Below are positions 1-42,086 of a DNA stretch of 42,086 bases, piece after piece; the stretch's first letter is position 1; every line of letters begins with the position of its first letter. The notes beneath the pieces are model-generated. The model ran no database searches and was not told where the DNA came from. It was given only the letters and a program-made list of their open reading frames with translations. The stretch lies in IMG/VR virus record IMGVR_UViG_3300028559_000007; one strand, 5' to 3'. Position numbers and translations under genes: made by a program. The DNA is from an uncultured virus (IMG/VR IMGVR_UViG_3300028559_000007). Its lineage: Duplodnaviria > Heunggongvirae > Uroviricota > Caudoviricetes.

Positions 1-144
1 GCTTAACAAACATAAACTAATAAAGATTATTTTTTTCAATTTTTTCATAAGATATTTATTTTTGATTTATATATTATATGCCCAATAAGGCTTTTAGTTG
101 AGTGATTGAAAAATTAGTTTTTTTAGTATAATTTTTTTATATTT

Positions 145-1203
145 ATGAAAATTTATACTAAAAATATGCTTTTTAAAAAATATAGAAGAAGATATAAAAA
201 ACTTTGTAATAAAGTATGTCAATCTTTTAAAAAATTAGATAAAGAAGATAAAGTAAAAAAGATTACATTAAAAGATTTCTTTCTCTCTTTATCCGAAAGT
301 TCTAAAAATAAATTAAAAGTGAAAACAGATACTGGTATAGAAATTACTCTAAATCACAAAGACAATATTTCTAATGTTATAGTTCAATTTTTAAGAAATT
401 ATAAATTTAGTGAACTTGGTGTAACTAATAAATCATATTATTCTAGTGAATTAATTGATTTGAATAGTATTGATTCTTTTGAAAATTTATTAAAATTACT
501 TGATGATTTTATTAAGTTATCAGATTCTGAATTGATAAAAATAAAATACGAAAAATCTTTAGAGATATCAGAATCTATTAAGAAAAAACAAATTAAAGAA
601 AATGAATCTATTAGAAGAAATATAAAAAATGATAGATTATTAAAATCTTTTATAGATGAGTCAGAATTTATAAAAGATTATTTATATGATTTACAAGATA
701 TTCTTGGTAATTATAAAATTAAATATGAGAAATTTTTTGTTAATTTTACTTTTGATTTTTTTATTGATTGTAATTTACCAATTTCAGGTGATGGTTGAAA
801 AATTTTAATTTAACAATAAAATATGTTATATCTACTACTAAAAAATCTTTAATTTTAACAGTCATTAAGAGTTTTGATCATAGAGATTATAATAATATAA
901 TTGTTACTGAAAAAGATATTATGGAATATAAAAATTCAACAGATACTAAAATAATAGTGGATCAGATTTTAACAGGAATGGGAATGGATCGAACGCATCA
1001 GATTTTAGAATTATTTAATTGACTGTAAAATTGAATGGATATTTTTTAAAAATGATCCTGAGAAATGTTTAATGAATTCTAAAGTTAGAAATAGAGCCAA
1101 CTCTATTTCTTTTAAACCTGTTAAAAAAGTAGAATCTTTTATAAAGAATTTTAATCAATATTATACAATACCCAAAGGATCATTAATTGTTGATGTTTGG
1201 TAA
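145..1203 (+). pseudogene. Probable single hypothetical gene split into three frames (145-798, 795-1022, ~1009-1203)
   Basis: Consecutive open frames; downstream pieces lack ATG starts; junctions carry short atypical patches, incl. an 11-bp direct repeat ATCAGATTTTA at 961 and 997. Confidence 0.45.
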
Positions 1204-1536
1204 TATTAGTTGTTTTAATAGTTTATCTCGATTATATCTTTTAGTAATATCAATTAGTTCTTTACCAATACAATTATTTGTATCAATCCAGGATAATTTA
1301 TTGCCTATTCTTATCAAATTATTAGATTTTTTAACTATAAACTCGTTATATTTATTAGATATAGTTTCACCAATTAAACTTTTCCTTATTTTATAATAAA
1401 TTATTATATTTCTTGGACTTTTGATGTAGTATATGAAATAGTCTCCCGGATATAATGTAAAATTTGTAAAACAAATATCAATTGATAATTCAGTTTGAAC
1501 TTCTAAAACTTTATATTCACTTTCTGGTAGAATCAT
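1183..1536 (-). CDS. Hypothetical protein with C-terminal RDxxL tag
   Basis: ORF; ATG at 1536 just downstream of TACTTTTG promoter box; ends YNRDKLLKQLILPNINN. Confidence 0.75.
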   Translation of the reverse strand: MILPESEYKVLEVQTELSIDICFTNFTLYPGDYFIYYIKSPRNIIIYYKIRKSLIGETISNKYNEFIVKKSNNLIRIGNKLSWIDTNNCIGKELIDITKRYNRDKLLKQLILPNINN

Positions 1537-1539
1537 ATA

Positions 1540-1594
1540 CAAAAGTAAAAAAAATTTTTGTATTTTAAAAGTAAAAAATTTTTTTGTATCTTTG
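1540..1594. promoter_or_regulatory. Divergent Bacteroidota-type sigma70 -7 boxes (TAnnTTTG)
   Basis: TACTTTTG (-, 1547-1540) and TATCTTTG (+, 1587-1594), each 3-4 nt before an ATG. Confidence 0.7.
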
Positions 1595-1598
1595 TATT

Positions 1599-2009
1599 AT
1601 GGAAAAATTATACTGCTTTCTAAGACAAGAAACTGATAAATCAACTAGTGCTTATAGTTATGCAGTTGCCAATATAGATCTGTTTAGAAAAATAACACCT
1701 GCAATAACCCAAGAACATTTTTTTAGATGGGAATATAATTTAGACCATTTAGAAACAGGACAATTATTTTACTATTCTAAAGAAATATTACCTGGTCAAA
1801 TGACTATAAAAGTTGAACCACTTGATATAAAAAAATATGAATCTATTATAAAATTATATAGATTATATGTAAGTTCTGGAGTTACTACTACATCTAGTAA
1901 TTCTTTAAGAAATAAAGTATTAGTTTATTTGGAAAATTATTATGCTAAAGTTATTGTCAAAGAAATGAGAGATTTAAAAATTAATGAAATATTAGATGGA
2001 GAAAATTAA
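1599..2009 (+). CDS. Hypothetical protein, C-terminal tag
   Basis: ORF, ATG after promoter; ends EMRDLKINEILDGEN. Confidence 0.8.
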   Translation: MEKLYCFLRQETDKSTSAYSYAVANIDLFRKITPAITQEHFFRWEYNLDHLETGQLFYYSKEILPGQMTIKVEPLDIKKYESIIKLYRLYVSSGVTTTSSNSLRNKVLVYLENYYAKVIVKEMRDLKINEILDGEN

Positions 2010-2250
2010 TTTAGTTAGTAAAAAAAATAAATTTATCAATCAAAAAAATAAAGGTAAAATTAAAATACTAACTGCTGGTAAAAAATATATTCTTGAAAAA
2101 GAAGAAATAAAATATTTTGTAAAAAATTATAGATACAGAATAGATTTGGATAATAGAGAATCCTACTCTTATTCTGAATCAGAAGTAAAAGAAAATTTTA
2201 TTACTCTAAATAATAGTAGAAATATCAAATTAAATGAATTGGGAATATAA
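1996..2250 (+). CDS. Hypothetical protein, C-terminal tag
   Basis: Overlapping operon ORF; ends SRNIKLNELGI. Confidence 0.8.
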   Translation: MEKINLVSKKNKFINQKNKGKIKILTAGKKYILEKEEIKYFVKNYRYRIDLDNRESYSYSESEVKENFITLNNSRNIKLNELGI

Positions 2251-2537
2251 TGGAAGATAATAAAAGAATAGGTCCACAATTAACAGTTATCCCTGAACAA
2301 AAACATTATACTTGTTGGGGATGTAAATATTATAAATATCAAATGATTAGAAGTGGATTTAATCCATTAATTAATCATGAATGTAAAAAAATGAATTTAT
2401 TAGGTGATGTATTGGAGGATAATAAAGTAGAATATAATGTATCAGCATACGTATTAGATGAGGGTAAAACTCCAAATAAATGTCCTTATTTAAAAAGCTC
2501 GAAAAGAAATGATAAATTAAATGATTTAGGAGTATGA
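2250..2537 (+). CDS. Cys-rich hypothetical protein, C-terminal tag
   Basis: CWGC...C...CP; ends KRNDKLNDLGV; TAATG coupling. Confidence 0.8.
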   Translation: MEDNKRIGPQLTVIPEQKHYTCWGCKYYKYQMIRSGFNPLINHECKKMNLLGDVLEDNKVEYNVSAYVLDEGKTPNKCPYLKSSKRNDKLNDLGV

Positions 2538-2863
2538 AAATTATTATAGGAAATAAAATATATGAAAGCTGGGATGAGCCAACATTTCCTTCTAAAAGAA
2601 GTAAAGATAAAACAATATCTTTAAAATTTTATGGACATCATCAGTTTAAAGATTTTCCAGAATTTATTATTTTAGATAAATTTAAATATCAATGGATATT
2701 AAAAGGATGTAAATTAACTTCAGTATCACACGTGTTAGATATATTTGATAAAACGTATGATACCTGTATAATTATCTCTTACGAGTCAAAATCTGGATCA
2801 CATATAAAAGAAGCTATTAAAAGCGAAATAAGAAATATTAATATAGAAAGAATTCTAGGATGA
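2534..2863 (+). CDS. Hypothetical protein, C-terminal tag
   Basis: ATGA coupling; ends EIRNINIERILG. Confidence 0.8.
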   Translation: MKIIIGNKIYESWDEPTFPSKRSKDKTISLKFYGHHQFKDFPEFIILDKFKYQWILKGCKLTSVSHVLDIFDKTYDTCIIISYESKSGSHIKEAIKSEIRNINIERILG

Positions 2864-3057
2864 GGAAACTATCAAGCAAGGAACTAAAAAATGACATGTA
2901 TGTATCTCTAAAAAATACTGATACAGTATATAAAATAATAATAGAAGATTCTGAAATGTTCTATACAGTAGATGGAACTAATTGGAAAATGCCAGGTGAA
3001 CTAGTTAAGAATGAGTGGTGGGAAACCATGAAAACAATAAAACTTAATCAAACATAA
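2860..3057 (+). CDS. Hypothetical protein
   Basis: ATGA-coupled ORF. Confidence 0.65.
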   Translation: MRKLSSKELKNDMYVSLKNTDTVYKIIIEDSEMFYTVDGTNWKMPGELVKNEWWETMKTIKLNQT

Positions 3058-3121
3058 CGGAACCATTGAATTAAAAGGTGGAGAATTAAAAGAGAGAGAA
3101 AAAATTAAACCAATTAGGAAT

Positions 3122-3406
3122 ATGATTATAGGAGAAAAAATAGTATTTTTAGAATCATTCGAGTTTAATAAAAAGAAATATAAACGTGGACATCAATTCA
3201 CTATTACTAAAATAGATACTTACCAAATAGATAATACTTACGGAATAAATTTAGAAGATAGTGAGGGCAATAAAATTTTGAATATTAGGCCTTTATTTGA
3301 TGATCACTTCCTAATAGGACGACCTATTGAAAATACTTGGTTCCCAATGTGTTATAAATTACTAAATGAAATAAGAAATGATAAGTTAAAAGAACTTGGT
3401 ATTTGA
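3122..3406 (+). CDS. Hypothetical protein, C-terminal tag
   Basis: Ends EIRNDKLKELGI. Confidence 0.8.
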   Translation: MIIGEKIVFLESFEFNKKKYKRGHQFTITKIDTYQIDNTYGINLEDSEGNKILNIRPLFDDHFLIGRPIENTWFPMCYKLLNEIRNDKLKELGI

Positions 3407-3438
3407 ATTAAAATATTTCTAAATATTATATATACTTA

Positions 3439-4242
3439 ATGAAATATCTAAAACATTTCAAAATATTTGAATCACAAACATCTGATCATTGGGATGTATA
3501 TGATATATTTCAAGACTTATTTGAAGAGTTTTATTATGAATTGCCAGAATTTATAACTAAATATCCAAATCAACACGATATACAACTAGCAAGTCATAAA
3601 TATGGACAAATAATGATTTCTGATAATTTTGTATTTGGTGCTAAATGTTTACAGGTTAGAATAACTGATAATTATAGAGGACATACTATTAAACCAGGAA
3701 TGTTCAAAAACTTTGAAGGGTTACATGATGAGAAATATTCAGAGATGTTACAAGAATGTCATAATAGAGTTGTTTCACTTTTACATCCAGTTGAAACTAT
3801 TGTTGGATCAATTGGTAAATACACAATCGATTTAGATTTAGTATATTTTTATGAGAAACCAAATTTTAGTAGATGTGGTGAAGTTGAAATATATGGTTCT
3901 AATATTGGAATAAGATTAGAAAAATTAGGAATAAATTTATCATCAAATTCAAGGCATGATAATGGATTTCATTCTGATGGCTCTCCTTTGTATGCTGGAG
4001 ATATGTTTTATCTACTAGGATATTATGATTACGATTTTTATAAAGTAGAAAAAATATCTAGTTACAATAATGATACACCATTTGTTAAATGGGTTACTTC
4101 TGAGTGGCAGAGTGTTTGTAAGAAGTTAAAAATAAAAGAAGGTCAAAAATATAATAGGGAAAATCCAAAAATAACTGTTGCTGAATTTATGACTATACTT
4201 AAAAAAAATCAAAATAATTATGAAACATTTAAAGAAGTATAA
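3439..4242 (+). CDS. Putative capsid-internal protein (N-terminal CTS-like peptide)
   Basis: Starts MKYLKHFKIFES; TATATATA just upstream. Confidence 0.75.
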   Translation: MKYLKHFKIFESQTSDHWDVYDIFQDLFEEFYYELPEFITKYPNQHDIQLASHKYGQIMISDNFVFGAKCLQVRITDNYRGHTIKPGMFKNFEGLHDEKYSEMLQECHNRVVSLLHPVETIVGSIGKYTIDLDLVYFYEKPNFSRCGEVEIYGSNIGIRLEKLGINLSSNSRHDNGFHSDGSPLYAGDMFYLLGYYDYDFYKVEKISSYNNDTPFVKWVTSEWQSVCKKLKIKEGQKYNRENPKITVAEFMTILKKNQNNYETFKEV

Positions 4243-4615
4243 TGAATCTAAATATAGTATTGAGAAGATACAACCGACTATTATCAGTATAAAATATTTT
4301 AATATTAGAGAACTTCTTGATGGATTAGAAGTTGAAAGACCTGGTATAAAATCTAGAATGATAGAATGGATTAGTGAAAATAATGATCTAAATGATGGAT
4401 TCAAATCAATCAACCTATTCTACTATGGTATAGGTGATGAATACCCTAATGAATATCTCACAAAATATCCAGATGAATTAGAACATTGTAAAAAAATGCA
4501 TCCAGATGCTTTTAAAGAAAATTCAAAAGAAAAAGAGATTAGATTAGACCTAAACTTAATTTGGTCAGTATATCAGAGTGATATAGATGATGTTGGAATT
4601 TTTAAGATAAAATAA
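4220..4615 (+). CDS. Putative capsid-internal protein (CTS-like)
   Basis: Starts MKHLKKYNES. Confidence 0.75.
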   Translation: MKHLKKYNESKYSIEKIQPTIISIKYFNIRELLDGLEVERPGIKSRMIEWISENNDLNDGFKSINLFYYGIGDEYPNEYLTKYPDELEHCKKMHPDAFKENSKEKEIRLDLNLIWSVYQSDIDDVGIFKIK

Positions 4616-4645
4616 AAATTTTGTATATTTGTAAAAATAATAAAA

Positions 4646-4852
4646 ATGAGATTCGATCAACTTTTATTTGATGATTTTGAATTTATAATTCAAAATTGGA
4701 GTAAAGAAACCGGTAAAAATTTTATTAAAGAAGAATCATTTGATGGAACTATCGAATATGTCTATGATGTGAATTCATTTAGACGATGGTATCATGAGAA
4801 TAGTTTACGAATTGAAAGAGATGAAAAATTAAAAATTATATTTGGATCTTAA
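4646..4852 (+). CDS. Hypothetical protein, C-terminal tag
   Basis: TATATTTG box at ~4624; ends ERDEKLKIIFGS. Confidence 0.75.
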   Translation: MRFDQLLFDDFEFIIQNWSKETGKNFIKEESFDGTIEYVYDVNSFRRWYHENSLRIERDEKLKIIFGS

Positions 4853-5308
4853 TTAAAGTGTATCATATTCAAATGGTTTATGTATATAAATTGATAAAGC
4901 TTCCCAATCTAATGATCCATAAACTTCACTAGCCTCTTCTAGACCCATTAAAGGAATATCATCATACATTAGAAGTGATAAATCTAATCCCAATTCAGAT
5001 TCCAAATGTGATCTTAAATTGGATAAAGCTTCATAACACTCTGAAATAATTTCAACACTTTCTGATTGTGTTGAAATCTCAAAAGATAAGCAATCTATTA
5101 TTATTTCGTCAGAAGTATCAACATAATGAGTTCCATCGGGTGAGCCATCATCTAACACATGGTAAGTATGCTCTCCAATAACCGGAGAACTAATATCAAA
5201 TCCCAGATCAATAAAATCAAATTTATGATCTTCAATAATATTGATAGCATCATCAAATATGTGTTTTAAACCAGATTCGAATAATTTATATTTTTTAATA
5301 TATTTCAT
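4853..5308 (-). CDS. Putative capsid-internal protein (CTS-like), acidic
   Basis: Starts MKYIKKYKLFES; TATATATA upstream. Confidence 0.75.
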   Translation of the reverse strand: MKYIKKYKLFESGLKHIFDDAINIIEDHKFDFIDLGFDISSPVIGEHTYHVLDDGSPDGTHYVDTSDEIIIDCLSFEISTQSESVEIISECYEALSNLRSHLESELGLDLSLLMYDDIPLMGLEEASEVYGSLDWEALSIYIHKPFEYDTL

Positions 5309-5355
5309 GATGTTGTATATATAAAATTTACTTATATTTGATATTAATCAAAATA

Positions 5356-5832
5356 ATGAAAATATTTGAAATACACATTACGGGAGAAAGTGACATAAAT
5401 AAAGAACTTACGACTCTAGGTATCAAAAATATTATTATTGATTTACTAGGTCCCGATAAATTAGTTTTAAGAACTGAATATATGAGTTCATTTACTAAAA
5501 AATTTGAAAACATTTATGAATGTAAAGAATATGTAAATAGTTTGTGTCATTTATTGAAATCTAAAATAATTAGAGTTAAGATTGAAAGTCCATTTTATGA
5601 AGAATATATTGATAAATCTTTATACATGGAATCACATTTCAATCCATTTAATCTAAATTATCCGATTTCAAGAAATCAGAGATCTCAAAAATTAATAGCT
5701 ACTGATAGAACTAACAACAAACTATCATATAATGATTTTAGAAAAAAATGGGAAAACGAAGATGTTGAATTATGTCTATATGATTCTTTTATTGAAGAAG
5801 ATAGGGATTGGTTTGATTTATATAAAAAATAA
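5356..5832 (+). CDS. Hypothetical protein
   Basis: ORF; TATATTTG at 5333-5340; ATG at 5356. Confidence 0.75.
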   Translation: MKIFEIHITGESDINKELTTLGIKNIIIDLLGPDKLVLRTEYMSSFTKKFENIYECKEYVNSLCHLLKSKIIRVKIESPFYEEYIDKSLYMESHFNPFNLNYPISRNQRSQKLIATDRTNNKLSYNDFRKKWENEDVELCLYDSFIEEDRDWFDLYKK

Positions 5833-5841
5833 TAAATAATT

Positions 5842-5994
5842 ATGAAAATTGAAAATTTTAGTCAATGGTGGGATCAAAACCATTTAGAATATGAAAAAAT
5901 AGGCATTAACAGAATTGTTGCAAAAACAATTTGGGATGCAGCTTGTGATGCTTTTGGTGATTTATTTCTAAAAACACTAGAAAGGAAAATTTAA
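5842..5994 (+). CDS. Small hypothetical protein (50 aa)
   Basis: Read by eye: MKIENFSQWWDQNH...LERKI*, fills gap in operon. Confidence 0.6.
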   Translation: MKIENFSQWWDQNHLEYEKIGINRIVAKTIWDAACDAFGDLFLKTLERKI

Positions 5995-6135
5995 AATTTG
6001 TTGAGAAAATAAATTTTACTATATTTGTTTAAAACAAAATTATGGTATTACATCCGTCTGTTGAAAATTTTATTAAACTTATTTCTGATGAGAAAAAAGA
6101 ATATAAACTTTATAAGTTTATTAAAATAAAAGCAT

Positions 6136-6474
6136 ATGAGTCAAACTGAATTACATTTTGGAAAACTTAGAAAAGTTGAACTAAAAGAAAATAAAACAAC
6201 TGATGAATTTTTCAAAGAAAAATTATTAGAAAAAGGAATACACGATTTGAACAATTCATCTTTAGATAATGCTTTTAAAGATAATTTTTATGAGAAATAT
6301 TTCATTATAAATAATGTAATATGGGAAGTATTTGATCACATAGAAAAAGATGCTTCTGATGATATTTATGAAATAACAAAAAATACAGATGGAACATTAT
6401 CCTTTATAATGAAATTTTATAATGGAGGAACTTGTCTATCTGAGTGTATAGAAGAGGGATTAGCAAGAATATGA
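6136..6474 (+). CDS. Hypothetical phage protein
   Basis: ORF with C-terminal FYNGGTCLSECIEE. Confidence 0.75.
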   Translation: MSQTELHFGKLRKVELKENKTTDEFFKEKLLEKGIHDLNNSSLDNAFKDNFYEKYFIINNVIWEVFDHIEKDASDDIYEITKNTDGTLSFIMKFYNGGTCLSECIEEGLARI

Positions 6475-6689
6475 TAAAAATTGGAGATATTTTTTTATGG
6501 AAAGATGAACTTCCTCCTTTAAGAGGAGTAGTTAATTTTATACATGGTGATACATTTTCTATTAAATGGGAAAATGATAGAGTAATAAATTATGATCTTG
6601 ACTCTTTTCAAAATATTCCTTATTTATATAATATAACTATTCAAGAAAAAAGAAATAATAGATTAGAATCTATTTTAGAAACTGAGTAA
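6471..6689 (+). CDS. Small beta-barrel-like protein, C-terminal tag
   Basis: ATGA-coupled MIKIGD...; ends KRNNRLESILETE. Confidence 0.7.
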   Translation: MIKIGDIFLWKDELPPLRGVVNFIHGDTFSIKWENDRVINYDLDSFQNIPYLYNITIQEKRNNRLESILETE

Positions 6690-6890
6690 GAGATACTCAC
6701 CAGTCTTGATCTAAAGACTCATTTAAACATAGATTGGTTATTGGACTGGACAACCTTAACGCCAGTCTCGTGGGAATAAAGGATGTACACAACTCCTCCC
6801 AGTAGTGTGATTTTTTTAATCGGGGATGCCTAACAGGTTTTTTATAAGTAAAAAACAGATACAACTACTAACCAGTAATCTCAAGGTTAG
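6683..6890 (+). ncRNA. Structured, probably pseudoknotted ncRNA of unrecognised family
   Basis: Multiple stems, e.g. GACTGG/CCAGTC, TGGGA/TCCCA, GTTTTTTA/TAAAAAAC, closing ATTGGTTA/TAACCAGT; loop AACCTT complementary to 3' AAGGTT. Confidence 0.6.
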
Positions 6891-6896
6891 GAAACT

Positions 6897-6996
6897 AGTC
6901 AGGTGGCGTAATGGTAACGTGTCACCTTCAAAGTTTGAGGATAGTGATATCCTCTCTATGATAAAGAAGTTACAGGTTCGAATCCTGTCCTGACTA
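6897..6996 (+). tRNA. Atypical tRNA-like RNA (disrupted anticodon stem, extra hairpin)
   Basis: Acceptor AGTCAGG/CCTGACT, D arm GCGT-AATGGTA-ACGT, T arm ACAGG-TTCGAAT-CCTGT; middle non-canonical. Confidence 0.75.
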
Positions 6997-7009
6997 CTAA
7001 ATAATTTAT

Positions 7010-7240
7010 ATGAAATATAAAACACTATATCAGAATGGTAAATTTTACCCAATGGTTAAAGAAACTAATATTTTTAAAATATTATCCAATCCATTATGGT
7101 GGTTATTCTGGAAAAGAATAGGAGATCATAGAAGTGTTTCTGATATTCCATTTGGTTTATATGAGGAAATCGATCATGGATATAAAACCAAAGAAGAATC
7201 TGAGGAAATTATAAAACTTTATAAAGAACATAATAATTAA
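7010..7240 (+). CDS. Hypothetical protein
   Basis: ORF, typical codon usage. Confidence 0.7.
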   Translation: MKYKTLYQNGKFYPMVKETNIFKILSNPLWWLFWKRIGDHRSVSDIPFGLYEEIDHGYKTKEESEEIIKLYKEHNN

Positions 7241-7242
7241 AT

Positions 7243-7521
7243 ATGATTAATAAAAATCTAACCATTATTTTCGCTTTAGTATTAGTTTCATTTATGACAT
7301 TTGGAATTTTGTCAATATCTGAATCATTTTATAAAAATAAATGGGTTGTTGAAGTATCTTATTGCAATTCTGATAAAATTGATACCTTAAATATTACAAC
7401 CCGTGGAACTAAAAATTATATTTCAACATTTAGAGAAGCTGTTCCTGTATTACATATTGGAAATAGTAAATTTCTTAATGTTTGTAAATATGAAGTTTTG
7501 TCTATAACTGCTGAAAAATAA
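7243..7521 (+). CDS. Membrane-anchored hypothetical protein
   Basis: N-terminal hydrophobic helix. Confidence 0.7.
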   Translation: MINKNLTIIFALVLVSFMTFGILSISESFYKNKWVVEVSYCNSDKIDTLNITTRGTKNYISTFREAVPVLHIGNSKFLNVCKYEVLSITAEK

Positions 7522-7952
7522 TGAATCTTAAAATAATTTTAATAATTATTCATTTCATGAAAGTAAATAAAATAATACTTAAAATATGTCATTTTTTCAA
7601 ATATCGTCTTGATGAAGAACATCTAATATCAAATTTGTAGTATTATGATTATAAATTAAATCTTCAAATTCTTCTTCTGGATAAACGGTAGGAATATTAA
7701 TAGTAATATCGTCTTGATGATATCTTTGACCAAATTTATAAAAGATTTGAAAAAGATTCAATTATTGAAAAAAGATGCTCTAATATTAGAGCAGTTTTTG
7801 TTACTTTTTATAGAAATAATAATTATGATGGTGGAAGTAGGTTAATTCGTGTTCCTTATTTAGACGGTGTTTTATATAATCCATATGATCAGTATGCACA
7901 TCAATCCTTTATGAGACAAATTAAATTAAACAGATTACTAAATGAAAAATAG
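7521..7952 (+). pseudogene. C-tagged gene interrupted by an in-frame 105-bp stop-containing insert
   Basis: 16-bp direct repeats at 7600-7615 and 7705-7720; 3' part ends FMRQIKLNRLLNEK*. Confidence 0.65.
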
Positions 7953-7962
7953 TTGGTAAAAT

Positions 7963-8562
7963 TTAGAATCCAATTCTTTTAATTAAATTTTTAAATTCAT
8001 TATCAAAACTCAATATTATTACCCATATAAGAATAAAGATGGTATGAATTATTTCAGGTATTGCCAATCCTTTAAAAATATATGTTGTTAAAATTGGCAA
8101 TATAAGACAAGATAATGATATTACTATGGAAGCCATTCCTATTCTAAAATCAGTTTTTAATAATCTATATCCAAAGATAAATATTGATATTGTATATCCA
8201 ATAAAATATGATATTGCAAAAAGATTATGAATTTTATAACTCATATCAATAGATGCAGTTAATAACAAAAATAAACTAGATAGTGAAAATAATATTGTAA
8301 GATTAGAGTTTATTTTATAATGATTATAATATCTAAATATATTTTTCAAAGATTGTAAGTAAAGTAAAATTCCTAATATAAATAATGAGGTATTCCATAA
8401 TATTCCTGTTTTATGGTTTACTCCATAATGTGATAATGATATATCAGATATATTTAATTCCGAAACATTTGAGATACAAAATAATAGAATAACAAAAAAT
8501 AAAGTAGATGAAATTACCGAATGTATTTTCTTAATTTTTAATATTTTTTCTCTTACTTTCAT
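7963..8562 (-). CDS. Multi-pass membrane protein, DUF998-like
   Basis: About 6 hydrophobic helices; ISLSHYG, WN and IH motifs typical of DUF998/Frag1-like proteins. Confidence 0.6.
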   Translation of the reverse strand: MKVREKILKIKKIHSVISSTLFFVILLFCISNVSELNISDISLSHYGVNHKTGILWNTSLFILGILLYLQSLKNIFRYYNHYKINSNLTILFSLSSLFLLLTASIDMSYKIHNLFAISYFIGYTISIFIFGYRLLKTDFRIGMASIVISLSCLILPILTTYIFKGLAIPEIIHTIFILIWVIILSFDNEFKNLIKRIGF

Positions 8563-8604
8563 GCCATATATATTCAATTATTAACTTAAATATAAAAAAT
8601 AAAA

Positions 8605-9039
8605 ATGAATCAAACAAAAACTTCTTTAGATAATTTTGAGCAAAGGGAACAAAATAGTATCATATTTATTTGTGATAGTGCCGTAGATTTTACAGAAGAA
8701 GTTTATATAGAATTATCTCTAGAGTATAAAGAAGGATTTACATCAGTTATACCATTTGAATTATTAAAAAATATTTTAAAAATAAAAAATATTCAACATA
8801 TAATATATTTATATTTTTATAAAATATGTAGAAAAATGCCACATTTTAATGATACTAATGAAATATTTTACAAATGTTATAGAAAGTTTTCACATACACA
8901 TAGATATGGTGAATATGTATACAGAAATTTAGAGATTGATAATTGTATTAATTATATTATAAAAGAAAATTTATCAATAGTACCACCAACATTAACTATT
9001 GATATTATAAGACAAATTAAAATTGATACTTTAATTTGA
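8605..9039 (+). CDS. Hypothetical protein, C-terminal tag
   Basis: Ends IIRQIKIDTLI. Confidence 0.7.
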   Translation: MNQTKTSLDNFEQREQNSIIFICDSAVDFTEEVYIELSLEYKEGFTSVIPFELLKNILKIKNIQHIIYLYFYKICRKMPHFNDTNEIFYKCYRKFSHTHRYGEYVYRNLEIDNCINYIIKENLSIVPPTLTIDIIRQIKIDTLI

Positions 9040-9519
9040 TTTGAAATTTAATACCAAACTATTTAAAAAAGTTTTATCACGCGGCAATTCATCAGAATCA
9101 CACTCAGAATTATCTTTAATACTATCTAAAGATTTATAGATACTATCTAAAGTTTTATCATGTGGATCTAATATATATCCATAAGGTTCAGGCCTAAATC
9201 CATGTAGCTTATAATAAGTGGATTTTAATAAAAAAAAATCTAAAGAATATAAATAACTTAATAAATGTTTTAAAGATAAAATACAATTATTTAAATCAAA
9301 ACATTCCCAGGCTTGATCCATCCACGGCATATCTTTTACATTTGTAATATTTGATTTAATTTCAATTTTTAAATATTCTTTTAAATCATTTTCACTATAA
9401 TAATTTTCTACTGAAAATGTAACACCATCATTTTTATACTCAATAAATAAATCATTTAAATATTCTTTTATTTCTTCTATCTCTGATTTAGATTCATTAA
9501 ACTTTTTTAAATATTTCAT
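9031..9519 (-). CDS. Putative capsid-internal protein (CTS-like)
   Basis: Likely true start MKYLKKFNES at 9519, preceded by TATATATA. Confidence 0.75.
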   Translation of the reverse strand: MKYLKKFNESKSEIEEIKEYLNDLFIEYKNDGVTFSVENYYSENDLKEYLKIEIKSNITNVKDMPWMDQAWECFDLNNCILSLKHLLSYLYSLDFFLLKSTYYKLHGFRPEPYGYILDPHDKTLDSIYKSLDSIKDNSECDSDELPRDKTFLNSLVLNFKSN

Positions 9520-9554
9520 ATATCTATATATAAAAAATTTCATATATTTACTTA

Positions 9555-9734
9555 ATGGAAAATAAAATTACTTATACAGAAAGTGAAGTTGAAGAATTAT
9601 TAGTAGTTCAAAGAGGAAATTGTTATGTAGCAATTTTATCCAAAACAAAAGATGAAAATTTAGCAAAAATTGCTGTCAACTCTCCAGAACCTTCTGGTGG
9701 TAAATGGCGTAAATCATTAGAGGTAAATGAATAA
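9555..9734 (+). CDS. Small hypothetical protein (59 aa)
   Basis: Read by eye: MENKITYTESEVEELLVVQRGNCY...EVNE*. Confidence 0.6.
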   Translation: MENKITYTESEVEELLVVQRGNCYVAILSKTKDENLAKIAVNSPEPSGGKWRKSLEVNE

Positions 9735-10179
9735 ATATTGGTTAGGACATATAAATAATTGTCCACTTAGAATTGATTTTTTAAAAATAATATCTGAAGC
9801 ATTACCATTAGAATTTTATATTGAAACTAATAAAACTAAAGAAAATTTCATTTCTGATATTTATCTTAATGGTGTTTATGATAGTATTGATATTACTTTA
9901 AAATATGGATATTATCCGTTACCGTATGTTAAAGAAATATTTATAGTAGATTGGAAAAATGGATTTGGTTATAATCGGAGTTTAATTCATTTAGAATATT
10001 GGGATGATGAATGGAAGATTAGGAAAAGAATTATAGGATATAGTAAAAAAATAATTAGTGGTGATTATATCATAGGAAAAGATCAGTTATATCCAGAAAT
10101 AATTGATTATTTTAAAATTTTAGATAATAATTTAGGGAAGAATTTATTAAGAAGTTTTAATTTAAATAAATTGATTTGA
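9727..10179 (+). CDS. Hypothetical protein, C-terminal tag
   Basis: Ends LLRSFNLNKLI. Confidence 0.7.
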   Translation: MNKYWLGHINNCPLRIDFLKIISEALPLEFYIETNKTKENFISDIYLNGVYDSIDITLKYGYYPLPYVKEIFIVDWKNGFGYNRSLIHLEYWDDEWKIRKRIIGYSKKIISGDYIIGKDQLYPEIIDYFKILDNNLGKNLLRSFNLNKLI

Positions 10180-10884
10180 TATTTTTAAGCTCATTTTACC
10201 ACACCAAGATTTAACAAAGTCTTTAAATTCAGTAACATTTGTTCCATATAATTTTTCAGGAACTATTATAGATCCTGATCTAACAATTAATATTCTACTT
10301 ATTGGATTCTCAATATTTCTATCATTTTTCCTAATTAAATAAGCGACTAAACATCCTCTACTTAATAGGTATCTTACCATATGTAGATGTTCTCCACCAT
10401 ATCTTTTATCATTTAAATCATGGCAAGTAGTCCATCCTCTATCAGTTGACATACCAATTATATCATAAGGATGTCGACTAATTACAACTTGTAAGTCGTC
10501 AACGTTTTTAAGAGTATTTGTTTTACTTTTATTATAAGTATCAAGCAACTTATCTTCTCCTAATTTTCTAAGTAATTTTCCAATTCTTATTCGTCTTCCA
10601 TCTTTATCTGTACAAATACCATTGATATAATCGATAATTTTCATTTTATTATATTGTCCATACCATTTAAAAAAATCTTCTATTTCTAAAGGTATTTCAA
10701 TTTGAAAGTTATCAGTATCGACTTTTATATCATAATAAACTCTATCATAATTTCTAGAATGGTTTGGTTCTTTTTCAAAAATTTCTCCCATGTTATCATA
10801 GAAAATTTTATTCATATGAGTTGACCACTTCTTATATTCCTGTATACTTATTTTCTCAAAAAATTCTTTATATTTTTTAATCAT
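10162..10884 (-). CDS. Putative capsid-internal protein (CTS-like) with SRHPYD-GMSTDRGWTTC motif
   Basis: Starts MIKKYKEFFE; TATATATA upstream. Confidence 0.75.
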   Translation of the reverse strand: MIKKYKEFFEKISIQEYKKWSTHMNKIFYDNMGEIFEKEPNHSRNYDRVYYDIKVDTDNFQIEIPLEIEDFFKWYGQYNKMKIIDYINGICTDKDGRRIRIGKLLRKLGEDKLLDTYNKSKTNTLKNVDDLQVVISRHPYDIIGMSTDRGWTTCHDLNDKRYGGEHLHMVRYLLSRGCLVAYLIRKNDRNIENPISRILIVRSGSIIVPEKLYGTNVTEFKDFVKSWCGKMSLKISNQFI

Positions 10885-10960
10885 ATGTTATATATAAATT
10901 TAAAAAATTTTTATTTCTAATTTAAATTACTTATCTTTGTATATTATTATTTAAACAAAA

Positions 10961-11149
10961 ATGAAAGATATTTTAAAATATAAAGTAATACAACATTTAA
11001 ATAACTTATCAAATAAAAAAGCAATTATCTATTTTGGCAAAGACTATTACACAATAGATAAACTAATTGAAGAAGTTTTAAATGAAACATATGTTGGTAA
11101 ATTGTATATGGATGGATATATAAACGCAATAAATTTTATTAATAATTAA
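10961..11149 (+). CDS. Hypothetical protein
   Basis: ORF downstream of TATCTTTG box. Confidence 0.65.
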   Translation: MKDILKYKVIQHLNNLSNKKAIIYFGKDYYTIDKLIEEVLNETYVGKLYMDGYINAINFINN

Positions 11150-11152
11150 CCT

Positions 11153-11566
11153 ATGGCAACTTTTGTTTATTTTAATAGAAATAGCATTATTCATACTAAA
11201 GATGATTTAAATTTAAATATTGGAGATATTTTTGATTATGATTGTTCAAAAATATCAGAATCTGATCTGGTAAAAGCAATTGAAATTGAAACTAGGAAAT
11301 TTTTCACTGGATCTGAAAAAATTCAAAATATGCAAACAGCTTCAGTTACTAGGAAATTCAATTCTTTAAAAGAAGAAGAAGAATTATTTAGGAATAAAAA
11401 TATTAAATTTATTGTTGTTAGTAAATCAAAATCAATCTTTCATGATCTGGTTGACTCTTTACATGATTCGTATGATTCTATTGAAATGAATACACGAATA
11501 AGTGTTGAAATATATGATGAATCATATATTCGAGATAAAAAACTAAATGAACTTATTAATGAGTAA
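11153..11566 (+). CDS. Hypothetical protein, C-terminal tag
   Basis: Ends IRDKKLNELINE. Confidence 0.8.
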   Translation: MATFVYFNRNSIIHTKDDLNLNIGDIFDYDCSKISESDLVKAIEIETRKFFTGSEKIQNMQTASVTRKFNSLKEEEELFRNKNIKFIVVSKSKSIFHDLVDSLHDSYDSIEMNTRISVEIYDESYIRDKKLNELINE

Positions 11567-11840
11567 ATTTAAACCAGGTGACCATATTATTTATAAAAAA
11601 TTAAATAAACATAAAACAGAAATTGTTTGGTCTGCTAAATGTATTTTCTTAGATGAAACTTTACATGAGTTTGGAGATTCTTCTTATACACTTAAATTTA
11701 AAGTTAATTATAATTTAGGTATTTTTACTGAAACAACTTTTACAATTTATAGTGAAAATGAAATTGAATTAGATAAACAACATTATAGAGATTTAAAACT
11801 AAATAATTTAGGATTGCACAAATTTAAAGAAAAAAAATGA
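11559..11840 (+). CDS. Hypothetical protein, C-terminal tag
   Basis: MSKFKPGD...YRDLKLNNLGL. Confidence 0.75.
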   Translation: MSKFKPGDHIIYKKLNKHKTEIVWSAKCIFLDETLHEFGDSSYTLKFKVNYNLGIFTETTFTIYSENEIELDKQHYRDLKLNNLGLHKFKEKK

Positions 11841-12241
11841 AAAATATAATAATTTTATTAATACTCTTATTAACATCTTGTCAAAAAGAAGATGTTATTA
11901 CAACAACTACATTTAAAGATAAAAAATTCAATCAAAATATAGAAAATTCTACTTGGGTAATTAAAGAAATTGAATTTCAGAATGAAATATCATATTATAA
12001 TGATACATTAAAATTCTTAAAAGGTACTATACTTATTTATAATGCTGATACAACATCATATGAATTTTATATTACTGGACCAGAATCTTACCATTTAAGA
12101 TTAAAAGAATCTCCAGTTGGATATATTGATACTGATATAACTAATGATGATTTAATTTTAGGTAAACTCGATAAACATACATTTTATAATGTTTATGTTT
12201 TAAGTAATAAATATAAAATAACTTTAACACGTTTGAAATGA
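11837..12241 (+). CDS. Lipoprotein
   Basis: Signal peptide II MKNIIILLILLLTSC followed by QKED. Confidence 0.75.
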   Translation: MKNIIILLILLLTSCQKEDVITTTTFKDKKFNQNIENSTWVIKEIEFQNEISYYNDTLKFLKGTILIYNADTTSYEFYITGPESYHLRLKESPVGYIDTDITNDDLILGKLDKHTFYNVYVLSNKYKITLTRLK

Positions 12242-12393
12242 CTGAAGAAATATTAAATCAATCAGGAAAAAAGATTCATAAAATGGGTCGTAAATAAATT
12301 CAATTATTTTTTACACCGACTTAGTCGAAAGATATACAAAATTGATAGAAGAATCAAAAATAAACAAAGAGGCTTCCGAGCCCTTAGAAGAAA

Positions 12394-13194
12394 TTATGTA
12401 ATAGAATCATTATACCATTCAGTTACATTATCTTTGTCTTGATATAAAGAATTAGTTCTAATTTTATTAAAAGATTCAAATATTTCTTCTATTTCTTCAG
12501 ATCCACCTCCTATAATTAATAAAAGGTCCATTATCTTCTTCTTGTGTGGAGTTATTAAAGAGATTAAATTTCTTTTAAATTTAATTGCAGATTTTCTATC
12601 AGAAAATATACCATAAATATATTTATGCATCACTCTATTTATATTTATATTTATCGATTTCGTTTTATGATATAGATCAACCACATCATCACAATCTTCA
12701 TCAGATTCATAATTAAATTCATCTAAACCACCCAAACAATTACTTAATTCTATATTTAGTGAAAATAAGTGAAAATTATCCCATTTAATTGCATTTTTGA
12801 TATCACCTGCAACTGATGATTTTAATTCTTCGGAAGCCAAAAATTTAAATTCTAATGTAAATGATAAAGTTTTACTACCTTTTTTCCACTCATTTACTAA
12901 ATCTTCTTCTGTTAGATTTAAATCAACTAATTTTGAGTTAACATTATTTTGAGGCCCATCTAAATATGGCATTCCATAATAGAAATTACAAATAGGATTT
13001 GTTACTTTACCACTTACTACTCTACTATCTTTAATAGATTGTATATGAACATTGTAAAATCCATGATCTTTCTCATGACCGTAATCAATTAATGAATTGC
13101 CTCTTTTCTCTTTACCATAATGTTTAAGCCATTTACCAGCATTTTTATAAATTTGAGGTTTTAACTCTTCATTGAAATGTTTAAGATGTTTCAT
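12394..13194 (-). CDS. Putative capsid-internal protein (CTS-like)
   Basis: Starts MKHLKHFNEE; AATATATA upstream. Confidence 0.75.
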   Translation of the reverse strand: MKHLKHFNEELKPQIYKNAGKWLKHYGKEKRGNSLIDYGHEKDHGFYNVHIQSIKDSRVVSGKVTNPICNFYYGMPYLDGPQNNVNSKLVDLNLTEEDLVNEWKKGSKTLSFTLEFKFLASEELKSSVAGDIKNAIKWDNFHLFSLNIELSNCLGGLDEFNYESDEDCDDVVDLYHKTKSINININRVMHKYIYGIFSDRKSAIKFKRNLISLITPHKKKIMDLLLIIGGGSEEIEEIFESFNKIRTNSLYQDKDNVTEWYNDSIT

Positions 13195-13197
13195 ACG

Positions 13198-13224
13198 TTT
13201 ATATATTAAATTTTAATATATAAA
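13198..13224. promoter_or_regulatory. Back-to-back late-type promoters forming a 13-bp inverted repeat
   Basis: TTTATATATTAAA-T-TTTAATATATAAA between two divergent CTS-like genes. Confidence 0.65.
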
Positions 13225-13231
13225 ATTAATT

Positions 13232-14065
13232 ATGAAATCATATAAAAAATTTATAGAAGATAAATTTATTTTTGAAAACTTTCTAAATATAGATTCAATT
13301 TGTAAAAAATATTTTATAAAAAACTATACTATAAATAGTGATAATTCAGTTGATGTTGATGGTGGAGTTCATCTATCTTCTATAAATTTACGTAGTATTC
13401 CATTAAAATTTGGTAAGGTTAGTGGATCATTTGATTGTCGTTATAATTATTTAACTACATTAGAAGGATGTCCAATTGAGGTTAGTGGTGATTTTTATTG
13501 TAGTGATAATCTATTAACTTCACTAGAAGGTGGACCAAATAAAATAGGTAAAGATTTTAATTGCAGTTTTAATAAATTAACTTCATTAAAAGGTGGTCCA
13601 GAATTTGTTAGTAGACATTTTTTTTGTACTCAAAATAGATTAGAATCATTAGAAGGATCACCGAAAAGTTTAAGTGGTGATTTTTATTGCAGTTTTAATC
13701 AACTAACTTCACTAGAAGGAGGACCAACTAATGTTAATGATTTTTATTGCAATGATAATAAATTAACTTCTTTAGTAGGATGTCCAGAAAAGATTGGTGA
13801 ATATTTTAATTGTAATAATAATAATATTATTGATTTTAGGGGAATATCAGAATTTTTTGAAGGATATTTTTATTGTGAGGGTAATCCAATAGAGGAAATA
13901 TGGAATCTGTTTGATGATGATATTCGATGTATCCGTTGGATTAACGAGTTTGATGTTATTGTAGATGGAAATAAAGTTATTTTAGATCGACTGGAAGAAG
14001 TATTTCATCAATTAGGTATGGATGTATTGGAAAATTTAGAATTTAAATTTTATGAAATAGTTTGA
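13232..14065 (+). CDS. Leucine-rich-repeat-like protein (22-aa repeats), CTS-like N-terminus
   Basis: Repeats of FxCxxNxLTSLEGxPxxV; starts MKSYKKFIE. Confidence 0.8.
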   Translation: MKSYKKFIEDKFIFENFLNIDSICKKYFIKNYTINSDNSVDVDGGVHLSSINLRSIPLKFGKVSGSFDCRYNYLTTLEGCPIEVSGDFYCSDNLLTSLEGGPNKIGKDFNCSFNKLTSLKGGPEFVSRHFFCTQNRLESLEGSPKSLSGDFYCSFNQLTSLEGGPTNVNDFYCNDNKLTSLVGCPEKIGEYFNCNNNNIIDFRGISEFFEGYFYCEGNPIEEIWNLFDDDIRCIRWINEFDVIVDGNKVILDRLEEVFHQLGMDVLENLEFKFYEIV

Positions 14066-14105
14066 TTTTGTATTTTTATTATGTATATTTGTAAAAATAG
14101 AAATT

Positions 14106-14243
14106 ATGAACTTCTTAGAAACTATTATAGACAATCCTCACAACCTTCGTAATATATTAGCTAAAGATATTGATCTACAAAAAGAAATTTCTAAGCTTTA
14201 TTCAGAAACCCGTAATAACATTTTAGAGAAATTATTACTATAA
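14106..14243 (+). CDS. Small protein (45 aa), C-terminal tag
   Basis: Read by eye after TATATTTG box; ends ETRNNILEKLLL*. Confidence 0.6.
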   Translation: MNFLETIIDNPHNLRNILAKDIDLQKEISKLYSETRNNILEKLLL

Positions 14244-14935
14244 TGAAAATAGTACCAGTAATTCATTGTTTATCAGCTGAACAAGTAATGTATAATGCTG
14301 ATGTTTGTTATTCTAACGGAATAGATTTTGTGTTTTTAATAGATCATAATCTACATTCAGATATTGATATTAAAGAATATTTCTATATGATTAAGGATAA
14401 ATATCCAGGAATGGCAGTTGGTATTAATTATCTTCAACTTGATACATTTGATGCTTTAAGTGAGGCAAATATTCTTAAAAGTGAGTGTTTAAAATATAGT
14501 TATAAATTAGATGCTGTTTGGGCAGATAAATCTTATATTACAAAAAATTCTTATATAGGTGGTGGTTCAGATCTTGATATGGCTGAAAAAATATTAAGTA
14601 ACAATAAAGGTTATTTATATTTTGGATCTGTTGCTTTCAAATATCAAAAACAACCACACCCAGATGAACTTGAATGGGTTTGTAAAACTGCATGTGAATA
14701 TATGGATGTTATTACAACAAGTGGTCCATCAACTGGAAAAGCAGCTGATATTGAGAAGATTAAACTAATGAAATCATATATAGGAAATCATCCTCTTTCA
14801 ATTGCCTCTGGATTAAGTTATTTAAATAAAAGTCAATTTGATCCTTATGTGGATTATGGATTAGTAGCATCTAGTATTACTGAAAGAACAACCGAAAAAA
14901 TAATTGAATCAGAATTAAAAAAACTTATAAAATGA
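14243..14935 (+). CDS. BtpA/SgcQ-like TIM-barrel protein
   Basis: PVIH start, VGINYL, FKYQ, DVITTSGPSTGKAA, IASG and LVASS motifs. Confidence 0.65.
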   Translation: MKIVPVIHCLSAEQVMYNADVCYSNGIDFVFLIDHNLHSDIDIKEYFYMIKDKYPGMAVGINYLQLDTFDALSEANILKSECLKYSYKLDAVWADKSYITKNSYIGGGSDLDMAEKILSNNKGYLYFGSVAFKYQKQPHPDELEWVCKTACEYMDVITTSGPSTGKAADIEKIKLMKSYIGNHPLSIASGLSYLNKSQFDPYVDYGLVASSITERTTEKIIESELKKLIK

Positions 14936-15420
14936 AAGAAAAGATATTAAAATTAATTGATTCTCTTATACAAGATAATAAATCAATTACTAAAAATTAT
15001 AAAAGTACATCTAGATATTATACTAAGATAATACATGATGTATATGATGATAAATATATTTATCCAAACTTAGAACCAAAAAGTTTTACCCATTATAGTA
15101 TCGAATTTTCAATTGATGGTATTCCAAAAATTGAAATATTAACCCGTTTAAAAGAAATTGTTGTAGAAGAAAAAATTGAATGTATTAAAAACGATTCTTG
15201 GTTTGGAATACCGCCAAATAAAAAAGTTGAATTAGATTTAAAAGTTCAAAGACTTGAAGAAGTTACTCACTACATAAAATATGGAGAATTTAAATTTGAT
15301 TTAACTGATCTAGAAGTAGAATCAATCTATGATAAAATAACTAAAAGAAGATTAGAATTAAAAAAAAAATTTGAATTAGATGAATTAAACAAACAATTTG
15401 AAAAGTATGGGATTGTTTAA
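14932..15420 (+). CDS. Hypothetical protein
   Basis: ATGA-coupled ORF. Confidence 0.7.
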   Translation: MKEKILKLIDSLIQDNKSITKNYKSTSRYYTKIIHDVYDDKYIYPNLEPKSFTHYSIEFSIDGIPKIEILTRLKEIVVEEKIECIKNDSWFGIPPNKKVELDLKVQRLEEVTHYIKYGEFKFDLTDLEVESIYDKITKRRLELKKKFELDELNKQFEKYGIV

Positions 15421-15431
15421 ATATTAATAAA

Positions 15432-15653
15432 ATGGAACTAAATAAATACCACCGACAATATCTTATTTCCCAACTAATTATAGCTGGTGAAGAATTAAAA
15501 ATTTTAATAGAAAGAATTTTTAGTCAAAAAGAATCAGAAACTGAAGAATATAGCGCAGAGCTTGAAATTAGTCAATTTCTTATAGATCTAAAAATAGAAG
15601 CAATAAAAAAAGCTTTGATTAATAATGAATTAGATTTCTATGATAGTGAGTGA
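15432..15653 (+). CDS. Hypothetical helical protein
   Basis: ORF in operon. Confidence 0.7.
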   Translation: MELNKYHRQYLISQLIIAGEELKILIERIFSQKESETEEYSAELEISQFLIDLKIEAIKKALINNELDFYDSE

Positions 15654-15873
15654 TAGAGAAAAATCTATTATTTGGTGGAGAAGCTTACATTCAGTAAATA
15701 ATTCTGATCTTTTTCTATGGAAAAATCTTTTCTCTAAATATGAGAAAGAACTAAAATTAGATACGTGGAAAGGTAGACAATACTTCGATTTAACTGGAAG
15801 AGAAATTGAGGATATTTGGAGAAGAGAAATGATAGAAATTAGAAATAACAAATTAGAATTTATTTTAAAATAA
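15640..15873 (+). CDS. Hypothetical protein, C-terminal tag
   Basis: Ends EIRNNKLEFILK. Confidence 0.75.
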   Translation: MIVSDREKSIIWWRSLHSVNNSDLFLWKNLFSKYEKELKLDTWKGRQYFDLTGREIEDIWRREMIEIRNNKLEFILK

Positions 15874-15879
15874 ATATTT

Positions 15880-16140
15880 ATGAATAAAAAAAATCAGGCT
15901 TGGAATACTTTACGATCATCCATAAAAAATCGTGATTTAAAAAGATGGTTTTATGAATTTAAAAATGGCCATCCATTTCTCTTAAATGAAGAGGTGGATA
16001 TCATTTGTGAGACAAGGATCGATTTAAGATATCTTTGGATGAACGATACACAAATTCAGAAGTTAATAAAATTAAGAGTTGAAAAGATGTATAGAGATAA
16101 ATATCCAAATTCAAAAAAGTGGACATTTCCAATTTTCTAA
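15880..16140 (+). CDS. Hypothetical protein
   Basis: ORF in operon. Confidence 0.7.
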   Translation: MNKKNQAWNTLRSSIKNRDLKRWFYEFKNGHPFLLNEEVDIICETRIDLRYLWMNDTQIQKLIKLRVEKMYRDKYPNSKKWTFPIF

Positions 16141-16144
16141 ATCT

Positions 16145-16525
16145 TTATAATCTACCTAAAAGTATGTTTATCTTATTATTTCGGTTAATTATTTTATCCG
16201 CTGATTGAAACAGAATTTCTTTATTTACTTCTAAAAAACTAAGTGATATTAGTGTTTCTGTATTATATATCTTTTCACCACCATTTCTACAAATTACTTT
16301 TTCGAGGTAGCAATATGCAGATGATAATTGATTATATTTAAAAAATTTTACTTGTATAATATCACCCTCACATAATTTAATATGATCGGTATAGTTATCC
16401 AAATCAGTGTTATAATTAAATTCAGAATATCTTTTTGTACAATTTGACCATGTGAAATCAAATTTCAAAAAGTAGTAGTGACTCTTTTGAAAAGACTCAT
16501 GTATTTGACCTGGGATATAATCCAT
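16145..16525 (-). CDS. Hypothetical protein, C-terminal tag
   Basis: Ends INRNNKINILLGRL. Confidence 0.75.
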   Translation of the reverse strand: MDYIPGQIHESFQKSHYYFLKFDFTWSNCTKRYSEFNYNTDLDNYTDHIKLCEGDIIQVKFFKYNQLSSAYCYLEKVICRNGGEKIYNTETLISLSFLEVNKEILFQSADKIINRNNKINILLGRL

Positions 16526-16869
16526 TAAAGTATTTGATTTAATTTATAATTTCTTAACCATCTTTTATATGATTCAATATTGAATCCATCATTCCCACGG
16601 TTTTCTCTATATACAAATGTGCCAATAAGATGTTTGTTTAAATCGCTTTCAGTAACAAGAGACCATCCATTCCAAGTAGGTCTTATAAAAGTCATTTCAA
16701 TATATCCATATTTACCAAATTTAATACCTAGTTCATTAATCATTTGAGAATATGGATTTATCATACTTTTATAGATTTTTTTATTTTCTATTTTATAATC
16801 TATGATTTCTGAAACATGTTTAGTTTCGCTATTAATATATTCTTTAAGAATTTCTTTATCAATTTCCAT
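16525..16869 (-). CDS. Hypothetical protein, C-terminal tag
   Basis: Ends WLRNYKLNQIL. Confidence 0.75.
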   Translation of the reverse strand: MEIDKEILKEYINSETKHVSEIIDYKIENKKIYKSMINPYSQMINELGIKFGKYGYIEMTFIRPTWNGWSLVTESDLNKHLIGTFVYRENRGNDGFNIESYKRWLRNYKLNQIL

Positions 16870-17173
16870 TACTAATGATTTTATTTATCTTAATATCTCT
16901 AAGGAATGAATTATAGGAAGATTTAAATATTTCTTCTTTTCTAATAAAAGATAATATTTCATCATCGTAATAGGAATCATTTTTAAAAGATAAACTTATA
17001 TTGTTATATTCAAAAATAATATTGTCTTCTTTAAATATTAAATGATTGAATAGAAAAGATAATTCCAACATCAATTCTAAATAAGGCGGTTCTATTTTAC
17101 CATCAAATTTACCATCAATAATATTTTGAAAGTTGTCTTTAATATTTGTATTAATCTCGTTAAGTTTAAACAT
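16859..17173 (-). CDS. Hypothetical protein, C-terminal tag
   Basis: TATCTTTG box upstream; ends FLRDIKINKIISNGN. Confidence 0.75.
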   Translation of the reverse strand: MFKLNEINTNIKDNFQNIIDGKFDGKIEPPYLELMLELSFLFNHLIFKEDNIIFEYNNISLSFKNDSYYDDEILSFIRKEEIFKSSYNSFLRDIKINKIISNGN

Positions 17174-17232
17174 AGGATTTTTACAAAGATATAAAAATTA
17201 TTTAATTAAACCAAGAAATTAATATATAAATT

Positions 17233-17988
17233 ATGAAATCATATAAAGAGTTTATTAAAGAATCTAAAGAAGATGATATTAAATCTATATGTAATAGATA
17301 TTTTATTAGAAATTATACAATTAATTCAGATGGATCAATTGATATTGGTGGTAGTATTAATTTAGGTAATAGAGGATTAATTAAATTGCCATTAAAAATT
17401 AGATCAGTTACTGGAGATTTTAGTTGTGGTTATAATGAATTAATTTCTCTAGAAGGATGTCCAGAAAAAGTAGGTGGTCATTTTGAGTGTGCTGGAAATA
17501 AATTAACTTCTTTAGAGGGATGTCCAAAAGAAGTAGGTGATGATTTTGATTGTAGTGATAATGAATTAAAGTCACTAGTTGGGTGTCCAGAATCAATTAA
17601 TGGTCGTTTTGCTTGTGATAATAATAGATTAGTTTCACTGGAAGGTTGTCCAAAATTAGTAGGTAAGGATTTTGCATGTTATGATAATAAATTGACCTCA
17701 TTAATTGGGTGTCCAGAGACTATTGGTAATCGTTTTTATTGTGAAAACAATATGATAAATGACTTTAGAGGGATATCAGAATTTTTTGAAAGTGATTTTT
17801 ATTGTGATTATAATCCAATATGGGAAATATGGAATCTATTTAATGATATTAGATGCATTAAATTTATTAATGAATTTGATGTGATTCAGGGAAATAGAGT
17901 TATTTTGGATAGGTTAGAAGATGTTTTTCATCTATTAGGAATGGATATACCAAAAAATATAAAACTGCCTAATTATGAAATCATATGA
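17233..17988 (+). CDS. LRR-like repeat protein, CTS-like N-terminus
   Basis: Paralogue of 13232; starts MKSYKEFIKES; AATATATA upstream. Confidence 0.8.
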   Translation: MKSYKEFIKESKEDDIKSICNRYFIRNYTINSDGSIDIGGSINLGNRGLIKLPLKIRSVTGDFSCGYNELISLEGCPEKVGGHFECAGNKLTSLEGCPKEVGDDFDCSDNELKSLVGCPESINGRFACDNNRLVSLEGCPKLVGKDFACYDNKLTSLIGCPETIGNRFYCENNMINDFRGISEFFESDFYCDYNPIWEIWNLFNDIRCIKFINEFDVIQGNRVILDRLEDVFHLLGMDIPKNIKLPNYEII

Positions 17989-18709
17989 ACAATTTATAAA
18001 GGAATCTAAATTACTTTCGAGTGAAAATCTTTTTGATATTGATTCAATTTGTGCGAAATATAATCTTAAAAACTATACTATAAATGATGATGGATCAATT
18101 GATGTTGATGGTGATGTTTATTTATGTGATAGAAAATTAATTAAACTACCATTAAAATTTAGAAAAGTTAGTGGATATTTTAGTTGTAGTTATAATAATC
18201 TAATTTCATTAGAGGGTTGTCCAAGTAGTATTGGTGGTAATTTTCATTGTGGTCATAATCAATTAACTTCATTAGAAGGTTGCCCAAAAAGTGTAGGTGG
18301 TAGTTTTACTTGCTTTGAAAATATGTTAACTACATTAGAAGGTTGTCCAACTATGGTAGGAGATGAATTTGATTGTAGTAATAACGAATTAAAATCACTA
18401 GTTGGATGTCCAGAAAGGATTGGAGCATATTTTTATTGTGATGATAATAACATAACTGATTTTAATGGAATATCGGATTTTTTTGATGGAGGATTTGATT
18501 GTGGTGGAAATTCAATTTATGAAATATGGAGTTTATTTAATGATGTTAGATGTATAAGATTACTCAATGAATTTGATGTTATACAAGGAAATAAAATTAT
18601 TTTAGATCGATTAGAAGAAGTTTATCATCAGTTGAATATTAATGTACCTAGAAACCTAGAATCTAAATTGAATGATTTAAAAATTAAAAAATTTTATGAA
18701 ATTATATAG
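17975..18709 (+). CDS. LRR-like repeat protein, CTS-like N-terminus
   Basis: Third paralogue; starts MKSYEQFIKES. Confidence 0.8.
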   Translation: MKSYEQFIKESKLLSSENLFDIDSICAKYNLKNYTINDDGSIDVDGDVYLCDRKLIKLPLKFRKVSGYFSCSYNNLISLEGCPSSIGGNFHCGHNQLTSLEGCPKSVGGSFTCFENMLTTLEGCPTMVGDEFDCSNNELKSLVGCPERIGAYFYCDDNNITDFNGISDFFDGGFDCGGNSIYEIWSLFNDVRCIRLLNEFDVIQGNKIILDRLEEVYHQLNINVPRNLESKLNDLKIKKFYEII

Positions 18710-18977
18710 TGAACTTGTAAATGAGTCAAAAAATATGTGGGAAGTAATAGATGGTAAACTTCATCGAGAATTTGAATTTAATAATTTCAATGATGCAATT
18801 TCATTTATTAATAAAGTTGCTACTCTTTCCGAAGAAGAAAATCATCATCCAGAGATTCATAATTTGTATAATAAAGTAGAAATTATTTTATGTACACATG
18901 ATAAAGGAAATGTTATTACTGATAAGGATAAACAATTAGCTAATAAAATAGATAAATATTTTAAATTAGGTAATTAA
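18696..18977 (+). CDS. phhB: Pterin-4-alpha-carbinolamine dehydratase
   Basis: W...L.REFEF.NF..A..F...VA..E..NHHP.I...Y.KV.I.L.THD....IT.KD.LA signature. Confidence 0.85.
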   Translation: MKLYSELVNESKNMWEVIDGKLHREFEFNNFNDAISFINKVATLSEEENHHPEIHNLYNKVEIILCTHDKGNVITDKDKQLANKIDKYFKLGN

Positions 18978-19010
18978 ATATTTTTAGTTTATATTTGTAT
19001 TATATAAGAT

Positions 19011-19163
19011 AGTCTGGTATATTCAAACTGGTAAAGAAAGAGGTCTAGTCCCATATGATTGATTTATTTTGAAGATAAATTTCTTGCTCATGGATGTAAA
19101 ACCGCTGGTGGCTCTAGCAAGAAAAGATACAAACTTTGTAGGTTCGAATCCTACTACCAACTC
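19011..19163 (+). tRNA. tRNA-like RNA with ~90-nt structured insert in place of the anticodon/variable region
   Basis: Ends AGT(C)TGGTA/TACCAACT pair; D-loop CAAACTGGTAAAG; T arm GTAGG-TTCGAAT-CCTAC; own TATATTTG promoter at 18990. Confidence 0.65.
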
Positions 19164-19179
19164 TTCTTATATAAATAGT

Positions 19180-19513
19180 ATGAAAAAAATTATAGAAGAA
19201 ATTGATTTTTTATGGAAAGGTGATAAAAATAGTTTAATTACTATGTGGTTAAGTATTTTACTAGCCATAGGTATCCACATTTGTAAGTTTCTATCTAGAA
19301 CTATCGGAGATTCACAATATAGTGGTCTATATTCAATTGCAATATGCCCTTTACTATTTATCCAAGTCCAAATATGGTCAACTTCTAATTCTGAATTTAT
19401 TTGTAGACCGTATTCAATCGTATCATAATTATCAGATACAACACAATCTTCAACTTTAAATACTGCAACAACAAAATCTTTTTCAGTTGTCCATTCATAA
19501 CAAGAACTGAGTT
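19180..19513 (+). pseudogene. Gene whose 3' ~255 bp appear inverted
   Basis: From ~19252 the + frame looks like antisense shadow while the - frame is open, acidic and lacks an upstream start. Confidence 0.55.
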
Positions 19514-20017
19514 ATGAAAACATTAGTAATACATCCAAAAGATTTCACAACAAAATTTTTATCTGAAATTTATTCAGATAAGGATTGGACTATAATAACC
19601 GAAGATGTTTCTAAAAAGGTTTTAAAAGAACAAATAAAATCACATGACAAAATTGTTATGTTAGGACATGGTACCGAACAAGGACTACTTGGATTCAACA
19701 AATTTATTATTGATTCAAATTTTGTTTATTTATTACGTGATAAATCATGCGTTTGTATTTGGTGTAATGCTAACATTTTTGTAGAAAAATATGGTCTAAA
19801 AGGATTCTATACCGGGATGATTATTTCTGAATATGAAGAAGCTATTATGTGTGGTATATTTACTGACCTCTTCTTATTAGAAGAATCTAATAAAGATTTT
19901 GCAATAGCAATTAAAAATTCAATAGATGAAAAAGATATGTTAGAAAAAGCAAAAGTACTTTATGAAGGAAATACTTCAGTTGTTCAATTTAACCGGAGTA
20001 ACTTATATTTTATTTAA
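19514..20017 (+). CDS. Hypothetical protein, possible caspase-hemoglobinase-fold peptidase
   Basis: IVMLGHG...CVCIWC spacing resembles a His-Gly/Cys dyad; fold call tentative. Confidence 0.5.
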   Translation: MKTLVIHPKDFTTKFLSEIYSDKDWTIITEDVSKKVLKEQIKSHDKIVMLGHGTEQGLLGFNKFIIDSNFVYLLRDKSCVCIWCNANIFVEKYGLKGFYTGMIISEYEEAIMCGIFTDLFLLEESNKDFAIAIKNSIDEKDMLEKAKVLYEGNTSVVQFNRSNLYFI

Positions 20018-20138
20018 CCTTCTTTGGTTCTTCTGGTATTACCTCTTTAACATAATTAAAGAAATCTTCTCTATTAGAAGATCCGAATGGATAATTAGAC
20101 CTATTAGTTAGATGTTCATTTTTCTAATTTTTAGATTG

Positions 20139-23100
20139 TTAATTTTTAAATTTTCTTGATTGTTGGGTTCGAGGTTTATAGGTAAATAGTATTTTTTGAT
20201 TTTCTATTTTTTTTAATCGGTGGTTGGAGATGGCTATTTTATGTGAATATCTGCTTAAATATTCTCTTGTATCTTTTAACTGTTGTTTATTTAATTTAAT
20301 AGATGATAAAAACTTATTTAAGAACTCTTTAAAAGCTTCAACAGATGTTTCTTTATTAAAATCTTTGCTTTTAATAAAGTATCCAATTAACTTTTTGAAA
20401 TTATGTATCTTTAAATCCTTTTCAACTCTTTTATCTAATCTATTAATATAAGTATATTCTGCTCTTGTCTCAAGTAAATTTTTAAATAACTTTTCATAAT
20501 ATGGTTTATCAAATTTATAAACAATAGGAGCTTGTTCTTCCATAGGAAATAATTCATAGTCTGTGAATAAGTTATTTTTTAACCAATTATATGCTCTTAA
20601 TTCTTCTTCTTTAGTTAAAAATATACCAACACATGTTCTACCATTTGAAGTATCTGAATTACATAGATGTCCTAATAGTTTATTCATAGTCTTTCCATTA
20701 AGCTCATAATCTAATTCCTTGAACTCATCTAATTTATCAAGCTTAACTAATGCAAAAAAGAATACCAATATTGATCCATCAACCTCATGCCATGCATCAT
20801 TAATCCACTCTATACCCTTAGCCTCTTGAAATACTTTGTAAATATCACTTAATTCTTTAGCATTTATTTCATACTCATCGCTATCTCTAAGATTTCTATT
20901 TCTTTGTGATCCCATTCCACTGTACCATGGTCTTATTGCCCTATTTTTATTGATATCTTTAATTTTTCTACTATTTATAATTCTATCCTTTTGTGATTGA
21001 TAGGAATCTGGTATAGTATCTAAATACTTAATATCAATAGAATCAGAGTCTTCAATTATTTTGAGAATATATGGATACAAGTTATCTAATTTGAAGTGTG
21101 TAACTATTTCAACTTTAGCTTTACTCCTATCTGAAACACTAACCATATCATCGACTATTTTTAAAATATCAACTTCTGTTTTTAAACCTTTAGATATTAA
21201 GTAATCAAACACATCAGTTACTTCTGGTTCAGAATATCCTTTTAAATTAAATTGTTTACATAATTCAATAGTATCAAACAAATCAAAATTATAGAACTTG
21301 ATAAGATTTAAAGCTCTTACTCTGTTCCCTTTATCATCAGAAGAATATGAAGAATTAGTTCCACCAGCAATTAATTCATAAAATTCTCTTACTTTTCTCC
21401 ATTCACTTTTTCGTTTTTTATCACTATCAATATAACTCAAATCAGTTGGTTTAGTTTTCGGTAAATCATAATTTTCATATGATTGTTGTCCATTAAAAAC
21501 AACATTTATTTTATTTTTACTACACTCATCGATTGTTAAACCTACCTCACTTAAATACATTGGACTAAAACCATCAGGTAATCTATTATTATATTTTAAT
21601 ACTTCTTCTTTAGTGAATTTGGTTTTATCAATAAATGTGACCGATAAATAATCATTAATAATATATTTATTAATAATTTCAATAGCTTGATCTTTTGTTA
21701 GATAATAAAATTCACTTGAATTCCATTTTTTCTTATGTGTAAGTATATAATCAAATGGTATTATTAAATTATATGTTTTGCTCTTATAATCATGGTTAAT
21801 TAAGTTTGGTAATTTGATTTCATCTAACATCAGATTATACTTCATTACGTTATCTACTCCTATTATATTAAGTTCATGTATATCTCCTATTGAAGTTTTA
21901 CCTTTAATAAGTTCATCAATATCAAAATGTTTTAATAAATCCTTTAATTCAAATTTATCAAATCCAATATTTCTAATTTCATCTTGTGTTAAATGTTTTA
22001 ATTCACTTGATTTGAAAGATGTTTTATGTTTCATTATATCTGATTTAGTATAACCCATTTTTAATAAATCTTCAAATAATAATATTTTAAATTGAACTGT
22101 AATACCTTTTGAATCTAAATCTTCTTTTCTAAAATATCGAATAGAATTATAATCTAATGCCTTATCCCCCTTTACAAATGCTGTTAATATTTCATCATCT
22201 GATATACCAAATAACATTCTTAATTCTGGTATACTATAATCATATGATTTTTCTAATTTTGGATAGAGTTTCTTTGCATCAAATCCTCTTTGTGATAAAA
22301 TCTCAATAAGTGAAGAAATTGGTAAGTATGAATCATCTTTTAAATGACCTGTTATATATCCTTTTGGTCCGATTGTAACACCAATTATCGAATAGTTACT
22401 CCATATTGGCATATCTGTTAACCATATCATATATTGACTTGTTCCAGTATTAGGTACATATTGTTTAAAAGTTGAACTATCAGTAATACACCATGATGTA
22501 CCACGTCCTAATGTACTTACAACAGATGAACTTATAGCTCTGATTATAATTAAATCATGTTCTTTATCTAAAATAATAGGTAAAAGTTCACCTTTATGAT
22601 ATCTTTGAAATCTCTTTGTTATATCATTAAAATCTATTTTTTTAGTGTTACCTTCAATGAATGATTTTATTGAATCGATTAAAATCTGTTTATTTTTATA
22701 TCTTGCAACTTTTGCAAAATAAGCAGAGTTGTTTTTAACATTGTATAGAGTTTTTAGAAGTTGAATTATATTAGTATTATTTATATCTAATAGTTTTCTT
22801 TGTGTAGCTGGAAACTCATCATAACACTTCTTAACTTCTAATTTAGTTTTGGTTAGTTCAATATCATCTAATAAGTTTTCGTAAGTATCATATTGTACTA
22901 AGTTTTTAGGTAAAGCTTTAATTAATTGATTATAGTTTTTTATAAGATTAACTATGTTATTTAAATCAGTTAAGGGTATATTATTTTTATACCTCATTTT
23001 AGTGAACCATCCAACATATCCTTCATTACCTTTAAATAGATTTCTTATGGTTTGGTAATCTTTATCTTCTTCGGATATCTTTAATTCTTTTAAAATAGAT

Positions 23101-23150
23101 TTAGCTTGTTGGACACTTTCAAATATTTTATAATCTAATAAAAATTTCAT
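20139..23150 (-). CDS. Large putative capsid-internal protein (CTS-like); C-terminus apparently replaced by a foreign patch
   Basis: Starts MKFLLDYKIFES; AATATATA upstream; GTSWCI motif; same-frame orphan tail at 20010-20123. Confidence 0.8.
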   Translation of the reverse strand: MKFLLDYKIFESVQQAKSILKELKISEEDKDYQTIRNLFKGNEGYVGWFTKMRYKNNIPLTDLNNIVNLIKNYNQLIKALPKNLVQYDTYENLLDDIELTKTKLEVKKCYDEFPATQRKLLDINNTNIIQLLKTLYNVKNNSAYFAKVARYKNKQILIDSIKSFIEGNTKKIDFNDITKRFQRYHKGELLPIILDKEHDLIIIRAISSSVVSTLGRGTSWCITDSSTFKQYVPNTGTSQYMIWLTDMPIWSNYSIIGVTIGPKGYITGHLKDDSYLPISSLIEILSQRGFDAKKLYPKLEKSYDYSIPELRMLFGISDDEILTAFVKGDKALDYNSIRYFRKEDLDSKGITVQFKILLFEDLLKMGYTKSDIMKHKTSFKSSELKHLTQDEIRNIGFDKFELKDLLKHFDIDELIKGKTSIGDIHELNIIGVDNVMKYNLMLDEIKLPNLINHDYKSKTYNLIIPFDYILTHKKKWNSSEFYYLTKDQAIEIINKYIINDYLSVTFIDKTKFTKEEVLKYNNRLPDGFSPMYLSEVGLTIDECSKNKINVVFNGQQSYENYDLPKTKPTDLSYIDSDKKRKSEWRKVREFYELIAGGTNSSYSSDDKGNRVRALNLIKFYNFDLFDTIELCKQFNLKGYSEPEVTDVFDYLISKGLKTEVDILKIVDDMVSVSDRSKAKVEIVTHFKLDNLYPYILKIIEDSDSIDIKYLDTIPDSYQSQKDRIINSRKIKDINKNRAIRPWYSGMGSQRNRNLRDSDEYEINAKELSDIYKVFQEAKGIEWINDAWHEVDGSILVFFFALVKLDKLDEFKELDYELNGKTMNKLLGHLCNSDTSNGRTCVGIFLTKEEELRAYNWLKNNLFTDYELFPMEEQAPIVYKFDKPYYEKLFKNLLETRAEYTYINRLDKRVEKDLKIHNFKKLIGYFIKSKDFNKETSVEAFKEFLNKFLSSIKLNKQQLKDTREYLSRYSHKIAISNHRLKKIENQKILFTYKPRTQQSRKFKN
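20175..20264 (-). mobile_element. Short IS91-family (Y2) transposase-like fragment
   Basis: EYLSRYSHKIAISNHRL...ILFTYK matches, from memory, the YLxRYxHxxAISNxR catalytic motif region of IS91-type transposases. Confidence 0.55.
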
Positions 23151-23231
23151 TTGTTTATATATTATAATATAATGTTTAATTTTTGGTTTATAGAAAAAGT
23201 AATTGTATCTTTGATAATTAAAATGTAAATA

Positions 23232-23468
23232 ATGATCAAGAAAAACAAAAAATATAAATTTCCTGATGGTATTGATAGAACTATTGTAGATATTGAAATA
23301 TCAAGAGGTAATAAAACATTTACTAATTCAGATTATGGTTGTTATTATGTTGACATTCCATTTGAAGATGGTGATGAATATTTTGAAAAGTATTCTGATT
23401 ATTATGAAGAAATATTAAAATTAAATGGTTTCCAACCAACACCACCAACTATTTACCTACAAAAGTAA
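23232..23468 (+). CDS. Hypothetical protein
   Basis: ORF downstream of TATCTTTG box. Confidence 0.7.
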   Translation: MIKKNKKYKFPDGIDRTIVDIEISRGNKTFTNSDYGCYYVDIPFEDGDEYFEKYSDYYEEILKLNGFQPTPPTIYLQK

Positions 23469-23613
23469 ATGAAGAAAATTTCAAATAAAGAATTGAAAAA
23501 GTTGGCAAAAGATTTCTATAAATCTGAGCCAATAATTAATGAAATACCGGATGCGTTAAATAGAGAAATTATTAAAAAAGCTTTATTAAAAATGTTTGAA
23601 TGTGGTTATAGAT

Positions 23614-23826
23614 ATGGAGAATATAATGGAAGATAATATTAAAAAAGCAATTATGATTGCTCATAACAATACTCATTCAACCTCAAGAATATTTAGAAAT
23701 GTTGAACTTATATCTAAGGAGACTGATTCAATTATAATTGAGAAAAGATTAAAAGCTATTGAGGAGGCTACACGGGAATGCAGACAACAAGTTGATGAAC
23801 TTTATAAATTAATAAAAAATAAATAA
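23614..23826 (+). CDS. Hypothetical coiled-coil protein
   Basis: ORF; start uncertain. Confidence 0.6.
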   Translation: MENIMEDNIKKAIMIAHNNTHSTSRIFRNVELISKETDSIIIEKRLKAIEEATRECRQQVDELYKLIKNK

Positions 23827-23975
23827 AAATGATTGATTGTAAAATTAATAAAGAATTAGAAGTTGGGAAACATATCAGTTTCATTTTAGATTTATATTAC
23901 ATATATCAAAAATAAATAATTTCATTATTTCCAATTTTTAAATACAGATAAACAACCAAACTGTGCTGCAAAATA

Positions 23976-24230
23976 TTAACGCTCAAATGTAGGTTCATCT
24001 ATAATTTTATGTAAGGCAAACTTGTTAAAGTAGCTTATAAGCCTATTATGTTCAACAGAATCTTCTAAGTCAATAATATCACCATTCTCAATCTTATTAA
24101 GAACTGCCCTAACAGCTACTACTAACTCATTATTAAACAATTCTTTATACTCGTTGTAATCCTTTATATTTTCCATACCTTCATTAATATCTGACTCGTT
24201 AAATCTTTTAATATGTTTATTATTTTTCAT
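23976..24230 (-). CDS. Putative capsid-internal protein (CTS-like)
   Basis: MKNNKHIKRFNES. Confidence 0.75.
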   Translation of the reverse strand: MKNNKHIKRFNESDINEGMENIKDYNEYKELFNNELVVAVRAVLNKIENGDIIDLEDSVEHNRLISYFNKFALHKIIDEPTFER

Positions 24231-24244
24231 CTTCGTATGTTATT

Positions 24245-24487
24245 TTAATCAATATCTACCTTACCAACATATTCATTATCTATTTTCATAAGATTTGCTG
24301 GAACTTTTTTAAGCATTGATATATATGATTTTAATTCATTGATATATCTTTCATCTTTAGTTGATAAAGCTTTAGTATAAATATCTTGAACTTCTTTTAT
24401 ATGTTTTTTTCTAGATTTTTTTAATTCCATGAATAAATCATGTATATCACTATTTGACTCGTTAAATCTTTTAATACTATTTCTCAT
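24245..24487 (-). CDS. Putative capsid-internal protein (CTS-like)
   Basis: MRNSIKRFNES; AATATATA upstream. Confidence 0.75.
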   Translation of the reverse strand: MRNSIKRFNESNSDIHDLFMELKKSRKKHIKEVQDIYTKALSTKDERYINELKSYISMLKKVPANLMKIDNEYVGKVDID

Positions 24488-24646
24488 TATTCGTATTTTA
24501 TTTTATTTATATATTAAAATTAAATTGTTAATGTTTCGAACATACCTGTTTTACTTCCGTATCCATTAATCCAATCTGCTTTAAAATCTGCTTTAAATTC
24601 TTTTTCACAAAACTTACATAATTCATTTATTTCCATATTTTTATAT

Positions 24647-25135
24647 TTAGTTTATATGCCATTCGTAGTTGCCGGATATTCTACCTTGTATTGTTATTCT
24701 TTTTCCAAGACCACCTAAATTTTCATGGTGAATTAACTTATTTTGGTATGAAAAATTTAAATCAATTCCGGTCTCATCTTGTATTCTTTTTATAGCAACT
24801 ACAAAATCAATAAATTCTGGTGATGATAGGTTAGTATTGTAAGTGGTTCTTTGAGTTTTCCACAAGATCTCACCATTAGAATCTATAGAACCGGTAAATT
24901 CAAATTTCTTATAATCATAAGGATCATAAGAAATATGTTCACTTTTTTTCATAATATATTTGAAGTGAGGGAATGGATGATAAGAACCCTGTACAAGATT
25001 TGTCCCATGATTAGAAGAACCTTTTGACCATTCCCATTCATTATCCTCAAACTCTTGAAAACAATCTTTTATAGAATCGAAAACTTGATTATAGATTTGT
25101 TCCTCCGATTTACTAAATCTTTTAAGATATTTCAT
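24647..25135 (-). CDS. Putative capsid-internal protein (CTS-like)
   Basis: MKYLKRFSKSEE; AATATATA upstream. Confidence 0.7.
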   Translation of the reverse strand: MKYLKRFSKSEEQIYNQVFDSIKDCFQEFEDNEWEWSKGSSNHGTNLVQGSYHPFPHFKYIMKKSEHISYDPYDYKKFEFTGSIDSNGEILWKTQRTTYNTNLSSPEFIDFVVAIKRIQDETGIDLNFSYQNKLIHHENLGGLGKRITIQGRISGNYEWHIN

Positions 25136-25152
25136 ATTCTATATATTTAGAT

Positions 25153-25527
25153 TTATTTACGAACTAATAATATCCAATACATAATAGAATTATGAACACA
25201 CTCAATATTGATATCCCAATCATCACCTAATAAACCTTTTAAACGATTTATATATTCTTCTAAAACATCAATTGAAAAATTAAAATTATTTATGTCAAAA
25301 TTATCATTCATCCTAACAGAATCTTTTAAACCTTCTTTACATATTAGTATAGATGGACAATTTCCAGCTGTCACAAGATTATCAGAAAATGAAGGATACC
25401 AATTATATAATATATCGTAACCTTCATCCTTTAAGTCTAAAAATATATCACTGATATCATCTTGTTGTTCTACATCAATTTGACGATATGTGATTTTAGA
25501 TACCTCTATTTGTTTATACGATCTCAT
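25153..25527 (-). CDS. Hypothetical protein, paralogue of next gene
   Basis: Shares DDIxDIFLDLKDxGYDI...RLKxLLGD...ILLVRK. Confidence 0.75.
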   Translation of the reverse strand: MRSYKQIEVSKITYRQIDVEQQDDISDIFLDLKDEGYDILYNWYPSFSDNLVTAGNCPSILICKEGLKDSVRMNDNFDINNFNFSIDVLEEYINRLKGLLGDDWDINIECVHNSIMYWILLVRK

Positions 25528-25958
25528 TTCCTAACTAATAATATATTATACTGAATAGAATTACCTGATCTAACTAAATGATTAATCTTGATAGGAACAG
25601 TCCTGGTTAATTCATTATCATAATTAACTAACCACTCTATATAAACATCACATTCATCACCTAATAAACTTTTTAAACGAAGTGCGTATTCCTTCACAAT
25701 ATTACTTGAGAACTTAAAATCATTACGATAATTATGGATTCTCTTTAAACCCAATTTACATATTGTTATAGATGGATAATTTGCAGATGATATACCAATG
25801 CCTGCCTTTTCTGGAATCCAATAATATTTTATATCATAACCATCATCTTTTAGATCTAAAAATATATCAGTAATATCGTCACGTAAATCTAAATCAATAT
25901 CACGATCTTTCGAATCCTCTAATCTTTTTAGATATCTCTTAGTTAATAAATTACACAT
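25524..25958 (-). CDS. Hypothetical protein, paralogue of previous gene
   Basis: Tandem duplication; degenerate KRYLKRLEDS motif. Confidence 0.75.
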   Translation of the reverse strand: MCNLLTKRYLKRLEDSKDRDIDLDLRDDITDIFLDLKDDGYDIKYYWIPEKAGIGISSANYPSITICKLGLKRIHNYRNDFKFSSNIVKEYALRLKSLLGDECDVYIEWLVNYDNELTRTVPIKINHLVRSGNSIQYNILLVRK

Positions 25959-26022
25959 CTTTATAATTTAACATAATATTAATTATATAACAAATATAAA
26001 TATACGGAAAATTTTTATATTA

Positions 26023-26514
26023 TTAAGCTGGGCTTAGAATAATTATATCAAACTTTTTATTAATTGCCTTATTAAACTTTTTAAGTTCATCTTCATTATT
26101 TTCTTTTGTTATAATTACATATTCACCATACCCACTAATAAATTTATCATCACCTAAAACGATTATCCATTTAGATACATCACCTGAATGGTTTTCATTA
26201 TATGAATCGTTATAGATTAAACCTTTCTTAGTGAAATTAACTTCACCATCTAATTTATAAGCTCCTTCTAAATCATCTTCTAAATCATCAATATCATAAT
26301 CATCATCAGGATAAAATATACCGATATTAGTTCCGGATTTAACTTTAATTTCTCTTTTAGTAGAAAATTCTTTTAAGGAATCTTCTAAGCTATCTTGAGT
26401 TTCTTCTTTAGTAAGAATACTACCAGATTGTAATATACAATCTTTATAATTAGTAATCTTATATTTTTTATTAGTGGTAATATTATAATTACCGTATTCG
26501 AAATTTGCTATCAT
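26023..26514 (-). CDS. Acidic hypothetical protein
   Basis: ORF. Confidence 0.7.
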   Translation of the reverse strand: MIANFEYGNYNITTNKKYKITNYKDCILQSGSILTKEETQDSLEDSLKEFSTKREIKVKSGTNIGIFYPDDDYDIDDLEDDLEGAYKLDGEVNFTKKGLIYNDSYNENHSGDVSKWIIVLGDDKFISGYGEYVIITKENNEDELKKFNKAINKKFDIIILSPA

Positions 26515-26536
26515 TATTTTTTATATTAGTTTTAAA

Positions 26537-26764
26537 TTATTTTACAACCACCTCATAATCAAATTGGGTATTAGTTGAAACTGTATAGAACTTAAATTGG
26601 TAACCTTTTCTTTTACAACCTTGTCTAATTCTTTCACAAAATACTTCTCCTAAATAATCGGTCTCAGGCACTTCAACTAACATTTCATCAATATGAATAG
26701 TTAAATACGGCGGTTCTTTTATCCTCTCATCATATCTTGAGATAATCATTTTTTTAGTCTTCAT
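26537..26764 (-). CDS. Hypothetical protein
   Basis: Likely start MKTKKM at 26764. Confidence 0.65.
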   Translation of the reverse strand: MKTKKMIISRYDERIKEPPYLTIHIDEMLVEVPETDYLGEVFCERIRQGCKRKGYQFKFYTVSTNTQFDYEVVVK

Positions 26765-26957
26765 TGGTAAAATCTCTGCTATAATCGTTTGTATTAGTTT
26801 CAAATGCTGAATAAACCTGTGATACTTCAGTATCATTCATCATTTTTGATAGTATGTCGTATTCATCCATATCTATTGGGCATTTTACTACGGTCCATTT
26901 AGTATCGCCTTCGATATTTTTATAGGATACTTCCCAATAGGTTATTTCTTCAGTCAT
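26754..26957 (-). CDS. Hypothetical protein
   Basis: ORF in operon. Confidence 0.7.
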   Translation of the reverse strand: MTEEITYWEVSYKNIEGDTKWTVVKCPIDMDEYDILSKMMNDTEVSQVYSAFETNTNDYSRDFTNED

Positions 26958-27230
26958 ATTTTAAAAGTGTATTAATTTTTTCGTCTCTGAGTTCTTCTAG
27001 TGGAGCTGGTTTAAATTTATTTTCAGTACAGATTAATACTTCACCAAGTGAGTTATGACATTCTACTAGTTCGTTTTTCCAATATCCATCTTTGTTAATC
27101 AATTCTCGGTTTCTATACTCCCACTCCACATAGGAACGTGACTCCAGAAGTAGTGAATGGTGATTATACTCGGGTTTTGATCAGTAATTGATTTTATGAT
27201 ATCAATTACTTCTGGATGTGTGTATTTCAT
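26950..27230 (-). pseudogene. Frameshifted C-tagged gene
   Basis: MKYTHPEV... start; second frame ends ELRDEKINTLLKYD*. Confidence 0.55.
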
Positions 27231-27394
27231 AATATTTTATTTAAGTTACTATCTCGTTTACATTCTTTACACATATTATCTTTTGAATCTTCACCTAATT
27301 TTGTAAACATTTTAGATTTACAGATTCTACAAATTCTGAGTATTCTAAAATATTCATCTACAAATTCTTCAAGACTTTTAGTATTGGCAAGCAT
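27227..27394 (-). CDS. Zinc-ribbon microprotein, C-terminal tag (55 aa)
   Basis: Read by eye: CRIC...CKECKRDSNLNKIL*. Confidence 0.7.
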   Translation of the reverse strand: MLANTKSLEEFVDEYFRILRICRICKSKMFTKLGEDSKDNMCKECKRDSNLNKIL

Positions 27395-27581
27395 TAAATA
27401 TCTTATTTATGTTACTATCTCGTTCACATTGTTTACACATATCTTTTGGTAATTCCTCATCAAATAATTTGAGTTTAAAATTTTTATTACATATTTTACA
27501 ATATTTAAGAAACCAAACGACTTTATTTTCATCTATGTAACAATCGTTTATACAAAGATGACTAGGAACTTTTTGCATCAC
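27378..27581 (-). CDS. Zinc-ribbon microprotein, C-terminal tag
   Basis: CKIC...CKQCERDSNINKIF. Confidence 0.7.
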   Translation of the reverse strand: MMQKVPSHLCINDCYIDENKVVWFLKYCKICNKNFKLKLFDEELPKDMCKQCERDSNINKIFNACQY

Positions 27582-27822
27582 AAACTACTGATCCAGGTGA
27601 TTGAAATTTCTTTCTACCAATTTTAGACTCATTATTTATAAAAGGCACAATCATAATAAGAAAATTAATTAAAAATGGGCCTACCCATAATTCAACTATA
27701 TCACCCATTGTTATCATGGTTGCTCCTAAGAAGTTAAGTTTAAATTGTATTGTATAGGGTATAGCAACACTTAATCCTAAGAATACTAGGATGTAAATCC
27801 ATCGAATTAATTTATATTTCAT
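27562..27822 (-). CDS. Two-helix membrane protein
   Basis: Likely start MKYKLIRW; two hydrophobic segments. Confidence 0.65.
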   Translation of the reverse strand: MKYKLIRWIYILVFLGLSVAIPYTIQFKLNFLGATMITMGDIVELWVGPFLINFLIMIVPFINNESKIGRKKFQSPGSVVCDAKSS

Positions 27823-28015
27823 TGGTATAGTTTTTAATTTTAAGATTAGCTTCATTATATATTTCTGCGATACATGTTTTACAAAGATTTTGAAAAACGT
27901 GTATTTTATTCGTCTTACATTTAAGACAGGATTTAATTTTCCATTCTTTATCAAAAAGTGGGCTTACTGTAGACATATTATAAGTTTGTTTGTTTTTTTT
28001 GTTTGTAAACTTCAA
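27812..28015 (-). CDS. Zinc-ribbon microprotein
   Basis: CLKC...CKTC. Confidence 0.6.
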   Translation of the reverse strand: MKFTNKKNKQTYNMSTVSPLFDKEWKIKSCLKCKTNKIHVFQNLCKTCIAEIYNEANLKIKNYTNEI

Positions 28016-28556
28016 AAATTCCTTCTACTGTTATATCAGGATTTTTTCTTAAAATATCTTTATTATCTCTATTAAAGTTTATACAGAATTTACCAAATTC
28101 AATTAAATCAGTTTCACCACTTTGAATTTGATATTCTCCACCATTTACTACTACTCCATACATTAACATTGCTTCTTTTACAGCACGTCTATTAGAATAA
28201 ACATCACCATTAACTAAATTGAGGTGGTTATCTATAATATTATCAGCAGTAAGATCGTATTTAACTTGTAGTTTAGGTAGTGGTGAATTGGGATTGTTAG
28301 TAGCTACTAATTTTCTACATCCTCCACAACTACCAACATTTTTTACAAAAGGTGAGATATATTGGTTATCTCCTAATTTAACCCCGTGATCTTCATTTGA
28401 TATAATTTCTCCTAAACAAATAAAGTAACCATCGGTTCCACCGGGTTTATATGGAATCAATTCATCTATGTAATAATAGTCAAATCCATCTACGGTAGCT
28501 TTGGAACATATTTGTTCTTTATCAGTTGTAAGGTCTTTTAGAAGAAATGTGTTCAT
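27978..28556 (-). CDS. Hypothetical phage protein
   Basis: ORF after TATATTTG box; CRKLVATNN motif. Confidence 0.75.
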   Translation of the reverse strand: MNTFLLKDLTTDKEQICSKATVDGFDYYYIDELIPYKPGGTDGYFICLGEIISNEDHGVKLGDNQYISPFVKNVGSCGGCRKLVATNNPNSPLPKLQVKYDLTADNIIDNHLNLVNGDVYSNRRAVKEAMLMYGVVVNGGEYQIQSGETDLIEFGKFCINFNRDNKDILRKNPDITVEGIFEVYKQKKQTNL

Positions 28557-28601
28557 GATTATCTTATTTAAACCAAATATACAATAATTTTTTGTATAAA
28601 C

Positions 28602-28638
28602 AAAAAAAAGGGATCCTCTGAAGAAGATCCCTTTTTTT
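28602..28638. terminator. Intrinsic (bidirectional-type) terminator closing the ncRNA operon
   Basis: A8-GGGATC...GATCCC-T7. Confidence 0.85.
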
Positions 28639-28677
28639 ACCCAACCTACAGTTGTTCCACAAACACAAACAACAATC

Positions 28678-28770
28678 TTAATTTTCTTTTTCTTTTTTTA
28701 TATGATGCTTTGCAAAAGCGAAGAATGCTCCACCTAAAACTAATATTGATATAATAATAAAGGAATCCAT
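28678..28770 (-). CDS. 30-aa single-helix membrane peptide
   Basis: MDSFIIISILVLGGAFFAFAKHHIKKEKEN*. Confidence 0.5.
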   Translation of the reverse strand: MDSFIIISILVLGGAFFAFAKHHIKKEKEN

Positions 28771-28783
28771 TTAATAAATTTAG

Positions 28784-28855
28784 TAGCGGGGATGGGATTC
28801 GAACCCATGGCCTCAAGGTTATGAGCCTTGCGAGCTTCCTCTGCTCTACCCCGCA
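28784..28855 (-). tRNA. tRNA-Met(CAT), initiator-like 1:72 mismatch
   Basis: TGCGGGG...CAAGG-CTCATAA-CCTTG...ATGGG-TTCGAAT-CCCAT-CCCCGCT-A. Confidence 0.9.
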
Positions 28856-28860
28856 ATATG

Positions 28861-28993
28861 TAGCCCGGACAGGGTTCGAACCTGTGTTTCCATTGGAATG
28901 GTGTCCTAAACCTTCAACCTTTGACGACTCGATGAAGAGCTTTGAGGGGTTTCAAGTTCTCTGTGAAGAGATTGTCCACTAGACGAACGGGCC
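28861..28993 (-). tRNA. Glu/Asp-framework tRNA-like RNA with ~65-nt D-loop insertion and collapsed anticodon loop
   Basis: GGCCCGTTCGTCTAGTGG[insert]AGGAC-A-CCATTCCAATGG-AAAC-ACAGGTTCGAACCCTGT-CCGGGCTA. Confidence 0.75.
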
Positions 28994-28996
28994 AGA

Positions 28997-29077
28997 GATG
29001 TTTGGTTGATTTTCACAACAATATGTAATTGAAACTTATTAGGTTTCTATCAGGTAATTAATCCTGAAAACAACATC
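28997..29077 (-). ncRNA. Cloverleaf-shaped spacer RNA without tRNA consensus bases
   Basis: Closing GATGTT/AACATC plus three hairpins. Confidence 0.5.
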
Positions 29078-29081
29078 ATAG

Positions 29082-29152
29082 TAGCCGTTAAGGGATTCGA
29101 ACCCCTGTTTCCCCCTGTGATGGGGGCGTCCTATCCGCTAGACGAAACAGCC
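29082..29152 (-). tRNA. Asp/Glu-framework tRNA-like RNA with 6-nt non-canonical anticodon loop
   Basis: GGCTGTT/AACGGCT acceptor; CCCCC-ATCACA-GGGGG; AGGGG-TTCGAAT-CCCTT. Confidence 0.75.
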
Positions 29153-29156
29153 ATTT

Positions 29157-29246
29157 AAATTTAAAAGTTTATCTCAACTTGTAACTTTCCAAAGTCCGGT
29201 TCTAAGTAATGATTGAGACCATACCGGAGTTAAAACTTTTAAATTT
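29157..29246 (-). ncRNA. Structured spacer RNA with 14-bp closing stem and likely pseudoknot
   Basis: AAATTTAAAAGTTT/AAACTTTTAAATTT; TCCGGT/ACCGGA; loop TCTCAA complementary to TTGAGA. Confidence 0.5.
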
Positions 29247-29248
29247 AG

Positions 29249-29314
29249 TGGGTCAGACTGGACTTGAACCAGTAATCTTTCTTTCGAATGCATTAACATT
29301 ATGCTATCCAGCCC
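29249..29314 (-). tRNA. 66-nt mini tRNA-like RNA lacking an anticodon
   Basis: D arm GCAT/ATGC, TTC-GAAA-GAA mini-hairpin, ACTGG-TTCAAGT-CCAGT. Confidence 0.7.
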
Positions 29315-29325
29315 AAAATAGTTTG

Positions 29326-29433
29326 CCTTTATTACAAGATCACCTCTGATCAAAACCAAAATACCGATGAACTTAATCATTACTACACGTAGTGTATTTC
29401 GATAACTAACAAATAAATGTTAGCTGGAAAAGG
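29326..29433 (-). ncRNA. Multibranch structured spacer RNA
   Basis: CCTTT/AAAGG closing; AGCTAACA/TGTTAGTT, TACAC/GTGTA and GATCA/TGATC hairpins. Confidence 0.45.
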
Positions 29434-29439
29434 ATTTAG

Positions 29440-29505
29440 TGGGGTAGACTGGGTTTGAACCAGTAATCTTTCTGACGAACGCATTAACCTTATGCTATCC
29501 ACCCC
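29440..29505 (-). tRNA. 66-nt mini tRNA-like RNA lacking an anticodon (paralogue of 29249)
   Basis: GGGGTGG/CTACCCC acceptor, TTC-GTCA-GAA, ACTGG-TTCAAAC-CCAGT. Confidence 0.75.
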
Positions 29506-29514
29506 GTTTATGTT

Positions 29515-29549
29515 TTACAAATATACGGTGAATTTTTCATATCACCAAA
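29515..29549 (-). promoter_or_regulatory. Strong Bacteroidota-type promoter of the tRNA-like operon
   Basis: TTTGGTGATATGAAAAATTCACCGTATATTTG; near-identical copies at ~32356, 32496, 32798 and 33154. Confidence 0.8.
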
Positions 29550-29679
29550 CTATCATTTAATAAATTTCTCTCTAAGTTCCTCACATAAGTATTTTATCAT
29601 AACTAAACCATATTGGTGTTTAGTAATACGACTTCCATCTTTATTTGATAGTTCATACATAGGAATTAATATTTCAGCT

Positions 29680-30090
29680 TCACTTTCGATATACTGAATC
29701 ATCTTTTGATCCCTTTTTAGTTATCCCACTACATTGATCAGATGAAGATGATTTTATTGTATTGTTATTATTTTTATCTTCACAACAATTATTTCCAACA
29801 GTTTTATAATGAATTTTACATACACAACTATTTGATTTACTTCTGTTACATTCTTGACATAATAATTGTATATTATTTATCTCACTTGTACCACCACAAG
29901 AATATGGTGTAATATGATCATATTCTAATTCTTTAGAACTTCCACAACATTTGCAAGATCCACCATCCCTTACGAAGACAATTTTTTTTGTATCTTCTGA
30001 AATATATCTAGAATTACCATTTACTTGAGCAAAAGTAAAACTTGTTAAGCACATCATTAGTGCCAGCATCATAAATTTAATTTTATTCAT
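29680..30090 (-). CDS. HNH endonuclease domain protein with N-terminal signal peptide
   Basis: RDGGSCKCCG...EYDHITPYSCGG...NIQLLCQECNRSK; leader MNKIKFMMLALMMCLTSFTFAQ. Confidence 0.8.
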   Translation of the reverse strand: MNKIKFMMLALMMCLTSFTFAQVNGNSRYISEDTKKIVFVRDGGSCKCCGSSKELEYDHITPYSCGGTSEINNIQLLCQECNRSKSNSCVCKIHYKTVGNNCCEDKNNNNTIKSSSSDQCSGITKKGSKDDSVYRK

Positions 30091-30098
30091 CTTTAGAG

Positions 30099-30704
30099 TT
30101 ATTTTCTTAAATGTCTGAATGAATCTAAATTTATTACTAATCCAGTTGTTGTCAATAATGATCCCGCAATCATAAATCCTGTACCTAGATTACTATCATT
30201 TAATTTAGAATAGTTTTGATTAGTTGTTGAGAATGAATTACTAATAAATAATAATCCAAGTCCATTTAATAAAGTACCAGCTATAATAAGATGATTACCA
30301 GTTCTATGTTGTTTTCCAAATTTATCAATATTTTTAAATCTAAGATTTATTTCAGTATCTGAGAAATTTCTAATACCAATACCATTTTTTATCTTATCCA
30401 CATGACCATCAGGTAAGAACATTTGAATCTCTGTTATATCTGTTAACAGAACAGTTCTGGTCTCATTATAAAAATTTTTATAGGTACATGAACCAGGTTG
30501 ACTACTATAAATTTTATGAGTAATGCTTTCACTGTAAACCATATTGGGTACTACACCATCTTTTGCAAATTTTTCAGAACATTTTCTATAACAAAAGTCA
30601 CAATTTTGTAGTTTATACCACTTACCTACTTCAAATGTATCTTTTTGAGAAAAAGAAATGTTAGTAAAGCATGTTATCAATATTAGTGTTAATAGTTTTC
30701 TCAT
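30099..30704 (-). CDS. Exported/membrane protein
   Basis: Signal peptide ending FSQ; two Gly-rich C-terminal hydrophobic helices. Confidence 0.7.
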   Translation of the reverse strand: MRKLLTLILITCFTNISFSQKDTFEVGKWYKLQNCDFCYRKCSEKFAKDGVVPNMVYSESITHKIYSSQPGSCTYKNFYNETRTVLLTDITEIQMFLPDGHVDKIKNGIGIRNFSDTEINLRFKNIDKFGKQHRTGNHLIIAGTLLNGLGLLFISNSFSTTNQNYSKLNDSNLGTGFMIAGSLLTTTGLVINLDSFRHLRK

Positions 30705-30804
30705 ATATTTTAAGTTGTTTATTTTACAAATATAAGGTTAAATTTTACATTATTTAATTTATTTTTACATTATACGGAGTTGTCATATTTTAATATATAG
30801 ATAT

Positions 30805-31416
30805 ATGAAGAAATGTAATAAATGTAATGAAGAAAAAGACTTATCTCTATTTTATAAGAGAAAAAATGGATATAGAAATATATGTAAAACTTGTAATAGA
30901 GAACTTTCTAGAGAGACAAAGAAAAAATATATGATTAATTATAGAATTATAAATTCTGAAGCTTTAAAAGAATCTCATAAAAACTATGAAATAAATAATA
31001 AAGATAAGAGAAAATCTTATTTGGAATTAAATAAGGATAAGATTAGGGAAAGAAGTCGAAACTATCAAAGATTAAAATGTAAAACTGACCCCTTTTTTAA
31101 ACTTAAAAAGAATGTTAGAAACCTTATTTATAAATCTTTTAGTGTAAATAAAATTTCTAAAAGAACAAAAGATATACTTGGATGTTCTTTTGAAGAGTTT
31201 AAAATACACTTGGAATCAAAATTTGAACCTTGGATGAATTGGGAAAATAGAGGTAAATATAATGGTGAATTAAATTATGGATGGGATATTGATCATATTG
31301 TACCAATATCAAGTGCAAAAAATGAAGAAGAATTAATAAGACTAAATCATTTTAGTAATTTACAACCTCTATGTAGTAAATTTAATAGGGATATTAAATG
31401 TGATAAAACTGTTTAG
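30805..31416 (+). CDS. HNH homing-endonuclease-like protein with N-terminal CxxC finger
   Basis: CNKC...CKTC; WDIDHIVPIS...HFSNLQPLCSKFN. Confidence 0.8.
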   Translation: MKKCNKCNEEKDLSLFYKRKNGYRNICKTCNRELSRETKKKYMINYRIINSEALKESHKNYEINNKDKRKSYLELNKDKIRERSRNYQRLKCKTDPFFKLKKNVRNLIYKSFSVNKISKRTKDILGCSFEEFKIHLESKFEPWMNWENRGKYNGELNYGWDIDHIVPISSAKNEEELIRLNHFSNLQPLCSKFNRDIKCDKTV

Positions 31417-32350
31417 AAGACTGAGAATACATCTTTTTGTGATTATCTTTTAAAGTATTATACTGTAATTGGAATACAGATTCACTTTGTTTCCACTATC
31501 TTTTGAATAGTAATAATCAATCCCGGTTAGTTAGACTAACCACTCCTTAAGTTGTTAAATACTCTGTGTATACTCACTTCTATCTAACTTTGCGGGTTAG
31601 TTCAGGGTTCGACCCCTTATAGAGTTTTCCACACAATCACGTCTACCTTTCGGGTTTTCGTGGCTACGAACTACTCGTAACTATGTAGGGACCTTTCTTT
31701 AACAACTAAATGACACTTTCGATTTAATTTTTAGATTTTTACATTTCAAAAGTAAATTTTAGTGCTATGGATTTATATCAAACCAGTGGTCATTTTATAG
31801 CTTCGAAACCTTTTGAGTCACAAAATACTATACTGGTCTGTGTGATACCTCTATCACGATCTTTTAAGATATCCTCACTGCGATTACTCCCGTAGGTTTC
31901 ATCTCCTCCCTTGGTAGAGATTTAGTGCCTTACAACAGCACCACCTGTACATAAGTTTGTCTTTCGACTTTAAGACACCTTTTAGATTGGATAACACAAT
32001 AATAATAACCGGTTAGCCATTATTTCTTGTAATATATCCTACGAATTATTCCTGTTCCCCTTCCGGGGTCAACTAAATGATCCATATCACCTAGTCATAC
32101 TTTCATTTGGTCTACAGCGTAAGCCCTCGACTACTTAGAGAATATGGTATTCCGCTTGTCTACTTGAGCTCCTTTGGAAAGGAGCCGCAAACCCGTTTAG
32201 CAAGGGGCCCACTTTATAACCCTTTCGGGTATTATTTAACGACTATAGACAGCCGCACTTCCACATCAGGACGAACCTTGATAGGTTGTGAATATCATTG
32301 AATGTTTCACAACATTCTATTTCAAAGAACATAAATCGTTTCCGATTTGA
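31417..32350 (-). ncRNA. Giant structured ncRNA (~930 nt), GOLLD-like
   Basis: No credible ORF, raised GC, many GNRA-capped hairpins on the - strand, long-range stems, own promoter and boxA leader, near a tRNA cluster; family assignment unverified. Confidence 0.7.
32319..32348 (-). promoter_or_regulatory. boxB-like hairpin plus boxA antitermination leader
   Basis: AAATCG-GAAA-CGATTT then TGTTCTTTGAAAT. Confidence 0.65.
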
Positions 32351-32541
32351 TTTTACAAATATAAGGTGAATTTTTCATATCACCAAATTTTTTGTTAGAT
32401 AATTTATATTATTTTTATCCAAAAAGTTTAAAATAAAATTAGATTATTCGTTTACCATCTCTGGTGGGAAATCCCCTTCTTTTCTTTCTATCTTACAAAT
32501 ATACGGTGTATTTTTCATATCACCAAATTTTTCATAAAATA

Positions 32542-32752
32542 TTTTTACGTTGTTAGAATATCAATATAATCTACCATCTTAGTTATAAGCGGACTTATAG
32601 TAAGTTTATAGATAGTCCCGACACTACTAAATCATCGGTTCTAAGTGATTAGAAACATATTTCTATGTGTAGCACATCCTCACGGATCTTTAAGCCAAGG
32701 TCAACTATTATAATGTTTTCTACCGTCAGAATATATTCTAACAACGTAAAAA
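32542..32752 (-). ncRNA. ~210-nt RNA closed by a perfect 20-bp stem
   Basis: TTTTTACGTTGTTAGAATAT (32542-32561) / ATATTCTAACAACGTAAAAA (32733-32752); internal hairpins; dedicated promoter. Confidence 0.6.
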
Positions 32753-32760
32753 AGTTTAAA

Positions 32761-32791
32761 ATTTCAAAGAGCGCAAATCACTACCGATTTG
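32761..32791 (-). promoter_or_regulatory. Second boxB-like/boxA leader
   Basis: CAAATCG-GTAG-TGATTTG then CGCTCTTTGAAAT. Confidence 0.65.
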
Positions 32792-32835
32792 ATTTTACAA
32801 ATATACGGTGATAATTTTTAACCACCAAATTTTTG

Positions 32836-33132
32836 TTATAAATTTCTTAATTTTTTTATTAGAATTAGTAAGAATTCAATATCTTCATAAGCTGATCCAG
32901 GATTATCATAATAAAAATCAGATTTAATTTTTTCAGGGAGATTAATTTCTGTATTTAATTTCCCAAGGTGTTAGTTTTTCTTCCATAATTACTTAAATTA
33001 ATTCGTTTATTTTTTTTTCTCTCAAATCTTGTTTTGTAGAATAATCTATTACAATATTATCAGAAAGATATTATTATCAATTTTAGATACAATCAAATCT
33101 TTGAGTGAATCCCAAATATCTTCACCAGTCAT
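32836..33132 (-). pseudogene. Two small frameshifted genes (one C-tagged, DLREKKINELI*)
   Basis: Starts at 33132 and 32986 run into early stops while a shifted frame continues. Confidence 0.45.
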
Positions 33133-33390
33133 ATATTTTTAGTATTTGTTCTACAAATATACGGTAACTATTTCTATCCACCAAATTAGTCCTTATAAAA
33201 GTTTACTAATCTATATCATAGTTTGGAAACTTCTTCCCGAATATTTGACAACTGTTTTATTAAGTTATCTAATTCTTTCAAGTCAGCTAATCTTAACAAA
33301 AAAGTATCATTAAAATGTAACAACAAACATTCGTCAAACTTATCACCATCTTGGTCGTGCATATCAATGCTAAATCCTACTTCAATCATT

Positions 33391-33693
33391 TTATTTTTTA
33401 CTATTTAAAACTCTCTCATGTATTCTCTCACACCTATTTAGTATTTCTTGTAAATTATTAGAAGTTGGTTTATTAACCTCTTTTAAGAATTCAAGCTCTG
33501 GTTGATATTTTAACAGAATATTTTTAAGTTTGGGAGTAATTGTATTACAAACAAGAACTGAATATAATGAATGTAATCTTTCTGAAAGAGATTCAGAATC
33601 AAAATCGTGTGTAAATGGATCAATATCTTTAGCAGACATTGTTTGTAAATTTTCTGAATTATTCAAAACTTTTTCTAAGAAATTCATTTCCAT
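33391..33693 (-). CDS. Hypothetical protein
   Basis: ORF downstream of CGTATATTTG promoter. Confidence 0.7.
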   Translation of the reverse strand: MEMNFLEKVLNNSENLQTMSAKDIDPFTHDFDSESLSERLHSLYSVLVCNTITPKLKNILLKYQPELEFLKEVNKPTSNNLQEILNRCERIHERVLNSKK

Positions 33694-33784
33694 ATTTTTA
33701 AATTGTTTGTTCTACAAATATACGGTGAAAAGTTTAAAAAATAAAATATATTATTGAAATAATATATACTATAAAAATAAAAAG

Positions 33785-34012
33785 ATGAAAAATAAATACA
33801 TACAAAGTTTCAACGAAAATCAAGAAAAATTGACTGGTGTTAGTGATAGTGATTTTTTACTTAAAACAATTGCTGATAGAATACGAAATAATGTTGATAT
33901 AATTGAATATGCTGATGGTAGAGAACCAGAATTGAAGATTGAAGATTGTATTAAGATAATAAAGGATGATTTAAGTAAATATTCAATTACCTTAGCTAAA
34001 AAAGACATATAA
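33785..34012 (+). CDS. Putative capsid-internal protein (CTS-like)
   Basis: MKNKYIQSFNEN; AATATATA upstream. Confidence 0.7.
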   Translation: MKNKYIQSFNENQEKLTGVSDSDFLLKTIADRIRNNVDIIEYADGREPELKIEDCIKIIKDDLSKYSITLAKKDI

Positions 34013-34016
34013 ATAT

Positions 34017-34514
34017 ATGATTAGAATTAATAGATTTAATGAGTCAGATGAAACAATTTATCATACATCAAAATTAACTAAAGAAGATATAGAGGATTTA
34101 GAAGACTATTTTCTAGATGTTAAAGATGAATGGTTTATGGCTCCTTCCAAATGGTTATCTAATCCTATAACTGCCCCAAATGGTTTTCATATGGGAGATT
34201 ATAAATTTTATTATCATTTTTATTTACCTTTCAATGATAGAATATCTTTGAGTAAGGTCGATGGTAAAAGTAAAAATGTTGTTGATTTTTCTATTCAAAC
34301 TTTTAATACTATATCAAGAGATAGTAGTACTATTGATGAATATCATAAAAAGCTAGAAGAAGTTAAGAATAAACTTTTAGTTGATATTGTTAGATTTTTA
34401 CATAGTATTAAACATTTAGGTTGGAAGGATTATGATTGGTCAGAATCCAGAAGAAATTTTATTAATCCTAAAAGTAGTTGGAGTTCTGTTTTAACTATTT
34501 ATCTATACAAATAA
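34017..34514 (+). CDS. Putative capsid-internal protein (CTS-like)
   Basis: MIRINRFNES. Confidence 0.75.
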   Translation: MIRINRFNESDETIYHTSKLTKEDIEDLEDYFLDVKDEWFMAPSKWLSNPITAPNGFHMGDYKFYYHFYLPFNDRISLSKVDGKSKNVVDFSIQTFNTISRDSSTIDEYHKKLEEVKNKLLVDIVRFLHSIKHLGWKDYDWSESRRNFINPKSSWSSVLTIYLYK

Positions 34515-34943
34515 TTTTTTATTATTCTGAAAAATTCGTATCTTTGTATTAACAAATTCTATCTACGAAATGAAATATATGGTTTTATAGATATTCAAAA
34601 TAGTCGCAGTTGTTATTATAACACAATATATAATTAAATACCTCTAACATTTAAATTCTGATGGCAAAAATATGTAAACAAAAAGAACATAAGTGGGAAT
34701 TAATACAACAATTTCCATATAGATGTAAATGCATAATTTGTGGTACAATAGGTAAAATGTATAAAAAAAGTGGTAGTTACAAAATACTACCAATTAATAT
34801 ATAATAAATATTTTTTGTGATAAAAGAAGCACCAAATGGTTGTAAAGATACCAACAATAGAGGTAGCGGGTGTATAACAGACCGATTTTAATACTATTTC
34901 GTTGGGTTTGAGTGGATGAAACATTCACAAAAATATTTTTATA

Positions 34944-35387
34944 TTAAAATTTTAAAATACTCTGAATAGTTGCTAGTGATACATTAAACATAGATGCTAA
35001 CTTTCTATAAGAATAATTACCCGTTTTATGTAGATCTCTCACCTCATTTCTTTTATCATCCGACAATCTAAAGAGTAATCCAGTATCAAAAGCATGTCTC
35101 AGGTTTTCATAATGTGAAACCCATTCTAAATTATCAGAACAGTTATTTTTCTTATTACCATCTTTATGATTAACTTCTGGTTTATTATCAGGATTATTAA
35201 TGAATGATTTAGCTACTATTCTATGTAATGAATATATTTTGTAGTCTAGTCTTATAGTAGTATAACCTTTTGTTTTTGAACTAATAGAATATATTTTCTC
35301 CATATCACCAATTATCTTTTTAACCCTAGCTAAATTACTAACCCAATATTTCCCATTGAATCCATCAATTTCTTTCCAAATTTCCAT
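34944..35387 (-). CDS. NUMOD4-HNH homing endonuclease with C-terminal HTH
   Basis: EIWKEI.G...Y.VSN; HRIVAKSFI...VNHKDGNKKNN...NLEWV...EN..HA. Confidence 0.9.
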   Translation of the reverse strand: MEIWKEIDGFNGKYWVSNLARVKKIIGDMEKIYSISSKTKGYTTIRLDYKIYSLHRIVAKSFINNPDNKPEVNHKDGNKKNNCSDNLEWVSHYENLRHAFDTGLLFRLSDDKRNEVRDLHKTGNYSYRKLASMFNVSLATIQSILKF

Positions 35388-35436
35388 AATGTTTTTTATT
35401 TTATATATTAAAGTGTATATCCTTCACTGACATTTT

Positions 35437-35592
35437 TATATACATGTATATACATGTAAAACATCATAACTTTTCCCCAGGCATTTTTTAACTCCTAAAT
35501 GTAATACATGTATATACAAATCATCTGAAACCCTTACCAGTATTAAAAATCACATAAAATCCGGTGTATATACATGTATATCTTTGTATATA
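35437..35592. repeat. Clustered palindromic TATACATGTATA(TACA) repeats
   Basis: Copies at 35437-35458, 35504-35518 and 35565-35580; related copy at 37029-37046. Confidence 0.7.
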
Positions 35593-35715
35593 AAAATTAA
35601 TCCGTATCTTTGTAATATAGGTTTTATCTTTAATATATACTAAAAATATCTCCATATAATATAACCCACGGTATAGTTTTTGGATATGGCTTCTGACAAT
35701 ATTGACACTCCATAA

Positions 35716-36174
35716 CTAATATAATTTAATATAATTCTTGAAAACCTCTATCGGTATAATATGACCAATATCCTCCCTAATAATAATATTCGTTCCACCA
35801 ACCTTATTAAAGAACTCCTCAGTTAATTCCGGCCTTATTATATCATCACCATTACCCAATACAACCAAATGTGTAGATTCCTTACTACCCAAACTAACAA
35901 CCGGCTCAATAGACCTCGAATGAACCGCCGGGTTAAATAACAACGTCTTAATCCCTAAATGAGTCGATAAACAATAAGCAAAATAACCACCCATCGAAGA
36001 CCCAATTAATAAATCAACTGGGTTATCCTCCAAATGCTTAAGAACTAAATCAAACATTCTAGGATTATCATAATTCATAACAGGATCATAAACCTCATCA
36101 AATACTTGCCTTAATGCCCAATTTTTAGACGTAATTGGCTTAGAATCTAAACCATGAAAAAATGCTACCCTCAT
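35716..36174 (-). CDS. YqiA/YcfP-like alpha/beta hydrolase (esterase)
   Basis: FFHGLDS, GSSMGG nucleophile elbow, LFNPA, D and GH triad positions. Confidence 0.85.
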   Translation of the reverse strand: MRVAFFHGLDSKPITSKNWALRQVFDEVYDPVMNYDNPRMFDLVLKHLEDNPVDLLIGSSMGGYFAYCLSTHLGIKTLLFNPAVHSRSIEPVVSLGSKESTHLVVLGNGDDIIRPELTEEFFNKVGGTNIIIREDIGHIIPIEVFKNYIKLY

Positions 36175-36187
36175 ATATTATATACTC

Positions 36188-36736
36188 TCATTTTAATTTT
36201 GGATTACCAAATAAAGACTCCGTTACAAATGTTCCATCCATTAAACTCCTTTCATATTGACCATTATGTGACATACTAAATTCAGAATGTGGAAATAAAT
36301 CCCTAAGTAAATCTAAATCAGTTACCCTCTTTACTCCCCTTCTTAATAACAATTCTTCCAATTTTCCAGATGCTTCAATCCAAGTTCCAGACTCTTCCAA
36401 CATACTAACCATCTTCTCAATTACATGAGATTTAGAATGCCTATCACCATTATGTCCTATTCCCTGTATCTTTCTACCAAACCAATTCTCATTTGTTCTA
36501 CTACCTCTAAAGAATATACAAGCATCAATACCAGGTAATTTACTAAAATCAATCACAAACCAATCACTCTTAATAACATCCCTAATACTATTAACAAAAG
36601 AACCCATTGTAGAATTTTTATATGCGTTCTTAACTAAATGTACTAACTTCTCTCCTTCTTGAATCTTATCAGGGTTAGATAACAAAAGCTCCCATTGATT
36701 CTTTTTATAAAGCTCATATAATTTTAAATATTTCAT
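36188..36736 (-). CDS. Putative capsid-internal protein (CTS-like)
   Basis: MKYLKLYE; TATATATA upstream. Confidence 0.75.
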   Translation of the reverse strand: MKYLKLYELYKKNQWELLLSNPDKIQEGEKLVHLVKNAYKNSTMGSFVNSIRDVIKSDWFVIDFSKLPGIDACIFFRGSRTNENWFGRKIQGIGHNGDRHSKSHVIEKMVSMLEESGTWIEASGKLEELLLRRGVKRVTDLDLLRDLFPHSEFSMSHNGQYERSLMDGTFVTESLFGNPKLK

Positions 36737-36758
36737 ATTATTATATATAAAAAATTAT

Positions 36759-36959
36759 TTATAAAATCCTTTTTATCTCTTCATAATATTTCTTCCTAAC
36801 ATCATACATACTCCTTGATGGAAAATTAAAACCACTCTCATAATGAAGCTGGTATCTAGCAAAATCTAACCTCTCATAAATAGTTTCAGAATCATCAGAA
36901 AATACATATGATAAAAACATTTCTACTTCTTCTCTAGTCCATGGTGGATTTCTTTTCAT
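36759..36959 (-). CDS. Small Myb/SANT-like helical protein
   Basis: PWTREE...RS...V.KKY pattern; tentative. Confidence 0.5.
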   Translation of the reverse strand: MKRNPPWTREEVEMFLSYVFSDDSETIYERLDFARYQLHYESGFNFPSRSMYDVRKKYYEEIKRIL

Positions 36960-37322
36960 AAATCTTATTTTATTTTTGCTTTACATTGTTTTATTGTTAT
37001 ATACAAATGATATATTTTTATATACGATTATATACTTGTATATACACTTGTTGTGAGGTAGGCTGGTATTACCTTTCACACTATCTATAAAATTTTTGAA
37101 ATTTCGACGATTTAGCATAAAATATTTGTAACTAGATCTGTATTATTTCATTTTCTTTTACATACATATAATGTCATTGACTCGAAATTATTTTTATGAG
37201 GATTTTACCTACTTTTTCAATAGTATCATTATCAAAGCATCAACCTTTCCACTTTCCAATCTTCCGAAGTTTTACTTTATCACCAGCTTTCATGTTTTAA
37301 TAATGTATTTCGTTTTCATCTT

Positions 37323-37955
37323 TTAATTATTTTCCATTCCTAAGATATCATTCAATAAATTTTCACGAATAAGTGTCTTATTAAATTTTAAATCATTAAT
37401 AGTTGGATACTCTTTTTGATGCCATTTAAGTAATTGACCGATTGTTTCAAATTTATCAAAAATAAAATTACCTGGTGATAGACTATGTGGAGTTATTAAT
37501 GTATCTCCTTCTAATTTAGATTGATATACTAAGTTTTCGGTATAGTTACCTTTTCTCTTACAATTAGGAAGCATTTGCCAAAATGGTAGAATGAATTAAA
37601 ATTAATATCCCAGTGATTAAATGCATTTCCTTTACTAATGTCATGGAAAAGTTCTTTTGTTATTTGGTATATGTGATATGAGTGCCAAGTATTTGAGTCT
37701 GGATATCTAATAGTACTTGGTTGATTTACGATGGAGTGTTCGAAGAAGAAGTATCTATTTTTGTCTTTAGTTATACCTGAGTGAATTTTACCAGCATATA
37801 TTTCTTGTAAATTAACGTCAAAGTCTTTATACATAATTGCGTTATCGTGATTAATTATGTCAAAGTCGTACTTACAGAACCCCTCCACAGGGGGCGATGG
37901 TAGTTTTTTCTCCTTTATCTAATAATTTATCGGTGGATATTTTTATATCATACAT
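37323..37955 (-). pseudogene. C-tagged gene broken in two places
   Basis: ATG at 37955; frame changes near 37890 and 37550; ends LIRENLLNDILGMENN*. Confidence 0.5.
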
Positions 37956-37982
37956 ATTGCTAATATAAGGAAAGTCTGATTC

Positions 37983-38333
37983 TTATTTGTCTTTCTTGTA
38001 AAAATATTTTGTGATTTCAATTTTTCCAACTATATTGTTATTAAATTCTTCTAGTTCTTCTGATACAATCCAGAGTTCATTATGAATTTTTCCACCAACA
38101 TTTTGAATTACAAACTTGCTTAAATATTCTGTGTTAACAGCAAACTTTGTCACGAAGCCTGAGCCTGATGCCGCAACATTCCAGTCTCTTGCAATTTGAA
38201 TTGCATATTCTTCATTCATCACTGGATAAAAGATTGGTTGTTGTTGAAGTCTCGGTGGAAATTTTGTCCATCCTGACTGCTCAATCAAATCGAGTTCTTT
38301 GGGTCCAACCGGTCTATATAGTATTGTTGTCAT
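37983..38333 (-). CDS. Small conserved protein usually annotated ADP-ribosylation/crystallin J1-like
   Basis: LYRPVG.KEL.LI..SGW..FPPRL..QPIFYPV.NE.YA.QIARDWN motif recognised. Confidence 0.7.
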   Translation of the reverse strand: MTTILYRPVGPKELDLIEQSGWTKFPPRLQQQPIFYPVMNEEYAIQIARDWNVAASGSGFVTKFAVNTEYLSKFVIQNVGGKIHNELWIVSEELEEFNNNIVGKIEITKYFYKKDK

Positions 38334-38391
38334 TATTTATTTGTTTGTTAAGTTATCTTACCAATCGCATACAAATCTTATTGTATCTAGG

Positions 38392-38673
38392 TTATAATCT
38401 ATTTAAGTATTGCTGGGTAGTATGGTCTTTTTTGTCCCAAAATTTTCCTGCAGTTTGTGCGTCACCATCAATTAATTTTTGGCACCACTCTTTGGAGTAT
38501 CTACTTGATAAAGTACCTTCTTGCCACATATCTATTCCGTCGAAGAATTCATCACCATCAAACTCAAAATCATTATTATCTATATAATCGTGAAAGTCTG
38601 ATGCGCTGGCAATGGGTTCTATAAATACTTTTTTCGGTGTTGATTCGTTTATTTTATTTGTAAATTTTTTCAT
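38392..38673 (-). CDS. Putative capsid-internal protein (CTS-like)
   Basis: MKKFTNKINES; AATATATA upstream. Confidence 0.7.
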   Translation of the reverse strand: MKKFTNKINESTPKKVFIEPIASASDFHDYIDNNDFEFDGDEFFDGIDMWQEGTLSSRYSKEWCQKLIDGDAQTAGKFWDKKDHTTQQYLNRL

Positions 38674-38872
38674 AACTTATATATTAGTTTTTTATGGTTA
38701 AGAACAATAATAGATATCCTATGAAGAATATAGTGAATAAGATATATTTATTCATATTAGGATATTTAGCTTTTACTATTATTGTTCCTAGTAGGCTTGT
38801 TAGTATATTTGCTATTATGAATATAATAAGTATTATTAATTTAGTTTCCATATGTAAATATAGTTATTATTT

Positions 38873-40438
38873 TTAAGAAAATGATATAAATCCATAATTA
38901 GGAAGTTGTGAACCAACATTCCAATTAAGTGTATTTGTTAAAGTACTACCAAATGACCAAATAGTTTGTCCTAGTGAACTATTAATTCTAGTTCCATCAA
39001 CGTAGACTATTGATTGAGTTGCTCCTTGGTCTAAAGTCCATATTGCTCGAACAGTAGCATCATTAGAGGTCATCGTGATTCTTTGTAAATTAGTTCCTAA
39101 AAGATTGACAGATGTTGTTGTTCTATAACTAACAGAGTTTTGTAATGTAATTGTTCCCGCAACAGAACATAATAGATTAGCACAAGTCCATCCAGCAGTA
39201 CCTGTAAAAACTGTAGTTCCGTTAAGTGTTAAGTTATTTGTTACAATTAAAGGTAAATTTATAGTGTTAGTACCGTTATTATTGAGTAAGAAAATAATAT
39301 TATACCAATTAATATTAGAAATATTAAGAGTATAAGTTGCAACTGTAGGTGAAGCAACCCCAAATGTAGTTGTAAACAATCCCGGATTTACTATTCCTGC
39401 TGTATGTGTAAAAGATTTACCAGCTCCTCCAAAAAAAGAATTACTCACAAAAGTATAAGAACCAGAAGTGTTGATTTCAAAATCAACATTTACTGAATTA
39501 CCTATTGTAAAATTAATATTACCAGAACCGATTAGCGAAACTATTCCAGTTCCTGTTAAATTAGCATTAGTTTGTGAAAAGGTAAAATTACCTCTGGCTT
39601 TTAATCTAAATCCAGCACTATTAAGAACGCAAGATGTACCACCATTAGCTCCCATAGTTACATTATTAAAATTAGCATCGCTAATTAAAGTAACATTTGT
39701 AGCAAAAGTTTGAAAATAGTTTGAGAATAATTGGTTTTGTAAATCTAAACTACAAGTTCCTAAAGTATTCAATTGACCTGATGCTGAAATAACTCCACTG
39801 ACATAGGTTAAAGAACCATTAATAATAGATAAATTAGATACAGTGGTTGTGTTGGCTCCTGAATCTATGCGAATTAAAGCAGAGCAGTTAACTCCACTTG
39901 CCAAAGTTCCCGTTCCAGTCATTCTAAAAGTAACTGTAGGTGCTGTTAAAACTTGAGATATCAACATACTACCTGTTAAAGTTATAGTTGATCCACCTGC
40001 GATTAATATAGGATTTCCTCCTATAAAGTTAGTGGTAAAAGAAGTGATGCTCCAATTATCATAAGTATGTGTAAACCCAGCAGTACCATTTGAATTATAA
40101 ATAATAGGTTGATTAAAAGCTAATCCATTAGCGGTAAAAGATGCTGTAACTGTGCTATTTATAGTAATTCCGGCAGAACCTGCTATTGTAACAGTAGTTC
40201 CTAAATTAACACCAGAACCTCTTATTGTTAGAGTATTGGTGAATGTAGCAGTTCCGGAATAACCTGTAAAGTCTAAATTAGTACAAGTTGCAGCAAATGT
40301 AATAGTTACATTCTTATTTCCATTAGCACCAGTGCCTGGAAATAAGGCATTTGTAGCCAAAGTTGGGGCTGAAAGTGTATCCCAGTTTGCTCCTTCACTC
40401 CAATTATTTGTAGATCCATTTCCTGTCCAAGTTGGCAT
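38873..40438 (-). CDS. G/S/T/N-rich beta-solenoid protein (virion fibre/adhesin-like)
   Basis: WTG...NWS...NW N-terminus, passenger-like beta repeats, few charged residues. Confidence 0.7.
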   Translation of the reverse strand: MPTWTGNGSTNNWSEGANWDTLSAPTLATNALFPGTGANGNKNVTITFAATCTNLDFTGYSGTATFTNTLTIRGSGVNLGTTVTIAGSAGITINSTVTASFTANGLAFNQPIIYNSNGTAGFTHTYDNWSITSFTTNFIGGNPILIAGGSTITLTGSMLISQVLTAPTVTFRMTGTGTLASGVNCSALIRIDSGANTTTVSNLSIINGSLTYVSGVISASGQLNTLGTCSLDLQNQLFSNYFQTFATNVTLISDANFNNVTMGANGGTSCVLNSAGFRLKARGNFTFSQTNANLTGTGIVSLIGSGNINFTIGNSVNVDFEINTSGSYTFVSNSFFGGAGKSFTHTAGIVNPGLFTTTFGVASPTVATYTLNISNINWYNIIFLLNNNGTNTINLPLIVTNNLTLNGTTVFTGTAGWTCANLLCSVAGTITLQNSVSYRTTTSVNLLGTNLQRITMTSNDATVRAIWTLDQGATQSIVYVDGTRINSSLGQTIWSFGSTLTNTLNWNVGSQLPNYGFISFS

Positions 40439-40453
40439 TATATTGTTTTATTT

Positions 40454-42086
40454 TTATCTAAAAATTATATATCCATAAGCTGGTGGTCTTGAACCAATAC
40501 CCCAGTTAATAGTATTTGTTAATGCCCCAGCAAATGACCAAATAGTTTGTCCTAAAGAACTGTCTATTCTAGTTCCATTAACGTATACTACTGACTGAGA
40601 AGCTCCTTGGTCTAGAGTCCAAATTGCTCGAATAGAACCACTATTTGAAATCATAGTAATTCTACTGGCATTTGTACCTAATAAATTAACTGATGTTGTT
40701 GTTCTATATCCAATGGAATTTTGCAATGTTATTGTGCTGCCGGTTGTTGAGCATATTAAATTAGTACAAGTCCAACCTGTAGTTCCATTAAATGTGCAAT
40801 TTGATAAAGTTAAATTTCCATTTATTACTAATACTGAGTTTATCGTAACAGTAGCAGTAGAAACCACTGTTATATTATTCCAAGAAGCTACAGAAGAATT
40901 TATAGTACAATTTCCTAGTGATAATGTAGCAGTATGATTAACTAATGAAGTACAAGTTATAACACCTCCTCCAGTATATGTAAAACTATTAGGAATACTT
41001 ACAATAGCTCCTCCTGTTTTTTCTATTGTGATTGAAGCTAAGGTATTAGTAGAACCGTTTATTCCTGTCCAAGTAGCTGCACTACCACCAACAAACCTAA
41101 GTCCAGCAGTTCCTGAGATATTATTTATAGCGTTAGCATTACCAGAAATTCGTAAGAAAAATCCAGAACCATTTATAATATCATTACTTGAAGCAGAACC
41201 AAACGTTACACAATATACATCTGATAAAAGTGTAAGGTTTCTGGCTACGCCACTTGAATTACTAATTATATTAAAAGAGTTTGTACTTCCATTCATATTG
41301 ATACTAGCCCCGAAATATACTAATGTAGAACCAGTTGCTGAAAAAGAACCTGAATTAGTTGGTAAATAAACAAATGAAGCATTGGTTAAATTCACAGTAC
41401 CAGCAAAAATAAATCCATTTGTTAAACAATTTACTTCACAAGTAAGATTAACTAAACTAAGTGAAGAATAAGTACAGCTACCTGAAAAACTACCAGTAAC
41501 TGTTATTTTTCTTCCTAACGTAGAATTTGATAAAGTCCCTCCACCACAATTTCTTCCAACTGTAATATCAAATGCTCCATTAAAAGGGCTTGTATTACTC
41601 ACAGAGAAATCTCTTAGTATATTAATATTAGAAAGCATAGTTACAATAGATGTCGTTCCAGCTACATTAAGTAAATCATAAAAAGAATTACTACCCATAT
41701 TAATACTTAGAGTACCATTACCTGGTGGTGTATTAACAGCAAATGTAGATGGGTTAAAAGTTCCTCCTGAAACATTAAAAATACTCCCAACAACAGCAGC
41801 AAAAGTCATTGCAGCTAACAATGTTAGTGTAGCTCCTGACGCTAATACTAAATTGACTTGAATGTTAGAAGTGCAAGAGTATGTAGAAATACCATTGATT
41901 GATACAGTTATGTTTGTATTAATTACTAAAGTACCCGCACTACCTTGAATACTACCATTGGTAATAATTATGGACATTGTACCTGAAACAGGATTAATGG
42001 TGCTTAAATTAGCCGCACCTTTACTCAAATTGGTAATATTTGTAGTTCTAGTTAAAGTTACAGTAATAGCATTTATTAATCGTAAA
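40454..42086 (-). CDS. Paralogous beta-solenoid fibre-like protein, 5'-truncated by the window edge
   Basis: Frame open to 42086; C-terminal ~110 aa highly similar to the neighbouring gene. Confidence 0.7.
   Translation of the reverse strand, partial: LRLINAITVTLTRTTNITNLSKGAANLSTINPVSGTMSIIITNGSIQGSAGTLVINTNITVSINGISTYSCTSNIQVNLVLASGATLTLLAAMTFAAVVGSIFNVSGGTFNPSTFAVNTPPGNGTLSINMGSNSFYDLLNVAGTTSIVTMLSNINILRDFSVSNTSPFNGAFDITVGRNCGGGTLSNSTLGRKITVTGSFSGSCTYSSLSLVNLTCEVNCLTNGFIFAGTVNLTNASFVYLPTNSGSFSATGSTLVYFGASINMNGSTNSFNIISNSSGVARNLTLLSDVYCVTFGSASSNDIINGSGFFLRISGNANAINNISGTAGLRFVGGSAATWTGINGSTNTLASITIEKTGGAIVSIPNSFTYTGGGVITCTSLVNHTATLSLGNCTINSSVASWNNITVVSTATVTINSVLVINGNLTLSNCTFNGTTGWTCTNLICSTTGSTITLQNSIGYRTTTSVNLLGTNASRITMISNSGSIRAIWTLDQGASQSVVYVNGTRIDSSLGQTIWSFAGALTNTINWGIGSRPPAYGYIIFR

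Follow-up and report, generated by a model that had tools for sequence, protein, structure and literature searches.

GOLLD, a large phage-associated RNA found near tRNAs, was reportedly described in 2009. Structures are available for the env-38 GOLLD (PDB 9MEE) and the Streptococcus agalactiae GOLLD (PDB 9L0R) (Table 1 in PMC12990946). According to the cryo-EM paper, 14 copies of the 833-nt env-38 GOLLD build a cage of D7 symmetry that is 380 Å across and contains no protein; the 5′ domains make up the caps, the 3′ domains make up the rings, and an unresolved linker faces inward. The S. agalactiae GOLLD, of 700 nt, assembles as a 12-mer according to the published work, and the variable linker of GOLLD sometimes holds a tRNA. 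The cage papers treat function as a matter of hypotheses only, namely, the encapsulation of tRNAs, ribosomes, or other cargo. ROOL resembles GOLLD in being a large phage-associated RNA near tRNAs that forms RNA-only cages, as stated in the cryo-EM paper.

Here, we analyzed a 42,086-nt stretch of DNA from an uncultured virus (referred to as the window). We consider it very likely that positions 31418 to ~32350 on the minus strand are a complete GOLLD RNA gene of ~915 to 930 nt in an uncultured lake-water phage, and just as likely that this phage is distantly related to “huge” phages of 635 to 642 kb. The RNA has a two-domain architecture, with a 5′ domain of ~490 nt, an A+U-rich linker, and a 3′ domain of ~420 nt, and it is a genuine, full-length, somewhat divergent member of the known family. 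Like the solved GOLLDs, it has an end-to-end match to the 3′ domain, a less conserved upstream 5′ domain, an A+U-rich variable linker, and an invariant A-rich loop on a covarying stem; the phage context by tRNA genes and the lake-water origin are also shared. Unlike the solved GOLLDs, it is longer than 833 or 700 nt, carries one more hairpin in its 5′ domain, contains a unique insert of 19 nt in a 3′-domain loop, is not adjacent to tRNA genes (the array is 1.9 kb away), and has its own copy of a promoter-like motif. As a discovery the locus carries little weight, the GOLLD family being known and its cage structure solved, as the cryo-EM paper describes.

A GC-raised block without credible ORFs is a GOLLD RNA

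The initial annotation had described a GC-raised, hairpin-packed block of ~930 nt without a credible ORF at 31417 to 32350 and had offered two readings, a GOLLD-like RNA or a new class missed by covariance models. Composition and coding content agree with this description. In 200-nt windows, GC is 0.305 to 0.45 across 31400 to 32399; in the flanks, it is 0.175 to 0.25 at 30600 to 31499 (coding) and 0.21 to 0.245 at 32300 to 32599 and 32700 to 33199. The block holds just two ORFs of at least 40 aa, at 31767 to 31895 (plus strand, 42 aa) and 32107 to 32301 (plus strand, 64 aa, TTG start), and both are on the strand opposite to GOLLD.

The Rfam GOLLD model RF02032, which spans the conserved 3′ half of GOLLD only, matches 31418 to 31840 on the minus strand. 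The match is untruncated, with model positions 1 to 416 of 416 aligned to the window, and scores 276.2 bits (E-value of 6.5e−78), compared to a gathering score of 150 bits. The model ends at 31418 and the RNA is expected to start at ~32350 to 32352, close to the ends that had been proposed for the block.

At the gathering score, Rfam has six matches in the whole window, one to GOLLD and five to tRNA, and none to ROOL (presumably RF03087), OLE, group I/II intron, RNase P, or tmRNA models. In a laxer search of 28500 to 33800 with E-values of up to 5, which returned 14 matches, GOLLD alone was found within the block, with no match there to the intron, RNase P, tmRNA, ROOL, or OLE models; this is the comparison by which the initial annotation had suggested checking its reading. 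ARAGORN did not find a tmRNA, and an nhmmer profile search put the GOLLD copy number in the window at one. ROOL, unlike the GOLLD in the window, has an unrelated sequence and fold. With the longest ORFs, both on the opposite strand, being 42 and 64 aa, no other Rfam family in the block at E-values of up to 5, and a negative ARAGORN search for tmRNA, the chance that we are looking at a protein-coding region, an intron, an rRNA fragment, RNase P, or tmRNA is practically nil.

The 5′ domain is assigned by homology and contiguity

Rfam matches only the 3′ 423 nt of the RNA, and the 5′ 490 nt are without a catalogued family, which could speak for a new giant structured RNA class unrelated to GOLLD. 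However, the 5′ part has homologues in other GOLLD loci, where they stand directly before the 3′ domain. An nhmmer profile from 8 homologues matches 32316 to 31841 at an E-value of 5.4e−119. A scan of IMG/VR with an invariant motif of the 5′ half (GGTGGTGCTGTT, 14 to 26 nt, CTACCA) gave at least 120 loci. Using nhmmer profiles for both domains, built from the first 8-sequence alignment, we found the 5′ domain in 84 of 127 viral loci among the matches listed; in 80 of the 127 it is directly followed by the 3′ domain, and the 43 loci without the 5′ domain among these listed matches are chance pattern matches.

This contiguity in the listed loci, together with the nhmmer match and the covariation described below, marks 31841 to 32330 (minus strand), at the level of sequence homology, as the GOLLD 5′ domain of a widespread viral subfamily. 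This domain is the cap domain in the solved structures. Moreover, the published description of GOLLD, in the cryo-EM paper, already includes a less conserved 5′ domain. The RF02032 score (276.2 versus 150 bits) and the homology of the 5′ part to other GOLLD 5′ domains therefore decide in favor of the GOLLD-like option, and the “new class” option falls: the covariance model does not miss the block and is itself matched from end to end, leaving a class unrelated to GOLLD with a vanishingly small probability.

The 5′ half is 66 to 69% identical to that of its closest relatives and 57 to 69% identical over all 40 aligned homologues. The extra 5′-domain hairpin in the window is common to the closest relatives only (8 of 40 homologues). 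At the 5′ edge of the GOLLD body, the motif GTTCTTTGAA (32321 to 32330, minus strand) is conserved in the 41-sequence alignment. It occurs exactly in 39 of the 127 loci (among the matches listed), with a second copy elsewhere in some of them, and, as judged by eye without a tally, mostly lies near the 5′ edge of the 5′-domain match.

The fold is under selection over its whole length

Removing sequences that were more than 93% identical to one already kept reduced 51 full-length homologues (among the matches listed) to 40. With the window added, the alignment has 41 sequences and 1106 columns at 60% mean column identity; over the full length, too, the window is 57 to 69% identical to the other 40 sequences and thus no more than 69% identical to any aligned homologue. 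A first RNAalifold run predicted 192 pairs, and compensatory double changes occur in 138 of these; a second run, on the 41 sequences, gave 235 pairs in 38 helices. Over these 235 pairs, 94.2% of the cells hold standard pairs, with a mean of 76.4 in shuffles and none of 500 shuffles reaching the observed value. Covariation among homologues, which the initial annotation had named as a check, is evident as well: both sides change in 158 of the 235 pairs (shuffle mean, 123.9), and the covariation score is 0.560 versus 0.216 in shuffles. When partners were slid by 1 to 3 columns, pairing dropped to 38.4 to 42.7% and the covariation score to 0.083 to 0.120, a comparison that favors the real over the slid versions because the structure was derived from the same 41-sequence alignment.

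Both domains contribute to the covariation, with helices 2 to 21 covarying in the 5′ domain. Selection acts on the fold over the whole length of the RNA, and within the subfamily the two domains are equally tightly constrained. Of the 235 consensus pairs, 211 are kept in the window (210 to 231 in the homologues), including 114 of 124 in the 5′ domain and 94 of 107 in the 3′ domain. Several of its 24 “broken” pairs are register shifts, and the hairpins concerned pair in their own sequence, CTAAC/GTTAG being an example.

All four hairpins that had been named from the sequence are present on the minus strand. The tetraloop hairpins ACCCGAAAGGGT (32230 to 32219), CCCCGGAAGGGG (32068 to 32057), and GTCGAAAGAC (31968 to 31959) sit on covarying helices 3, 11, and 17, respectively, and the hairpin CTAACCCGCAAAGTTAG (31600 to 31584) lies in the helix-33 region, where its register is shifted in the alignment. 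We also considered a 5′-3′ closing contact (helix 1) between the CUUU of GTTCTTTGAA and AAAG near the 3′ end. The helix does not covary, the first of its pairs (C-A) does not form in the window, and we rejected it. The 41-sequence full-length alignment could be used to extend the Rfam model beyond the 3′ half.

Elements of the 3′ domain

The 3′ domain (31418 to 31840, minus strand), the part modelled by RF02032, corresponds to the ring domain. Inside it lies the A+U-rich variable linker (31715 to 31781, minus strand), which has low posterior probability in the Rfam alignment and differs in length and sequence among homologues. Neither ARAGORN nor Rfam finds a tRNA within this linker.

The linker is closed by a 7-bp helix between AAATGAC (31789 to 31795, minus strand), a bulge strand of the first 3′-domain hairpin, and GTCATTT (31708 to 31714, minus strand). 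This helix, 31795 to 31789 with 31714 to 31708, crosses the outer stem of the same hairpin. Its cells are paired in 99.7% of cases and both sides change in 6 of its 7 pairs; in the outer stem that it crosses, both sides change in 6 of 9 pairs, and the two helices together are 99.5% paired. The positions of the crossing helix are shown as unpaired in the Rfam structure line, and the helix is probably already part of the published P1-P27 scheme of GOLLD.

A long-range helix between 31550 to 31559 and 31698 to 31707, noticed earlier from the sequence, proved to be the bracketed helix of the Rfam GOLLD model. Its 5′ strand is AGTTGTTAAA (31698 to 31707) and its 3′ strand is TTTAACAACT (31550 to 31559), both on the minus strand and assigned to helices 24 and 25. 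It encloses the multihairpin core of the 3′ domain and covaries, with changes on both sides in 8 of 10 pairs.

The 19-nt insertion, which falls into Rfam insert states, forms a small extra hairpin in a 3′-domain loop (31462 to 31480, minus strand) and, of the 41 sequences in the alignment, only the window has it. The first 3′-domain hairpin has a CAAAA loop that is invariant in all 41 sequences, and its stem (helix 22) changes on both sides in 12 of 14 pairs. In env-38, according to the cryo-EM paper, an inter-chain A-minor bridge is formed by a conserved A-rich loop whose variable stem covaries. By analogy with this description, the CAAAA loop would be the equivalent of the published A-minor bridge loop.

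A repeated promoter-like motif and a leader precede the RNA

The initial annotation had assigned the RNA its own consensus promoter at 32356 to 32387. A promoter-like motif, TTTGGTGATATGAAAAATTCACCTTATATTTGTA, is indeed present at 32354 to 32387 (minus strand), with a −35-like hexamer (TTGGTG), a 17-nt spacer, and a −10-like hexamer (TATATT, 32363 to 32358), and it is real as a repeated element. Because its −35-like hexamer is TTGGTG, it is not a sigma-70 consensus, and a simple consensus scan of the region gives a 9-of-12 site only. The 34-nt form of the motif, TTTGGTG-N13-CACC(G/T)TATATTTGTA, has five copies in the window, compared to 0.02 expected, and none of 100 shuffles reaches five. GGTG and CACC form an inverted repeat inside the motif. 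All copies are on the minus strand (29516 to 29549, 32354 to 32387, 32494 to 32527, 32796 to 32829, and 33152 to 33185), and all five precede noncoding units: the tRNA array, directly preceded by the 29516 to 29549 copy, GOLLD, and three stretches without an ORF of at least 40 aa. A shorter core, C-N-TATATTTGTA, has 18 sites versus 4.4 expected, on both strands and also before protein genes. The long form may be a separately regulated class for RNA genes.

The motif at GOLLD ends 3 to 5 nt ahead of the expected RNA start, which lies 6 to 8 nt past TATATT. The same type of motif precedes tRNAs and GOLLD in two relatives, the LR745206.1 locus (L001) and locus L004, and LR756502.1 has a 61-nt match to the promoter-leader region of the window. 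We infer that the motif acts as a promoter.

At the expected transcript start, a leader hairpin (AAATCG-GAAA-CGATTT; 32333 to 32348, minus strand) has a predicted energy of −4.9 kcal/mol, which is not better than that of shuffles. A comparable hairpin precedes tRNA in L001 and L004, and in many phages a hairpin followed by (A/C)GTTCTTTGAA is found at the 5′ edge of GOLLD. L001 has this combination at 2881 to 2890 and 3440 to 3449 of the locus, before a tRNA and between a tRNA and GOLLD, and the combination might mark sites of processing between RNA genes. At the other end, GOLLD abuts the stop codon (31416) of a convergent endonuclease VII-like gene, and a site scan found no terminator-like site past the GOLLD 3′ end.

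Another possibility is that transcription begins at promoter copies farther upstream and yields a long multi-RNA precursor, which is later cut up and has GOLLD at its end. Copies of the motif are found on the same strand 140 and 442 nt before GOLLD, no terminator-like site separates them from it, and the hairpin with GTTCTTTGAA recurs between the tRNA and GOLLD in LR745206.1. In relatives, GOLLD follows a tRNA without an intervening promoter, and processing from a longer precursor would therefore be normal for the family. However, a full copy of the motif stands immediately before GOLLD in the window, and the two modes can coexist. We regard the long transcript as a possibility of some weight, although an unlikely one, and favor transcription of GOLLD from its own copy of the motif.

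Relatives, genomic context, and habitat

Among 50,697 records of a phage collection, two have DNA similar to the window, LR745206.1 (634,780 bp) and LR756502.1 (642,428 bp). Both are ~70% similar to the window over both GOLLD domains, and their GOLLDs score 287.3 bits (420876 to 421280 in LR745206.1) and 275.3 bits (434685 to 435091 in LR756502.1). LR745206.1 also shares the promoter type with the window. Unlike in the window, GOLLD directly adjoins tRNA genes in both records, which are unannotated. Both come from uncultured huge phages, 635 and 642 kb in length. An exact 23-mer of the 3′ domain is found in five IMG/VR loci, all five of which have a GOLLD (265 to 291 bits). In relatives, a tRNA that is 75 to 87% identical to the tRNA-Met of the window directly precedes GOLLD, and env-38 GOLLD was found downstream of a Met-tRNA, according to the cryo-EM paper.

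In the window, the tRNA array (28784 to 29504, minus strand), with four Rfam tRNA matches, is located 1.9 kb downstream of GOLLD, and three protein genes lie between. HNH endonuclease genes are found at 29680 to 30090 and 34944 to 35387, and the endonuclease VII-like gene is at 30805 to 31416. This arrangement raises the question of whether the window holds a decaying, nonfunctional GOLLD relic in a rearranged tRNA region: two of the three intervening genes are endonuclease-like (29680 to 30090 and 30805 to 31416) where relatives have GOLLD abutting tRNAs, the count of 211 of 235 pairs lies close to the minimum among homologues (210 to 231), and the 19-nt insert is unique. Against this, the full, untruncated model match at 276.2 bits is similar to the 265 to 291 bits of the relatives, several of the “broken” pairs, such as CTAAC/GTTAG, are register shifts, and the RNA has kept its own copy of the promoter-like motif. 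On balance, decay is very improbable, and we continue to treat the RNA as an intact GOLLD.

The window consists mostly of orphan genes; of 43 ORFs tested, 8 have a Pfam match and 6 have a PHROG match. The 1003-aa protein at 20139 to 23150 (minus strand) has matches in the phage collection only to LR745206.1 and LR756502.1, at 32 to 34% identity, and the 521-aa protein at 38873 to 40438 has none in this collection. Within the 1003-aa protein, the first 322 residues resemble an LR745206.1 protein (32% identity), and the final 60 give a match to Y2_Tnp, a family of putative transposases (E-value of 1.4e−7).

Words sampled from 31300 to 33300 were present at fractions of 0.27 to 0.98 in 12 lake-water metagenome runs from 12 study codes, one of which may be where the window itself came from, runs with fractions below 0.2 being left out of the habitat reading. 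We also scanned bacterial and archaeal genomes with the 5′-domain motif, which gave at least 120 loci. None of the 120 loci listed has GOLLD domains by nhmmer, apart from one 45-nt match with an E-value of 6e−4, and none of 20 of the listed loci has any Rfam match. We rejected these as GOLLD hosts and regard them, among those listed, as chance pattern matches.

A paper on phage genomes of 634 to 735 kb predicts Bacteroidetes hosts for the largest genomes. The word GOLLD does not occur in the main text of that paper, and the phrase “GOLLD RNA” is absent from the papers listed by a literature search on GOLLD with jumbo or huge phages.

RNA-library data

Four RNA-library runs were compared with 30700 to 33500. 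In these runs, no contig that is at least 95% alike spans more than 36 nt of the GOLLD block, and the flanking coding DNA is likewise bare, with zero cover at 30700 to 31545 and 32768 to 33143. Lack of cover in these runs speaks neither for nor against expression. Pieces around 31934 to 31983 are 90 to 95% alike and probably stem from other GOLLDs. Two short pieces of high depth, at 32144 to 32172 and 32208 to 32243, are 93 to 97% alike.

Putative assembly and role

We hypothesize that GOLLD would be transcribed from its own copy of the phage promoter type that also drives the tRNA array and that the transcript would begin with the short leader hairpin. By homology to the two GOLLDs solved by cryo-EM, copies of the RNA could then come together, with no protein involved, as two stacked rings that make a closed shell. 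In this shell, the 3′ domains would form the rings, the 5′ domains would form the caps, and the variable linker would point inward. A homo-oligomeric cage is what the two-domain layout and the invariant CAAAA loop, both as in the solved GOLLDs, lead us to expect, and on this analogy the RNA in the window probably forms one. We do not carry over the subunit number from the solved GOLLDs because the RNA exceeds them in length and carries two further elements; either the extra 5′ hairpin or the 19-nt insert could change the assembly.

What might such a cage do? As a joint and rather doubtful guess, GOLLD might work with the phage tRNAs and the takeover of translation during lytic growth, perhaps by holding or scaffolding cargo that is the size of a tRNA or related to ribosomes. 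The promoter and leader in common would tie GOLLD to the phage tRNAs as a coregulated set, and the promoter type shared with the tRNA array fits a translation takeover but proves nothing.

Noncoding neighbors

Upstream of GOLLD lies a noncoding unit of ~215 to 250 nt (~32793 to 32545, minus strand; structured RNA, 32750 to 32556), here called unit B, which is preceded by the motif copy at 32796 to 32829. Its leader is identical to that of GOLLD at 28 of 34 positions. The body folds into several hairpins closed by a perfect 20-bp helix, with a minimum free energy of −60.8 kcal/mol (z score of −3.3; 1 of 200 shuffles folds as well). Rfam gives no match to unit B in the search of 28500 to 33800 at E-values of up to 5. 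Two JGI metagenome contigs, which differ in their flanks, hold copies with one difference in ~210 nt. In addition, three freshwater RNA-library runs with three study codes yielded contigs that cover unit B (2 differing letters over 151 to 181 nt), cover that falls short of proving transcription because RNA libraries can contain DNA. An exact 26-mer of unit B has no locus in viral contigs, a promoter-anchored scan returned 69 loci, 4 with the full promoter and none with unit B, and nhmmer over 198 loci found only the two near-identical metagenome copies.

Unit B may represent a structured RNA not described before or else a mobile insert of recent origin. We see a slim chance that GOLLD, the tRNA array, and unit B are a promoter-defined set of RNA genes in which unit B, as a new class, works with the GOLLD cage. 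If this were true, unit B would be a cargo, an assembly factor, or a regulator of the cage, and the common leader (the hairpin and GTTCTTTGAA) would be a joint processing or loading signal. Unit C (32492 to 32395), in contrast to unit B, has a fold no better than that of shuffles (z score of −0.12).

The tRNA array includes two paralogous tRNA-like genes of 64 to 65 nt, at 29441 to 29504 and 29249 to 29313 (minus strand), with 88% identity across 72 nt. Both have an acceptor stem, a D arm, and a T arm and are without an anticodon loop; a 3-bp stem with a 4-nt loop takes the place of the anticodon arm (UUC-GUCA-GAA and UUC-GAAA-GAA, respectively). Their Rfam scores (34.4 and 32.2 bits) are just over the tRNA threshold, and ARAGORN calls neither. 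They are incapable of decoding and therefore might be decoys or processing signals. Also on the minus strand, 28858 to 28995 has acceptor and T-arm sequences around an insertion of ~65 nt and is called a tRNA by neither Rfam nor ARAGORN. At 6897 to 6996 on the plus strand, a tRNA match of 48.7 bits carries a 42-nt insert in the anticodon region.
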